Assembly (NCBI GenBank): GCA_964349465.1
Contig: CAYGGC010000006.1
Location: 1,218 to 65,217, forward strand
Direction: 5' to 3'
Length of the DNA: 64,000 bases
DNA from: an uncultured Gammaproteobacteria bacterium
GTDB lineage: Bacteria; Patescibacteriota; Patescibacteriia; SBBC01; CAIJZX01
Below are positions 1 through 64,000 of the stretch, piece by piece (position 1 is the stretch's first letter; the number at the start of each line of letters is the position of its first letter). The notes beneath the pieces were generated by a model. That model was not told where the DNA came from. It was given only the letters and a program-made list of their open reading frames with translations, and did not search any database. The position numbers and the translations under genes were made by a program.

Positions 1-377
1 TCCATGTTCTGCGTTCTCTGCTTGTATTCCTTCAGCCTTTGCCATGGCTCCCATATCTTGATTCCAATCTCCCATCCGGGTGGTACTCTTTTCTCTTCGT
101 TGTTGCTCTTTTAAATATCGTGCCTCGTTGGTACGCGCTGTGTCACTTGCTTCAGCCATGACCCGCGCTTTTTGCGGATTTGTTACTTGTTGGCTTTCAT
201 CTGGTACTACAAAACCCTCTCCTTGGTGTTGTGGGGTTTCTCCTGACATATGGTTTGAAGTTATTTTTACCGATGCAAAAATTTTGATAACAACTGTATT
301 GTAGCAAAAAAACACGTTTTTGTCAATAAAAATGCAAACAAAAAACGCGGATTACTCCGCGTTTTTTAGGTGGTGGA

Positions 378-941
378 TTACTCGGTAACGCGCTCGGCGT
401 ATTCTTCGGTCTCGGTGTTGATGCGAATCACTTCACCAGACTTAATGAATTGCGGAACCTTGATGACGTGGCCGGTTTCAAGGGTCGCGTCTTTGAGGAC
501 AGCACCGGTCGTATCGCCCCGAACGACGTCGGAGGTGTCGGTGACTTTGAGCTCGACTTTCTTCGGGAGTTCGACCGTGATTGGCCGGCCTTCAAACTTC
601 ACGAGCTGATATTCACGGCCGTCGAGCATGAAGTGAATCTGTTCCGCGACCATTTCTTTCGGCAGGTCAATCGGTTCAAACGATTCGCTATCCATGAAGT
701 GCGCGCCGGTATCATCGGAGTAGAGGTAACTGGCTTTGCCGCGTTCGACGTCAGCTTCTTCAATCTTATCGCCGTGCTTAAATGTTTGCTCTAAGACATT
801 GCCGGTGATGAGGTTTTTCAGTTTCGTGCGTCGAACTGGTTTGCGTTGAGCCGTCCGCATGAAATCAGACCACAGGCAAACGTACGGCGCGCCGTCGATT
901 TTGACAAGGGTTCCGACGCGGATGTCATTCATGTCCATCAT
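378..941 (-). CDS. efp: elongation factor P
   Basis: The 187-aa product has a typical EF-P sequence (KIDGAPYVCL...KPVRRTKLKNLITG) and the right length. Confidence 0.9.
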   Translation of the reverse strand: MMDMNDIRVGTLVKIDGAPYVCLWSDFMRTAQRKPVRRTKLKNLITGNVLEQTFKHGDKIEEADVERGKASYLYSDDTGAHFMDSESFEPIDLPKEMVAEQIHFMLDGREYQLVKFEGRPITVELPKKVELKVTDTSDVVRGDTTGAVLKDATLETGHVIKVPQFIKSGEVIRINTETEEYAERVTE

Positions 942-952
942 ACGGTTTCGAT

Positions 953-1189
953 TTAGCGGACAGTAAACGGAATCAACGACATGATGCGAGCGCGTTTGAT
1001 CGCTTGGCTGATCATGCGTTGGTGCTTGACGCAGGTACCGCTACGGCGTCGCGGGACGATCTTGGAATACGATGAGGTGAAGCGCTGAATCAGGCGGAGG
1101 TCCTTATAGTCGACGTCATTAATGGCGTGGACGCAGAAGAAACAGCTCTTGGCCTTTTCTGGCGCGGTGGTTTGTTGCTTCGGGCGCAT
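953..1189 (-). CDS. rpsR: 30S ribosomal protein S18
   Basis: The 78-aa product carries the S18 signature RRFTSSYSKIVPRRRSGTCVKHQR and sits directly downstream of ssb. Confidence 0.9.
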   Translation of the reverse strand: MRPKQQTTAPEKAKSCFFCVHAINDVDYKDLRLIQRFTSSYSKIVPRRRSGTCVKHQRMISQAIKRARIMSLIPFTVR

Positions 1190-1192
1190 AAA

Positions 1193-1639
1193 TTAGAAAG
1201 GAATGTCTTCAATATTGATCTCGTCTTCCGTCGGCGCGGCTGGTTGAACCGTGTCGTCAGCCGTCGGGACGGCACTTACTGGCGCGCCAGCTGGGACGTC
1301 GCCTTTTTTGTCCAGGAGAATGACGTTGTCGGCGATGATTTCCGTCCGATATTTCTTCACGCCCGACGGGTCATCCCAGGAGCGGGTTTGGAGCCGGCCT
1401 TCAACGTAGAGCTTGCTGCCTTTGCGGACATACGAACTGACGGTTGTGGCGAGCTTGGCCCAGGCGACGATGTTGTGGAACTCGGTCGCTTCTTTGAGTT
1501 CACCAGAGGCTTGGTCTTTCCAGCGGCGCGAGGTCGCGACGGAGAAGGAGACCACGGATTGACCGGAATTGGTCGTTCGAGTTTCCGGATCGCGGGTGAC
1601 GTTGCCGAGAATCGTAACGCGGTTTAATGAGAATGCCAT
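1193..1639 (-). CDS. ssb: single-stranded DNA-binding protein
   Basis: OB-fold SSB sequence with the acidic C-terminal tail ending DIPF, placed between rpsF and rpsR. Confidence 0.9.
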   Translation of the reverse strand: MAFSLNRVTILGNVTRDPETRTTNSGQSVVSFSVATSRRWKDQASGELKEATEFHNIVAWAKLATTVSSYVRKGSKLYVEGRLQTRSWDDPSGVKKYRTEIIADNVILLDKKGDVPAGAPVSAVPTADDTVQPAAPTEDEINIEDIPF

Positions 1640-1650
1640 AGGGTTGATGG

Positions 1651-2154
1651 TTAGACCTTCAACGTGTCTTCATCGAGGATTTCCTCGAGCTTTTTGTCGA
1701 GCTGGGCGCTGTCCATCGGGGCGGCTTCGACTGGCGCGGCGATTGGAGCGCTTGGGGCGTTATCGGCGACGATCGCGCTGGCGACTTCCTTTTCCTTGTC
1801 GGCTTGTCGGCGAGCGGCGATATGTTCTCGCAGTCGTTCTTCGGCGGCGAGTTGCTCTGGTGACTTGACGATGAATGAAGTCACTTGGTGACGGACGATG
1901 CTGTCGTTCAAGCGCAGAATATTTTCGAGCGCCTGAAGTTTTGTGGATTCGATCTCAAACGTGATGAGATCGTAGTATCCATGGCTCAGATGGTCGATCT
2001 CGTAGGCGAGCTTCCGCTTACCCCAAAAATCTTCCTTGATCGGATTTCCGCCTTGCTGTTTGACCAGCTCACGGATCGTTTGGACATGGCTCTGGGCTTC
2101 TTCTTCGGTTTTGTTCCCGGGAAGGATATAGAGCAGTTCGTAGTGTTTGAGCAT
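1651..2154 (-). CDS. rpsF: 30S ribosomal protein S6
   Basis: The ORF is trimmed to the internal Met (MLKHYELLYIL...). The longer N-terminal extension of the listed ORF is Arg/Ser-rich junk. The product matches S6 and has an acidic C-terminus. Confidence 0.8.
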   Translation of the reverse strand: MLKHYELLYILPGNKTEEEAQSHVQTIRELVKQQGGNPIKEDFWGKRKLAYEIDHLSHGYYDLITFEIESTKLQALENILRLNDSIVRHQVTSFIVKSPEQLAAEERLREHIAARRQADKEKEVASAIVADNAPSAPIAAPVEAAPMDSAQLDKKLEEILDEDTLKV

Positions 2155-2366
2155 TGATGCTGCTGAGGAATAAAAAAGCGATGGACGTGCGGGCCGTTTT
2201 TGTCCCGCCGTAATGGCGGGACTACTTCCGGGTCCCGATCGACTTCGGGACACATGCATCGATGGCCAGACCTTACCAGAAAGCCCAATATTTGGCAAGT
2301 CCTGGTCGTATGGTCGCGACTACACCTGGTTGGGCGTGGCGGAGAAATAGGGTATACTGGCGCGGT

Positions 2367-3572
2367 ATGAATGATACCCTCTTTATCCTTGGTCGTGAGC
2401 CAGAGTTATCTGTCGCGGAACTGAATGCCATGGCCAAACACTGGTCCGGGCAGGTGGTATGGTGCTCAACGGAAGCAGCACTGGTGACGACAGCGAGCGA
2501 GGTGCCGTTGAACGAGTTCGCAAAACTTGGTGGGTCAGTAAAAATGATTCGAGTGTTAGAGCGCTGGCCCGCGGGCACACAGCCAATTGAGGTGGTTCGT
2601 GCGAAACTTGATTGGACCTGGCTCCAGCAATTCTGGCCCGAGGGTCGGGTTGAATTTGGTGTGAGCGCGTATGGATTCTCGAATAGTCAACGCGGAACCC
2701 TGATCGCCCATTTGCTCGGCGTAAAAAAAGATATCCGCGCCGACAAGCGGCCGGTCCGACTCGTGACCTCGCGTGAACCACAGCATTCCGCGGTGACGGT
2801 CCAGCGAAATGGACTGTTAAAAAACGGCAAGGAAATTGTTCTCGTCCATCACGGTGATGAGATTGTCGTTGGCGTGACTGTCGCGGTGCAGGATTACCAA
2901 GCCTACAGCTTGCGTGACTTCGGACGACCGAATGCCGATCCGAAAAATGGAATGGTCCCGCCGAAACTGGCTCAGATGATGCTCAATATCGCCGGAGCGA
3001 ACACGTCCGACATTCTTCTTGATCCATTTTGCGGATCTGGAACCGTTTTGCAGGAAGCGGCCTTGATGGGCGTGAAACAGTTGCACGGCAGCGATAACGA
3101 GGCAAAGGCTGTTAAAGACAGTCAAGAAAATCTTCGTTGGCTGGTGAAGGAATTGCCACAGTTGAATATTGACCTGGAAATTACGAAAATGGACGCCCGT
3201 TCATCGACGATCAAGCCAACCATGATTGTCACCGAACCATACCTTGGTCAGCCGCTCCGTGGACACGAACCGCTCCAGTGGTTAAAAAAACAAGCAGCTG
3301 AACTAGCAAAACTCTATCACGAAACATTCTACCAATGGAAAAGAATTCTTCGTCCAGGCGGACGAGTCGTGATGCTCTGGCCACTGTTTGTAAGCGAACA
3401 GGGGAACGTTCAACTTGAATTGGACACTGAAGTCGAGAAGCTTGGCTTTGTATCACAAGATCTGCTCACTCCCGAACAGGCGCAGGTCTTGAAAATTGAA
3501 AATCCAAAAGTCCTCACCTACGCCCGTGATGATGCGCGCGTGCGACGGCAGGTCCGGATGTGGGTAGTGTAG
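2367..3572 (+). CDS. SAM-dependent RNA (guanine-N2) methyltransferase, THUMP/Trm11-RlmL-like
   Basis: The SAM-binding motif DPFCGSGT is present. The start is trimmed to MNDTLF at 2367, and a TATACT box lies 9 nt upstream. Confidence 0.65.
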   Translation: MNDTLFILGREPELSVAELNAMAKHWSGQVVWCSTEAALVTTASEVPLNEFAKLGGSVKMIRVLERWPAGTQPIEVVRAKLDWTWLQQFWPEGRVEFGVSAYGFSNSQRGTLIAHLLGVKKDIRADKRPVRLVTSREPQHSAVTVQRNGLLKNGKEIVLVHHGDEIVVGVTVAVQDYQAYSLRDFGRPNADPKNGMVPPKLAQMMLNIAGANTSDILLDPFCGSGTVLQEAALMGVKQLHGSDNEAKAVKDSQENLRWLVKELPQLNIDLEITKMDARSSTIKPTMIVTEPYLGQPLRGHEPLQWLKKQAAELAKLYHETFYQWKRILRPGGRVVMLWPLFVSEQGNVQLELDTEVEKLGFVSQDLLTPEQAQVLKIENPKVLTYARDDARVRRQVRMWVV

Positions 3573-3593
3573 GTCACTTTCTTTGGAGGCGGG

Positions 3594-3623
3594 GATAAAA
3601 AAAGACCGGGATGTTCTCCGGTC
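3594..3623 (-). terminator. rho-independent terminator (minus strand)
   Basis: A GACCGGG/CCGGTC hairpin is followed on the minus strand by a T7 run (the plus strand reads ataaaaaaa). Confidence 0.5.
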
Positions 3624-4117
3624 GAAGGTCAGGCAGCTAGGTCTGCCTTAGTTTGGATCACCCCCTTCTAGCGAGTGTCGGCGCGGTGGTCGTTGAGGTA
3701 CGGCGCCAGAGACATCACTGAAGGCACCTCCTTCGTGGAAATGGCCGGGCTGATGGTTGGGGTGTCGGTAAAAGGTTCGCTAGCTGAACCGGGTTAGCAT
3801 CAGGAGGGCGAGACCGATGGCGCTCACCCGTACACGGTGTCGATTGCGGGCGGCAAAGTGTCGGGCCGCGGTGTTCTTGGCGTTGTGAATTCGGCGCCTC
3901 ATGGCCCTGCTCGAACGAGCGGTGCCAGGGGTAAAGCGGTGAGGAGTCTCAGGACGCGGAGAACGGGCTGCCGTACATACCTCCCTGTTGAAGTGCACTC
4001 GGACGTGGGAAATGAAAAAAGCTACCCAGAGTATACCTCCGACTTACACCTTCGTGAATTGTTCGTCAAGCCCCCCACACCAAAACTGAGGCAACAGTTT
4101 TGGTGTGGGGGCAAGAC

Positions 4118-5206
4118 CTAGGCCGCAACTCGAAAGAAGACGACATCACCATCGTGGATGATGTATTCTTTGCCTTCAATCCGGAGTTTTCCGGCCGTTT
4201 TTGCCGCTTCCCATGAGCCCGCGGCGACCAGATCAGGATAGCTGACCACTTCTACTCTAATGAAAGTCTTTTCGAAATCGGTGTGGATAACGCCAGCGGC
4301 TTGGGGAGCTTTTGTTCCGATTGGAACTGTCCAGGCCCGTGTTTCGTCGGCACCGGTCGTCAGGAAGGTGATGAGACCAAGTGTTTGGTAGGCGAGCTGA
4401 ATGAGCCGATCGAGGCCCGAGGCGGCTAACCCGAGCTCGGCGAGATAGGCGGCAGCGTCTTCGGGCGGCAAATCAGCTAACTCCTGCTCAACCTTCACGG
4501 CCACGATGATTGTTTGGTCAGGCGGCAGGTTGAAGTCGCTGGCCTGCGCCGAGGCGAGCTGATTTTCGCTAACATTCACGACGTACAGTAGGGGCTTACT
4601 GGTGAGCAGTGTTAAGGTCTTCACTAATACCAGCTCGTCGTCGGTCAGGCTCATCGTCCGGACCGGATGGCCGGCGCCGAGATGTGCGTGAACTTTTTCG
4701 ACCAAGGTTAATTCAGTTTGCGCGGCTTTATCTAGACCAGCTTTCTTTTGTTTCGTGAGCGTCTCCAGTCGCTTTGTGACTGTGGCGAGGTCAGCCATAG
4801 CCAATTCAATCTCAATCGTGGTGATGTCGGACGTGGGATCGACTTTCCCTGCAACGTGGATAATATTCGGATCCTCAAAAGCGCGAACAACTTCGGCGAT
4901 TGCATCGACCTCACGGATATTGGCTAGAAATTTATTCCCAAGACCTTCTCCTTGGTGAGCGCCGGCCACTAACCCAGCAATGTCGACAAATTCAACGGTT
5001 GTGGCAATAGTTTTTTTCGAGGACTCCTGCCTCGTTAAAACATCGAGCCGTTCATCAGGGACGGGGACAACGCCAACATTTGGATCAATGGTTGCGAATG
5101 GGTAATTCGCTACATCGACCTGCTTTTTGGTCAGGATTTGGAAGAGGGAGGATTTGCCGACGTTGGGGAGGCCGACGATACCGATCGTTTGTTTTGAACC
5201 TGACAT
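4118..5206 (-). CDS. ychF: ribosome-binding ATPase YchF (Obg-family GTPase)
   Basis: Diagnostic N-terminus [14 protein letters not shown] and a C-terminal TGS domain; 362 aa. Confidence 0.9.
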
Positions 5207-6788
5207 AGTTTGAGGTTATGGGTAAATATCCGCTCACTTCTAGCTTTTCTTGCGTAGCAACGATTCTTTCTATGACGTTGGTTACTATTTCACGTCTAAG
5301 GCCAAAATTCAAGCCAACAAGGGCTTCTTTTGACTCCTCCGCGAAGGCATTGATCTCATCGCTATTCGGTAAGTCCGTCGCATTTACCTGCTCTTCCTGT
5401 TGTTTGGCCTTTACTGTTTGGAGTCCTAGCGAGGCAACCTGTTCTTTTAACGGCGCTATATATTCCTTTAACTGATCAATACTAAAGAGCCCAGCCCCGT
5501 ATGCCTTGGTGTAGCGTTCCTCCTGTTCTTTTAGTTTCAAAATACTTTTTTCCATCACTTTTGTATCTCCAACTGCAGAACCCGCCCTATTTTTCCGTGT
5601 ATTAGTCCAGCGCTTAAGATACATCTCAAGCAAGTCTGGTGAACTCATTAATCCTGCAATTTTGTCCCAAACTAATCTATCAGCTATTCGTGCATTAAGA
5701 CCTCTTTCCTGACAAGTACGAGGCAGGGGAGCGCTTAATACCCTATCAGTACATCTGTAGTAGAGGTGCTTTCCTTGTTGTGGGCCCTCGCCCGCACGTG
5801 TACGGCCACAGACACATCGTATCTTACCTGAAAGCAGGTACTCATTTTTTTTATTTCTTTTACATAAAGCGAAGTTAGCTTTTATCTGCTCACGCGCTCG
5901 TATGAATAACTTCTCATCAATTATCGGCGGCACCGGGATCTTCGAGGCGATCCAGTCTTCCTCCGGCTTAATTCTTCTACTACTCTTCTTCATTTTGCGG
6001 TACTTTTCTTTGTTGGTAGGATTTTCGGGAACCACGGCGTAAGAGCTACCCCAGTGAGCCTCCCCAATATAAGTCCTGTTCCTTAACATCGTGGTGAGGG
6101 TGCTAGTAGCCCAAACGCCACGCCTACTTAATCGTGGTTTAATGCCTAGTTCGTGTAACTTTCTAACTATCGTCCTAAGGGTTAATCCTTCCTCGCCAAC
6201 CCAGCTAAATATTATTTTTACAACCCTGGCTTCTTCGGGATCGATTTCATAGTAACCATGCCGGCCTTCTTCTTTCTTAATATAGCTGTAGCCATACAAC
6301 GGTCTACTCACCAGAAGATGGCCCTCTTTTACCTTACGGAGCTTCCCTAACCGGAAACGTTCAGAAATTTTCGCTCGTTCATATTGTGCGAACAAACCTT
6401 TAACCCCATATAATATTTTGTCTTCCTCGTTTTTAGGAGTAGATGTAGTAACAAAAAGTACCTCTATACCAGCCTCTCGTAATTCGTCCATGACCAGTTC
6501 TTGATACGAATATCTACGGGCTAACCGATCTGGGTCATACATCAAAACTGCTTCCCATGTTTTCTTTTTTGCATCTATGCGAAGTTGGTCAAGCGCTGGC
6601 CTTACAATGTTATCTCCACTCCAACCATTATCGAGATATTCTTGGACGATAGTATATTGGTTTTGTTTAGCAAAGTCTTTTACAGCACCAAGCTGAGTTT
6701 CAATAGTTCCCTCATTCTCTTGGTTCGAGGTTGAAACCCTTCCATAGATGGCAATCAGTTTCATTTCTTTTTTGAGGGAGTCGGTCAT
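5085..6788 (-). CDS. large serine recombinase (integrase)
   Basis: N-terminal resolvase domain (LIAIYGRVSTSNQ), followed by a recombinase domain and a Cys-rich zinc-ribbon (CVCG...YYRCT). The last ~40 codons read into host DNA antisense to ychF. Confidence 0.8.
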   Translation of the reverse strand: MTDSLKKEMKLIAIYGRVSTSNQENEGTIETQLGAVKDFAKQNQYTIVQEYLDNGWSGDNIVRPALDQLRIDAKKKTWEAVLMYDPDRLARRYSYQELVMDELREAGIEVLFVTTSTPKNEEDKILYGVKGLFAQYERAKISERFRLGKLRKVKEGHLLVSRPLYGYSYIKKEEGRHGYYEIDPEEARVVKIIFSWVGEEGLTLRTIVRKLHELGIKPRLSRRGVWATSTLTTMLRNRTYIGEAHWGSSYAVVPENPTNKEKYRKMKKSSRRIKPEEDWIASKIPVPPIIDEKLFIRAREQIKANFALCKRNKKNEYLLSGKIRCVCGRTRAGEGPQQGKHLYYRCTDRVLSAPLPRTCQERGLNARIADRLVWDKIAGLMSSPDLLEMYLKRWTNTRKNRAGSAVGDTKVMEKSILKLKEQEERYTKAYGAGLFSIDQLKEYIAPLKEQVASLGLQTVKAKQQEEQVNATDLPNSDEINAFAEESKEALVGLNFGLRREIVTNVIERIVATQEKLEVSGYLPITSNYVRFKTNDRYRRPPQRRQILPLPNPDQKAGRCSELPIRNH

Positions 6789-6793
6789 AAGAT

Positions 6794-6982
6794 TTACCCG
6801 TTTCGGGTTCTCTTCAATAAGTTTTCTTTTTCGGTTTCAGGTATTCGCCAAAGCGCGGTTTTACCCTTCCCTAACTTATATCCTTTCAGTAGGCCAGTTT
6901 TCAGCCATCTCTCAACGGTTCGGGGATGTACCCGAAAGTATTTTGCTACCTCACCTTTAGTAAGAAAATTCATTAAAATCAT
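6794..6982 (-). CDS. excisionase/AlpA-like HTH DNA-binding protein
   Basis: 62-aa protein with a helix-turn-helix (EVAKYFRVHPRTVERWLKTG), immediately upstream of int. Confidence 0.55.
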   Translation of the reverse strand: MILMNFLTKGEVAKYFRVHPRTVERWLKTGLLKGYKLGKGKTALWRIPETEKENLLKRTRNG

Positions 6983-6989
6983 TATATTC

Positions 6990-7202
6990 CTAATTGCTCT
7001 TAGATGTCAAAGTCTCATTCTTGGGGGTTTCAGCTTTTCTCTCCCTTCTTCTAAGCACTTCATCAAACAAAATACTGAAAGCCCGATCTAGTGCTGGTAT
7101 GGCAGACTCACCAAGCTCAACCTGTTGGTAGTTTAGTTTTACCAACATGGGCTTATTGTTGTGTTTTTGTGGTAGCCGCTTATCCATAGCGTAGCCACTC
7201 AA
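6990..7202 (-). CDS. hypothetical protein (island)
   Basis: An ORF with island-like composition that is tightly packed against its neighbours. Confidence 0.3.
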   Translation of the reverse strand: MSGYAMDKRLPQKHNNKPMLVKLNYQQVELGESAIPALDRAFSILFDEVLRRRERKAETPKNETLTSKSN

Positions 7203-7283
7203 TGGTGAGCGACGACGCTACGGTCTTCGTTTTGGGCTAAGTTATTTCGTAACTAGGTCATAAATTTAATGAAAGTATGATTT

Positions 7284-7649
7284 TCATACACTTTTACCAA
7301 GTAGTTCGTCGAGCGCAGAGATGACCCCTTTTGCGTCCATGCCTATAAGCTCGCGCTCACGTTCACGAATGATTTGCTTCAGTTCGCGTTCATTTGCTAT
7401 CGGATAGCCCAGATCGAGGTTACGTGTTGCTTCAATCATTTTCACCAAATCATTGTCCTCCAAAGCTTTTTTTAGAAGTTTCATGCGCCAAGGTCGATAA
7501 TGCCGGCGGATCACCCTAGCGTAGCCATTCGTGTATCTAGCCTTTAGCGCGCTTTGATATGCATTACCGAATGTAGGCGAGGCAATATCAATATATGCCC
7601 GAAGGAAGTCGAACTCTTGAAGGGTAATACTAAACTTCTTATTACTCAT
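7284..7649 (-). CDS. hypothetical protein (island)
   Basis: 121-aa ORF with island-like composition and no recognisable motif. Confidence 0.4.
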   Translation of the reverse strand: MSNKKFSITLQEFDFLRAYIDIASPTFGNAYQSALKARYTNGYARVIRRHYRPWRMKLLKKALEDNDLVKMIEATRNLDLGYPIANERELKQIIRERERELIGMDAKGVISALDELLGKSV

Positions 7650-7753
7650 ATGCTTTCATACCTACAAGGAAAATCAGGGTTATCAAAGTCAATTGTTGTT
7701 TATGAATAGTCATTATCTTTTTGTTATTTATAATTTATCAAACTCCCTGCTAA

Positions 7754-9187
7754 CTATGATATTGGTATAAGGGCCTGTTGCTTTTCTTGCCCGTGCTCTT
7801 CGTCAAAGAGGGAATTTAGTTCGGCTTCAGAAAGTTCGAGTTGATCAGTAGCGCCTAGCTCTACGTTCCTCCACCCCGTTACCTGCACCTTGTTCTTGGT
7901 TAGGGGATTCATTTCTGACTTTTTCCCATCAATAATATAATCGGCATAATTGCGGATTTTTTTGCCTAGATTTTCCATTGTATCGGCAGGAAGGTTTTTA
8001 GAGCGCGCGTATCGGATAAAAGCCTCGTGCATATCCGTCTTACTTATCCACTCCCCAGTAGCCTCTTTGAGACAGTCATGCACAAACTGTGCAATGACAG
8101 AGCCAGAGCGTTGCATCTCCTTTTTAATTTCATGCGGCGCTTTTGTATAGCTGAACCTTTGGTTTTCCAGCAATCGTTTTAACCCCACAAGCGCAAAGTT
8201 TAGTAGCCCGGACAATTCTTCGGGGGTAGAGATTTTGTCGATCAAAAACTTATCCGGGGTAGCTACTTCATTTCTGAAATGAATAATTATCCATCGACCG
8301 AAATATGCGGCATCGTTAGGGTCTTTAACGTCAGGAATTTTATTGCAAGCAAAAGTCAACTTGGCATAGTTCTCAAATTGAAACTGGTCGCCAAATTTAT
8401 ACTCGCCGGTGATGCTACCGCCACCAGTCGCAATCTTAAAAGCCCCGTTGTCGCTAATATCCTTAAATGATAGGTCATCGTAAATGTTTATATGCTTATT
8501 ATAGAAATGAGCAGCCGCGAACTTGTCAGAAGTGACTTTCTGTAAACTCACGCCCGATACGTTCTCTTTTCCAATGAATCTCTCAAAAAGTCTTAGGAGC
8601 GTTGTCTTGCCTGTATCTCCCTCGCCTACAAAAATTATTGCCTTTTTTATGAAATAAGTTCTGTACAGGATGTACCCGAACCACTCCTGAATTAAAGGCA
8701 CGTCTTGCTTGTCCAGTACTTCCAAGAGAAACTTTTTAATCACTGGACAATCAGCATCCCTAACAAAAGAAACGGGGATCTTATGAAAAAATAGATTCTT
8801 CGAATCATGCGCGCTTATTTTGCTGGTTTTAATATCTAATACTTCATTTTCAAGATTTATCAATTCCCTGCCAACCTTAAAATCTTTTCGATCCATTGTT
8901 GTTGAATCTTTAATCTTTTCAATAATCTCGTTTTTGTAGTGCTTACTAACCAACGATCTTAGTATCCTTTGTATTTCTGACCTTATTGAGTTGCCCCCGG
9001 GTACATAAATGCCATTTTTATAAAGATAAATATCGCGTGACTTCTCCCCAATGGTTTTAAGTTGGTATCTGTCGATTAAATAGTCCGCAATGCTTTGCGA
9101 GCCTAAAGATTTATCTGTTAGATAGAGGCTTCTCAGCCCTTCCTCTTCTTGATCTTGTTCGATTATATTTTGTGTTTGAGGACTCAT
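7754..9187 (-). CDS. phage/plasmid primase-helicase (D5_N plus SF3 P-loop NTPase, P4-alpha-like C-terminal domain)
   Basis: Walker A motif VGEGDTGKTT, and an overall sequence like phage-associated D5/P4 primase C-terminal domains. Confidence 0.65.
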   Translation of the reverse strand: MSPQTQNIIEQDQEEEGLRSLYLTDKSLGSQSIADYLIDRYQLKTIGEKSRDIYLYKNGIYVPGGNSIRSEIQRILRSLVSKHYKNEIIEKIKDSTTMDRKDFKVGRELINLENEVLDIKTSKISAHDSKNLFFHKIPVSFVRDADCPVIKKFLLEVLDKQDVPLIQEWFGYILYRTYFIKKAIIFVGEGDTGKTTLLRLFERFIGKENVSGVSLQKVTSDKFAAAHFYNKHINIYDDLSFKDISDNGAFKIATGGGSITGEYKFGDQFQFENYAKLTFACNKIPDVKDPNDAAYFGRWIIIHFRNEVATPDKFLIDKISTPEELSGLLNFALVGLKRLLENQRFSYTKAPHEIKKEMQRSGSVIAQFVHDCLKEATGEWISKTDMHEAFIRYARSKNLPADTMENLGKKIRNYADYIIDGKKSEMNPLTKNKVQVTGWRNVELGATDQLELSEAELNSLFDEEHGQEKQQALIPIS

Positions 9188-9441
9188 ATCTGGACATGTA
9201 AAATCGGATTTTTAAACTTTAAAGTCCAACGTTTTGCGCATCGATCACATACAAATACTATTTCAGATTGTCCACTTTCCTCATCCATTCCCTGAAGACA
9301 AGCCCTGCCGGTACCGACACGGCAATGTGGGCACTTCTGTAGTGCTTCTTTGTTTTCAACATTACCGTCTTGATCCAGCTTGACGACTGTATTGATAACA
9401 ACCTCAGCGTCGAACATTCTTTGATCATTACGTAATTTCAT
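9184..9441 (-). CDS. small zinc-ribbon protein
   Basis: Two CxxC pairs (CPHC...CDRC). It overlaps the primase start by 4 nt, so the two genes are translationally coupled. Confidence 0.5.
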   Translation of the reverse strand: MKLRNDQRMFDAEVVINTVVKLDQDGNVENKEALQKCPHCRVGTGRACLQGMDEESGQSEIVFVCDRCAKRWTLKFKNPILHVQI

Positions 9442-9494
9442 ACCAATGGGGTTATTGTAAGAAAGCCCACTAATGGCTTCACAGGGTCTCTGCT

Positions 9495-9539
9495 GGGTTT
9501 AGAAAGCAAAGCCACTAGCGGGCTTTGCTTTCTAAACCC
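9495..9539. repeat. perfect 19-bp-stem inverted repeat (GGGTTTAGAAAGCAAAGCC-N7-GGCTTTGCTTTCTAAACCC)
   Basis: Seen directly in the sequence. It lies in the divergent intergenic region next to the primase operon. Confidence 0.8.
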
Positions 9540-10021
9540 AGAAAACCGCAATCTCATGATTGCGGTTGCGGTTTTGGTAGCTATTTAAAAAAGGCTACCA
9601 CCGCATCCCACAATGTGAGATGAAATGGTAGCCCCTCAACTTTCCCTCTACCCAGCGGAGCACTTGAGCCCCGACTAATTGTCAATAATGGAATTATAGT
9701 CGATCTGTCTTTAATGTCAATGAGTTTATACACACTTTCGCTTTCTTTCTGTAAAGCGAAATCCAAACTTTAAAAATGTGTTAAAACCTGATATCCTGTA
9801 GCAACAACTTAATAGATCAGATTTGCCTAAACTCTATGGAATTTTCGTAGGGCATGGCAAAAAAATCCACAAGTAGAAACGGTCTTTTTGACCGGGTACT
9901 ACTTGTGGTCTATCTCCGAAAGGGGGTAGGGCGATCGAAAGGTCGCCGCCCGGATTAAGAGACCGTTTTAAGTTGGTCTTCTGCCGGTAAAGAAAAGACT
10001 AAATTCCTAACAGAAGATATT

Positions 10022-10234
10022 ATGGAAAAAGAACCATACAAGCCCACTGTTCTTCCAGCGAAAGAAGATCCGGCGAATCCCGATAACTGGGAATACGATG
10101 CTAATATGCAAGGTTTTCCCGGGCAGGTTTATTCTCGCAAGCTGACAGAAAAACAGAAGGGCTGGATAGTTATTGCAAAGATTACTTTTTGGGGAGTTTT
10201 GGCGTGGACTATCATTAAGTATCTAATTCTATGA
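10022..10234 (+). CDS. small membrane protein
   Basis: 70 aa with a C-terminal transmembrane helix; island cargo. Confidence 0.4.
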   Translation: MEKEPYKPTVLPAKEDPANPDNWEYDANMQGFPGQVYSRKLTEKQKGWIVIAKITFWGVLAWTIIKYLIL

Positions 10235-10440
10235 AAAAACATCTTTACTATTTAGTTGGAATTACAGTCCTAATTTTTGCGATTGGCTATTTGTTTTCAC
10301 AATATATAGCCTACAAGCAGTTTCGCCTATCACAAGAGAAAGCGATACAGGATTGTGTAGAAAAGACTATTGGAACAAATACCGCTGGCTTCATTGCTTC
10401 GAATGCAAAACAAAAGTGTGTGGAAAAGTTTTCCCAATAG
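10231..10440 (+). CDS. small membrane protein
   Basis: 69 aa with an N-terminal transmembrane helix. Its start overlaps the upstream stop (ATGA). Confidence 0.4.
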   Translation: MKKHLYYLVGITVLIFAIGYLFSQYIAYKQFRLSQEKAIQDCVEKTIGTNTAGFIASNAKQKCVEKFSQ

Positions 10441-10586
10441 TTTTTATTGGCTGGAAGGGGTTGCCCCAACGGGCATCCCTGTTAGCGACAAAAAAGTATC
10501 CACAGATACCCTCTTTGTTCGTTTTTGTGGTAAAATAGATTTAGATAAAAATAGGCCAATTTAAATATAAAACTGGGCGATTTATT

Positions 10587-11186
10587 ATGACTACCAACGA
10601 TAGAATCATACGTAGCGCCCTAAAGAAGAAACTACAAGAAACGCACAAAGACGATCCTAAGCTAAGGATCGTTGAGGAGTTGGGCGTTAAACATGGGGCT
10701 GCCAGAGTTGATATTGCTGTTATCAATGGAGTTCTGCATGGTTATGAAATAAAAAGTGATCGGGACACCTTGCTTCGTTTACCTGAACAGATGGCTGCAT
10801 ATAATTCTGTTTTTGATCAAATAACTTTAGTCGTTGGGAAAAGTCATTTGCATGAAGCAATAAATGTTGTTCCGGATTGGTGGGGGATTACGATTGCAAA
10901 GATTGATTCAGCTAACGTCGTTGTTTTTAGCTGTATACGTGAAGCGAAAAAAAACCTTAAGCAAGACACTATTTCCATAGCAAGGCTTTTATGGAAAGAT
11001 GAGGCGCTAGAAATTTTAGAAGAAGCTGGTCAAGCGGATGGAATTCGCTCAAAAACAAGGGGCTTCATATATGAAAGGTTGTCTGAAGCATTCGATCAGA
11101 AGATTCTCCAAGAAAAGGTTAGAAACGTATTATTTTTTAGGGAAGGTTGGAGATCTGATTCGCCACTAGTACTAAATGGTGGTTAA
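10587..11186 (+). CDS. sce7726-family-like protein (PD-(D/E)xK-like motif)
   Basis: The block ELGVKHGAARVDIAVINGVLHGYEIKSDRDTLLRLPEQ matches my recollection of the sce7726 family, which pairs with sce7725/Beta proteins. It has the D..E.K spacing of restriction-like nucleases. Confidence 0.45.
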   Translation: MTTNDRIIRSALKKKLQETHKDDPKLRIVEELGVKHGAARVDIAVINGVLHGYEIKSDRDTLLRLPEQMAAYNSVFDQITLVVGKSHLHEAINVVPDWWGITIAKIDSANVVVFSCIREAKKNLKQDTISIARLLWKDEALEILEEAGQADGIRSKTRGFIYERLSEAFDQKILQEKVRNVLFFREGWRSDSPLVLNGG

Positions 11187-12264
11187 CACCGGCGCGTAAC
11201 CAAGTTCGCGGGCTACCCGTGTTTGGCGTATCAACGTCTTCACCTTTTTCTGCTATGTACGCATCGCCGTAGCTAAAGCCTTTGCCCTTGTACTCTGGCT
11301 GACTCATAAGTAGTTGCGCATGAGAAGGATATTGAGAGTGCCCGGGGCCTTCATTCCCATCCTTGTCTATTTTATGCAGAGCCTCGCCTCGCATGATTAC
11401 CCACTCGCTTTCACCAGAATATCTTATACTAGCGCTCGGATTTGCTTCTGGATTTGGCTCAGTATAGATTGGGTGCTGGATTGTGTAATCAGCAAATGCG
11501 GGTTTTCTTTTTTGTGTTCCCGAATAAATCTCTTTCAACCAGTAAGCCCAATCAGAGCGAGGAATCCTATAAGTGGCGTGTGGGCTAAAGCGAGAAAGGT
11601 CGAAAGGAAATGCCCCCCCAGCGACCGTAAACGTTCTCCATCGTATAAGGTCGGGGATATTATTAATAGATTTAACGATTTTGGAATATTCTTCTTGAGG
11701 CATACCCTCCACGAGTTCAAAGTCGACTAAGAGGTCGACTTGTTCGTGTTTGAGATCATTTCTTTTTATAAACTCATTAATACTTGTAGCAAGCTTATTA
11801 GAAGAGAGATCAGCACGTAGTATTCTCAAGCATACACCACTTTCGTATTGCTTTATTATTTTTATGATCGTGCCTTCAACATCTATATCGCTATTTATCC
11901 GAATAACGGGAATAACTCGAGAGCCGATAGCAGGTCCTTTACTCATGATTTCTGTGTAGCCCCACTTTTGCAGCGCCCCGCTTGTCAGAAGATTAAGGTC
12001 AATGAATATTGGACTATTGCCCCAATACTTCAGTATTTCTTTTGGCAGGTTGGGTAATGTCCCCTTTAACTTCTCAATAGATTGAGTCTTATACTCTTCA
12101 GGAGTTTTTTTGGCCTCCCCCCTTTTTAATCTTTTACGGGCGGGCATTATTAACTCTAGTAAAGGCGTGATTATTAGCCTGTCTTTTTCAGTAAGCTCTT
12201 TTAAGGCCTCTTTTTCAGCGGTTTTCCACCGCAATATTGGTACGTAGTGTTTTGCGTCAAACAT
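11137..12264 (-). CDS. Beta-protein family (sce7725-like) protein
   Basis: The N-terminus HYVPILRWKTAEKEALKEL...ITPLLEL matches my recollection of the Beta_protein/sce7725 family. The ATG overlaps the stop of the upstream HTH-ImmA gene. Confidence 0.5.
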   Translation of the reverse strand: MFDAKHYVPILRWKTAEKEALKELTEKDRLIITPLLELIMPARKRLKRGEAKKTPEEYKTQSIEKLKGTLPNLPKEILKYWGNSPIFIDLNLLTSGALQKWGYTEIMSKGPAIGSRVIPVIRINSDIDVEGTIIKIIKQYESGVCLRILRADLSSNKLATSINEFIKRNDLKHEQVDLLVDFELVEGMPQEEYSKIVKSINNIPDLIRWRTFTVAGGAFPFDLSRFSPHATYRIPRSDWAYWLKEIYSGTQKRKPAFADYTIQHPIYTEPNPEANPSASIRYSGESEWVIMRGEALHKIDKDGNEGPGHSQYPSHAQLLMSQPEYKGKGFSYGDAYIAEKGEDVDTPNTGSPRTWLRAGVNHHLVLVANQISNLP

Positions 12265-12265
12265 A

Positions 12266-13495
12266 TTATTTAGTAGGCCATTTAATATCTTGGAAATAAT
12301 CTCTAACTTTTGCCGCATTTGTAATCGCATTTAAGTTTGGAGATTGATAGCGCTTATGTTTATGCATCATTATTCCAGTAACAATAGCCACGTTAATCCC
12401 AAGCTCATCGGCTAAACTTTGTGCCGCAACTGGTGAGGGTACTCTTTTTGCAGGACTTTTTTCCCATTTGTCATTAGGTAGCAGAGCTTCTCCTGCTAGC
12501 ATGTCTGCCTCGGTTTCCTTCGTATCAATCTCCGCGCCCCCTACCCCTTCAATCTCATCGTAGAATAGGTTGATATTTTTATCGAAGTGCAAGGCAATGT
12601 GAGCCAGTTCATGCATTAAAGTAAACCAAAAGTTATCTAGTCGATCATATCTAACTGTTAGACCAATGACAGGGTTATCTTTATTTATTAAGATTGTTGC
12701 CCCATCTAAATAGGTTTTAGTTAAATGAGGCGCAATAACAAGTTTAATCCCAAACTTTGTTAAGTATTGTTGAGCCACAATAGGGCTTTTTTCTTTCGTA
12801 CTTAACTTTGCCATTTCTCTCATAAAAGCTAGATTTACAGCTCCATTCTTGTATTTAACTGGAACCTTCACCTCCTCAGATTTTTTTAAGATATATTCAG
12901 ACCATGCCGCAAGCGCGCGTTTGTCAGTTAAAAGAGAAGATCGATAATGAGATTGTCGTGGCATTCCGGCAAGTTGGAACTCAGGGCCGATAACTGAAAA
13001 GAAGTTTCTTAGTAGTTTTTCTTTATTTGAGACATCTAATCTACCTCGCCCAAAGTAACCACGTTCTGACATTTCTCTAATTACGCGAGTATCCCAGCCA
13101 CTATAAAGCGCGTTTTCGCTTTGGTCAGGTTTTTTGAGAAGAACTTTCGCCGGAATACCTAAGCCGGCCTCCAATAATCTAATCATGTCGAGTGTAAGCG
13201 TTCTTTTTCCAGAAAGAATTTCTGATACTCTACTTCTGCTACCTAGATAGGGGATTAGATCGGCAGGTGTCAAATCCGCTTGCTCCATTCGGAATTTAAT
13301 GGCTTCGACAGGATCGGGGAGTGTTGCAGAAAAAGCTTTAGCTTCGTAGTCAGCTACAAGAGTACTTAGAATACTAAGTTGTTCTCCTTCTTGTGATTCA
13401 GGATCAGGATCACCAGCCATAAGCGCCTCAATAAATTCGAGCGCTTCTTGGTAGTCTCTTTCAGTTCTTATTACTTTAATGTCAGGCATGGTCAT
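12266..13495 (-). CDS. HigA-type HTH antitoxin fused to an ImmA/IrrE-family zinc metallopeptidase
   Basis: The N-terminal ~120 aa look like HigA (IKFRMEQADLTPADL...SRVSEILSGKRTLTLDMIRLLEAGLGIP). The C-terminus has the HEXXH motif HELAHIALH. Confidence 0.75.
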   Translation of the reverse strand: MTMPDIKVIRTERDYQEALEFIEALMAGDPDPESQEGEQLSILSTLVADYEAKAFSATLPDPVEAIKFRMEQADLTPADLIPYLGSRSRVSEILSGKRTLTLDMIRLLEAGLGIPAKVLLKKPDQSENALYSGWDTRVIREMSERGYFGRGRLDVSNKEKLLRNFFSVIGPEFQLAGMPRQSHYRSSLLTDKRALAAWSEYILKKSEEVKVPVKYKNGAVNLAFMREMAKLSTKEKSPIVAQQYLTKFGIKLVIAPHLTKTYLDGATILINKDNPVIGLTVRYDRLDNFWFTLMHELAHIALHFDKNINLFYDEIEGVGGAEIDTKETEADMLAGEALLPNDKWEKSPAKRVPSPVAAQSLADELGINVAIVTGIMMHKHKRYQSPNLNAITNAAKVRDYFQDIKWPTK

Positions 13496-13500
13496 ATTGG

Positions 13501-13788
13501 CTATTTAATTTGCCACTTGTCGTATTCTTTATGGGTACCAACTTTTTTGATAAGCACCACCCCAGTCTTATAAGCGATTCTCACCCATATCCGATACTTG
13601 TTCCAGCAAATGTCGAAGATTGCTTGTAGGTTGCCCGGTAGGCTAACCCGGGGGTATTTATTTCGGACATCTTGAGGTGTTTTCCATTCAGCAGCCTCGA
13701 CTTCTGCCTCCCAAGATTCGAGCTGCGATCTGGCATCAGCATGCTCTTCCCCAAAATCGCGCAGTTGTTGTTTTCCTAGTAAGTTCAT
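13501..13788 (-). CDS. higB: type II toxin HigB (RelE/ParE fold)
   Basis: LRDFGEEHADARSQLESWEAEVEAAEWKTPQDVRNKYP...ICWNKYRIWVRI...VGTHKEYDK matches the HigB toxin family. The gene is trimmed to the internal Met (MNLLGKQQL). Confidence 0.75.
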   Translation of the reverse strand: MNLLGKQQLRDFGEEHADARSQLESWEAEVEAAEWKTPQDVRNKYPRVSLPGNLQAIFDICWNKYRIWVRIAYKTGVVLIKKVGTHKEYDKWQIK

Positions 13789-14253
13789 GATACGTAGTAG
13801 TGGAGTAGTGTACATTAAGACCGTTCCCATGGTGGGAACGATACCAAATGTACAAAGTATTGTCAATAGCCCCGTAATTGGGGGTGTGTGGGCATAGTCG
13901 GGGAACCTTTTTACGAGTATATACCCTCTAAAAAGAATCCCATTTTTTGGACTGGGGGTCATTCTACAGGCACTGATCGTACGATTCTGCCCTGTAGGCT
14001 ACGGCTCACGATGGCGCGCTCATAGCGAGGCGCAGGGAGCCTTATGGTAAAGGCGAAGGGTATCAGTTTTGCCGATGTATCGGCATGGTCATGTCGTGCT
14101 GTACTCGAACCATGCCGATTTTGAATGACATAGAGGCCCCGATGGTAGCATGGGGTTGACGAAGACTCAAGAGAGGAGTATCGATAGAGAGGACGGACCC
14201 CCCGGCTCGTCTTCGTCCCTTTCGTTCGCGTCCCTATTTCCAAGGAGCTGGAA

Positions 14254-14523
14254 ATGGACAACGATGATCTGCTCATTTTGAGCCATGCTGTGGAGGCAAC
14301 CAAGCCACTCGGTACTCGCGTTTCGCGGCTAACCACCTTGCGCCGTTCCTACGTCTTGCTCCGCCTCGCGTTTCGCGCGGCTCGTCGTCGGAAGCTCGAT
14401 GCCTGCCGAAGATTCCTCGACCGGGCGCTTCCCGGGTTCTGCCAGAGCAACGACCTCGTGTCGTGCACTAGCGAACTTCTCGGGGTGTACAACCACCTCG
14501 GCCACCAGCTTCACGCAGCCTAA
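14254..14523 (+). CDS. hypothetical protein
   Basis: An AAGGAG Shine-Dalgarno sequence lies 7 nt upstream; the composition matches the host. Confidence 0.4.
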   Translation: MDNDDLLILSHAVEATKPLGTRVSRLTTLRRSYVLLRLAFRAARRRKLDACRRFLDRALPGFCQSNDLVSCTSELLGVYNHLGHQLHAA

Positions 14524-14635
14524 CCCCGATAGGCTGTTTTTCTTTTGATCGGTAATGATATTGACAACGCACGATGCCAAACGTAGTATGCGGCCATCGA
14601 TCTTTATATTACCCTTCCAACCGCGGAGGTACGGT

Positions 14636-15202
14636 ATGCAGTGGTTTGTCGTACTGACCGCGTTGATGGGCGGTCTCATGGTAACCCCAGTTTTGGCTGA
14701 GGAGCATGAGGACGTAGAGCTTGTCCCTACGACTATCGGTATTACCGTGACGGACCGTGCTGGCCAGCCCTTGACCACACGGGATAGTGTGGTCGTGGTT
14801 ATCTGGGACCAGTTTGGCAAACGTCCCTGGTTGCCGGAACATTGGACCGAGCTTGTGCTGAAATCAGGTCCAGTTGGTGCTCTGGTGCCAACCCGAATCC
14901 CGTTGAATAAAGCTGGGCTGCGCTACTTGTGGTGGTATGCCAAAGTCTTCCATCGGCCGACGATTAAACTCGGTTTCACGGTCCGAGATGGACAGGGTCA
15001 GCTGATTCAACCACCTGTCGGCATTCGGATTGTGATTTGGCAGCTGGGCCCGGATCCATGGCCGCACGACCTCTGGGTTACGGTCGCTGGTGACCTTGAT
15101 CGAGTAGGGCACATCGTTGTACCGGTCAATTTCCCGCTAAATGGAGCAGTGGTGAAAAACTTGACCACCCTCTCGAAGAGCCGTGAACAGCGCCAGCCGT
15201 GA
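14636..15202 (+). CDS. secreted hypothetical protein
   Basis: Signal peptide MQWFVVLTALMGGLMVTPVLA, with GGAGG upstream. Confidence 0.5.
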   Translation: MQWFVVLTALMGGLMVTPVLAEEHEDVELVPTTIGITVTDRAGQPLTTRDSVVVVIWDQFGKRPWLPEHWTELVLKSGPVGALVPTRIPLNKAGLRYLWWYAKVFHRPTIKLGFTVRDGQGQLIQPPVGIRIVIWQLGPDPWPHDLWVTVAGDLDRVGHIVVPVNFPLNGAVVKNLTTLSKSREQRQP

Positions 15203-15225
15203 CCATATATAGGATACTTGGCATA

Positions 15226-15251
15226 GACCGTTCTGGACGAACGGTTTTTTC
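15226..15251 (+). terminator. rho-independent terminator
   Basis: A CCGTTC-TGGAC-GAACGG hairpin followed by TTTTTT. Confidence 0.65.
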
Positions 15252-15303
15252 TGTCCTTAGTGCCTAGACGACAAAGCATCAAAAAAATACTATACTAGAC
15301 TCT

Positions 15304-17733
15304 ATGATACCAACAATGAAACGTTCCATAGTTGTACTGGGAGTAGCCGGACTCTGTCTTTGTGTCCGTGGTTCAACTTTGCGAGCACAAACCCCACCGA
15401 CGCTGTCCATCCCACTGACGGTATCTGATGTGACCGGCTACGTTCGTTCGAATGATCCGGTCACGAGCGGGATCCCAATTCCGCTATCAGCGGTTGGCGA
15501 CTCGTGGTCCTTATTCGATGGGGCGACCGAGGTGCCACTGCAAACACAGGTCTTATCAGGCCAGGCAGTTCCTTGGCTTATGCTTGATTTCCCTGCGTCC
15601 GTTAGCGCGATGGGAACAACAACCTATACGTTGCAGAATACTGCTCCGACCGCGCCGGCAGACAGCCTGAGCTACGTTCATACCAGCTCGAGTGAAACAG
15701 TAACGACGGGTCCATTGAAGTTTACCGTGGGCACAAGTCCGTTTCTTGGTATTCAGGATCTCTGGTTCGACGCAAATGCGAATGATGTCTTTGAGGTAGG
15801 GGAACATCGGATTAGTAGCGGAAGCGTTAATGCCTTACGCGTAACGAACGCAGAGACGGGCGTGACAACCGCCGCCACGCCAACGTCGGTCAGTTGGGAG
15901 TCACAAGGAACCCAACGAGCTACCCTGCGGATTGATGGAACCTTCACGGAGGCCAGTTCCACCTTGTTGACATTTACTCTGCGTATGACCGCCTGGGCGG
16001 GACGCAGTGATCTGGGAATCGAACTTGTTTTGCGGAACTCAAACTCATCGGCGCAGAAATTCGTAAAACTCTCTTCGGCGATATTTCAAATTGGCAGCTC
16101 CGCGACAACTCTGCGACCAAACCGGTCGAGCGATCGAGTGTGGGGACTAGCCGATGCTACTGGTCAGACCATTCAATGGTTGCCGGTGAGTGAACTTGTT
16201 TCAACCGCGTATGATCCGGTTGGTGATCCGCGAATCGAGCGCCAGACAGCGCTGTTTACGGTTGATACGAATGGCGGCTTGGTCCTCGGTGACCTGTCTC
16301 ACCAAAGCGGGTCTGCGACCATTGATTTTAATTCTGGGCTTTCTCCGCTCGAGCAAGCCTCGGCCCAATATCGAGCTATGACGCCGTTATTCGCCCGCGC
16401 TGATGCGAGCTGGTATTCGGCCCAGAACGCGCTTGGTGTGCCGGGGTTTGGGACGTTAGCAGACGAGCAATCGGCCTATACGGCGTGGAATTGGACCTGG
16501 CCGAATCCTAATAACGGGTATGCCGCGGTTCCGCATCTCAATCGGCCAACAAATTTTTACCCATCCTGGAGTAATACGAACGGTGCCGAAGACCCGGAAG
16601 GGGATTTTGTCGCACAGAACAACCTGATGTTTATTCGATTAGGCGATCAGGCCTATAAAGATCGGATGGATGCGTATGTATGGTATGCGAAAAATCAGTG
16701 GATTTATCGGACGGACGGGTTTACTGCTTATGGCAATGACTATTGGGATGGCCCGCACGCGGTTAACCGGGGTACCGACACTATTGCTGGAGCAACAAGT
16801 ACCGATCAAAATCGGATAACCAAAGATATCGCGTATGGGCGGGTTGATTATTCACACGCCTGGGCGAGTGGTCTCGTGGATTACTATTATCTTACTGGTG
16901 ATCGGGATGCTCTGGACACGGCGATTGATGTGGCCGAAGAGTGTCGGAACCAGAGCGATTGGTTCAGCGCTGGCACACCGTCTGGTGCAGTTAGCGATAG
17001 TCCGCGTGCCAAGGCACGCTGCTGGCAAAGCACCTTACGGGTGTGGGAAGCGACTGGTGATGCGCAGTGGCTAACCTCGGCAAACCACTATCGGGATTTA
17101 TTTCTCCAATCAACATCGTATTCGGCAGAACGAATGTATTTTGGGTACACCTGTGATCTCGGTGCAGCCTATTGCGCTCGGTATCCAAACGGTACTTTTA
17201 ACTCACCCTTCCAAATTGGTGACACGGTTCACGTCATGTACCACGACTATGTTCTTTTCAATAACCAGGCGGTGAAAGATCGTCTCATTGAAATTGCTAA
17301 CTTTGCCATGCAACATGGACTGGATCCGGCAACTGGGGCGACCGGGGATTATATCGTTTTTGTTGGGTCAAATGTTTATCATCATACGTATTCTCAATTT
17401 CGCGGGACAACGCCGACCTACACCGTGAACTATTCCTCGAGCTCATTGGCATTTATTGACACGTTAGCCATTGGCTATCGCTTGAACGGAAACTTGGCCT
17501 ATTTGGGCCGAGCAAAAAGCTTGTTATCGGCCGCGACGAAGCGCCTTGGCATTCAGCCGTATACCGAAACCATTGCTGATGCCAATCATGTTGGTCAGTT
17601 TATAGGTAATATGAACGGCAACGCGAATACACGGTATAATGATGATCTTACCTATACGGCTCTGTTCCTACGGGATGCATATTTGGCCGATAGTATAGTG
17701 CCTGGACGCGTGACGAATTTGAGCGCGCAATAA
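15304..17733 (+). CDS. large secreted protein, possible alpha/alpha-toroid polysaccharide lyase/hydrolase-like
   Basis: It has a signal peptide, and the Trp/Tyr-rich C-terminal half resembles heparinase/alginate-lyase-like toroid domains. The functional call is weak. Confidence 0.5.
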   Translation: MIPTMKRSIVVLGVAGLCLCVRGSTLRAQTPPTLSIPLTVSDVTGYVRSNDPVTSGIPIPLSAVGDSWSLFDGATEVPLQTQVLSGQAVPWLMLDFPASVSAMGTTTYTLQNTAPTAPADSLSYVHTSSSETVTTGPLKFTVGTSPFLGIQDLWFDANANDVFEVGEHRISSGSVNALRVTNAETGVTTAATPTSVSWESQGTQRATLRIDGTFTEASSTLLTFTLRMTAWAGRSDLGIELVLRNSNSSAQKFVKLSSAIFQIGSSATTLRPNRSSDRVWGLADATGQTIQWLPVSELVSTAYDPVGDPRIERQTALFTVDTNGGLVLGDLSHQSGSATIDFNSGLSPLEQASAQYRAMTPLFARADASWYSAQNALGVPGFGTLADEQSAYTAWNWTWPNPNNGYAAVPHLNRPTNFYPSWSNTNGAEDPEGDFVAQNNLMFIRLGDQAYKDRMDAYVWYAKNQWIYRTDGFTAYGNDYWDGPHAVNRGTDTIAGATSTDQNRITKDIAYGRVDYSHAWASGLVDYYYLTGDRDALDTAIDVAEECRNQSDWFSAGTPSGAVSDSPRAKARCWQSTLRVWEATGDAQWLTSANHYRDLFLQSTSYSAERMYFGYTCDLGAAYCARYPNGTFNSPFQIGDTVHVMYHDYVLFNNQAVKDRLIEIANFAMQHGLDPATGATGDYIVFVGSNVYHHTYSQFRGTTPTYTVNYSSSSLAFIDTLAIGYRLNGNLAYLGRAKSLLSAATKRLGIQPYTETIADANHVGQFIGNMNGNANTRYNDDLTYTALFLRDAYLADSIVPGRVTNLSAQ

Positions 17734-17756
17734 AAAACCGACCAACAATCAGTCGG
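17731..17756 (-). terminator. putative terminator for the DUF360 operon
   Basis: A CCGAC/GTCGG hairpin with an A7 run on the plus strand, which reads as a T run on the minus strand. Confidence 0.4.
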
Positions 17757-17771
17757 TCGTGACGCTGTTAA

Positions 17772-18113
17772 TTATTTTTTGTTGCCAAAAACCTGGGAGG
17801 CGGACCAGCTGATCAAAGTCAGGACAATTGAACCAAGAACCGCGGCGAGAAAGCTATCTATAGTAAATGTTCGAAACATCCGGTCGACGAGTAACAACAT
17901 TCCCGCGTTAATGATCAATAACCACAAACCGAGCGATAGAATGGTTATTGGAAGGGTAATAATAATGAGTAGCGGACGAGCCGTGGCATTCAGTAATCCC
18001 AATACCAATGCTACAAATAACGCCGTTCCAAAAGTACCCACATGAAAACCAGGGACGATGTAGGAAACCAGCATGACACTGATTGCTGAAGTGAGCCAGT
18101 TGAGGAGGATCAT
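17772..18113 (-). CDS. DUF360/phage-holin-4-like membrane protein
   Basis: Four transmembrane helices in the PGFxVxGF pattern. Confidence 0.55.
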   Translation of the reverse strand: MILLNWLTSAISVMLVSYIVPGFHVGTFGTALFVALVLGLLNATARPLLIIITLPITILSLGLWLLIINAGMLLLVDRMFRTFTIDSFLAAVLGSIVLTLISWSASQVFGNKK

Positions 18114-18424
18114 GGTAGTAGAGCCTGAAGAATACCGATCACGATCGCGAGCAACAGTGCGTCACTGAAGCTCTTAATTTTAAATCCGGCAAACCAGCCG
18201 CTGACTAGCCAGATGATGAAGGCATTAATGACAAAAACAAACAGCCCGAAGGTTAAGAGAGTCAGCGGGAAAGAAAAAAAAAGAAAAAAGGGTTTGAAAA
18301 AGATATTACACAGACCGATAGCGAGAGCGACGACGAGTGCCGTCGCACCGTTTTTCACATGAATATTTTTCCACCAGCGTGGCGCAAAGTAGAGAACAGC
18401 AACAGTGGCGAGGAAGTCGAGCAT
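18110..18424 (-). CDS. DUF360-like membrane protein (tandem paralogue)
   Basis: Similar transmembrane architecture to its neighbour, with 4-nt overlaps on both sides. Confidence 0.5.
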   Translation of the reverse strand: MLDFLATVAVLYFAPRWWKNIHVKNGATALVVALAIGLCNIFFKPFFLFFSFPLTLLTFGLFVFVINAFIIWLVSGWFAGFKIKSFSDALLLAIVIGILQALLP

Positions 18425-19209
18425 TATACTGCTAAGTTTACTGTATTTTTAAGTACAAAAGCAATGGTTAGTGGACCGACGCCACCGGGAACAGGGGAGA
18501 ACGCTGAGGATTTACTTTGGGCAGACCGCTCAACATCACCAACTGTTTTACCCTTGCTGGTTCGAATACCGACGTCAATCAAGATAGCACCGGTTTTGAT
18601 ATGGCGGGCGGTGAGCCGCGGCCCGCGCCCACTGGCGGTGATGATAACATCAGCGGTTTTTACCGGCAGGGACAAAATATTTTTCGGTGAAATGATACTC
18701 ACGTGGTGAAAAGAAAGGAGGCGCGCCAGTGACGTGGAAAAAACAGAATCATGACCGAGTAGAACGACGTTGGAAATTTTCGGCGGGTTGGCAAGTTTGA
18801 GGAGATGAAGGACGGCGGCGATCGTTGGCGGGGTCACGCGCGCTTCGGCCGTAAACCCATCAACATCTTTTCCGGCAGAGATACACGCCACGGCTCGGTC
18901 CGTATCAAGGCGCGAGGGGAGGGGGAGTTGCATAAGAATGCCGGTCAGATCGCGTCTTTGGCTGAGTTTCGTGATAGTTTTTTCTAAACTTTTCTGCGTA
19001 ACCGATGCCGGAAGGTGATGTTGCTCAACCGCAATGCCGACGGTGAGGGCTGCATTAGCCTTCAGACGTAAATACAGCGTTGCATCGGGGCGGCGCCCGA
19101 CTTGAATCGTCGCGAGACGTGGTTGACGGTGAAGTTTCGGTACATCTTTTTTTAGTTTGGCCAGAATCTTTTTCGCTTCACTTCGGCCATCGAGCACGCG
19201 TGGAGTCAT
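18424..19209 (-). CDS. folD: bifunctional methylene-THF dehydrogenase/cyclohydrolase
   Basis: FolD-like sequence (GILMQLPLP, DVDGF, GPLT). Confidence 0.85.
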   Translation of the reverse strand: MTPRVLDGRSEAKKILAKLKKDVPKLHRQPRLATIQVGRRPDATLYLRLKANAALTVGIAVEQHHLPASVTQKSLEKTITKLSQRRDLTGILMQLPLPSRLDTDRAVACISAGKDVDGFTAEARVTPPTIAAVLHLLKLANPPKISNVVLLGHDSVFSTSLARLLSFHHVSIISPKNILSLPVKTADVIITASGRGPRLTARHIKTGAILIDVGIRTSKGKTVGDVERSAQSKSSAFSPVPGGVGPLTIAFVLKNTVNLAV

Positions 19210-19210
19210 G

Positions 19211-20431
19211 TTAGATGGTAGGGTAGAGCGGATGACGTTGTGCGAGCGTTGAAATCACGCCGGCGGTTTGTTTTTTTACTTTTGTGCTTTTTGGCGCGCG
19301 GAGCCGATCAATAATCGTTTTCGCAAGGATGGTCATGTCCTTTTCTTTCAAGCCGCGCGAGGTGACGGCCGGTGTACCGAGGCGTAGACCGGATGGATGA
19401 AGCGGTGGGCGAGGATCATGGGGGATCAAATTCTTATTAACGGTCAGACCGATTGTTTCAAGCGCAGCTTCGGCCTCAGCGCCGGTGAGTCCGAGCGGAG
19501 TGACATCAGCAAGGATGAGATGGTTATCAGTCCCACCGGTGCTTACGTGGAGACCATGACGCTCCAGTTCGGCGGCGAGGGTTTTTGCGTTGGCAATAAC
19601 TTGGCGTTGATATTTTTTAAACGATGGCTTGAGCGCTTCAGCGAAGACCTGCGCTTTCCCGGCGATGACATGATCCAGTGGGCCGCCTTGCAGCCCAGGC
19701 ATAACGGCGCGGTCGAGGAGGGCGGCATGTTCTTTTTTGGCGAGAATCATCGCACCACGCGGGCCGCGGAGTGTTTTATGCGTCGTCGTGGTGACGACGT
19801 CAGCATGTGGAATAGGTGATGGGTGGAGTCCGGCCGCAACGAGTCCGGCAATATGCGCAATATCAGCGAGATGGATCGCGCCCACACTTTTTGCAATCTG
19901 ACCAAATTTTTTAAAGTTAATGATCCGCGGGTAGGCGCTTGCTCCCGAAATGATCATTTTCGGTCGATGTTTTTTTGCCAGACGCTCAACTTCGGCTTCG
20001 TCAATCCAGCCCTCACGATCGACGCCGTAATGTACGACATTGAAATATTTGCCGGAAATATTGCGAAGATAGCCATGGGTTAGATGGCCACCGGCATCAA
20101 GGGCCAAAGAAAGAATGGTGTCGCCCGGTTTCAGAAAGGCGAGGAAAACGGCGACATTGGCGATTGCCCCGGCGTGCGGTTGGACGTTAACATACTCGGC
20201 GTGAAATAACCGCTTGGCTCGCTGTATTGCTAGCCGTTCAACCTGATCAATAATGTCGTTGCCGCCATAGTAGCGTCGTCCCGGATACCCTTCAGAATAT
20301 TTATTCGTTAAGACGCTTCCAACCGCTTCCAAGACGGCTGGCGAGACAATATTTTCCGAAGCAATCAGGGTCAGTTCAGTGCGTTGTCGCTGAAGTTCGG
20401 CACGGAGGAGTTTACGAAGTTTTGGGTCCAT
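19211..20431 (-). CDS. glyA: serine hydroxymethyltransferase
   Basis: SHMT PLP-binding region TTTTHKTLRGPRG; 406 aa. Confidence 0.9.
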   Translation of the reverse strand: MDPKLRKLLRAELQRQRTELTLIASENIVSPAVLEAVGSVLTNKYSEGYPGRRYYGGNDIIDQVERLAIQRAKRLFHAEYVNVQPHAGAIANVAVFLAFLKPGDTILSLALDAGGHLTHGYLRNISGKYFNVVHYGVDREGWIDEAEVERLAKKHRPKMIISGASAYPRIINFKKFGQIAKSVGAIHLADIAHIAGLVAAGLHPSPIPHADVVTTTTHKTLRGPRGAMILAKKEHAALLDRAVMPGLQGGPLDHVIAGKAQVFAEALKPSFKKYQRQVIANAKTLAAELERHGLHVSTGGTDNHLILADVTPLGLTGAEAEAALETIGLTVNKNLIPHDPRPPLHPSGLRLGTPAVTSRGLKEKDMTILAKTIIDRLRAPKSTKVKKQTAGVISTLAQRHPLYPTI

Positions 20432-21206
20432 GGTGGAGCTTTCGGTAGAGAATAACGAGGGCGGTCAGAATCATGACACCGCTCACGAGAATCGGCAAGC
20501 GGAGGCCGGCGATGATTGGCGTTTGGTCGACGCGGAGAGACTCGGTACTGATACGGAGCAATCCGTACAGCAAAAAGTAAACGAGGGCGATGACGCCACT
20601 CGGCCACGATCGTTTTTGGCCTAACCACAGGAGAATCACAACAATGAACAGATTACCGATGGATTCGTAGAGAAAGGTTGGGTGAAAATATAGTGCATCG
20701 AGGTGGCTGAGTGGCCGATGAGCCGCCTCGATCGGAATACCCCAGGGACGATCGGTTGGTCGACCAAAGAGCTCCTGATTAAAATAATTTCCCCATCGTC
20801 CGATGACCTGCCCGAGAGCAAGGGCCGGAGTCAAAACATCCAGGAGTGACCAGGCCGAAAGTTTTTTCCGGCGCGCGAAGAGAATGAGTGTTACGAGTCC
20901 AGCGAACATCGCGCCATGAATACCTAGCCCGCCCTCCCACACCATCCAGACCTGGGTGGGGTGGTGGAGATAGTAGGAGAACTCGTTCAGGACATGGTAG
21001 AGTCGGCCGCCGAAAAAACCAGCCACGGTCAGCCAGACAAATAGATCGACAAGATCAGTATCAAGAAAGCCCTTTTTTCGGCCGAGGGTGCGAAGGATAT
21101 GCAGCCCAGCCGCCGCACCGAGCGCGAGCAATAATCCGTACCAGCGGAGCTCGAAAGCGCCGAGGGAAAGAATCGTGGGAGAGGGGATCCAGCTATGCAA
21201 AAACAT
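20412..21206 (-). CDS. lgt: prolipoprotein diacylglyceryl transferase
   Basis: Lgt signature GRWGNYFNQE in a multi-transmembrane protein. The start is trimmed to MFLHSW. Confidence 0.8.
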   Translation of the reverse strand: MFLHSWIPSPTILSLGAFELRWYGLLLALGAAAGLHILRTLGRKKGFLDTDLVDLFVWLTVAGFFGGRLYHVLNEFSYYLHHPTQVWMVWEGGLGIHGAMFAGLVTLILFARRKKLSAWSLLDVLTPALALGQVIGRWGNYFNQELFGRPTDRPWGIPIEAAHRPLSHLDALYFHPTFLYESIGNLFIVVILLWLGQKRSWPSGVIALVYFLLYGLLRISTESLRVDQTPIIAGLRLPILVSGVMILTALVILYRKLHHGPKTS

Positions 21207-21279
21207 CGCTGGTAGTGTATCACAAATAGCCCCGTGGCTATGGTATACTATGATGACTTCATTACTGATGTGAGTACGT

Positions 21280-22605
21280 ATGGAAGTCAACAAATCTGTT
21301 TTCAAAACCTACGATATCCGCGGGATTTACCCGACTGAACTGAACGAAGATACAGCTCGAGAAATAGCCCGTGCGCTCGTGGCGCTGACAAACGGGAAGC
21401 GGTACGCGGTTGGTCGCGATGTTCGTGTGTCATCGCCAGCTTTATGGCAAGCGCTGACTGACGAGTTGATTGCGTTGGGGTGTGACGTCACCGATATTGG
21501 TTTAATTCCAACCGAGGCGATATATTTTACGGCCGGGACGTATGACTTTGATGTGACGATGACGGTCACGGCGAGTCACAACCCAGCGGAATACAATGGC
21601 TTCAAAATGATGTGGGGGAAAAGCGATGTGATTCGTGGAATTGATGTTGGTCAGAAACTTGGAGCGTCAGGTGAACGCAGCGCGACCCCAGGTCAACGAG
21701 AATCAGTAGACGTCCTGACCCCATATCTTCAGCATATTCTCAGCAATGTTGACCGCGCCGCCCTTAAGCCGTTAAAAATTGTGATCGACGCGGGGAATGG
21801 AACGGCTGGCCATGTCTTACCGAAACTCCTAACTGGATTACCGATGCAGGTTGTACCGCTCTACTACGAGCTTGATGGGAGCTTTCCAAATCGTCCGTCG
21901 AACCCGCTGGCTAAGGGTGCGCTCGATGCTTTGCGAAAAAAAGTTGTCGAAGAACAGGCAGTTTGTGGTGTTGCGTTTGATGGCGACTGCGACCGGGTTT
22001 TCTTTGTGGATGAACAAGGTCAGTTTATCCAAGCCGACATGACGCTACTCTTGATTGCTGAAGAGTTACTCCGGACGAACCCGGGTCAGGGGATTGTCTA
22101 TAACGCGATTTGTTCACGCGCAGTTCCAGAATTTGTCACCGAGATGGGTGGCGTCCCGACGCGTTCGCCGGTTGGATACGTGAATGTCAAAAAAGCGATG
22201 ATTGAGAACCACGGCGTACTGGGTGGCGAGGTTTCGGCGCATTATTCATTCCCCGAAAATTTTTATGGAGATTCTGGGTTTCTCGCAATGCTGAAAGTAC
22301 TTGAGCTGCTGTCGCGTTCGGATAAGCCGATTTCGGAACTCGTTCGTGGATTCCGTAAATACGTCCGTCTTGATGAGGTGAATTTTAAAGTCGCCGATGT
22401 CCAGGTTGAAATGCAAAAAGTTCGCGATCACTTCAAGGACTTGCAACAGGATGAACTTGATGGTGTGACGGTCTGGCACGAGGACTGGTGGGTGAATGTC
22501 CGACCGTCGAACACGGAGCCTTTGCTGCGGGTGACCCTTGAGGCGCGCACGCAAGAAATGGCTGAAGTGAAATTAAAAGAAGTTCTCGCGGTTTTGGGGC
22601 AATAA
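21280..22605 (+). CDS. phosphomannomutase/phosphoglucomutase family protein
   Basis: Active-site loop TASHNPAEYNGFK. Confidence 0.85.
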   Translation: MEVNKSVFKTYDIRGIYPTELNEDTAREIARALVALTNGKRYAVGRDVRVSSPALWQALTDELIALGCDVTDIGLIPTEAIYFTAGTYDFDVTMTVTASHNPAEYNGFKMMWGKSDVIRGIDVGQKLGASGERSATPGQRESVDVLTPYLQHILSNVDRAALKPLKIVIDAGNGTAGHVLPKLLTGLPMQVVPLYYELDGSFPNRPSNPLAKGALDALRKKVVEEQAVCGVAFDGDCDRVFFVDEQGQFIQADMTLLLIAEELLRTNPGQGIVYNAICSRAVPEFVTEMGGVPTRSPVGYVNVKKAMIENHGVLGGEVSAHYSFPENFYGDSGFLAMLKVLELLSRSDKPISELVRGFRKYVRLDEVNFKVADVQVEMQKVRDHFKDLQQDELDGVTVWHEDWWVNVRPSNTEPLLRVTLEARTQEMAEVKLKEVLAVLGQ

Positions 22606-22610
22606 TTTCA

Positions 22611-22644
22611 GTATAAAAAACACCACATGTTATCGCACATGTGG
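22611..22644 (-). terminator. rho-independent terminator (minus strand)
   Basis: A CCACATGT-N6-ACATGTGG hairpin followed on the minus strand by a T run. Confidence 0.45.
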
Positions 22645-22661
22645 CAAAGCGTTGTTGATGT

Positions 22662-23264
22662 TCAGCAGCCGCCGAGGCCGAGCGTGATGAGCATCAGAAT
22701 GACGTAGATCACGACGTAGGTGGTTCGCTCGTTCCGGATCGAGAACGAGTATTCGTTGCGGCGATCGTCGAGATCCTTGGGAAACAGCACGTATTTCCTG
22801 GTCTTGGTCTTGTCCGGGCCCTCGGTTTCTTCGGCGAGGATCCGGCGGGGGATGAAGTTCTGCCCCCAAATCCAGAGGAAGACGCAGGTGAACACTGTCA
22901 TGAAGATCAAAGCCAGGCTGAGTCGGATGGCCTGCACGCCAAGAACTTTGAAGGCGACGATCCACATCGTGAATGTTCCGACCTTGGTGTTGGCGAACTT
23001 GTTGGCGTTGTCGGTGATGGCCGACAACGAACCGTTCACGGCTTCACCGACTTCCTTGCCGAGGCCGGCATACTTGCCGACCTGCTGGACCTGATCCGCC
23101 ACCTGGGTCACCTGTTCGACCGTCTGGGCGGCTTTGACCTTGGCCATTTGCTCGGGAGTGAGCAGTGACTTGTCGACGACGACCTTGTTGGCGTCCTGCG
23201 CGAAAGCAGCCGTCGTGACGGTCAGGAGCGTGACGGCGACCAGAGCGATTCTCGTCAGCTTCAT
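22662..23264 (-). CDS. exported membrane-anchored hypothetical protein (GC3-outlier gene)
   Basis: It has a signal peptide (MKLTRIALVAVTLL) and C-terminal transmembrane helices, with GGAGG upstream. The ORF is trimmed from a 429-aa antisense read-through. Its codon bias is extremely GC3-rich. Confidence 0.6.
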   Translation of the reverse strand: MKLTRIALVAVTLLTVTTAAFAQDANKVVVDKSLLTPEQMAKVKAAQTVEQVTQVADQVQQVGKYAGLGKEVGEAVNGSLSAITDNANKFANTKVGTFTMWIVAFKVLGVQAIRLSLALIFMTVFTCVFLWIWGQNFIPRRILAEETEGPDKTKTRKYVLFPKDLDDRRNEYSFSIRNERTTYVVIYVILMLITLGLGGC

Positions 23265-23489
23265 AGAAAGAGCCTCCTGGGAAGAGTTCCGGATCCTTAT
23301 CCGGAACGGGTGGACAACGTTCTGACCGAAGTTCCCTACCTTCGTCAGACCAAGTCTTTTACCAAAAAACCCGTGAAATGTCAAGGCGAATGAACAAAAA
23401 AGGCATACATATGCTATTCTATTGGTGTAACTCGGTTCGACTAACAAGATAGAGCCCAAACCACCGAACCGGCGAAAATCACATTTTTC

Positions 23490-24047
23490 ATGATCCAACC
23501 AGACGAAGAATTGGTGGCGGCGGCCCAAACCGGAGATCATACAGCTCTGTCGACGTTGTATGACCGGCATTTTACCCAGTTGTACCGCTTTATCTACCGC
23601 CACGTGAACCATGTTCATGATGCGGAAGATCTGGCGAGCGACGTTATGCTCCGCATGGTCACCCATCTGCCATCCTATCAACGCCAGTCCTCGTTTACGA
23701 CCTGGCTTTACGGTATCGCGCGCCACGCCATCGCCGATTTTTGGCGCAAGCACTACCGCGTGCGCGAACAACTCGTGGCGGATTATGCCGCGATTGGGGC
23801 GACAGGGGAGCCGGTTGATATCGTGCCGATGACCGAACATGATCCGGCGGAACAACTGCGCCGACAAGCCGCGGATGTTTTTGAGCAGCTGCCCGCGAAT
23901 TATCGCCTCGTCCTGCAACACCGCTTCATCGACCAGCAAACGCTCGAACAAACCGCGTCAGCAATGCAAACCACAGTTGGAAACGTCAAAGTCCTACAAC
24001 ATCGCGCACTAAAAAAAGCCGCCGAAATCGCCAAACATATCGTCTAA
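23490..24047 (+). CDS. ECF-type RNA polymerase sigma factor (sigma-70 regions 2 and 4)
   Basis: Region 2 (DLASDVMLRMV...FTTWLYGIARHAIADFWRK) and region 4 (LVLQHRFIDQQTLEQTASAMQTTVGNVKVLQHRA). Confidence 0.8.
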   Translation: MIQPDEELVAAAQTGDHTALSTLYDRHFTQLYRFIYRHVNHVHDAEDLASDVMLRMVTHLPSYQRQSSFTTWLYGIARHAIADFWRKHYRVREQLVADYAAIGATGEPVDIVPMTEHDPAEQLRRQAADVFEQLPANYRLVLQHRFIDQQTLEQTASAMQTTVGNVKVLQHRALKKAAEIAKHIV

Positions 24048-24051
24048 CCGT

Positions 24052-27000
24052 ATGAGTCAATCACCACAACGCAACCCGATCGATCAGACCGACGACTACC
24101 TTGAATGGCTCGCCGGCCGCGGTGAGAAAGAGCCGCAGCTTGATCCGGCCGACGAGGATATTTTGAAAGCGACTCGCCTGCTCGGGACGTTGCGTGAACA
24201 TGATCCGCGACCAGCGCTGATTCCAAAAATTAAACACGCGGTCCTCGCCACTTCACAGCATGTACCGACAACGCCTATGCCAAAACCACATCGGTTTACC
24301 GGATTACTGCTTTGGAAAATAGCTTCGCCAGCTGTAGCTGTAGCGGTTGTGGTTGTGACGGTGCTTCTGTCGCAAGCCGCGCCAGCTGAAAATCATGCCG
24401 GAACCAATTTTAAGAAAAAGACCGTTACCCCAGCGGTCGCCGCTGTGGTTGATCTAGTAGCGACAAAAGAAGATGTGCTTGGGGTTGATGCCACCACCTC
24501 CTTTACCCTAACGGCGAAAGAGGGGAAAGTGACGCTGGCTGAGGTGGAAAAAAACTTTGCTCTGCAACCGGCCGTCGAGTTCTTGGTTAGTCAAAAAGAT
24601 GACGCGACGTTCGAGGTGGCACCAAAAGAAGCGTTGAAACCCGGGACCGTCTATGCGGCCAGCTACACGGCCGAACCGGTTGAGGTGGACGGGGTTGTTC
24701 AGCCTCGTTCATATTCTTGGGCGTATCAGGTCCGCAGCGATTTTAAGATTATTGGGCTGTTACCGCGCCACCAGGCCACCGGTGTAAGCCTGAGCTCTGG
24801 TATTGAGGTCACTTTTTCTTCCGCCGGCGTCACAGCGGATGATTTCCAAAAAAACTTTTCAATTTTTCCAGAGACACTGGGACGAGTTGAGGTTCATCAA
24901 CGGACGCTGGTTTTTATTCCGGCCAAACCTCTCGCCGAAAAGACCGTCTATACCGTCACGGTGAAAAAAGGCCTACGCCCACCGCAGGCGGAAACGGGTC
25001 TCGGGGCCGACGAAACGTTTCAATTTGAAACAACCGTAAAAAACGAAAAAGATTCGGAGACCTTTTACTCGTCCTTCTTCCCGAGTCAGCTGTTTGAAAC
25101 CGTCCGGCCGAATGAACCGTTAGTTTTTGGGGCGGGTAATAATCCCTATGCTGGGGGCGCGAAACCGAGCGCTTCAGAATTCACGATCTACCAATACAAA
25201 GATTTACCAACGTTCATTTCAGCCATCAAAGCTCAAGAGGCGACCCGAAGTATGTGGGCGATCTATGGCTCAAGAGGTGGAACGCACGCAGTTGATGGCC
25301 TCAAGAAGGTCGGTGTCTATAAAACTTCCTCTAAAGATGATGTCCTGACGCTCGGGCCAGGTTTTAGCAAAGGTTTTTATATTGCGGACGGTGGTACCGG
25401 TACTTCTCGTGCCCAAATTCCTTTCGTCGTGTCCACAATTGGATCGTATAGCATGACCACGAAGACCGATGCATTGGTCTGGGCCCATGATTTAGAAACA
25501 AAAAAACCGTTAACCGGCGCAACACTCACAATCCCAGGTACTGAGGTGACGGTGACGTTGGGGGCTGATGGCGTCGCGCGTTTCCCAACGCCGTTTACGG
25601 CCGACGACGGGGCCTACATGCCAGCCATTGCGGTCCTGACTACTGGTCAAGTGGAGTCGCCGGTGCTGTTGAATGGTACGCAATATAGTGGCTTTGGATT
25701 CAAGCGATACCAAGCCAGCACCGATTTTTGGAGCTACCTATCGCTGGATCGAAGTTTGTATCAACCAACCGACACCGTCCAGTTCTGGGGGCTTCTTCGC
25801 CGCCGCGACCAACCTCGACCCGGCGAGACGATTACCGCTCGACTTGTTCAGCGCACATTTGATAGTCGGTACGAGGAACAAACCATCGCTGAAACAACGT
25901 TGACGACAAGCACCAGCGGGACGTTTATTGGCTCTCTTGCCTTGCGTGGTGTTCCGACGAACGTCAGTACCGTTCTTGAAATTTCCATCGATGGACAGAC
26001 TGTGCTCGAACGGTATTTGAATATTGAAACGTACCGCAAGCCACCGTTTCAAATCATCATCCAACCCGATCAGTATGCAGTTTTGGCAGGCGAGACTGTG
26101 ACGTATACCATCTCGACAAAATTTTTCGATGGGACGCCAGTGCCAAATACGGAATTGCGTGAGGCCTATGGGGCCGGGACAGGTAAGGGGATTGTGACCA
26201 CCAATGCGCGAGGCGAGGCGACCCTCAAGCGTAAACTCGAGCTCAATAGCGGATCCTTGGCACTGGAGCCAACTGACGCGCAACTCCAAACCATTACGGG
26301 CAGTTCCTATGTGCAGGTCTATCCGGCCGCGGTGGAGATGGTCACCTCGACGACCTTAACTGGTACAACCGGAACACTGACGGGAACGGTCTACGAAGTT
26401 CAGCCTGAGAATATTACGCCGAGCACGACCGATATTTTTGCTGACTTGCGTGGGCCCGCTAAGCCAAACCAAGTTATCGCCGGATCGTTGAAGGAAATTA
26501 TCTATGATAAAGTCAAAACCGGTTCTCATTATGATTTTCTCCTGAAGGAAACGGTTGATGATTACCAATATAACAACCGTGAAGAGGAGCGAGAAGCGTT
26601 TAGTCTTACATCTGCAGCTAATGGCACCTTCACAAAAACATTTACCTTGGGCGCAAAGAGTATCTATCGTGTTGATCTGACAACCAAGGATGATAAAGAC
26701 CGCGAAGCTGTTACGAGTGGGTATTTCTGGCGATCAGAATACAATAACATCTATAATCAAAGCCAGTATTCATTAACTGATGTAGTTCAACGAGATGGGA
26801 GCGCAGCGCCGACGTATGGAGTCGGTGCTGAAGTGACACTCGAATTGAATCGGGGTGGTGATGTTGCCGCGGTGCCGACTGAAGGGTCAATTCTCTATAC
26901 ACTGAGCCAGCGTGGGTTACGGCGTTATACGGTTTCAACCTCCTCAAAATTCTCCTTTACATTTGGTGAGGCAGATACACCATCGATCAGCTCACGAGCA

Positions 27001-29190
27001 GTCATTTTTACCGGGACCGGATATGCTGAAGCAATTGGTCCAACGACGGTGATTGATCGTACGACGCGAGCGCTGACGATTGATCTCAAAACCGATAAGC
27101 CAACGTATAACCCTGGTGACCGTGTTCAGGTTTCGATTACGACGACTGACCCAAATGGTCGGGGGCAGGCGGCTCGCGTGAACCTCAAAGCTGTTGACGA
27201 GGCTTTACTCAGCTTGGCTTCGGCCGAAGATAGTTATTACGTACCGGGAAACATTTATAATCAGGTTGATGATGGGGTTCTCGGGAGCTATATCAGTCAC
27301 CAAGCTATTGAAAGTCGGGCCATGGCCGAAGGCGGCGGCGGCGGAGGGGATCGGGTTGATTTTAAAGACACCGCGGTCTTTACCGAAGTAACGACCGACG
27401 CGCAAGGTAAAGGGGTTTTCAGCTTTACGCTACCAGATAATTTGACTACCTGGAGACTGACCGCTCAAGGATTTACCGACGGCCTGCTTGCTGGCACAAC
27501 CCAATCTCCATTAGTGGTGTCCAAAGATCTATTCGTCGCGGTGCTGACCGAACCAGATCAAGTGAGTCGCGATAAGACGAGCGTTAGTGCTAGTGCATTT
27601 GGACGAAGCCTGACCGCGACGGATGAAGTTACCTATACTTTCTCCGTGCTTGACCAATCAGGTTCAGAGAAAGTGACTAAAGGAAAAGCTTTTGTCAGTA
27701 TTCTCTATCGCTTGCCGGAGCTGGCACCCGGTTCATATCGTGTTCGCGTGATGGCTGAAGCGAAAGGGCTAAAAGACGTCGTTGAGTTGCCAATTACGGT
27801 CTCCGCCTCCCGCCTACAGCGTCGGACGGTTAAGTCGGTTATGCTCCCGAGTGCGACACTGCCAACCTACAGTTCAACCGGGCGAACAGTCTTTCGATTT
27901 GATGACGCCGACCGAAACTTGGCGTATGAGACGCTGTGGAGTCTCGTCGGCGCAACGCATAATCGGCTCGATGATGTTGTCGCGAGCGAACTGGCTCAAC
28001 AGGTATTAGAAACCTCGATGAAAGAATCGATTGGGGGGGAGCCAAGTACCGTCCAACAATTTTTGACCGGTAAAGGTTTAGCGCTGTACCCGATTGGTAG
28101 CGAAAATCTTGAAGCCGGAGCGTTAGCCGCCGGCGCTGAAAGCTTCGTGGGCGCGCGCGAACAACTGCTGACCTGGTTCCGCACAACGCTTGATGATCCA
28201 AAGCAGAATACCGAACAGGTCACGCAAGCTCTGTACGGCTTGGCTCAGCTCGGTGAACCAGTCTTGCCAGAAATTCGAGCGCTCTTGGCTCAACAAGATG
28301 TGCCGGAACGTGATCAGATTACGTTGTTGTTAGCGCTGGAGACGCTTGGAGCCAGCGAAGAAGCTCGGCCTCGAACCCTCACGCTGCTCCAAAAATACGC
28401 CGAGTCTCAAGATCAGTATGTTCGGATACATCTAGGCGAATCTGATGACGAAAAAATTGTTAACAGCGCGCGATTCGCGATTTTGGCGGCTGGACTTGGA
28501 CTTGATGAGCGTTACGGATTACTTCGCTATGTTAACGCGTACCAACCGAAGGACACGCGGACAACCCTCGAACGGGCTCTAGCCACACAAACCTTGCTCC
28601 AACATACCTCAGCCACGACGGCGACCGTGACCTATGACTTTGATGGGAAAACCGCGACGGCGACGTTGACGGCTAACCAGCCACTCCTTCTTTCTGCCGA
28701 CCCAGTCCAGGTGAAGACGTTGGCGATTCAGAAAACGACCGGTCGGGTTTCCGTCCTCTCAACCTACCAAGAGCCGTTTGACATTACCACGGCCTCCCGC
28801 GAAGCACGACTCTCGTTAACGCGAACCTATCTGGTGAACGGAAAAAAGACGACGACCTTTGCGGTCGGGGATCTCGTCAGAGTTCAATTTACCTGGTCAA
28901 AAAAATCCGACGTGGTCGGTAAAAATTTCTCGATCACCGATCTTCTCCCAACCGGGCTACGCCCAGTCAGCAATCCGTGGGCCTACGACCGTTCCAATCT
29001 GCAAAACGCGCCCTACGCGATCGCGGGCCAACGAGTCAGTCTCTACGCCGGTGAAAAAAACTCCACCTTCTACTACTTAGCCCGAGCCAGCGCGCCAGGA
29101 CAGGCCGTGGCCGAGCCAGCGATTCTGCAGGCTTTCGATGCGCCAAGCAGTATTCAATACAGTAATGAAGCGGTGGTTGAAATTAAATAA
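24052..29190 (+). CDS. giant membrane protein: N-terminal anti-sigma-like cytoplasmic segment plus TM, fused to an alpha-2-macroglobulin-family ectodomain (thioester-less)
   Basis: It starts 4 nt after the sigma gene. About 75 cytoplasmic aa precede one transmembrane helix. The A2M hallmark block DRVDFKDTAVFTEV...FSFTLPDNLTTWRLTAQG and a TED-like region follow, with no CxEQ motif. Confidence 0.6.
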   Translation: MSQSPQRNPIDQTDDYLEWLAGRGEKEPQLDPADEDILKATRLLGTLREHDPRPALIPKIKHAVLATSQHVPTTPMPKPHRFTGLLLWKIASPAVAVAVVVVTVLLSQAAPAENHAGTNFKKKTVTPAVAAVVDLVATKEDVLGVDATTSFTLTAKEGKVTLAEVEKNFALQPAVEFLVSQKDDATFEVAPKEALKPGTVYAASYTAEPVEVDGVVQPRSYSWAYQVRSDFKIIGLLPRHQATGVSLSSGIEVTFSSAGVTADDFQKNFSIFPETLGRVEVHQRTLVFIPAKPLAEKTVYTVTVKKGLRPPQAETGLGADETFQFETTVKNEKDSETFYSSFFPSQLFETVRPNEPLVFGAGNNPYAGGAKPSASEFTIYQYKDLPTFISAIKAQEATRSMWAIYGSRGGTHAVDGLKKVGVYKTSSKDDVLTLGPGFSKGFYIADGGTGTSRAQIPFVVSTIGSYSMTTKTDALVWAHDLETKKPLTGATLTIPGTEVTVTLGADGVARFPTPFTADDGAYMPAIAVLTTGQVESPVLLNGTQYSGFGFKRYQASTDFWSYLSLDRSLYQPTDTVQFWGLLRRRDQPRPGETITARLVQRTFDSRYEEQTIAETTLTTSTSGTFIGSLALRGVPTNVSTVLEISIDGQTVLERYLNIETYRKPPFQIIIQPDQYAVLAGETVTYTISTKFFDGTPVPNTELREAYGAGTGKGIVTTNARGEATLKRKLELNSGSLALEPTDAQLQTITGSSYVQVYPAAVEMVTSTTLTGTTGTLTGTVYEVQPENITPSTTDIFADLRGPAKPNQVIAGSLKEIIYDKVKTGSHYDFLLKETVDDYQYNNREEEREAFSLTSAANGTFTKTFTLGAKSIYRVDLTTKDDKDREAVTSGYFWRSEYNNIYNQSQYSLTDVVQRDGSAAPTYGVGAEVTLELNRGGDVAAVPTEGSILYTLSQRGLRRYTVSTSSKFSFTFGEADTPSISSRAVIFTGTGYAEAIGPTTVIDRTTRALTIDLKTDKPTYNPGDRVQVSITTTDPNGRGQAARVNLKAVDEALLSLASAEDSYYVPGNIYNQVDDGVLGSYISHQAIESRAMAEGGGGGGDRVDFKDTAVFTEVTTDAQGKGVFSFTLPDNLTTWRLTAQGFTDGLLAGTTQSPLVVSKDLFVAVLTEPDQVSRDKTSVSASAFGRSLTATDEVTYTFSVLDQSGSEKVTKGKAFVSILYRLPELAPGSYRVRVMAEAKGLKDVVELPITVSASRLQRRTVKSVMLPSATLPTYSSTGRTVFRFDDADRNLAYETLWSLVGATHNRLDDVVASELAQQVLETSMKESIGGEPSTVQQFLTGKGLALYPIGSENLEAGALAAGAESFVGAREQLLTWFRTTLDDPKQNTEQVTQALYGLAQLGEPVLPEIRALLAQQDVPERDQITLLLALETLGASEEARPRTLTLLQKYAESQDQYVRIHLGESDDEKIVNSARFAILAAGLGLDERYGLLRYVNAYQPKDTRTTLERALATQTLLQHTSATTATVTYDFDGKTATATLTANQPLLLSADPVQVKTLAIQKTTGRVSVLSTYQEPFDITTASREARLSLTRTYLVNGKKTTTFAVGDLVRVQFTWSKKSDVVGKNFSITDLLPTGLRPVSNPWAYDRSNLQNAPYAIAGQRVSLYAGEKNSTFYYLARASAPGQAVAEPAILQAFDAPSSIQYSNEAVVEIK

Positions 29191-30070
29191 GATCGTCACG
29201 ATCTGGCTCATTGCCGGTAGCGCGGCCGCCGTCACAACGGCGGCCGCGCTTCGTCTCGATCGTCCAGACGCCGGACGCGAATTGGGTGAGTCAACCGCGT
29301 GGCGCGTGCCGGACAGTACGACAGCGGAGCTGACCCAAGCGTTTGCTGCGGCCAAACCATGGACTGATTTCTCTAACCGCGCTGTTCAGGCGGGTATTTT
29401 GCCGCACCATGGCCTCGTTGGTTCCCTGATGGCCGGGTGGGTTATGGGCGTACGAGCGCAACCAGCGCCACAGACAGTCGTGATACTTGGACCAGATCAT
29501 CACAACGCCGGCCGGGGCTATATGACGTCGGCGATGGTTGATTGGCAAACGCCGGATGGAGTGGTCGGGGTTGATCGGGCACTGGTCTCGACCTTGATGG
29601 AAAAGAATATGGTCGTTAATGATCCCGAATTGATTCAAGTTGAGCACGGAGTGTATACAGCGATTCCGTATATCCATCGCGCGTGGCCAGCGGCGAAGGT
29701 TGTGACAATCGCGATCAAAGGGGATGCCCGGCCAGATTGGATCGCGACATTGGCCGAGGAACTCGATCGCGCGCTCGGGCCGAATGACCTGGTCATAGCT
29801 ACGGTCGATTTTTCGCACTATACGACTGCGATTGATGCCTTACGAGCCGATGAAGAATCAGTCGCGGTTATTCGACGTGGCGACGTTGACGCGGCGCTGC
29901 GATTGCCCGTTGATTCACCGCCCGCAATTTCACTGATACTTGAATACGCCAAACGGCGATCGTTGGTTTATCGCCAGATCGCGCATACCACCTCGGCGCA
30001 ATTCACTGGGCAACTCGATGCCCAGTCGACGACCTCATATCTCTCAGCCTATTTCACTGCGGCGAAGTAA
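29165..30070 (+). CDS. MEMO1/AmmeMemoRadiSam-system-protein-B-like protein with N-terminal signal/TM
   Basis: The AGILPHHG...ILGPDHHNAG...FSHY motifs of the Memo family are present. Its start overlaps the end of the A2M gene. Confidence 0.65.
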   Translation: MKRWLKLNKIVTIWLIAGSAAAVTTAAALRLDRPDAGRELGESTAWRVPDSTTAELTQAFAAAKPWTDFSNRAVQAGILPHHGLVGSLMAGWVMGVRAQPAPQTVVILGPDHHNAGRGYMTSAMVDWQTPDGVVGVDRALVSTLMEKNMVVNDPELIQVEHGVYTAIPYIHRAWPAAKVVTIAIKGDARPDWIATLAEELDRALGPNDLVIATVDFSHYTTAIDALRADEESVAVIRRGDVDAALRLPVDSPPAISLILEYAKRRSLVYRQIAHTTSAQFTGQLDAQSTTSYLSAYFTAAK

Positions 30071-30083
30071 TCTCGAGGCGGGT

Positions 30084-31133
30084 TTATGACCTCAGACCCA
30101 TTTTTTGCTGCACTTCCAGGAGTGTCGCTTCGGCCATAGCGGTTGCTTTCAAGTTACCCTCACGGATAACACGATCGACGAGTGCTGGGTCGGCTTGGAG
30201 CTCGGCGCGGCGGGCCCGAAACGTGGCAAAATGGTTGGCAATGATGTCCGCCAGGGCTGGTTTAAATTCAGCAAATTTCAGTTCTCCTGTTTCGGCGAGC
30301 GTGTCCCAGTGGGCGATTTCTTCGGTCGTGCCCAGTGCAAGGAGAATAGTGAATAGGTTTCGGACGCCGTGATATTGCTTCTGTAAATTTTCGTCACCCT
30401 TCCATTCGCGGTCGGTCGCTTTCTCACCAGCTTGCGCTGCTTTCATGGCTTCGCGGACGACGCGGGGTTCGGAGCTGGAAACGGCTTTTTTGATCTTGGC
30501 GTGAATCACTTCGGGTTCATCGCCGATATTGATCCCGTTCTTTTCGCTCTTACTCATTTTCACTTCCGGATTGTCCATCGACATAATCCGTTTGCCCGAG
30601 GCGAGAAAAGCTTTTGGTTCCGGGAAGGTTTGACCATAGATGCGATTGAATTTCTTCGCTGTGTCACGGGCTAACTCAACGTGTTGAGCTTGGTCTTCAC
30701 CGACCGGTACTGCTTCGGGTTTGTAGAGAAGAATATCGGCCGATTGCAAAATCGGATAATTTAGAATACCCGCGGTAATACTTTCGCCATATTTCTGCGA
30801 CCATTCTTTAAACTGCACCATCCGTTGGAGTTCGCCGAATGGTGTCAGGGTATTGAAGAGCCACATCAGCTGGGTGTGCGCGGCGATATGGGACTGAATG
30901 AAAATTGTCGCCTTCGCTGGATCGAGACCGAGGGCGAGATAATCAATCACCGTATTCCGGACGAGGGCCGGAAGTTCCTTCGGATCAAACGGGGTCGTGA
31001 TGGCGTGGAGGTCGGCCACCATATAAAAGACCTCATGGTCTTTTTGGAGATCAATCCATTGTTTGATCGCACCAAGGTAATGACCAAGGTGGAGGTCGCC
31101 GCTGGGGCGGATACCGGAGAGAATGCGTGACAT
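30084..31133 (-). CDS. trpS: tryptophan--tRNA ligase
   Basis: HIGH-like motif (SGDLHLGH) and KMSKS, matching TrpS. Confidence 0.85.
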   Translation of the reverse strand: MSRILSGIRPSGDLHLGHYLGAIKQWIDLQKDHEVFYMVADLHAITTPFDPKELPALVRNTVIDYLALGLDPAKATIFIQSHIAAHTQLMWLFNTLTPFGELQRMVQFKEWSQKYGESITAGILNYPILQSADILLYKPEAVPVGEDQAQHVELARDTAKKFNRIYGQTFPEPKAFLASGKRIMSMDNPEVKMSKSEKNGINIGDEPEVIHAKIKKAVSSSEPRVVREAMKAAQAGEKATDREWKGDENLQKQYHGVRNLFTILLALGTTEEIAHWDTLAETGELKFAEFKPALADIIANHFATFRARRAELQADPALVDRVIREGNLKATAMAEATLLEVQQKMGLRS

Positions 31134-31176
31134 ATACGGATAGTGTAGCACACGGGCCCGTTCGGGCCCGGGTAAG

Positions 31177-32943
31177 TTAGGCGTCGATAATAACCGGGAG
31201 AATCAGCGGCTGACGCTGGGTCTTCGTAAAGATGAATTTTTCTAAGGTTCGGCGGAGTTTATCGCGCAGGTCCTTCTCGTCAGGTTTGAGTCGTGGCTCG
31301 CGATCACTTAACGCTTTTTTGGATTGACTAATGAGCTCACCGATGAAGCGACCCTGTTCTTTCATGTGTGTCAGACCGCGGGAGATCACGTCCACCTTGC
31401 CGACTTTGCCGGTTTTGGCGTTGATCTGCGCGACGATGATGACCATGCCGTCACCCGCGAGTTGTTTACGGTCCCGAAGAACCAGTGCGTTAACGTCACC
31501 AATTCCCAAACCGTCGACGAAAATATATTCGATCGGAATGCGTTTGTTGGTCACGAAGGCTTGGTTGTTTGCCACTTCAACGGTCTGGCCGTTATCGGCA
31601 ATCAAAACATTCTTGTCGGGAATGCCAGCGCCGACCGCAATTTTTTTATTCTCCAAGAGTGAACCGTAGTTACCCTCGATCGGCATGAAGTATTTCGGCT
31701 TGATCAGTCGAATAAAATCGGCGATGTCTTCTTGTTTGGCGTGACCGCCGGCGTGAATATCTAGCATTTTCGAGTCGATGATCGACGCACCTTCACGCAG
31801 GAGTCCGTCCTTGAGGCGGGTGACCGCACGATCGTTACCCGGGATGACGGAGGACGAGAAGACGACCAGGTCGCCGCGTTCAATCCGGAGATATTTATGC
31901 TCGCGGTTCGCGATGCGCATCAAGACCGCGTTATCTTCGCCTTGGGCGCCGGTACAGAGGATGAGGTAGCGATTGGCCGGAAGTTTCTTCGCTTCTTCCC
32001 AGGTTACAATCGTGTTTGGCTTCACCCGAATGTACCCGAGTTGTTTTCCAATTTCGATATTCGTGCGCATCGAAAAACCTTCAACCAGTACTTTTCGGTT
32101 GTGCTTTTCGGCGGCACTGAGGACTTGCTGGACGCGGGAGAGGAGGGAGGCAAAGGTCGCGACAATCATCCGGCCCGGCGTGTTGGTGAACATCAGCTCA
32201 ACGTTTTTTTCGACTTCTTCTTCCGAGACTTGATGGCCTGGCGCGTACGAGTTCGTCGAGTCGCACATGAGGACGGTAATATTTTTCTGACCGAGGGTTT
32301 GGATAAAGTCGATATCCGTCCGGTTGTTGATATGCGCGTGAGCATCAAGCTTAAAGTCGCCGGTATGGACGACGCTGCCGCCCGGGGTTTCAATCACGAC
32401 GCCCATGCTGCCAGGAATATTGTGCGACAGACTGAAAAATTCAATCCGAAAGGCACCGAGGCGAATGCGCTGGCGACTGCGGATCGGGTTGAGGCGCAGA
32501 TGTTTTTCTGGCGCGACATCTTCCATCTTTTTCTTCAACATCGCGCAGGTCAGATCCGAAGAATAGATCGGCGGGTTGCCGAGTTTCGGGATCCAGTGGG
32601 GGACGCCACCGGTGTGGTCGTAGTGACCGTGGGTAATAATCACCCCACGAATCATTTTTTCCTTCCCCTTGAGCGAATTGAGGTCGGGGATAATATAATC
32701 GACGCCTGGCATATCTTCCTCTGGCCATTGCAGCCCGAGGTCGATCAACAACAGTTCCTTGTTGTATTCCAACAGGGTACAGTTTCGTCCGCCGGTTTCT
32801 TCGTTACCGCCGATCGGGGTGATCCGGAGAACGTTGTGGTGCTCACTCGGAGCCCGTTCGCCCTCTTTTGGTTTAGGTTCGGGCCGGCGGGTATACCGCG
32901 GTCCGTCTGGTCGGCGCATGCGCGCCTTTGGCCGTTTAGCCAT
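31177..32943 (-). CDS. rnj: ribonuclease J
   Basis: Metallo-beta-lactamase motif ITHGHYDHTGG plus beta-CASP and a C-terminal domain. It has a basic N-terminal extension. Confidence 0.85.
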   Translation of the reverse strand: MAKRPKARMRRPDGPRYTRRPEPKPKEGERAPSEHHNVLRITPIGGNEETGGRNCTLLEYNKELLLIDLGLQWPEEDMPGVDYIIPDLNSLKGKEKMIRGVIITHGHYDHTGGVPHWIPKLGNPPIYSSDLTCAMLKKKMEDVAPEKHLRLNPIRSRQRIRLGAFRIEFFSLSHNIPGSMGVVIETPGGSVVHTGDFKLDAHAHINNRTDIDFIQTLGQKNITVLMCDSTNSYAPGHQVSEEEVEKNVELMFTNTPGRMIVATFASLLSRVQQVLSAAEKHNRKVLVEGFSMRTNIEIGKQLGYIRVKPNTIVTWEEAKKLPANRYLILCTGAQGEDNAVLMRIANREHKYLRIERGDLVVFSSSVIPGNDRAVTRLKDGLLREGASIIDSKMLDIHAGGHAKQEDIADFIRLIKPKYFMPIEGNYGSLLENKKIAVGAGIPDKNVLIADNGQTVEVANNQAFVTNKRIPIEYIFVDGLGIGDVNALVLRDRKQLAGDGMVIIVAQINAKTGKVGKVDVISRGLTHMKEQGRFIGELISQSKKALSDREPRLKPDEKDLRDKLRRTLEKFIFTKTQRQPLILPVIIDA

Positions 32944-33221
32944 AGTTTTCTATTGCGTGCAGTTCTCTCGCTTACGCTCGGGACGCTACGCGTTCTGGTT
33001 CTCGAGAAACGTTATTGCAGCCGTTACTGAACCACTAATAATTTTTTTCTTTGACTAGGCGCACCTAGTCTCGAATGCGTTTCCCGTGGTCCTTCAACCC
33101 TTCGACTAGCGCAGGGCTCAGGACACAGGATCACGCGCAATGATGTAACCCCCGAAGGGCAACGTCGCTGCGTGCGATGTCTAGATAACGGAAACCAGTA
33201 TAGCGGAAAACCTCCCAGGTG

Positions 33222-33899
33222 TCAAGATGCCGCGAGTGACCGGACTAATTCAGCGGTAATTTTTTCATGAGCTTCAACAATCAGAGTGGCTGGATAGTCG
33301 GGGTGTAGGGCGGCAAGATGGGCCTGGACATAGCCAATGCATTTCATGCCGGCTCGTTGAGCGGCTAGCATGCCATTGACGCCATCTTCAATCACGACGC
33401 ATTCTTCTGGCTTCGAACCAAGTCGCTGCGCGGCGAGCAGAAAAACATCTGGTGCCGGTTTTCCGTTGGTAACCTCCTCGCCGCTCGTCAGCGTCGTCAT
33501 CGCATCGCGGATGCCCAGCTCGTCCACGACTATCTTGATAAATTCCGGAATCGACGCTGAGGCGACACCAAGCTTAAAGCCCGCCCGATGTAGTCTATGG
33601 ACAGTTTCAACCGCGCCAGGGACGGCCGTAACGTTTCCGCGGGCTTGGGCTAAAAACGGTTTCCATTTTTCTTGAGCGACTTTTTGTAGATCGACGACTT
33701 TTCCGGCCTCTCGAAAAACGGTTCCGTAGAATTCGTGATCTGAATACCCGGCAAAGCGTCGGGTAATTTCTTCTGGGCTCAAGCTAATACCATACTGCTT
33801 CAACAGTGCTGATTCAGCTAGGGCATGCAAATGCTGAGTGTCTGATAAAACACCGTCCATGTCGAAAATAATGGTCGTGATGTTTATAGTGTCGTGCAT
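33222..33899 (-). CDS. HAD-IA family hydrolase (beta-phosphoglucomutase-like)
   Basis: Motif I (IIFDMDGVLSDT) and the DGVNG motif. Confidence 0.75.
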   Translation of the reverse strand: MHDTINITTIIFDMDGVLSDTQHLHALAESALLKQYGISLSPEEITRRFAGYSDHEFYGTVFREAGKVVDLQKVAQEKWKPFLAQARGNVTAVPGAVETVHRLHRAGFKLGVASASIPEFIKIVVDELGIRDAMTTLTSGEEVTNGKPAPDVFLLAAQRLGSKPEECVVIEDGVNGMLAAQRAGMKCIGYVQAHLAALHPDYPATLIVEAHEKITAELVRSLAAS

Positions 33900-33904
33900 A
33901 GGTG

Positions 33905-33991
33905 TGGTGCCCAGAAGAGGACTCGAACCTCCAATCCCTTGCGGGAACTAGCTCCTGAAGCTAGCGCGTATACCAATTCCGCCATCTGGGC
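33905..33991 (-). tRNA. tRNA-Leu(CAG)
   Basis: A manual fold gives a 7-bp acceptor stem, anticodon loop UUCAGGA, a long variable arm, T-loop GGUUCGAGUCC and an encoded CCA. Confidence 0.8.
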
Positions 33992-34000
33992 AAATTGTTC

Positions 34001-35818
34001 TTATTTCCAGGAGAGTCTACGCTTTACGTACCAATTGTCAACGTCGAGCCAACGGTCGGCTCCAGCCACCAACCGCGTGGCGGTGATGCCGCGCAGTGAT
34101 TTCGGATGGGCGTAGAGGTATTCTGATTGATAAAGGAAAATCGCTGGCACTTCGTCGGCCAGGATATTTTGGAAATCAAGATAGTCGGACCGACGCTGGT
34201 CAAGCGATGTTGTTACGCGACCATCCTGTAAATCTTCGTCGATTTTTTTGTTAAAGAAAACAGCGAGGTTAAAGCCCGGATCTCGCTGTTGGCTGGAGTG
34301 CCAGAAGAGATACGGGTCGGCATCGGCTTCATAGCGCTGACCAAACAGGAGCGCCTCGTAATTTCGGGGGCGGATGATGTCCCGCTGAATTTCGCTCGCC
34401 TGGGTTGGTTTGATTTCGATTTGCGCCCCAATAGCTCGCCAATGAGCAACTAAGCGCTCGGCGATCGCCCGGGAGGTTGGTTCATCGACATACGCAAAGG
34501 TAAAAGTCAGTTGCTGAGCACCTTTCTGTCGAATGCCCTGATCATTCTTTTTCCAACCGGCGTCCTCTAGAATTTTTTCAGCAGCGACGGGATTGTAGTC
34601 AAAGCGCTTCAGAAATTCGTTATACCCGAGCGTCCCGGGGAGAATTGGGCCAACGATCGGCTTGGCGTATCCATGAACAACGTCAGCGATGATGGGATCA
34701 CGGTCAACCGCTGTGGCCAGTGCTTGTCGGACCTCTTTTACTTTCAGGGCCGGATTCTTCCCTTGGTTGAAGAAAACCGCGGTGAGCTGGGAGATCGGCC
34801 AGGCGGTAATTGATTGCTGTTTTGTTACGTCATCGGCGTCGCTGAGTGTAATATTTCCAAGCGTGTCAATTGACTTGGTCGAGAGCGCTTCCATCGCTTG
34901 TGGCTGATCGGGGTAAAATTTCACGATCACTTTATCGAGGTACGGCGCGTCGTGATGATAGTTTTTATTTCGGATGAAGGTATAACTTCGAATGGTGCCG
35001 TTGCGGTCCTTCGTTAAACTTTGAAAACGGAACGGGCCATTACTAATCGTCGGCTTTGTATTTAGTTCAGCCAAGGCGAAGGTTTGTGGCGCGGTATCAA
35101 TCCACGCGTGAGCCGGGAGGAGACCAGTGGTCAGGAGGGACGGAAAACTATTGGCTGCGGCTGGCAGGGTAAAGACCGTCGTCAGATCATCCGGCGCCGT
35201 GACGGTTATCCCACGCAGAGCGGGGGCTAATGGACTCTTGTAGCTGGCATCAATGATGGTTTCAAACGTGAAGACCACGTCTTGGCTGGTGATGGCTTCA
35301 TCGTCAGACCAGCGGAGGTTAGGCCGGAGCTTGATCGTGTAGGTTTTGCCGTCAGACGACGTGACGAGACTGGCGGCGAGGTCGGGGATGATATGACCGT
35401 TGCGATCAATCGTCAGGAGACCGCGATACGTCAAACGGGTTAAGAGTTCGTCGATCGTGCTGGTCCGTGCGAGGACGGGGTTGATGTATTGCGGCGTGCC
35501 AATCAAGCCCTCAGTTAACGTTCCGCCGCTCGCCGGCAAGAACCCAACGTGCATGATAACTTGTTGGACAATGATCGTAGCTAAGGCAAGACCGCCGATG
35601 CCTATCCACGTACGAATCCAGCGGCGATCGCGATTTTCCAGAATGCGCGGTAAAAAACGCAATTGTTTCGTGCTCGGAATCCGTGAAGGCGATAACGAAA
35701 AAACCAGATCATGGTCAGCCGCGACGACGTCAGTCGGTTTGTTCCTACGCCAAGGACGCCAACTGATCAGCCGGCGGGAGAGTGTCGACCAGGAAAATTT
35801 CAATCTACCGATACGCAT
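34001..35818 (-). CDS. family-5 solute-binding protein (oligopeptide/nickel SBP-like), N-terminally membrane-anchored
   Basis: SBP_bac_5-like sequence throughout. The start is uncertain because the longest ORF overlaps secG. Confidence 0.55.
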   Translation of the reverse strand: MRIGRLKFSWSTLSRRLISWRPWRRNKPTDVVAADHDLVFSLSPSRIPSTKQLRFLPRILENRDRRWIRTWIGIGGLALATIIVQQVIMHVGFLPASGGTLTEGLIGTPQYINPVLARTSTIDELLTRLTYRGLLTIDRNGHIIPDLAASLVTSSDGKTYTIKLRPNLRWSDDEAITSQDVVFTFETIIDASYKSPLAPALRGITVTAPDDLTTVFTLPAAANSFPSLLTTGLLPAHAWIDTAPQTFALAELNTKPTISNGPFRFQSLTKDRNGTIRSYTFIRNKNYHHDAPYLDKVIVKFYPDQPQAMEALSTKSIDTLGNITLSDADDVTKQQSITAWPISQLTAVFFNQGKNPALKVKEVRQALATAVDRDPIIADVVHGYAKPIVGPILPGTLGYNEFLKRFDYNPVAAEKILEDAGWKKNDQGIRQKGAQQLTFTFAYVDEPTSRAIAERLVAHWRAIGAQIEIKPTQASEIQRDIIRPRNYEALLFGQRYEADADPYLFWHSSQQRDPGFNLAVFFNKKIDEDLQDGRVTTSLDQRRSDYLDFQNILADEVPAIFLYQSEYLYAHPKSLRGITATRLVAGADRWLDVDNWYVKRRLSWK

Positions 35819-36032
35819 TGAAGATGGCCACGACGAAGAACAAAGCCGCGATAACAATCGTCGCCATAAAAATCACTTTTTCTGCCCCGCGTTTTGAACG
35901 ATAGACGTTATCCGCGCCGCCGAAAACGCCGGACAGTCCGGCCCCTTTTGATTGAATAAGAATCAGTCCCATCAAAAGAACCGCCAGGACAACCTGGGCG
36001 ATGGGAATTGTGCGGTCAAGCCATGCGGGCAT
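35805..36032 (-). CDS. secG: preprotein translocase subunit SecG
   Basis: 75 aa with two transmembrane helices and a Gly-rich loop (SKGAGLSGVFGG). Confidence 0.75.
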   Translation of the reverse strand: MPAWLDRTIPIAQVVLAVLLMGLILIQSKGAGLSGVFGGADNVYRSKRGAEKVIFMATIVIAALFFVVAIFNAYR

Positions 36033-36114
36033 AGGAGGGGAAAAACGGGTGAATCAATTCTTGATGAACCGTGCCAGAATACCATATCACCACCGATTCG
36101 TCAATGAGTTTTGT

Positions 36115-37926
36115 TTATAGCTGTTCGCGAAGAAGGTGGGCTTTCTTTGCTCCAATTGTTGAGCGTAACTCGTCATCCGACGCGGCCCGAATGTTTTCAA
36201 TCGTTCGGAAAGTACGAAGAAGTTTTTGACGGGCGTCGGCCCCTAAGCCGGAAATGTCGTCTAAGATTGAGCGCGTCGTTTCGGCGCGGTGTTTTTTGCG
36301 GTAGAAGCCGATCGCAAACCGATGCGCCTCGTCCCGGATCCGTTGCAGTAAAAAGAGTTCTTGCGATCCGGCGGGAAATCGTAGAGGCGTTTTTTTATTT
36401 GGTAGAAACAACTCCTCATGTTCTTTTGCGAGCGCGGCGAGTTGGACGTTCTCAGCCAATCCCGGCACCTGTTTGATGACCGTCGAGAGCTGTCCTTTAC
36501 CGCCGTCGAGAATAAGGAGATCGGGGAGCGGCCAAGCATCTTTTTCCTGAGCAGCGATACGTGATTCAGCATCGATCACAACATCTTCGTCCGCTCCTCC
36601 TCGACGAGCAAAGCGGCGACGCAGGACTTCGGCGAGACGGTGTTGGTCGTCGGGAATCTTCGTATCGCGAATCGTGAATTTACGATAGTCAGATTTTTTT
36701 GGTATACCATTTTCAAAAACAACCATGGATCCGACGACGTTCGTGCTTTGGTTATGAGAAATATCGTACATCTCGATGCGTTTTGGCGGTTCGGTGAGAT
36801 TCAGGGCACGGGCTAACTCAGCGAGGGCGAGTGTCGCCTTGGCTTCTTCGGATAGCCAACGGTCGCGTTCGCGTTGCAAATAATCTTCGGCGTTAGCGGT
36901 GCCCATCGTGACGAGTTTCTTTTTGAGACCGCGTTGAGCTTGATGCAAGCGAAGTTGCAAGGCCTGGCCAAGGTCGTTCGGGAGCGCGACCGGCGCGTAC
37001 ACATCGGTCGGGTGATTGGTCGACTGACTGTAATATTGCTCGACGAAGGCAGTCAGCACTTCGGCATCAGTTCGGCCTTGGACATGCTGCAGCATGAATT
37101 GATCGCGCTGCACGAGTTTACCCTGGCGAACCTGGAAAAGATTGACGGTGGCGAGCGTTGCAATCCGGGCGAGCGCTAGGACATCAAAGTTTTCACGCTT
37201 GGTGGTGATCACCGTTTGTTGTTCGAGGATATGATCGAAGGCTTGCAGTCGATCGCGTACTATTGCAGCTGTTTCAAAATCACGTTTTTTCGCGGCGGTC
37301 TGCATATCTTTCTTCATCTGCTTCAACAGGTCGCCCGTCTCACCTTCAAGAAAGCGGATAAGTTTTTTTATCACCACCAGATAGCGCTCGTGGCTGCCCG
37401 GACCAGTGTCGTGGCCTAAACATCGCCCAAGCTGAAAATCAAAACAGGGGACGTCTGGTTTGTTATTGCAGGTTTTGAATGGGAATAGTTTTTTTAGGAG
37501 CTTGAGCGTTCGTCGAACCGCAAGACCTGATGTGTAGGGTCCAAAATATCGCGCCCCATCGAGCGAAATACGTCGAACGGTGCTAACTTGGGGCCAGTCC
37601 GTCCCGAGCGCGATTTTAATGTATTGAAAAAACTTATCGTCTTTCAGGAGGACGTTATACTTTGGTCGATATTTTTTTATCAGTGTTGACTCAAGGAGCA
37701 ATGCTTCCGTTTCGGTCTTGACCAGGATATGTTCGATCCGTCGAATCTCGGACAGCATGATGACTTTGGCGGGGGAGAGGCTGTGGGATTTTTGGAAGTA
37801 TGACGAAACGCGAGAACGGAGGTTTTTTGCCTTGCCAACGTAAATTATTTCGTCGTTATCCGTGTGGTAGAGATAGACGCCGGGATTTTTCGGAAGTGAC
37901 CTTGCAATCGGGAGAAACTCATTCAT
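36115..37926 (-). CDS. uvrC: excinuclease ABC subunit C
   Basis: GIY-YIG domain (PGVYLYHTDNDEIIYVGKAKNLRSR), a UvrBC domain and C-terminal HhH motifs. Confidence 0.9.
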   Translation of the reverse strand: MNEFLPIARSLPKNPGVYLYHTDNDEIIYVGKAKNLRSRVSSYFQKSHSLSPAKVIMLSEIRRIEHILVKTETEALLLESTLIKKYRPKYNVLLKDDKFFQYIKIALGTDWPQVSTVRRISLDGARYFGPYTSGLAVRRTLKLLKKLFPFKTCNNKPDVPCFDFQLGRCLGHDTGPGSHERYLVVIKKLIRFLEGETGDLLKQMKKDMQTAAKKRDFETAAIVRDRLQAFDHILEQQTVITTKRENFDVLALARIATLATVNLFQVRQGKLVQRDQFMLQHVQGRTDAEVLTAFVEQYYSQSTNHPTDVYAPVALPNDLGQALQLRLHQAQRGLKKKLVTMGTANAEDYLQRERDRWLSEEAKATLALAELARALNLTEPPKRIEMYDISHNQSTNVVGSMVVFENGIPKKSDYRKFTIRDTKIPDDQHRLAEVLRRRFARRGGADEDVVIDAESRIAAQEKDAWPLPDLLILDGGKGQLSTVIKQVPGLAENVQLAALAKEHEELFLPNKKTPLRFPAGSQELFLLQRIRDEAHRFAIGFYRKKHRAETTRSILDDISGLGADARQKLLRTFRTIENIRAASDDELRSTIGAKKAHLLREQL

Positions 37927-37960
37927 AGTGCTCAGTATATCATGTTTTTCTTGAAATATT

Positions 37961-37978
37961 TTGGCTAATATTAGCCAA
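37961..37978. promoter_or_regulatory. 18-bp perfect palindrome TTGGCTAATATTAGCCAA in the uvrC promoter region (candidate operator)
   Basis: Seen directly. It lies ~35 nt upstream of the uvrC ATG on the minus strand. Confidence 0.5.
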
Positions 37979-37995
37979 GGCAGGCTTGATAGGTC

Positions 37996-38024
37996 TTGAC
38001 TTTTTAGGACAAAGGGCGTATTCT
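37996..38024 (+). promoter_or_regulatory. sigma-70-like promoter (TTGACT-17-TATTCT)
   Basis: The -35 and -10 hexamers have ideal spacing, upstream of the 38188 gene. Confidence 0.45.
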
Positions 38025-38187
38025 AGCTGGTCTTACTGGAGGGTCGTACCCGATGTCTTCAGTCCGACAGACGGTTCTTTTACAACCTCTAGTGAAGCAA
38101 ATTTCCTGGATCGACCAGGGAAGTAGTACTGTGCGACTCCACCATTCGCCACGCACCACGACGGTGTCTGGCAAGGGAGGTACCCAC

Positions 38188-39192
38188 ATGTCCACCTCGT
38201 ATCTGCTGCCTTATGCTCCGAAGCTCGACAAGATCGCGGCCCTCTACATCCTGCTGACGTACGTCAAGCCGGAACAGCTGAGCGACGCTGCCATCGTCTT
38301 CCACACTGCGGATCAGCCGCTGCCCGAAGACTTCATCGACGTGGATGCCGTCTCCGATTACAAGTCAGCCGGCTACCGCACGGCGACGCAGCGGATCGTC
38401 GATGACGAGCCGTACAAGCATCTCAACCTCCGGTCGATTCCCGGCATGGACCACTTCGTCAGCCGGTTCGATCTGAACAACTCGAACGGGTCGCTGAAGA
38501 ACCGGTTCGCTTCGAACCTGTTCAACCTCGTCAACGATTGGCCGCGGGTCGGACATAACGTCCCGCGCCATGAGCACATGATGGAGGTGATCGAGACGGT
38601 TTTCGGGGTCTTCGATCACTACTTCGTGGCGGCGGAGTTCAACGCCGTCGCCATCAACTCGATCGAGAACCCGTTCTGCCTCTCGGGCATCAAGGAATTG
38701 GAGTTCGTGACCAACCAGGTCTTCGTCGAGCAGGTCTGCGACGAGATCGAGCACCTGCTCGCTCGGACCAGCAAGGCTGATGGCCAGACCCGCAAGCGGG
38801 CCGAAGCGATCAAGCCGGAACTGGTCTTCGAGGTTCCGACGAAGGGTGACCAGATGGTCGGCGGCGCGGTCTACCGGACCGACGATCGTCGGATGTCCCG
38901 GCACCTGTTCGATCTTCATCCGGAGACCCACGTCTTCGTGATGAAGCACCGGACCGGCAACGCGGTCATCATGACGCGGGGTCAGCAGAACCTCACCGCG
39001 CTCGCGCAGAAGCTCAATGAGCTCGAGCCGGGCCTCTGGCACCACGAGACGCGGTACAAGTCGCCGTTCCTCGCGAACGGTGGCGAGACCCGCTCGGTCA
39101 CGCCGACGGCCCTCACGGCGTCGCAGCTGCGCAACCTGATCGTCGAACACTTCCGCTATGCCACCCGTTCTCAGGACATGATCGTCCGCTAG
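38188..39192 (+). CDS. degenerate DHH-like paralogue (GC3-outlier gene)
   Basis: GGAGG RBS upstream. Its N-terminal (KLDKIAALYILL) and C-terminal (NGGETRSVTPTALTASQLRNL) blocks parallel the downstream gene, but the catalytic H/DHH residues are replaced. It has extreme GC3 codon bias. Confidence 0.6.
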   Translation: MSTSYLLPYAPKLDKIAALYILLTYVKPEQLSDAAIVFHTADQPLPEDFIDVDAVSDYKSAGYRTATQRIVDDEPYKHLNLRSIPGMDHFVSRFDLNNSNGSLKNRFASNLFNLVNDWPRVGHNVPRHEHMMEVIETVFGVFDHYFVAAEFNAVAINSIENPFCLSGIKELEFVTNQVFVEQVCDEIEHLLARTSKADGQTRKRAEAIKPELVFEVPTKGDQMVGGAVYRTDDRRMSRHLFDLHPETHVFVMKHRTGNAVIMTRGQQNLTALAQKLNELEPGLWHHETRYKSPFLANGGETRSVTPTALTASQLRNLIVEHFRYATRSQDMIVR

Positions 39193-39288
39193 GAGGACTC
39201 AAGCTTAAACTAGAGGTTCAGCCCACACATGCAACACTGTGTGGGCTTCCTCTTTTTTTCAAACCGAATCAAGAGTATACTGAATCCA

Positions 39289-40377
39289 ATGGAACCAATA
39301 CCAATTTCAAAAATCATTCTCTATCCGCGACCACACGTCGATAATATTGCGGCGTTATTTTTGTTACGAGAATTTGGTTTGGCGGCCTTTCCGGGGATTG
39401 AAACCGCGGCGTTAGAATTTTGGCCGGTTGTCCCGCCCGGAAAAACGCCGGATGAATACGAAGCGGAAGGAGTATTGTTTGTCGACCTTGGTGGCGGTCG
39501 TTTTGACCATCATCACGACGAACATCAACCCAACGTTGCTAAAACGACCGCCGCCCAACTCGTGGCCGAGCACCTTGGTCTCGCCGATCAACCGGTCTTG
39601 AAACGTCTCTTGGAGTTCGTACGACGTGACGACGTTGAAGGACGGGGGATTATTTCGAAGGATCCGCTGGATCGAGCTTTTGGATTACCGGCGATCATCA
39701 TGAACCTGAATCGAAACTATCCGAAAAATCCAGAATTTGTCGTCGATCTCGTCACGCGGATTTTTCAATCCTGGTATGCCGAAGAGTATCGCCGGAAAGT
39801 GCTGATGCCGCAGGAGTGGGCCGAGTTGCAAGCGAACGGCCGAGCGCAAAAAATACACATCCCGACATCGGTTCGTCCGCTGACAGTGGTCGCAATTGAA
39901 TCAGATTCGCCGACGATGGTTGGGTTTTTACGCGCGGTCGGCGATGTCCAGGCGGACATTGTTATCCAGCGAATGTCGAGCGGCCACACGAATATTGTGA
40001 CGAAACAAGATCGCGATCGGACCATGGCGAAGCTCAACATCGGACCACTGGTGAGCGCGGTCCGTTCGGCTGAAGCGGCGAAAAAAGGATTAGCCTTGCC
40101 GGCCGATGTCGATCTCGCGAAGCCAGGACGAATTGAGGGACTAGAGGAGTGGTATTTTGATACGGCCGCAAATACACTCCAGAATGGCGGGGCCGCAAGC
40201 CAGGGCATTTCACCGACGCACTTGAGTATTTCTGAACTTGTTGAACTCTTGCCTATGGCGTTAGCCGATGCGGTTCCAGCCGAACGACCGCGGAACGATC
40301 GTCGCTCTCAAACCGGTCCTCAGGTCTTGCGTTTCTCGGATTTGCGTCGTCAGCCGCCGGTCGGACCAGCGGCATAG
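39289..40377 (+). CDS. DHH-motif phosphoesterase-family protein
   Basis: Motif I-like PHVDNIAALFLL and motif III FVDLGGGRFDHHHDEH. Its codon usage matches the host. Confidence 0.55.
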   Translation: MEPIPISKIILYPRPHVDNIAALFLLREFGLAAFPGIETAALEFWPVVPPGKTPDEYEAEGVLFVDLGGGRFDHHHDEHQPNVAKTTAAQLVAEHLGLADQPVLKRLLEFVRRDDVEGRGIISKDPLDRAFGLPAIIMNLNRNYPKNPEFVVDLVTRIFQSWYAEEYRRKVLMPQEWAELQANGRAQKIHIPTSVRPLTVVAIESDSPTMVGFLRAVGDVQADIVIQRMSSGHTNIVTKQDRDRTMAKLNIGPLVSAVRSAEAAKKGLALPADVDLAKPGRIEGLEEWYFDTAANTLQNGGAASQGISPTHLSISELVELLPMALADAVPAERPRNDRRSQTGPQVLRFSDLRRQPPVGPAA

Positions 40378-40464
40378 GCCAGGTCCAGCCGTCCCGGCTT
40401 GACCGAGGTTGACATATGGGTGTACACTGTCCCAAGCTTTTTGCGCGCTCACCCAATTTCCCTT

Positions 40465-43434
40465 ATGGCCACTCCGCGCCGTTCGAAATCCGTTTCGGTC
40501 AAGACAACGCCTACCACGAATGTGATTCGTGTCCGCGGCGCCCGTGTTCACAATTTAAAAAATATCTCGGTTGATATTCCCCGCGAGAAACTCGTCGTGC
40601 TGACCGGACTTTCCGGTTCGGGAAAATCATCGTTGGCTTTTGATACAATTTACGCGGAAGGCCAGCGCCGGTACGTCGAATCCTTATCCGCTTACGCGCG
40701 GCAGTTTTTGGGCTTAATGGATAAGCCGGATGTTGACCAGATTGACGGACTTTCTCCGGCAATTTCGATTGACCAAAAATCGACCTCGCATAACCCGCGC
40801 TCGACGGTCGGGACAGTCACCGAAATTTACGATTATTTACGTTTGTTGTACGCCCGCGTCGGTATTCCTCATTGTCCAAAATGTGGTCGGATCGTGACCA
40901 AACAATCGATTGATCAAATTGCCGATCAAATTTCAAGCCAACCCAAAGGAACTAAAATTGCCTTACTTGCGCCGGTTATTCGGGACCAAAAAGGAGAGCA
41001 TAAGCACGTCATGGCTGATGTCCGGAAGGCTGGTTTTGTTCGCCTGCGGATTGATAAGAATCTCTACTCGCTTGATGAAGCAGAGGACCTCGCGCTTGAT
41101 AAACAAAAGAAGCACTCGATCGAAATTGTCATCGATCGCTTAACGATGGGTGTTGATGATAAAGAAAAAGGGGAGCATGATCGTACGCGATTGTATGAGT
41201 CGCTTGAAACCGCGCTTGATTTGGGCGATGGGCTGGTGATTGTGACCCGCGAGGGTGCCGATGATTTGTTATTTAGTGAGCATTTTGCCTGCGCCTATGA
41301 CGGCACCAGCTTACCGCCGATCGAACCGCGCAACTTTTCCTTTAATAATCCCCACGGCGCCTGTGCCGACTGTACCGGACTCGGAACGAAGCTTGAAATT
41401 GATCCGGACCTCGTTATTCCGAACCGTCGTTTAAGCATTGCCGAGGGTGCGGTTCGCCCTTGGTCACGAACGAGTTCGAACCAAACCTGGTATTATCGTG
41501 TCTTGGAAGCGGTGGCGAAAGAACAGGGCTTCTCGTTGAACGTGCCGGTCGATAAAATGAAACCGGCTGATTTGGAAATCATTTTGAATGGCACAGGTGA
41601 CCAAACCTACGACGTCAATAATTTGTCCGGAGGTGGTAAAGTTCGAGAATTCTTTACGACGTTTGAAGGCGTCGTGCCAAATCTCTTACGCCGCTATAAG
41701 GAAACAGAATCCGACTATATGCGCGCGGAGATTGAGCGCTATATGCGAGTTTTTCCTTGCCCGGCCTGTAAAGGAAAGCGGCTTAAACCGGAAGCGTTAG
41801 CAGTTAGCGTTAGCGATAAAAACATTGCTGATGTCAGCATGATGAACATCGCGAAGGCGAGCGAATTTTTTACCGCACTCAGCGGCGATGAAAAATCAAC
41901 CGGTGTGAAAGCGCTCACAACGCGCGAGATGAAAATCGGAACGCAGATTCTCAAAGAAATTCGCGCGCGGTTAACGTTTCTCCGCAATGTCGGCCTGGAC
42001 TATTTAACACTCGATCGCGCCGCGTCGACGCTGGCGGGTGGTGAAGCTCAACGGATTCGCTTGGCAACACAGATCGGTTCCTCGTTAGTCGGCGTGATCT
42101 ATATTCTTGATGAACCGTCCATCGGGTTGCACCAGCGTGATAATGACAAGCTGATTGATACCTTGGTGAAACTGCGCGACCTCGGAAATACTGTCCTCGT
42201 GGTTGAACACGACGAGCAAACCATGTTGGCCGCCGATTATTTAATTGATATTGGCCCGGGGGCGGGGGAGCATGGTGGCCAAATTGTGTCCCAAGGTACG
42301 CCGGCTGAAGTGATGGCCGATCCGAACTCCTTAACTGGGAAATATCTGTCCGGCAAGTCGATGATTATCCCGCCGACCAGTTATCGCAAGGGGAACGGCA
42401 AGTCGATTGATATTTACGGCGCCGAAGAATTCAATTTGCAACAGGTTGACGTTTCGATTCCGCTCGGGAAGTTCGTCGCAATTACGGGCGTTTCTGGTTC
42501 CGGAAAATCGACGTTGATGACCGATATTCTCGCGCGCGCTCTGAAGCAGCATTTCTACAATGCCAAAGATTTGCCGGGGAAGCACAAAGACATCAAAGGC
42601 TTCGAACATTTAGATAAAGTCGTTGATATTGACCAAAGCCCAATCGGACGGACGCCGCGTTCAAACCCAGCGACGTACACCGGCGTTTTTACGGCGATTC
42701 GTGACCTCTTCACCCAAGTTCCCGAAGCGAAAATGCGTGGATATGGCCCAGGTCGTTTCTCTTTCAACGTGAAGGGCGGCCGGTGCGAGGTTTGCGAGGG
42801 CGATGGCGTCGTTCGGATTGAAATGCAATTTTTACCGGACGTCTATGTTGAGTGTGAAGAATGTAAGGGTCAGCGTTACAATCAACAAGCACTAGAAATC
42901 AAGTACAAAGGTAAGACGATCGCGGAAGTGTTGAACATGACCGTTGAAGAATCGATGCAATTTTTCACCCATATTCCGGTCATCCACCAAAAACTCAAAA
43001 CGCTTCATGAAGTCGGTCTCGGATATATCCATCTTGGTCAATCAGCAACGACATTGTCTGGTGGTGAAGCGCAGCGCGTGAAACTTGCCACCGAATTATC
43101 CCGCCGTGCGACTGGCCGAACTCTTTATATTCTTGATGAGCCGACGACCGGGTTGCATATTGATGACGTGAAACGCTTACTCCATGTGGTGCAGCAACTT
43201 GTTGATAAGGGCAATACTGTGTTGGTGATCGAACACAATCTTGATGTGATTAAGTCGGCCGATTGGATTATTGATCTTGGCCCTGAAGGCGGCGATGGCG
43301 GTGGAAAGATTGTGGCCAGCGGAACGCCGCGCGACGTCGCCAAAACGAAAACGCATACCGGGAAGTTTTTGGCAGAGATGTTAGCCGCTGACGCGACCAA
43401 AGAAAAAACCGCCGGGCGTAAGCGGGGCGGTTAG
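40465..43434 (+). CDS. uvrA: excinuclease ABC subunit A
   Basis: Two ABC ATPase modules ([14 protein letters not shown] and [10 protein letters not shown]) and zinc-finger Cys clusters. The start is uncertain; the longest ORF begins at 40399. Confidence 0.9.
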
Positions 43435-43655
43435 GGAGATTCCGGTTTTTCGGGAACGGGGGGTGGGCGGCTGCTGACCAGCGCGCGCCGATTTTCTTCC
43501 TGAATGCGGGCGTAGATTTCCTCGCGGTGAACCTTGACGTCGGGGGGAGCCTCGATGCCGAGCTTGACCTGGCCCGAACGGACCTCGAGGACGACGATCT
43601 TCACCGCATCACCGATGCGGATATTTTCACCCAGTTTCCGAGTGATGACCAGCAT
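43431..43655 (-). CDS. csrA: carbon storage regulator CsrA
   Basis: [25 protein letters not shown]...[19 protein letters not shown], with GGAGGT upstream. Trimmed from a 138-aa ORF. Confidence 0.8.
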
Positions 43656-43774
43656 GAGCGCTACCTCCGTGTGGACCCCCGTAGGGGTAGGTTGAAAGGG
43701 CGATAGTTGTGCTAAGCTATCTACCAGTACGAGAGTTTCCTGAATCGCCAACAACCTATCATTCAGCCTGCAAA

Positions 43775-44734
43775 ATGTCAAATCATGCACCTCTCCAGAC
43801 AGCCATTCTACGGACGTTAGCCTACTATGATGTTTTTTCGTATCCACTCACGATAGATGAGTTGTGGCGCTGGTTGTGGCCAGCTCCAGGTGAAAGTATC
43901 GCTGGAGCAACTCCCGACGATGTTCGGGCTCTGGTCCAGAGTGATGGATTGCGGGACCAGGTGACGCTGACTGGCGAAATGGTGACCCTGCGCGGACGGG
44001 AAGAACTAGTCACGATTCGTGAGCAGCGCTATGAAATGAATCAGAAAAAATGGAAACGGGCAGAATCCGCGGCGCGGTTTCTTGAGCTCGTCCCATTCGT
44101 GAAAATGGTCGCGGTCGCGAATACCTTAGCGATCAATAACGCCCGCTCGGAGAGCGATATTGATTTCTTTATCATTACTTCACGCCAACACATCTGGATT
44201 GCTCGTTTCCTCGTTACTGGTATAGTTTCATTATTGGGCTGGCGACGACATGGCCAAAAAATCCAAAATAGAATTTGTTTAAGTTTCTACGTGAGCAGTG
44301 ACGCCTTGAATCTTGCGCCATTACAATCCTCGTCGCCGGACACGCACTTGATGTTTTGGGCTTCACAGCTCGTCCCATTGATGGTTGACGCTGATATGTA
44401 TACAAAATATAAAGAGGCGAATGACTGGGTCACGGCGGCATTGCCAAATGCCTGGCCGGAAAAACCCCAGCGCCTCCAAACACCCAATAGCAGTCTCCGT
44501 TCGATCAAGCGCTTCTACGAAGTGTTCCTTTCGTCACCAATTGGCTTGATGATTGAAAACTGGGCGCGGACGAGGCAGCTCAAAAAAATGGAAGCAAATG
44601 TAAGCTCACGCGCGAAAGAAGGGACAACGGACGTGATCGTGTCGGAAGAGGTTCTTAAATTTCATGAGGCCGACCGACGCAAGGACTATAACGCCGCAGT
44701 GAAGGAGCGGCTTACCTCGCTTCACCTGGAATAA
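43775..44734 (+). CDS. nucleotidyltransferase-fold (Pol-beta superfamily) protein, function unknown
   Basis: [11 protein letters not shown] resembles the GS...DhD NTase motif. Confidence 0.5.
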
Positions 44735-44750
44735 AAAACCGCACAGATGA

Positions 44751-45641
44751 CTATGCGGTAATACTGACCGAGAGCTCGGGCATTGACGAAAGGTACTGAC
44801 GGAGCGCGTTGGTCCAGGGCCGGAGTTGCGGACCACGGTTGTTCTTGAGTCCGCCGTTCGGGTTGCGCAGGATCCAATTCTCCATGTCCGACTGTCGGCA
44901 AGCCTCGACCCGACCAGCCAGCCCAGCTGCTTCGAGAATTGCCCTGGTCATTTCTAGACGGGAGACGGGCGGACCGTTGACGGCGTGGTACGTGCCTTCA
45001 GCGGTCGGATCCTCGATCAGCTCGCCGGCCGCGTAGGCGACGTCCGGGGCGTAGCACGGGCAAGCGACATAATCCGTGAGCGCCGTGATGAGGTTACCGG
45101 CTACGGCCTGAGTGACGACGTCGCGGACGAAGTTCTGCCGCGTCGGGTGGTCTCCGAATAGCCACGACGTCCGAATGATCATCGATCTCGAGTAGCGCCG
45201 GAGGAACGTCTCGGCGTCGGCCTTTGTGCGTCCGTAGACCTGCGTCGTCCGAAACACGCCGTCGAGATCATCGCCTTCATGGTGCTGGTAGAACGACGAG
45301 GTCCGATCGTCCATGAAGACCTGATCGGAGCTGAAGTAGACGAAGCGCCCGTTGACCCGTGAGCAGAGGTTCGCGAGCAGGAATGGGACGACGACGTTGA
45401 GGTGCTCGGCCGTGCCGGGGTTGAGGTCGCACTTGGCGATCTCGGTGTACCCCGCGGCATAGACCACGACGCCGTCCGGATGGCGGGCGAGCCAGGGTCC
45501 GACGAAGTTGTTGACCCGCGACAGATCGAAGAGGTTGACGTCATTCCGTCGGGGCGCGCAGATCTCCCATCCGCGATTACCAAACTCGCGCAGGAGATGC
45601 GAACCAAGGAGACCGGTGCTGCCGAACAAGAGAATCTTCAT
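44751..45641 (-). CDS. dTDP-4-dehydrorhamnose reductase-like NAD(P)-dependent SDR (GC3-outlier gene)
   Basis: Rossmann motif MKILLFGSTGLLG and a YxxxK-type catalytic region, with GGAGGA upstream. GC is very high. Confidence 0.65.
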   Translation of the reverse strand: MKILLFGSTGLLGSHLLREFGNRGWEICAPRRNDVNLFDLSRVNNFVGPWLARHPDGVVVYAAGYTEIAKCDLNPGTAEHLNVVVPFLLANLCSRVNGRFVYFSSDQVFMDDRTSSFYQHHEGDDLDGVFRTTQVYGRTKADAETFLRRYSRSMIIRTSWLFGDHPTRQNFVRDVVTQAVAGNLITALTDYVACPCYAPDVAYAAGELIEDPTAEGTYHAVNGPPVSRLEMTRAILEAAGLAGRVEACRQSDMENWILRNPNGGLKNNRGPQLRPWTNALRQYLSSMPELSVSITA

Positions 45642-45751
45642 ACTTCCTCCACATGGAGTAGGGTGGTGGGGACGTAAAAAGGGCGGAAAACGTAGACGGA
45701 CCCTACGGAAAATATAGGCGATTGTCAATGGGCTAAGGATAATCTTGACCA

Positions 45752-45778
45752 TTAGCACTCTCTGGTATAGACTGCTAA
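45752..45778 (+). promoter_or_regulatory. CIRCE operator (TTAGCACTC-N9-GACTGCTAA) overlapping a TTGACC/TATAGA promoter upstream of groES
   Basis: It differs from the CIRCE consensus TTAGCACTC-N9-GAGTGCTAA at one position, and sits in the classical spot ahead of groES-groEL. Confidence 0.7.
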
Positions 45779-45834
45779 CTGTCCACAGGAGTGTGGAAAA
45801 AAATCAGTTATCTATTCAGTAATCATAGCCAGCT

Positions 45835-47786
<1,952 letters not shown>

Positions 47787-47807
47787 GTATTAAAAAGTAC
47801 TTGTTCT

Positions 47808-47846
47808 ACCAGCGCCCCGCCATTCGGCGGGGCGCTGGTTTTATAT
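47808..47846 (+). terminator. rho-independent terminator after groEL
   Basis: A 14-bp GC-rich stem (ACCAGCGCCCCGCC/GGCGGGGCGCTGGT) followed by TTTTAT. Confidence 0.6.
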
Positions 47847-47875
47847 AAAGAAAAAACTCTGAAGCGTGTTCAGAG

Positions 47876-48409
47876 TTAGTCGTTGAGCGGGGCACTCATC
47901 GAGCGGAGATATCCGCGGGCGCCGAGGGAGGTCTTGAAGGTTTCGTTGCGTCGTAGGTCGCGACGAAACCCCAGGTCGAGGCAAACGCGGCGCAATTCTC
48001 GGTCTTGGGAAGGAAATTGCAGAAGCGCGTCCCATATCCACAGGTGTTCGGAAGCGGTTCGTTCTTTCCGCAGTCGCGTGAGGAGTGTTTCTACCAGCAG
48101 CAGCCGGAGTCCCGGCACCTCGAGTGATGGCAGAAAGCCCAGGTAGACCGGAAGTTCCGGGTCTGGGTGCTCAGCGTGAGCCCAGTTCCAGCCGGCGATG
48201 CCAAGGACCGTGCCTTGCTCGTCGCTGATGAGCAGGAGACGGGCCTGACGCTCGATCTCTTCTTCGATGTAGGCCAGGACGATGTCCCGATCCTTGAGGT
48301 CGTAAATCTCGCAGAGGGCGACAACCACGACGTCGAGATTGTCATGGTGCTTCATCATCCATTGGGCAAGCGTCATGATCGCGTACGTCGGCTGTTGCGT
48401 GCTTGGCAT
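47876..48409 (-). CDS. hypothetical protein (GC3-outlier gene)
   Basis: Trimmed to MPSTQQ. It is strongly GC3-biased and has no recognisable motif. Confidence 0.45.
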   Translation of the reverse strand: MPSTQQPTYAIMTLAQWMMKHHDNLDVVVVALCEIYDLKDRDIVLAYIEEEIERQARLLLISDEQGTVLGIAGWNWAHAEHPDPELPVYLGFLPSLEVPGLRLLLVETLLTRLRKERTASEHLWIWDALLQFPSQDRELRRVCLDLGFRRDLRRNETFKTSLGARGYLRSMSAPLND

Positions 48410-48536
48410 CTCGCGCTCCTTGGAGATGGGTGAAATGGCTCGTCTATGAAAAGGACGTTGGCTTACCTTATCGATCGTCGCTGAAAAAGTCAATTCTTCA
48501 CTTGAAAAAGGTACAAAAATATGCTATACTCATCTT

Positions 48537-48947
48537 ATGTCCGAACAGTTCCCAACGATTCCGTCACGCTCGGTCGTCGGTGGATGGAGCGTTGATCGGT
48601 ATGTCCGCTTGCTTCGGCCGTGGGTGATAGTCGCTGGGCTCGGGGCGATTGCCCTGGTGTTGTTTCGAGTACAGCAGGGAGTTATTACGTTTCTTCAGGT
48701 AGTTACGTGTGGGGTTATTGGAGTGCTCGTGGCACGCCGCGGGGGACGCCAGGTGGAAGCGGTTGCGGCCGGGGCAATGGCTGGCGCCGCGCTTGGGATG
48801 ATGACGAGCGTGAGTCGTTTCGTTTTGGCGCCGTCGCTCTACTGGCTCGTCAACATCCTGTTTGAAACCCTGCTCTTTGGCCTGATCGGCGCGATGATCA
48901 GTGCCGGCGTACAATCCTTTCTCAATCGAAAAAAATTATCAACGTAA
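48537..48947 (+). CDS. hypothetical membrane protein
   Basis: Three to four transmembrane helices. Confidence 0.45.
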   Translation: MSEQFPTIPSRSVVGGWSVDRYVRLLRPWVIVAGLGAIALVLFRVQQGVITFLQVVTCGVIGVLVARRGGRQVEAVAAGAMAGAALGMMTSVSRFVLAPSLYWLVNILFETLLFGLIGAMISAGVQSFLNRKKLST

Positions 48948-48959
48948 AATACGAACAAC

Positions 48960-51350
48960 ATGCCGACACCCCGCGACCAACAATTCATCCTGTGGTTCAA
49001 CGAGCTTCGTAACACTGACGTCAAATTGGTCGGCGGAAAAAACGCCAGCTTAGGGGAAATGTATTCACTCTTGACCCCGAAGGGTGTAAAAATCCCGAAT
49101 GGCTTTGCGGTTACCTCCGCAGCCTATTTTTATTTTCTCGAGAAGGCTGGAATTCGCGAAAAAATAAAACAGATTTTGAGCGATCTCGATACAACGAACA
49201 TGAAGAACTTGTCGGTCCGCGGCGCGAAAGTTCGAGAGACGATCTTAAAAGCGAAATTGCCTCAGGATCTGCAAGATGCGATTACAACGAATTACCGTAA
49301 ACTTGAACAGGAATACACAAAGAAGGTTGATGTCGCGGTTCGGTCATCAGCCACCGCCGAAGATTTACCAGACGCCTCGTTTGCTGGGCAACAAGAAACT
49401 TTCCTGAATATCAAAGGTGAGCAGGCGGTTATTCTCGCGGTCAAAAAATGTTTCGCGTCGTTGTTTACGAACCGTGCGATTTCCTATCGCCAAGATAAAG
49501 GGTTTGATCATTTCACGATCGGGTTATCTGCCGGCGTGCAAAAAATGGTCCGCTCGGATAAAGCCAGCTCAGGCGTGATGTTCTCGATTGATACCGAGTC
49601 GGGATTTCGTAATTCGGTGTTGGTCAGTGGCTCGTGGGGTCTTGGTGAAAATATTGTGCTCGGCCGCGTGAACCCGGATGAATGGTATGTCTTTAAACCG
49701 ACGTTAGCCCAAGGGAAACCAGCAATTCTCTCGCGCAAACTGGGCGATAAGTTGATTAAAAAGATCTATACCACGAGCCCAGCCAATCCGATTAAGGATG
49801 TGGCGGTGACCGCGGTCGATCGCGATCGCTATATTTTGACTGATAAGGAAGTCGAGCAACTGGCCCGTTGGGCGGTCATGATTGAGCAGCATTACGGCAA
49901 ACCGATGGATATGGAATGGGCTAAAGACGGTCAAACCAACCAGCTCTACATCGTCCAAGCTCGGCCTGAAACGGTTCACTCGCGCGCCAATGTTGATACG
50001 CTGGAAGAATATGTCCTCGCGCCGCATAAAGCGAAAATTGTGACGACGGGCTCCCCGGTTGGATCAAAAATTGGTGCCGGGAAAGCGCGGGTGATCCTTG
50101 ACGTCAAAGATATTGGCCAGTTCAAAAAAGGTGAAGTCTTAGTGACCGATATGACCGATCCGGACTGGGAACCGATTATGAAAATTGCTTCCGCGATCGT
50201 CACCAATCGTGGCGGCCGCACGGCTCACGCCGCGATTATTTCCCGCGAGCTCGGCATTCCGGCGATCGTCGGGACCAAGAATGCGACGGCAGTGATCAAA
50301 ATCGGTCAGCCATTGACTGTCGCCTGTTCCGAAGGCTCGGTTGGAAATGTCTACGAAGGAATCCTCAAATACTCAGTCAACACACACGACTTAAAGGCCT
50401 TACCGAAACCGAAGGTTCGCATCATGATGAACCTTGGTAATCCGGAGCAAGCCTTTGCTCAGAGTTTTATTCCGAACGATGGCGTCGGTTTAGCGCGCGA
50501 GGAATTCATTACTGCGTCCTGGATCGGCGTTCACCCGATGGCCTTGATTACCTACAACAAACTCAAGAGCGCCAAAGTGAAGCGGCAAATTGATGCCGTG
50601 ACGCATGGCTACAAAGATAAGAAAGAGTTCTACGTCGAGAAGCTCGCGTCCGGCGTGGCGATGATCGCCGCCGCATTCTATCCGAAAGACGTGATTCTTC
50701 GCTTGTCTGACTTCAAATCGAACGAATACGCCACATTGATTGGGGGGACCGACTTCGAACCACATGAATCGAATCCGATGATGGGGTGGCGTGGCGCGGC
50801 ACGGTATTACAGTGATGCCTACCTCGAAGCGTTTAAGCTCGAATTGCGCGCGATGGTGAAGGTTCGAGAAACTATGGGCCTGACGAATCTGAAATTGATG
50901 ATTCCGATGTGTCGGACAATCGACGAGGCCAAAAAAGTCATCAAGTTGATGGCCGATGCCGGCTTAGTCCAAGGGAAGAATGGCTTCCAAATCTATTGTA
51001 TGGTTGAGGTCCCGGCGAACGTCATCCTGATTGATGAATTTGCCAAACTGTTCGATGGCTTCTCGATTGGCTCGAACGACTTGACCCAGTTTACGCTCGC
51101 GGTCGATCGTGATTCAGAGTTGGTGAGCCATATCTATAACGAGCATAACGACGCGGTGAAGAAAATGTTGACGATGGCGATTCAGGGCGCGAAAAAAGCC
51201 GGAAAGAAAATTGGGATCTGCGGCCAAGCGCCCTCGGACTACCCAGATATCGCTCAGTTCCTCGCCGATCAGGGAATTGATTCGATGTCCCTGAATCCTG
51301 ACACGGTTATCAAGACGACCCTCATGCTTGGGCAACAGGCCAAGAAATAG
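48960..51350 (+). CDS. ppsA: phosphoenolpyruvate synthase (pyruvate, water dikinase)
   Basis: PPDK N-terminal domain, phospho-His domain (GGRTAHAAII) and PEP-utilising C-terminus; 796 aa. Confidence 0.9.
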   Translation: MPTPRDQQFILWFNELRNTDVKLVGGKNASLGEMYSLLTPKGVKIPNGFAVTSAAYFYFLEKAGIREKIKQILSDLDTTNMKNLSVRGAKVRETILKAKLPQDLQDAITTNYRKLEQEYTKKVDVAVRSSATAEDLPDASFAGQQETFLNIKGEQAVILAVKKCFASLFTNRAISYRQDKGFDHFTIGLSAGVQKMVRSDKASSGVMFSIDTESGFRNSVLVSGSWGLGENIVLGRVNPDEWYVFKPTLAQGKPAILSRKLGDKLIKKIYTTSPANPIKDVAVTAVDRDRYILTDKEVEQLARWAVMIEQHYGKPMDMEWAKDGQTNQLYIVQARPETVHSRANVDTLEEYVLAPHKAKIVTTGSPVGSKIGAGKARVILDVKDIGQFKKGEVLVTDMTDPDWEPIMKIASAIVTNRGGRTAHAAIISRELGIPAIVGTKNATAVIKIGQPLTVACSEGSVGNVYEGILKYSVNTHDLKALPKPKVRIMMNLGNPEQAFAQSFIPNDGVGLAREEFITASWIGVHPMALITYNKLKSAKVKRQIDAVTHGYKDKKEFYVEKLASGVAMIAAAFYPKDVILRLSDFKSNEYATLIGGTDFEPHESNPMMGWRGAARYYSDAYLEAFKLELRAMVKVRETMGLTNLKLMIPMCRTIDEAKKVIKLMADAGLVQGKNGFQIYCMVEVPANVILIDEFAKLFDGFSIGSNDLTQFTLAVDRDSELVSHIYNEHNDAVKKMLTMAIQGAKKAGKKIGICGQAPSDYPDIAQFLADQGIDSMSLNPDTVIKTTLMLGQQAKK

Positions 51351-51354
51351 ATCC

Positions 51355-53520
51355 ATGATCCGTCGCGCCGGTCTGACCTTGGCAATACTCAGTCTGGTTG
51401 GGTTGGCCGTCTGGGCCGGCGCGCAAACGCCGGCCCACCAAGCGATCGCGCAAGATCTGGTGATTGATCCAGCTGTAGAGGCGAAGTCGGATTTTCAACA
51501 GCTAGTGAATACGGCCTTGCCCGATCTTGAGAGCAATCTAGTTGGCATTCAATCGGTGAATGGATCGTCGACGACGCCATTCCCACATCCGTTTCTCTAC
51601 GGTGGCCCGAATAGTTCGGGGTGGCCGATGGTTGGGGATATTTCGGATCAGCGCCCGAGTCCAACCGCCCCCCTGAATGATGCTGTGATTGGCGCGTATG
51701 CCCGATTTCCTCTGGTCGTTCTCCCGACAACTCCGGTAGCAGATTCTCGCCCTGATATTATTCCCGCTTTGCGGGCAAAAAATCCGACGATCCAGGTTCA
51801 GGCATACGTTATGGGCCACACCATCTGGTGTCCGGAAGATGGGTCCGGAAACATCGCCTATGCCCCAGGCATATACTATCGCGATTATTATCTGGCGGTT
51901 ACCGGGGGCGATCCAAATTGTGCTTCGACGAGCAATGGTTTTTTATGGATGCAAGATGGTGTGAAGGCTGATCTGCCGCCGCACAACCTAGGCATGAACG
52001 TGAACTTAGCGCATCGCGTGCAGAATCCAGATACTTCATATACGTACGATGTGGCCGAACATCTCGCCGAAGCAATGTATGAATATGGTCGACCGGGCCG
52101 AAACTGGGACGGGATTTTTATTGATGTGTTTTGTCCTGGGATTATGTGGATTGAGTCGCCGGGACATCTCTATGATTACGCTCGCGCCGGATACGGTTCG
52201 GATAATACCAATCCAGCCAATCGCACGGCCTTTGATCTTGGGTGGCAGGCTGGACACCAACGCTTGGTCACGCGATTACGCGAATTGGCGGTAGCCGATG
52301 GGCATCCGGACTATCCGATCAGCGGCAACTGCGCGCAAGCGCCGGAACGCTTACATGAGCCAATGAATGGCTGGATGCGCGAAAACTATCCGTTCCAAAA
52401 CGGAGGAAACTTTTACAGTAATATGTTGACTTGGCCATGGGGTCAGTTGCATCAAGATCGAAATTTTCGTCAGCCGGCATATAACTATATTTTTACCGCA
52501 GCAAATTGGAGTGGCGGTCTGACCAATAATCCGGGCGACGAACAATACAATGCGTTAAACCAAAAAAAGATGCGGTTTGGTTTAGCGAGCGCATCGCTCA
52601 GTAATGGGTGGGCAGCCTTTCATCATGGCAGCGGCAATACGGCCCTGGGGTATTGGTTTAACTGGTGGTACGACGAGTACGGTGTGAATACACGGGTACC
52701 GCAATCAGATCCTGATTGGGGCAAGGCGATGAACGGCGCTTCCTATACGGGCTGGTTAGGCCTGGCAACGAGTCCGGCCTACCAACAACTCGGCAACGCC
52801 TACGCCTCAACCGCGGATCAATTAACCTCGAATCAAGGTTTCGAATCGGTTGGTGGTTCGCCGACCGCACTACCTAGCTGGACAGCGCCGTCATTCTTCT
52901 CGACGGTTGCGACCTATGAACGTACCACCGCCACGGCGGCTTCTGGAACCGCTTCCGCTCACGTCTCAGTTACGGCCATCGAAAATCCTTCCGTGTTTTG
53001 GTCGACCTATATGGCCAACGGAAACTTTTCCATCTCAGCGAATACAACGTACAGTGTCAGTTTTAAGGCTAAAGCGTCCGGACCATTGCCGGTGACTGTT
53101 GCGATTGGTAATGTCATTCAATCACTTCCCATCGATGACCAGTGGCGCCAGTACCAGGCGGTTTTGACGCCGACGAATACTCTTGCTAATGGCACGGTTG
53201 GCTTTAACTTTGGTTTAGCGACCGGAGACTATTGGATTGATGATGTGCGCGTTCAAGTCGGTTCAATGTCCGTTTGGCGTCGTGATTTTGAAAAGGGCCT
53301 TGTCCTGGTTAACCCGACGCCAGCGACCGTCACGATCGACCTTGAAGAGCCATATCGTAAAATACTAGGCACCGTCGATCCGGTTTTGAATGATGGCAGT
53401 GTCGTCACGAGCCTAACACTCGGTGGCACGAATACCGGTGCCGGAATTGGCGAGGCGGTTTTTCTGCTCAGCCTCGATTCGACCCCGCCCGGATCAGTCG
53501 CCGATCTTGTAGCCCCATAA
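51355..53520 (+). CDS. secreted hypothetical protein, possible glycoside-hydrolase-like
   Basis: Signal peptide (LTLAILSLVGLAVWAGA) and a Trp-rich sequence with a C-terminal beta-sandwich-like region. Confidence 0.5.
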   Translation: MIRRAGLTLAILSLVGLAVWAGAQTPAHQAIAQDLVIDPAVEAKSDFQQLVNTALPDLESNLVGIQSVNGSSTTPFPHPFLYGGPNSSGWPMVGDISDQRPSPTAPLNDAVIGAYARFPLVVLPTTPVADSRPDIIPALRAKNPTIQVQAYVMGHTIWCPEDGSGNIAYAPGIYYRDYYLAVTGGDPNCASTSNGFLWMQDGVKADLPPHNLGMNVNLAHRVQNPDTSYTYDVAEHLAEAMYEYGRPGRNWDGIFIDVFCPGIMWIESPGHLYDYARAGYGSDNTNPANRTAFDLGWQAGHQRLVTRLRELAVADGHPDYPISGNCAQAPERLHEPMNGWMRENYPFQNGGNFYSNMLTWPWGQLHQDRNFRQPAYNYIFTAANWSGGLTNNPGDEQYNALNQKKMRFGLASASLSNGWAAFHHGSGNTALGYWFNWWYDEYGVNTRVPQSDPDWGKAMNGASYTGWLGLATSPAYQQLGNAYASTADQLTSNQGFESVGGSPTALPSWTAPSFFSTVATYERTTATAASGTASAHVSVTAIENPSVFWSTYMANGNFSISANTTYSVSFKAKASGPLPVTVAIGNVIQSLPIDDQWRQYQAVLTPTNTLANGTVGFNFGLATGDYWIDDVRVQVGSMSVWRRDFEKGLVLVNPTPATVTIDLEEPYRKILGTVDPVLNDGSVVTSLTLGGTNTGAGIGEAVFLLSLDSTPPGSVADLVAP

Positions 53521-53663
53521 TTGAGAATCTTGACGTCGGTGCGCCAAAAGAGTAGGGTGGACGTTATCGTCCGCCCGTTCTTTTACGTTCACCCATTGGA
53601 GGAACCGCTGATTCTAATGCTGTTTTGATCAGGAAGATCACTACTACCAGGAGGATCGATCCA

Positions 53664-54044
53664 ATGTCCAACGATCAGAAGGTCGTGACCGACCCGAGTG
53701 TCTACACGGAGCTCTCCGCCCAGCAGCGCGTCATGACGGTCCTGCAGCTCGCCGGTCACACCCCCGAACAGATCGACAACCTGACCCGCCGCCACAGCCA
53801 CATCGGCGTGCTCGTCAACAACATCGCCACCTGTCGGGATGTCCGGCACAAGGTCGCGTGCGACGAAATGCGGACCAAGGCCGAAGCCGAGTTGATGGCC
53901 AACCAGCCGCCGTCGTCAACGCGTCGCTGGACGCCGCTCGAAGAGCTCGAGCTCATCATCACTGCGGCTGGCGATTCGAAGGTGCCCGTACAGCTTCGTC
54001 GGGCGTTCGACACCTCTCGCTCGCTCCAGGCCGACCCGGTCTGA
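53664..54044 (+). CDS. hypothetical protein (GC3-outlier gene)
   Basis: AGGAGG RBS upstream, extreme GC3 bias, and its own strong terminator. Confidence 0.5.
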   Translation: MSNDQKVVTDPSVYTELSAQQRVMTVLQLAGHTPEQIDNLTRRHSHIGVLVNNIATCRDVRHKVACDEMRTKAEAELMANQPPSSTRRWTPLEELELIITAAGDSKVPVQLRRAFDTSRSLQADPV

Positions 54045-54059
54045 ACCTCGTCCGTTGTG

Positions 54060-54097
54060 CCTCTCTCATGTCCCCGGGAGAGGTTTTTCTTTTTTGC
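54060..54097 (+). terminator. rho-independent terminator
   Basis: A CCUCUCUC/GGGAGAGG hairpin followed by TTTTTCTTTTTT. Confidence 0.7.
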
Positions 54098-54269
54098 CAA
54101 AGGGTGCTGAATCTGATAGGGTGGCTAGTGTTTACGGAGAGGTCGTCCCGTACAATCTCGCTGACGCTCGCTGTACGGGATAAACTCCGTGGCCGAGCTT
54201 GTTCCCGATTTGTCTAAAAATTCAAGCCCGCGCAGAATTTTTGCTACAAATCGCAATCCCGCCTGTGGC

Positions 54270-54357
54270 GGAGGGTTCGCATAGTGGCCTAGTGCATACG
54301 CTTGGAAAGCGTACATACCGCAAGGTATCGAGAGTTCGAATCTCTCACCCTCCGCCA
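54270..54357 (+). tRNA. tRNA-Ser(GGA)
   Basis: Manual fold: acceptor GGAGGGU/ACCCUCC, a 3-bp D-stem, anticodon loop UUGGAAA, a long variable arm, T-loop GAGAGUUCGAAUCUCUC, discriminator G, and an encoded CCA. Confidence 0.8.
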
Positions 54358-54360
54358 TCG

Positions 54361-54516
54361 GCGGGAGAAAGCGAGTATACCGCAAGGGTCGAGGCGATCA
54401 AAGCGAATGAACTGCTTCATTCGCGCGCCGAGACGGGCGATTCGATGTTTCAGAGGAACCGAATCGCCCAGGACCTCGGGAGTTCGAATCTCCTCCCCCT
54501 CCCTCTCTCTCCGCCA
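54361..54516 (+). other. atypical ~155-nt tRNA-like element (canonical T-arm and 3' CCA but no standard cloverleaf)
   Basis: It has GGGAGUUCGAAUCUCCU and a terminal ...CUCUCUCCGCCA. It contains UACCGCAAGG, shared with the variable arm of the adjacent tRNA-Ser, and several long internal hairpins. Confidence 0.3.
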
Positions 54517-54541
54517 TTATCTTCTCTCTGTTCGAAAAAGA

Positions 54542-55495
54542 ATGAAGTTAGCGTATCTTCTCCCGGCTTTTAATGAGTCCAAGACAATCACTGAGGTGAT
54601 TAGACGTTTGCCATTGCAACTTTCAGGCCTAGAAGTACTTGAGACCATTGTCGTTGATGACGGCTCAACCGATGGAACCGCTGAACTTGCGCGTCAGGCG
54701 GGTGCAATTGTCGTGAGCCATCAGTGGAACCGTGGCTTAGGCGCCGCCTTTCAAACCGGCATTGACCAGGCGTTACGGCGTGGGGCTGACCTTGTTGTAA
54801 CGATCGATGCTGATGGACAATTCTCGCCGGAAGATATTCCGAGTCTTGTCCAGCCGATTGTGGCTGGTCAGGCCGATATGGTGACGGCCTCACGATTTCT
54901 CGATCCATCAAAAGTTCCGACTATGCCGTGGGTGAAAAAATGGGGGAATCGTCGCGTCGCCGGGCTCGTTTCATTTCTTAGTGGTCAAAAAATTTTCGAT
55001 GCGGCTTGTGGTTTTCGGGTGTACAGCCGTGAAGCGTTGCTCAGTCTCAACTTATTCAGTCGTTTTACCTATACCCAAGAAACACTTCTTAATCTCATCT
55101 TTAAAAACTTTCGCGTCGTCGAAGTTCCAGTGATTATCCGTGGTGAACGTGAGCATGGTCAGTCCCGCGTCGCCAATAATCTTTGGAAATACGCTTTCAT
55201 GACCGCCAACACCATGTTCCGAACGGCCTTGGATTACCGCCCACTACGGGTATTTGGGTGGCTTGGCGCGGGAATATTCTTTGCTGGAATTGTTTGTGAA
55301 GTTTTTGTACTAGCGCATTTTGTACGAACAGGGATGGTTACTCCGTATAAGACGGTGGGGTTTACGGGTGGTCTTCTGAATCTGGTTGGTTTGGCAGTGG
55401 TGATGATTGGTCTTGTGGCCGATATGATAAACCGGGTGCGCATGACACAAGAACGTGTCTTAGCGATGACGAAGCGGCAGATGTATGATCGGTAA
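54542..55495 (+). CDS. GT2 polyprenol-phosphate glycosyltransferase (DPM1/GtrB-like)
   Basis: VVDDGSTDGT and DADGQ motifs, with a C-terminal transmembrane anchor. Confidence 0.85.
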   Translation: MKLAYLLPAFNESKTITEVIRRLPLQLSGLEVLETIVVDDGSTDGTAELARQAGAIVVSHQWNRGLGAAFQTGIDQALRRGADLVVTIDADGQFSPEDIPSLVQPIVAGQADMVTASRFLDPSKVPTMPWVKKWGNRRVAGLVSFLSGQKIFDAACGFRVYSREALLSLNLFSRFTYTQETLLNLIFKNFRVVEVPVIIRGEREHGQSRVANNLWKYAFMTANTMFRTALDYRPLRVFGWLGAGIFFAGIVCEVFVLAHFVRTGMVTPYKTVGFTGGLLNLVGLAVVMIGLVADMINRVRMTQERVLAMTKRQMYDR

Positions 55496-56573
55496 GACGT
55501 CGAAGGGTGAAATACGGATATTGTATGCCGCGACATATTATGTTCGTGATTATGTGCGACAGTCGGTTCTCCTTGAGCATGTCCGCCGGCTACCTAATGT
55601 GAGCGTTGATGTCTTGCTAGTGAACCGGCGTGGTTGGACAAGATATTTTGAGTTTCTGTGGAAATTCCTGTGGCTGAAGAAGGGGGAGTATCAGGCTATC
55701 TACCTTGGTTGGCGGACGATCGAAGTTGCCCCACTGCTTCGCGTGATGACGCGTCGACCAATTATTTTTGACGCGTTTGTACCAATTTTTGAGACGTTAT
55801 GCTATGAGCGAAAGAGGGTTAGCCCGCGAAGTGTGATTGGCCGGTTTGTTCATTGGTGGGAAGGATTGGCGCTACGATCGGTCAATCATGTAGTAACAGA
55901 CACGAAGGCCAATGCACAATATTTTTCCGAAGAGTACCATCTTGATCCAGTCAGATGCGTGGATATTCCTGTTGGTGTTGATCGGTCAATATATAGTGCC
56001 CGTCCGAATGTTGTGCCGCCCGACAAAACGCGCGTGTTTTTTTATGGCACATTTTTACCTCTACATGGGACACGTGTCATGATTGAGGCGGCACATCTTT
56101 TGCGCGATCGGGTCGATATTGTTTGGCAATTTGTTGGCAATGGGCCGGAACGGTTACTGGCAGAAACGTTAGCAAACAAACACAGGCTTTCCAACGTCAC
56201 ATTCATTCCTCGCGCTCCTCAAAGCGTCCTCGCACAAAAAATATCTGAAGCAGATATTTGCCTCGGCGGCCCGTTTAGTAATCTGCCGAAAGCGCAGCGG
56301 GTCATCACTGGCAAAACCTATCAATTTTTAGCGATGGGCAAGCCGGTGATTGTTAGCGATACGGCCGGGAATTGCGAGTTGCTGACGCATAAAAAAAATT
56401 GTTACATGGTGGATCCGAATAATCCCCAGGCTTTAGCCGAGGCGGTTCGAGTTTTGGCTGACGGGCCGGCTTTTCGGCTACAACTTGGTGAAGCTGCAAA
56501 AGCCCTGAGCAGTGACATTGATCGACGTATCGATGAACAACTAGGTAGGCTGATCGAACAGTATGCGACTTAG
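55485..56573 (+). CDS. GT4 (GT-B) glycosyltransferase
   Basis: C-terminal GT1/4 fold (GKPVIVSDTAGNCELL). Its start overlaps the GT2 stop. Confidence 0.75.
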   Translation: MIGKTSKGEIRILYAATYYVRDYVRQSVLLEHVRRLPNVSVDVLLVNRRGWTRYFEFLWKFLWLKKGEYQAIYLGWRTIEVAPLLRVMTRRPIIFDAFVPIFETLCYERKRVSPRSVIGRFVHWWEGLALRSVNHVVTDTKANAQYFSEEYHLDPVRCVDIPVGVDRSIYSARPNVVPPDKTRVFFYGTFLPLHGTRVMIEAAHLLRDRVDIVWQFVGNGPERLLAETLANKHRLSNVTFIPRAPQSVLAQKISEADICLGGPFSNLPKAQRVITGKTYQFLAMGKPVIVSDTAGNCELLTHKKNCYMVDPNNPQALAEAVRVLADGPAFRLQLGEAAKALSSDIDRRIDEQLGRLIEQYAT

Positions 56574-57981
56574 ACTCACGAGCGCCTCTCATTGGTGGTT
56601 CGTCATACTTCTCTTAGTTGTGGCGGCAAAACAAATCTACGTACTTACTCTGATTCCGCCGTGGCAAATTCCTGATGAACCGGCGCATTTTCAGTACGTC
56701 CAAACGCTTGCTGAAGACCATCAGGCGCCGGTTTTTTCGGTTGTCGAGCGCGACGTGTCAGCTGAGTTGCGAGCATCATTTTATCGGATACAGAATCGAA
56801 TCAAAGGGTCCGGGAAAGAGCATTTACCAATGGCGCTCTATCCGGAGCATCCGGGGATTTCGGATCGTCAAAGCGCGCCGGTGGACCAACCGGTTCGAAG
56901 CTTGGCCGGTGCATACGGGCCAGTCTATTATCTTGTCGCGACCATTCCATATTATCTTTTCTATGATGTATCGATTGAAACACGTTTACTAGCCGTTCGT
57001 GCGCTTTCCAGTCTGACACTGTTGGTAGTCGTGTGGCTGGCTTTTCGGATTGGCCGCCGGATTCGGGGCCCAGGATTTGGATTAGCTCTTGCGGCGATGA
57101 TTGGCTTCATGCCGATGCTGGGATATCTCGCCGCTGGAGTAAATAATGATATTTTTCTACTGCTCTTTTCTGCTTTGGTGTTTGATCGTCTGGCGCGCGG
57201 ACTGACATCGCGGCTGACCTGGCGAGATATCGTGTGGCTGGGTGTGTGGGCTGGTTTAGCCGCGCTGACGAAGCAACACGGGTGGATACTTGCCGTGGCG
57301 GTCACGCTCAGCTTATTTTTCCAGCGCCGATTGCTTGGCTGGAACACGGCTCTCAAGATGCTTGGAGTCTTCTTTGTCTTGGCTTTCGTCATTGGCGCTA
57401 GCTGGAGCGTTCGTGGTTTTTTGGTTGATCAGAATAATTTTATTTCCGGCGAAGGAGTAAACGTGGATAACACCAGAACGACTGGGACACCACGTGAAGC
57501 CGGTGAGATTGTTGCTCACATTCTTTTTTCCCGATGGCCGAGCGTCTTTGTGACGTTTTGGGGATTTTTTGGCTGGAATGGTATAGCCACGCACTATCCT
57601 TGGAGTCTCTACTATAGCCTAGGGTTGATCGCGAGCGTCCTGCTTGTCGGGTGTGGTCTAGCCTGGTGGCGACGTGATGATGTAGTTGCTGGGCAGTGGT
57701 TGCGGCTGAGCGTCTTGACCTGGGCCACGCTGGAAATAGTTTTTTTGCTTACCTTCTGGCAGCGGGCCGCGACCTATGGGATCGTAACGTTTCCAAACCA
57801 AGGACGATATTACTTTCCATTGTTACTGCCGATCATGTCGGCGGTGTTGTTGGCGGGCGAGTCACTGGTCAAGCGGCGGTATCGTGCCTGGGCTTGGGCG
57901 GGGATGGCGGTGGCTATGGTGGGTTTGTCCGTGTGGTCGATCTGGCCCGTGATGAGCGCCATTTTTGGAGGGGTGATCTAG
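56563..57981 (+). CDS. GT-C-fold membrane glycosyltransferase (DUF2142/PMT-ArnT-like)
   Basis: Ten or more transmembrane helices and a first-loop DEP motif (IPDEPAHFQY). Confidence 0.55.
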   Translation: MRLRLTSASHWWFVILLLVVAAKQIYVLTLIPPWQIPDEPAHFQYVQTLAEDHQAPVFSVVERDVSAELRASFYRIQNRIKGSGKEHLPMALYPEHPGISDRQSAPVDQPVRSLAGAYGPVYYLVATIPYYLFYDVSIETRLLAVRALSSLTLLVVVWLAFRIGRRIRGPGFGLALAAMIGFMPMLGYLAAGVNNDIFLLLFSALVFDRLARGLTSRLTWRDIVWLGVWAGLAALTKQHGWILAVAVTLSLFFQRRLLGWNTALKMLGVFFVLAFVIGASWSVRGFLVDQNNFISGEGVNVDNTRTTGTPREAGEIVAHILFSRWPSVFVTFWGFFGWNGIATHYPWSLYYSLGLIASVLLVGCGLAWWRRDDVVAGQWLRLSVLTWATLEIVFLLTFWQRAATYGIVTFPNQGRYYFPLLLPIMSAVLLAGESLVKRRYRAWAWAGMAVAMVGLSVWSIWPVMSAIFGGVI

Positions 57982-58014
57982 TCAAACTGGCTGAACCTGC
58001 TAGACTCGTCCTGT

Positions 58015-59838
58015 ATGTCTACCCCTGTTGAAGAAGTTAAGCTCCGGCTCGATATCGTCGAACTGATTGGCGAATATGTCCAGCTCAAACAAACAGGAGC
58101 GAACTGGAAGGCCCGGTGCCCGTTTCATAACGAACGAACACCGTCATTTATGGTATCCCGGGAGCGGGCGAATTGGCATTGTTTTGGGTGCGCCCGGGGC
58201 GGTGACATTTTTTCCTTTGTGCAGGAAGTCGAAGGGATGGATTTTCCCGAGGCTCTCCGGTTCTTAGCGAAACGGGCGGGTGTCGAAATTCGCAATGTTG
58301 ATCCGAAACTGGCGACCCAGCGTACGAAGTTGCTGGACGTGATGCGCTGGGCGATGCGGTATTACCACGAAGTGCTTCTCAAGGGTTCGGAAGCACACAT
58401 CGCGCGCGAGTATCTCGCGAAGCGCCAGGTCAGCAGTACGACGATTGAGGAGTGGCAACTTGGATACGCGCCGACCGGTGGCGACGTGGCCTATCGAGCG
58501 ATGCGCCAAAAAGGTTTTTCTGATGATGATATTTTTCAAGCCGGACTAACGATTAAAAAAGAACGTGGCGTTGGATATTTCGATCGTTTTCGCGGACGGG
58601 TGATGTTTCCAATTGCTGACGTCCACGGTGCTATTGTTGGTTGTAGTGGTAGGATCCTTGACGCCCTGATCGACCCGAAGAAGCCGACGCCGGCGAAATA
58701 TATTAATTCGCCCCAAACCTTGATTTATAATAAAAGCGCGATTCTCTACGGACTGGATCATGCTAAGCAGGCGATCAAAAAAGCCGAGCGCGCAGTTCTC
58801 GTCGAAGGATATATGGACGTCATCGCTTCCCATCAAGCTGGCCGAGCGAACGTCGTCGCGAGTTCCGGGACCGCGCTCACCCGTGACCAGGTCAAGCTGT
58901 TAAAGCGGTATACAACTACTCTGGTTTTGGCGTTTGACTCGGACGCGGCCGGCGCTCAAGCCGCCTTGCGGGGGATCGATCAAGCGTTGCAGGAAGAGGT
59001 GAACGTTCTGATGTTGCGGTTGCCGTTTGGAAAGGATCCCGATGAGCTCATCGCGAAAGATCCGCCGGCCTGGGATGCGGCTGTCAGCGGGGCGCAACCA
59101 ATCATGGAATATTATTTTGCTGAAGCGACGGCTAATCGTGATCTTGGCCAGGTGAAAGAAAAAAAGGCGGTCGCGAAATTTCTCTTGCCAATTTTAGCGA
59201 AAGTGGGTGACGCGATTGAACAAACGCATTACCTCCAGCGCTTAGCTGATTTGCTCCGGGTCGAAGAAGCGGTCTTGCGGAAATCAATGCCGAAACCCTT
59301 GAATGTCGCGACGACATCTTCAGCAAAGCCAGCGGTGAATGCGCCGGCAATCCCGACGCCGATCGCTCCGCCGAGTCGTTTCCGGGCTGTCTCGGAACGT
59401 TTGGTTGCGGCTTGGTTGCATGACCCAGCGTCGCTTGAGCGCTGGTCCCAAGATGTCGACCCGCTCTGGCTCATCGGGGATGATCTACGGGCCCTATACA
59501 AAACCCTCGTGGTCTGGTATACTCAGGGCCACCTGAAAAACCGAGCTGATCTCGATCGCCTGATTGGCGGCCTTGACCCAGAACAGCGGGACGTTTTGAA
59601 TCTCCTGCTGCTCTTGAGCGACAAGGAATTTTCCGAGGAGTCAGCCCAAACGGTTAGTCATGAATTGGGACTCATGGTTGCGACGCTTCAGCGCCACGCC
59701 TTTGCCCAACAACTTCACGATCTCGAGCAGGACATTCGGAGGCTTGAGCGTCAGACCGACGCCGCCTCACATGACGAATTGAACCAGTATCTCGGGAAAT
59801 TTCAATCAGTGACCGATCAGCTTCGTCGTCTTGACTAA
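58015..59838 (+). CDS. dnaG: DNA primase
   Basis: CHC2 zinc finger ([11 protein letters not shown]...CFGC) and a TOPRIM domain. Confidence 0.9.
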
Positions 59839-59897
59839 GCGGTCGTCGCGCTCCGCTCCTTCGCAGTTCCATATTTTTCCGACTCCATTTTTCACGC

Positions 59898-61127
59898 ATG
59901 CCAAAAAAAGTTTTAAAGAAGTCGAGCAAAGGATCAAAGCCATCTCGTCCGAAGTCTTCGAAGGGTAAAAAGATCACGAAGAAGTCAGCCGCCAAAACCA
60001 AGGTCGCGGTTCGTGCGCCGCGCGCGGCAAAGCCGCAATTTTCGGCGGAACAACTGAAGTCGATTATTGCGAAAGGCCGCCAACGCGGATTCGTGACCGA
60101 AACAGAGTTGCTCTACGCCTTCCCGGACCTGGAAGCGTATCTTGATGAATACGAGAAAGCGCTCGACGAGTTCGAGCAACAAGGAATCGCGATCGTCGAA
60201 AGCGGCGGAAGTATTCTCGAACCGCAACGACCGAGCTTTCTTGATGTTTCCCATAGCAAAAAACATTTACCTTCTGACGAGCGTCATTTTGATCTTGGCG
60301 ATATCTCGAATGATTCGATCCAGATGTACCTCCGAGAAATTGGGAAGGTGCCGCTTTTAACCGCTGAAGACGAAGTTTCCCTGGCGAAGCGCAAAGAAGC
60401 GGGTGATGTCGAAGCCTCAAAGCGTCTCGTCGAAGCGAACTTGCGTCTCGTTGTTTCGATCGCGAAAAAATTCACCGGTCGTTCGCTCTCCCTCCTCGAT
60501 TTAATCCAAGAGGGAAATATCGGACTCTTCCGCGCAGTCGAAAAATTCGATTACCGCAAGGGGTACAAGTTTTCGACTTATGCGACCTGGTGGATTCGTC
60601 AAGCGATTACCCGGGCCCTGGCCGATCAATCGCGGACGATTCGTATCCCGGTCCACATGGTTGAAACAATCAATAAATTTCAACAGATTGAACGGCAGTT
60701 GATTCAGGATCTTGGCCGCGCGCCGTTACCGGAAGAAATTGCCTCAGAAATGGGCGAGTCGATCGATAAGATTCGGCAAATCATTAAAATTTCTCAAGAC
60801 ACCGTTTCGCTCGAAACATCCGTCGGCGAAGATGATGAAGATTCGACACTTGGTGACTTCATCGAAGATGTTAAAACGGTTTCGCCGGATAAAGTCGCGG
60901 CCATGCAGCTCTTACGCGACCATGTTCAGGAAATTAAAGAATCGCTGTCACCGCGGGAACAAAAAATTCTGGAAATGCGATTTGGTCTGACTGACGGCGT
61001 CGCGCATACCCTCGAAGAGGTTGGCCAAGAATTCGGCGTGACCCGCGAGCGTATTCGGCAGATCGAATCGAAAGCCTTGGAAAAAATCAAGACGCATTCG
61101 CATATGCGGAAACTGCAGGATTACTAA
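59898..61127 (+). CDS. rpoD: RNA polymerase sigma factor RpoD
   Basis: Region 1.2 ([17 protein letters not shown]), region 2 and region 4, in the dnaG-rpoD arrangement. Confidence 0.9.
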
Positions 61128-61142
61128 ATACAATATCTCAAA

Positions 61143-61169
61143 GCGCCGCCCAGGGGGCGGCGCTTTGTT
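61143..61169 (+). terminator. rho-independent terminator after rpoD
   Basis: A GCGCCGCCC/GGGCGGCGC hairpin followed by TTTGTT. Confidence 0.6.
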
Positions 61170-61181
61170 ATGAATACGTTT

Positions 61182-61256
61182 TGGCTCCGGGGGTGGGATT
61201 CGAACCCACGACCAATGGATTAACAGTCCACTGCTCTACCGCTGAGCTACCCCGGA
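61182..61256 (-). tRNA. tRNA-Asn(GUU)
   Basis: Manual fold: acceptor UCCGGGG/CCCCGGA, D-arm AGCUCAGCGGUAGAGC, anticodon loop CUGUUAA, T-loop GGGUUCGAAUCCC, and an encoded CCA. Confidence 0.85.
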
Positions 61257-61334
61257 AAAGAAAATTGAACAGGAGGAGTATACGTAATCTCGTGTATCTC
61301 GTCAATGTTTTTGGTATGGTATACTTCAGGCCTG

Positions 61335-62570
61335 ATGCGACTTTCTTTGTTTCTTCTCACCTTCGCCCTGGCCATGGGGCTCCTTGTTGTTGCGGGGCCC
61401 GTTTCCGCCGCAACGGTCGGGGAACGTACCGCCGGCCGGATTTTGATCGATGTCCCGCGACCGGGCGATGCTTGGTATATCGCGCCGAAAACGAAGGAGC
61501 GGTATTACCTCGGGGCGACGGTTGATGCCTACGCCACGATCGTGCAGATGGCTGTACGGGTGAGCGGAACTAATCTAGCAAAAATCCCGATCTCCGATAG
61601 CCGAGAGCGAGGGAGCGCGAAATTACGGAAACGGCTTGCGGGCCACTTTGTGATGGATATGAGCAACCGCGGTAAATTGTGGTACGTTTCGCCGCGGACA
61701 CTTCGCCGTAAAGCGCTTGATGAAGGGGTGCACCCAATCAACAGCCTGTTACGATTTGGTTTCAAAACCTCACAGGCGGAGCTACGTCAAATTCCTGTGG
61801 CGGCGACGTCGTTGCCTGGGCCAGCTATTCCGCCTCGAGTGACAACCGTAAAAACGGCTCGCGTCGCTACGAACCGCGGAACTTTTACGACTAACCAAAT
61901 CATTCTTGACCGCCGGAACCCGCATTGGCAGATTATGACCGATACTGGTGACGGGGCGGATTGCACCGTGAGCTGTACAGCCTTCCCGGTTCGTGAATAT
62001 GTTCAGCGTCGCAACGCGATCGCCGGTGTGCAAGGCACCTATTTTTGCGACGATGGGGTGAACTGCATCGGAGCGTTGAATTCCTACGCCTACCCAGTTC
62101 TCAATTCATGGTCACGCGTGATGCTGAACCAAGCTCGGGTCAAGTACACGGTTGAGCCGATGGTCTTGTTCGACGCAAAAAATACGCCGCTCTATCTGCC
62201 GGTCGGAAGTCGGTTTGATACACTCGAAGAGTTTGAGGAACGTTACGCGATGACCGTCCAGACGGCGATCACGAACGGTCCGGCTCTCCTTGAAGGCGGA
62301 GTGAGTGTTTTGCAAAATAGCACGATGGATGCTTCGCAACGGAATGTTCGCGCGACGCGCGCGATGCTGGGCTGGAAAGGTTTTTTGGTCTATCTTGTGG
62401 TCGTCCGGTCAGCGACGCTCCCAGAAACAGTGGCGGTCGCGACGTCAATGGGTCTTGAATATGCCTTAAACCTTGATGGTGGTGGGTCGACCGCGCTCTA
62501 TAACGACGGGATGTTTTACGCTGGGCCTGGTCGCGCGGTGCCGAATGCTCTGCTGGTAGTGCAGCGGTAA
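61335..62570 (+). CDS. secreted phosphodiester-glycosidase (NAGPA)-family protein with N-terminal 69-aa repeat modules
   Basis: Signal peptide and the C-terminal LNLDGGGSTAL motif. The N-terminus carries two copies of the module also found in the 63017 gene. Confidence 0.65.
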   Translation: MRLSLFLLTFALAMGLLVVAGPVSAATVGERTAGRILIDVPRPGDAWYIAPKTKERYYLGATVDAYATIVQMAVRVSGTNLAKIPISDSRERGSAKLRKRLAGHFVMDMSNRGKLWYVSPRTLRRKALDEGVHPINSLLRFGFKTSQAELRQIPVAATSLPGPAIPPRVTTVKTARVATNRGTFTTNQIILDRRNPHWQIMTDTGDGADCTVSCTAFPVREYVQRRNAIAGVQGTYFCDDGVNCIGALNSYAYPVLNSWSRVMLNQARVKYTVEPMVLFDAKNTPLYLPVGSRFDTLEEFEERYAMTVQTAITNGPALLEGGVSVLQNSTMDASQRNVRATRAMLGWKGFLVYLVVVRSATLPETVAVATSMGLEYALNLDGGGSTALYNDGMFYAGPGRAVPNALLVVQR

Positions 62571-62650
62571 CCTGGCTTGACAGAAGCCGGCGTCTAGACT
62601 AGCCTAATGCATGTTCACCCGTGGTTTTCCGTTTGACCAAGGAGGTTCCA

Positions 62651-62782
62651 ATGGACTGCCAGTTCTGTCAGCAGACATTCGAAGAGATCCTCGTTTCGAG
62701 CGTGGATCTGAAGACCTGCGGGTGCTATGCTTGTCTGAAGGAGCGCAAGCTCATCAAAAACGAGCTCACCGCGGCCGTCTAG
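62651..62782 (+). CDS. small Cys-rich (zinc-ribbon-like) protein, 43 aa
   Basis: A strong AAGGAGG RBS lies 7 nt upstream. The product MDCQFCQQ...CGCYAC has five Cys residues. It is below the ORF-track length cutoff. Confidence 0.4.
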   Translation: MDCQFCQQTFEEILVSSVDLKTCGCYACLKERKLIKNELTAAV

Positions 62783-63016
62783 TCTCGATCTTCCGACCGA
62801 GACTTTTTTCTATGGCGAAATGGTAATACTTTGTGGTTTGACGCAGGTGTCGCGACTGCGAACAATCAGATCGTGCGTCCCAACTGGTTGCCAGCGGCAA
62901 TTGCCAGAAGACCGATCAACCAGGCACTGATGACGAGAAAGGGGAAGAAGAGCGATGGTTTTATAGTGCGCACAGTATAACCAGATGTACCTGCAAAATG
63001 TGTTATACTAGCGCCC

Positions 63017-64000
63017 ATGAAACGAGTACTCTTTGGGTTGATTGTTCTCTTTGCTGGTAGCTTCGGAATTGTGACCGTTCGCGCGGCTACTATGGCCGAC
63101 CAGGTGTCTGGTCGGATTCTCATCCAAACCGAACGGAATGGCGAAGGCTGGTATGTCTATCCAAAAACCAAACAGCGGTATTACCTGGGTCGCCCGACCA
63201 ACGCGTTTAACGTGATGAAACAACTTGGGCTCGGGATTACCGACGCGAACTTGGCGAAGATCCCGGTCGCGGGGAGCTCAGAGACGGGGGACGCGAGCCT
63301 GCGCAAACAACTTTCGGGATATATTCTGATCCAGACCGAACGAAACGGCGAAGGCTGGTATGTCTATCCGAAAGATCAGAAGCGCTATGCACTCGGCCGC
63401 CCGACCAACGCGTTTAAGGTGATGAAACAACTTGGGCTCGGTATCACGAACGAGAACCTCGCCCAAATCACCCCCGCGGCTAACCAGCCACCGCTCTTGC
63501 CAGTCGTCGCTACCTCAACGACTCGAAGCATTGTCACGAGTCGCGGATCCTTTACGGTTCGACAGTTAGCCCTCTCGGCCTCGTCCTTGAGTTATAACAT
63601 CATGACCGATACCGGGAATTCCACTGATTGCGACAATAACTGTGTGGTCGTGAGCTTAAGTCATTACGTCACACGGCGATATGGTTCAGCCGGAATTCAC
63701 GGGACCTATTTCTGTCCCTCTGACTACGCCTCCTGCGCGGGCCAGACCGGATCGTACTTTTACCCGGTCTATAACTCATTTTCCAAAACAATGATTAACC
63801 AGGATCGGGTAAAGTATACGCATAACCCGATGATTATTTTTGATACAAACAATACTCCGCATTATTTGTCCGACACCGCTGACCTCGATACCGTGAGTGA
63901 ATATGAACAGCGCAATAACATCACCATCCAAGCGGCGATCAGTAGTGGTCCGGCGATGGTGGAGGCGGGCAAGAATGTTCTCAACACCGGCGCGCTTGAT
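63017..64000 (+). CDS. secreted NAGPA-family paralogue (partial, runs off window end)
   Basis: It has a signal peptide, two near-identical 69-aa modules (SGRILIQTERNGEGWYVYPK...), and the same C-terminal domain as the 61335 gene. No stop codon occurs within the window. Confidence 0.65.
   Translation, partial: MKRVLFGLIVLFAGSFGIVTVRAATMADQVSGRILIQTERNGEGWYVYPKTKQRYYLGRPTNAFNVMKQLGLGITDANLAKIPVAGSSETGDASLRKQLSGYILIQTERNGEGWYVYPKDQKRYALGRPTNAFKVMKQLGLGITNENLAQITPAANQPPLLPVVATSTTRSIVTSRGSFTVRQLALSASSLSYNIMTDTGNSTDCDNNCVVVSLSHYVTRRYGSAGIHGTYFCPSDYASCAGQTGSYFYPVYNSFSKTMINQDRVKYTHNPMIIFDTNNTPHYLSDTADLDTVSEYEQRNNITIQAAISSGPAMVEAGKNVLNTGALD
63104..63513 (+). repeat. tandem direct repeat, 2 x 207 nt (~85% identity)
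   Basis: Seen directly: ...ccgaacggaatggcgaaggctggtatgtctatcc... recurs 207 nt later. Confidence 0.8.

Follow-up and report, generated by a model that had tools for sequence, protein, structure and literature searches.

The locus considered here raised the question of what a tRNA-like segment of about 155 nt (54361-54516) represents, found next to a complete tRNA-Ser(GGA) gene in a 64,000-nt stretch of DNA from an uncultured bacterium (the window). The features listed for it in the initial annotation (a T arm, a CCA end, a repeat of the neighbouring variable arm and hairpins) were all present, and the eleven extra nucleotides described between the T stem and the acceptor strand were confirmed at 54495-505. 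Three tRNAs were detected in the window with ARAGORN, one of them being the tRNA-Ser(GGA) at 54270-54357, which was also matched by the Rfam tRNA model RF00005 (53.2 bits); at the gathering threshold and at E<=10, Rfam gave this intact tRNA and otherwise noise for the locus. The element itself, as had been noted, could not be folded as a standard tRNA. It was not called by ARAGORN in the tRNA, tmRNA or intron modes, nor by the Rfam models for tRNA, tRNA-Sec and tmRNA; at E<=10, RF00005 had no match in 54360-54516, the group I intron model RF00028 had none in the window locus, and no tmRNA match was found in the locus region. These results left next to no probability for an unusual tRNA-Sec, a tmRNA or another catalogued tRNA-like gene. 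Such a gene would fit the long extra arm, the UCA triplet found in the loop of a hairpin and the T arm with its CCA end, but no Rfam family was matched in 54360-54516 at E<=10 except for noise (vertebrate lncRNA and IRES models). The proposal of a tRNA-Sec-like gene was also weakened by the position of the only UCA, in the 4-nt loop region of the hairpin at 54403-24, and that of an intron-containing tRNA found no support in the intron-mode search or in the Rfam search for a group I intron.

The element was then compared with the neighbouring gene, called here the inner tRNA. The sequence GAAAGCGAGTATACCGCAAGG (54367-54387) was an 86% copy of positions 54305-54325 of the inner tRNA, a stretch made up of the 3' part of the anticodon loop, the 3' strand of the anticodon stem and the variable arm. 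Furthermore, TCGGGAGTTCGAATCTC (54476-92) was a 94% copy of its T arm and TCCCTCTCTCTCCGCCAT (54500-17) an 83% copy of its 3' end. The element copied tRNA-Ser(GGA) from anticodon position 35 (G35; GAAAGCG...) to the CCA end. Its beginning had been placed four nucleotides after the CCA of the tRNA; the tRNA-derived part starts at 54367, and the nucleotides 54358-54366 are a trailer strand of the inner tRNA. Similarly, GGCGGGAGA at the start of the element is no acceptor strand but consists of this trailer strand and, after it, of anticodon-loop bases.

The corresponding 5' half was located on the other side of the inner tRNA (Table 1). It opens with GGAGAGGTCG at 54136, of which GGAGAGG (54136-42) is the acceptor strand, and terminates in ...GTGGCCGAGCTTG at 54201, that is, in CTTG and anticodon position 34 (G34). 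In between, a hairpin insert of 35 nt (TCCCGTACA...TGTACGGGA, 54146-80) is followed by TAAAC and by a D-arm remnant, GTGGCCGAG, and the 5' strand of the anticodon stem is missing. GGAGAGG pairs with the TCTCTCC of the element through six Watson-Crick pairs and one G-U pair, and both outer strands are unlike those of the inner tRNA (GGAGGGT/ACCCTCC). The order of the unit is therefore readable from the table as a promoter-like site, the outer 5' half, a 68-nt intervening sequence, the inner tRNA, a 9-nt trailer and the outer 3' half. A nested cassette was defined on its 5' side by a 5' half ending in G34, T(T)CCCG, hairpin A, a leader strand and a complete tRNA-Ser(GGA), and on its 3' side by a trailer strand ending in CGGGA, a 3' half starting from G35 and cognate outer acceptor strands; every part of this layout was found in the window at 54136-54516.

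It is thus likely that 54367-54516 is the decayed and displaced 3' half of an older split tRNA-Ser(GGA) and not an independent gene. The earlier idea of a rearranged, insertion-bearing tRNA-Ser derivative was upheld, and that of a self-contained gene of ~155 nt was given up, its 5' half being at 54136-54201. When the outer halves of the window were spliced in silico, no tRNA was called by ARAGORN, even with the inserts taken out of both halves; hence, the outer gene of the window is a pseudogene remnant. The inner tRNA-Ser(GGA) is the working gene of the unit. The 3' half freed of its inserts and joined to a consensus GGAGAGG 5' half was called as tRNA-Ser(GGA), and the unedited one was not called.

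Table 1. Features of the nested tRNA-Ser unit, in positions of the window.
Feature	Position	Strand	Basis
Weak sigma-70-like promoter, TTGCCA - 17 nt - TAGGGT	54094-54122	+	Read from sequence, 8/12 positions
Outer 5' half of split tRNA-Ser	54136-54201	+	Strand pairing; same half in L006 and L022
5' intervening sequence, 68 nt (TTCC, hairpin A, CAA, leader strand)	54202-54269	+	Inverted repeats, folds
Hairpin A (8-bp basal stem CGATTTGT/ACAAATCG, ~2-nt bulge on 3' side, variable upper stem)	54206-54253	+	
Leader strand TCCCGCCTGTGGC	54257-54269	+	Pairs with trailer 54358-66
Inner complete tRNA-Ser(GGA), encoded CCA	54270-54357	+	ARAGORN, Rfam RF00005
3' intervening sequence, trailer strand TCGGCGGGA, 9 nt	54358-54366	+	Pairs with leader
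Outer 3' half of split tRNA-Ser	54367-54516	+	Repeat comparison with inner tRNA, ARAGORN on edited constructs
GAAAGCGAG, anticodon positions 35-38 and stem strand	Start of 54367-54516	+	
Variable arm of outer 3' half	54376-54389	+	
T-stem strand remnant CGAGG	54390-54394	+	
Hairpin-rich insert, ~86 nt	Up to ~54475	+	
Two perfect hairpins within insert, region 54403-54469	54403-54424 (9 bp), 54435-54469 (10 bp)	+	Inverted-repeat search
Second T arm GGGAG/TTCGAAT/CTCCT	54478-54494	+	
Extra pyrimidines, 11 nt, CCCCCTCCCTC	54495-54505	+	
Acceptor strand TCTCTCC, then G, then CCA	54506-54512, 54513, 54514-54516	+	

A further possibility was that the element, alone or together with its 5' half, is a functional RNA, either a rejoined split or intron tRNA, a tRNA-like small RNA or a processing scaffold. 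The element segment does fold better than its shuffles (-66.9 kcal/mol, z = -3.7), carries an encoded G-CCA end after a good T arm and is probably co-transcribed with the tRNA; pairing between the outer acceptor strands persists, conservation exceeds expectation in parts of the outer 5' half and of the intervening sequence, and the inserts lie in loops. Nevertheless, this reading was considered improbable. The outer gene of the window, lacking the anticodon-stem 5' strand, gives no cloverleaf even with all inserts removed, and anticodon or T stems are broken in many other outer genes. Its junctions form a symmetric internal loop and not a bulge-helix-bulge, no group I core is present, and rejoining would yield just a second tRNA-Ser(GGA). 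Moreover, the ~86-nt insert was not kept in L006, L048, L022 or L038, the relatives sharing the cassette or the outer gene, in which the 3' half was clean or interrupted otherwise. A BLAST search with the 91-nt segment holding the insert (54388-54478) against all fetched loci and the window gave self matches only. The two hairpins of the insert are lineage-specific, non-conserved filler, and the dedicated small RNA suggested at first found no backing in the relatives. The pyrimidine-only stretch CTCCTCCCCCTCCCTCTCTCTCC may be made up of a slipped repeat and of the acceptor strand (CCCCTCC) of another tRNA-Ser copy.

The cassette that separates the outer halves is ~165 nt long (54202-54366), with a non-tRNA part of 68 + 9 = 77 nt. 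Pairing between leader and trailer extends the inner acceptor stem, the 20-nt arms 54257-76 and 54347-66 being 90% complementary. Such a leader-trailer helix, of 13-28 bp, was observed in all 15 curated loci; the sequences differed and the pairing was kept. The architecture was also constant across divergent versions of the cassette, with T(T)CC, hairpin A, a linker (CGCAA or CGAGGA) and the leader strand, and the cassettes of the nested loci ended in ...CGGGA. Folding of 20 versions of hairpin A gave the same shape, a basal stem of 8-9 bp, a bulge of ~2 nt on the 3' side and a variable upper stem. In the basal stems of 11 versions, 98.9% of the cells were paired and both sides had changed in three of the eight pairs. 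The paired cells, the double-changed cells, the further pair types and the covariation score were not matched by any of 500 shuffles, and pairing fell to 33-41% when the partner columns were slid. Hairpin A and the leader-trailer helix hold their structure through compensatory changes. Additionally, the cassette region (54198-54387) was 93.7% identical over 191 nt to that of L048, a Parcubacteria MAG, and no further similarity between this locus and the window was found beyond it.

Similar arrangements were searched for in two ways. A metagenome scan for a tRNA-Ser variable arm followed by a T loop 70-100 nt further on returned 25 loci, and 18 of them contained a complete tRNA-Ser(GGA), a spacer of 10-25 nt ending in (C)GGGA and a 3' half from GAAAG; the other seven were tandem tRNAs or different arrangements. 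Where enough upstream sequence was available, most of these loci showed a 5' half ending in CTTG and, after it, T(T)CCCG, a hairpin and a strand able to pair with the spacer. With the 3' junction GGGAGAAAGCGNGTATACCG as query, a scan limited to a single genome for each species gave 15 matches, ten of which were nested tRNA-Ser loci and five chance matches within coding sequence. According to the MAG titles, nine of these ten belonged to Parcubacteria, Saccharibacteria, Azambacteria or Patescibacteria and one to Ignavibacterium. After removal of duplicates, both scans together left about 20 distinct nested loci, almost all from CPR/Patescibacteria; the retrieved 3' halves are biased to intact ones, since the patterns demanded intact variable-arm and T-loop sequence. 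Since assemblers and projects differed among the loci, an assembly artefact is less likely, and the recurrence of an equivalent 3' half from the same nucleotide after tRNA-Ser(GGA) in ~20 loci indicated that the element is not due to chance. Six matches were obtained in viral contigs, all of them ordinary tRNAs or chance coding-sequence matches, and no phage-borne cassette was among them.

The junction motif of the nested loci was CTTG^T(T)CCCG ... CGGGA^GAAAG (the caret marks the junction). CTTG preceded the anticodon-loop junction in most loci, the exceptions including L038 (GCTG), L026 (TTTG) and L052/L056 (ATTG). The outer 5' and 3' acceptor strands were testable in 14 loci and formed seven of seven pairs in 11, six in two and five in one; they were thus cognate (at least 6/7 pairs) in 13 of the 14, and they usually fitted the inner strands worse. 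After the outer halves had been joined in silico, ARAGORN called a tRNA-Ser(GGA) for L019, L020, L026, L033 and L056; L022 was called in a shifted register, and L049 and L052 remained uncalled; broken anticodon or T stems were seen in many other outer genes. In addition, L024 had three levels (GGAGAGG > GGTGGGA > GGTGGGG) with the 3' strands downstream in mirrored order, several 3' halves followed in succession in L020/L044, and two tRNA-Ser sequence types were nested both ways, in one order in L038 and in the reverse in L049 and L056.

These findings bear on two simpler origins. In the first, a tandem tRNA-Ser duplication would have been followed by deletion of the 3' half of the first copy and of the 5' half of the third, with no insertion. 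Every piece is indeed tRNA-Ser-like, and tandem tRNA-Ser genes occurred in other metagenome loci (L036, L039, L032). However, two independent deletions at the same bond (34/35) would be needed in about 20 loci, the outer halves pair mutually and differ from the inner gene, and neither the types nested both ways (L038 vs L049/L056) nor the mirrored three-level nests would be expected. The chance of this origin was judged to be very slim. In the second, a tyrosine-integrase element would have restored the 3' part of the tRNA-Ser and displaced the original one, its island having been almost wholly deleted later. A direct repeat of the 3' portion of a tRNA downstream of the intact tRNA is the textbook signature of such a scar, and some loci had a 3' half only (L021/L042, L045, L054) or T loop-to-3'-end fragments (L019, L041, L048). 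The divergence of contig L059 and the breaks of Logan contigs, both within the T arm of the inner tRNA, would agree with it as well, and the second T arm and the CCCCCTCC run of the element could be scars of this kind. An integration scar had been among the initial options, and for these duplicated T-arm and acceptor fragments it might still fit; the matched 5' half, with its acceptor strand cognate to that of the element, is left unexplained by it. It also gives no account of the mirrored three-level nests or of an 'island' that is the same ~10-25-nt trailer strand ending in CGGGA in many lineages, and there is no integrase between the copies, the tRNA and the repeat being separated in the window only by the 9-nt trailer strand. 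A scar was therefore regarded as very unlikely. Taken together, the pairing, the nests and the spliced constructs mark the outer halves as parts of what was once one gene, and both tandem duplication with deletions and a simple integrase scar are disfavoured as general origin.

The scars of integrases (attL/attR, tyrosine-integrase islands, prophages) do share with the nested loci a partial tRNA copy that begins in a loop, extends to the 3' end and lies 3' of an intact tRNA, an invader that restores the gene it disrupted and the tRNA gene as a recurrent target. They differ in that the cassette brings a whole tRNA, leaves a 5' and a 3' half with a junction between positions 34 and 35, and measures only ~165 nt, without an integrase. 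As for the split gene, the ~165-nt cassette (54202-54366) would have separated anticodon positions 34 and 35 of an older tRNA-Ser(GGA) when it was inserted there. The inner tRNA would then have taken over the function and the outer halves would have turned into a pseudogene, the 5' half losing its anticodon-stem strand and gaining a hairpin, and the 3' half gaining the ~86-nt hairpin-rich insert, the second T arm and the 11 pyrimidines. The multi-level nests indicate that the cassette has been inserted repeatedly at the same bond, 34/35, and its spread was likely horizontal. The pattern of the loci suggests that the cassette is mobile. No empty-site allele of the window locus was present among the recovered sequences.

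The outer 5' half of the window (GGAGAGGTCG, the hairpin and TAAAC..GGCC.AG..CTTG) was also found in L006 and L022. In L006, whose GT2 protein was 75% identical to that of the window and whose locus was inverted, the outer 5' half was accompanied by the cassette of the window, the tRNA of which was itself interrupted at 34/35 and followed by a GIY-YIG gene and a further complete tRNA. This complete tRNA was 100% identical over 90 nt to the inner tRNA-Ser(GGA) of the window. From TAAAC through the intervening sequence, L006 and the window were 93% identical over 115 nt, as against 75% for the GT2 proteins, which suggests that part of the 'dead' outer half is under selection or was exchanged recently. 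L022 combined the outer 5' half of the window with another, AT-rich cassette type, and Rfam at E<=1 gave an intact tRNA and noise only for this locus. Partial synteny with the window upstream of the locus was observed in L022 and L038. Thus, L022, L038 and L006 had outer-half features or synteny in common with the window and differed in cassette type or number of levels. The closest relative by the downstream GT2 gene, L003 (79% identity), had no tRNA at that place; with the locus inverted in L006, conservation could not be shown by synteny alone.

Transcription of the unit was considered from the promoter scan. No sigma-70 promoter was found on the + strand directly 5' of the inner tRNA or inside the element (54367-54516), and none exceeded the scan threshold between the terminator of the upstream gene, detected at 54059-54084, and the tRNA-Ser. 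The remaining tRNAs of the window (tRNA-Leu and tRNA-Asn) are non-nested, and each has its own clear promoter. Just past this terminator and 5' of the outer 5' half, the site listed in Table 1 is the sole promoter candidate for the entire nested unit, its 8 of 12 matching positions being below the scan threshold. Since this site lies 5' of the outer 5' half, the unit is probably a single transcript, in which the outer halves would be co-transcribed with the inner tRNA and the element would form a trailer. Transcription would begin 5' of the outer 5' half, and the leader-trailer helix, resembling an rRNA processing stem, would together with RNase P/Z free the inner tRNA. The outer halves would be by-products, and the element would be discarded as trailer. 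The GT2 gene begins 25 nt 3' of the element with no terminator in between, so read-through is possible.

The architecture was also compared with interrupted tRNAs of other kinds. Archaeal split, multi-intron and permuted tRNAs (such as the Nanoarchaeum split tRNAs) are likewise interrupted in the anticodon, D or T loops, and their halves are held together by complementary sequences. However, the nested loci are bacterial, and a whole tRNA with the same anticodon lies in their intervening sequence. The archaeal bulge-helix-bulge has two 3-nt bulges on opposite strands with a 4-bp helix between them, whereas the cassette presents a symmetric internal loop closed by TCCCG/CGGGA; in the window the junction reads TTG^TT..CCCG and CGGG..A^GAAA, with both junctions facing each other. 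Archaeal split genes also keep functional exons, whereas decay is plain to see in many of the nested outer genes. The tRNA-Leu(UAA) intron of cyanobacteria is likewise placed at 34/35, and group I introns in bacterial tRNAs resemble the cassette in interrupting the anticodon loop. They differ from it in that no Rfam core match was obtained here, the non-tRNA part is only 77 nt and the 5' exon ends in G and not in U. Group I introns have been reported in the anticodon loops of CPR tRNAs (PMC8172020); they are the only tRNA interruptions mentioned there. No description of nested bacterial tRNA genes, with one tRNA in the anticodon loop of another, was found by full-text search of the literature, and the nested cassette appears to be a previously undescribed form of self-complementing insertion into tRNA genes.

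Taken by itself, the element is a dead piece of a gene; it is of value because it marks the visible edge of a tRNA-within-tRNA architecture across CPR/Patescibacteria. This architecture would mean that an essential single-copy tRNA gene can be invaded repeatedly without loss of function, as the replacement comes with the invader. It accounts for the lone tRNA-Ser that tRNA finders report amid unexplained tRNA-like debris in these genomes, and the junction motif can be used for a survey of all tRNA species. Through it, a connection of tRNA loops with insertion of the single-strand or homing type also becomes testable. The variant contig L059 departs from the window within the T arm of the inner tRNA, where the Logan contigs break. 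The gene downstream in L059 was considered as Fic-like and dropped after no Pfam match was obtained. For practical work, it should be borne in mind that the locus is polymorphic in structure and causes assemblies to break.

Regarding what moves the cassette, no transposase, integrase or nuclease was consistently linked to the nested loci. Hairpin-only modules with cassette-like ends (YCCSSC...GSSGGR) were found in T loops right after GTTC in L006 (two sites), L047 and L057, and also in anticodon loops after CTTG, in D loops and in the hairpin A loop of L035. TAAAC recurs 3' of the D-loop hairpins. The preference of the outer-half inserts for the D, anticodon and T loops is surprising if the decay was purely neutral and was counted against the split-gene reading. 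A tentative proposal, held with slightly less than even confidence, is that the cassette is an undescribed, protein-less selfish element of ~165 nt, made up of a bulged hairpin and a tRNA-Ser with a processing stem. Its repeated target would be CTTG^GAA in the anticodon loop of tRNA-Ser(GGA) genes, and derivatives made of the hairpin only would enter T loops at GTTC^GAA. Such an element would be harmless, since it supplies a working copy of the gene it destroys, and the supplied copy would again be a target, giving rise to Russian-doll nests. Its mobilisation would occur in trans, through either a homing nuclease or a single-strand transposase of the HUH/IS91-like kind.

The transposase candidate recalls the IS91 family, which inserts 3' of CTTG or GTTC without duplication and has bulged subterminal palindromes, its terminus tetranucleotide being CTCG/GTTC (PMC13181058). 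As with IS91 and other HUH elements (IS200/IS605, REP/RAYT), cassettes and modules follow CTTG or GTTC with no target duplication seen, the ends carry imperfect bulged palindromes, and small protein-less derivatives exist. By contrast, the 3' end of the cassette (GGGA) does not match the IS91 terminus tetranucleotide, the D-loop sites do not fit, and the palindromes of the cassette are partly the ends of the tRNA itself. Homing, the other candidate, would account for the identical junctions and for the repeated invasion of the intact inner copy. The phage T4 SegB, a homing endonuclease of the GIY-YIG family, lies in a tRNA region, and small GIY-YIG genes were likewise seen in or next to fragmented tRNAs (L006, L019, L052, L029); most nested loci are without one, and the proteins consist of the catalytic domain only. 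IS91-like targeting of CTTG/GTTC and the GIY-YIG genes are leads only for the insertion mechanism. GIY-YIG as a general driver was rejected, most nests being without such a gene and the cases amounting to only three nested loci and one tRNA-Asn case. In the nested loci, the small GIY-YIG genes (Pfam PF01541) were inside or beside the fragmented tRNAs of L006, L019 (degenerate) and L052. The tRNA-Asn case is L029, where the GIY-YIG gene stands between a 14-nt duplicate of the tRNA-Asn 5' part and the complete tRNA-Asn.

The nest, in which a complete inner tRNA-Ser(GGA) lies between the two halves of a split outer tRNA-Ser, was compared with the corresponding region of relatives reached through the protein of the downstream glycosyltransferase gene (GT2). 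In L006, a relative whose GT2 protein was 75% identical to that of the window, the entire nest (positions 2000-3000, compared with window 54136-54545) was inverted relative to GT2, and in L003, a 79% relative, the corresponding position carried no tRNA. These two results indicated that the locus rearranges quickly. A terminator and a + strand promoter-like site were looked for between the CCA of the outer 3' half and GT2 (window 54517-54545) and neither was found; to judge from the sequence, the tRNA-Ser transcript may read through into the glycosyltransferase operon.

A variant of the locus was observed in L059, a contig from a different sample that was 99.8% identical to window 52920-54355. 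What came after the T arm of the inner tRNA in this contig was an acceptor strand of non-cognate sequence (CGCCTCC), followed by a nested hairpin and by unrelated sequence. Among the Logan contigs carrying the window's own sequence, the contigs began or ended at 54328-54343 (ends of L001/L002 and L058 compared). These observations point either to structural polymorphism of the locus within the population, with one more insertion at the T arm, or to a chimeric L059.

Small GIY-YIG genes were found inside or immediately adjoining fragmented tRNA genes in four compared loci (L029, L006, L052, and L019). They encoded 83-88 aa and comprised only the catalytic domain (Pfam PF01541). In L029, a 14-nt copy of the tRNA-Asn 5' end was followed by the GIY-YIG gene and then by a complete tRNA-Asn; the gene appears to have been inserted into tRNA-Asn, bringing along a substitute 5' part.

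The motif TAAAC almost always stood 3' of the D-loop-region hairpins of the outer 5' halves (window, L022, L024, L038, L047, and L006), and it was seen in both sequence types of the tRNA-Ser backbone. It may in part be native D-loop sequence (GGTTTAAC) of one type, yet the other type has it too. Two intergenic GC-rich hairpins lying side by side elsewhere in the window, GTCCCGCCGTAATGGCGGGAC and GTCCCGATCGACTTCGGGAC, had the TCCCG...CGGGA ends also seen in the hairpin inserts of the tRNA-Ser halves, and all of these hairpins may belong to one genome-wide REP-like family. Hairpins of this type numbered 11 in the window, on both strands, a count within what shuffled sequences gave (mean 5.2, maximum 14) and therefore not significant alone.

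A pattern unlike that of the nests was observed in L028 and L040, where two or three tandem repeats followed tRNA-Ser(GGA) on its 3' side. Every repeat contained a hairpin resembling a terminator, the T-loop-like sequence GGGTTCGAATCC and the acceptor 3' strand CTCTCCGCC. These repeats look like serial att-type duplications. The setting of both loci was non-CPR-looking. Additionally, the genome of the window carried another structured RNA, LOOT RNA.

Coordinates of the features in the window and in the compared loci
Feature	Sequence	Position	Strand	Remark
LOOT RNA, full-length	window	9824-9947	+	Rfam RF03000, 87.7 bits (gathering score 46.4)
Paired GC-rich hairpins	window	2203-2250		intergenic
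TAAAC	window	54181-54185		after D-loop-region hairpin of outer 5' half
GT2 start (ATG)	window	54542		25 nt past CCA of outer 3' half
Divergence region	L059	1412-1929		compared with window 54328-54360
GIY-YIG gene and tRNA-Asn pieces	L029	8940-9280		
GIY-YIG gene	L006	2433-2690	-	
GIY-YIG gene	L052	611-895	reverse	
GIY-YIG gene	L019			3' of the 3' half
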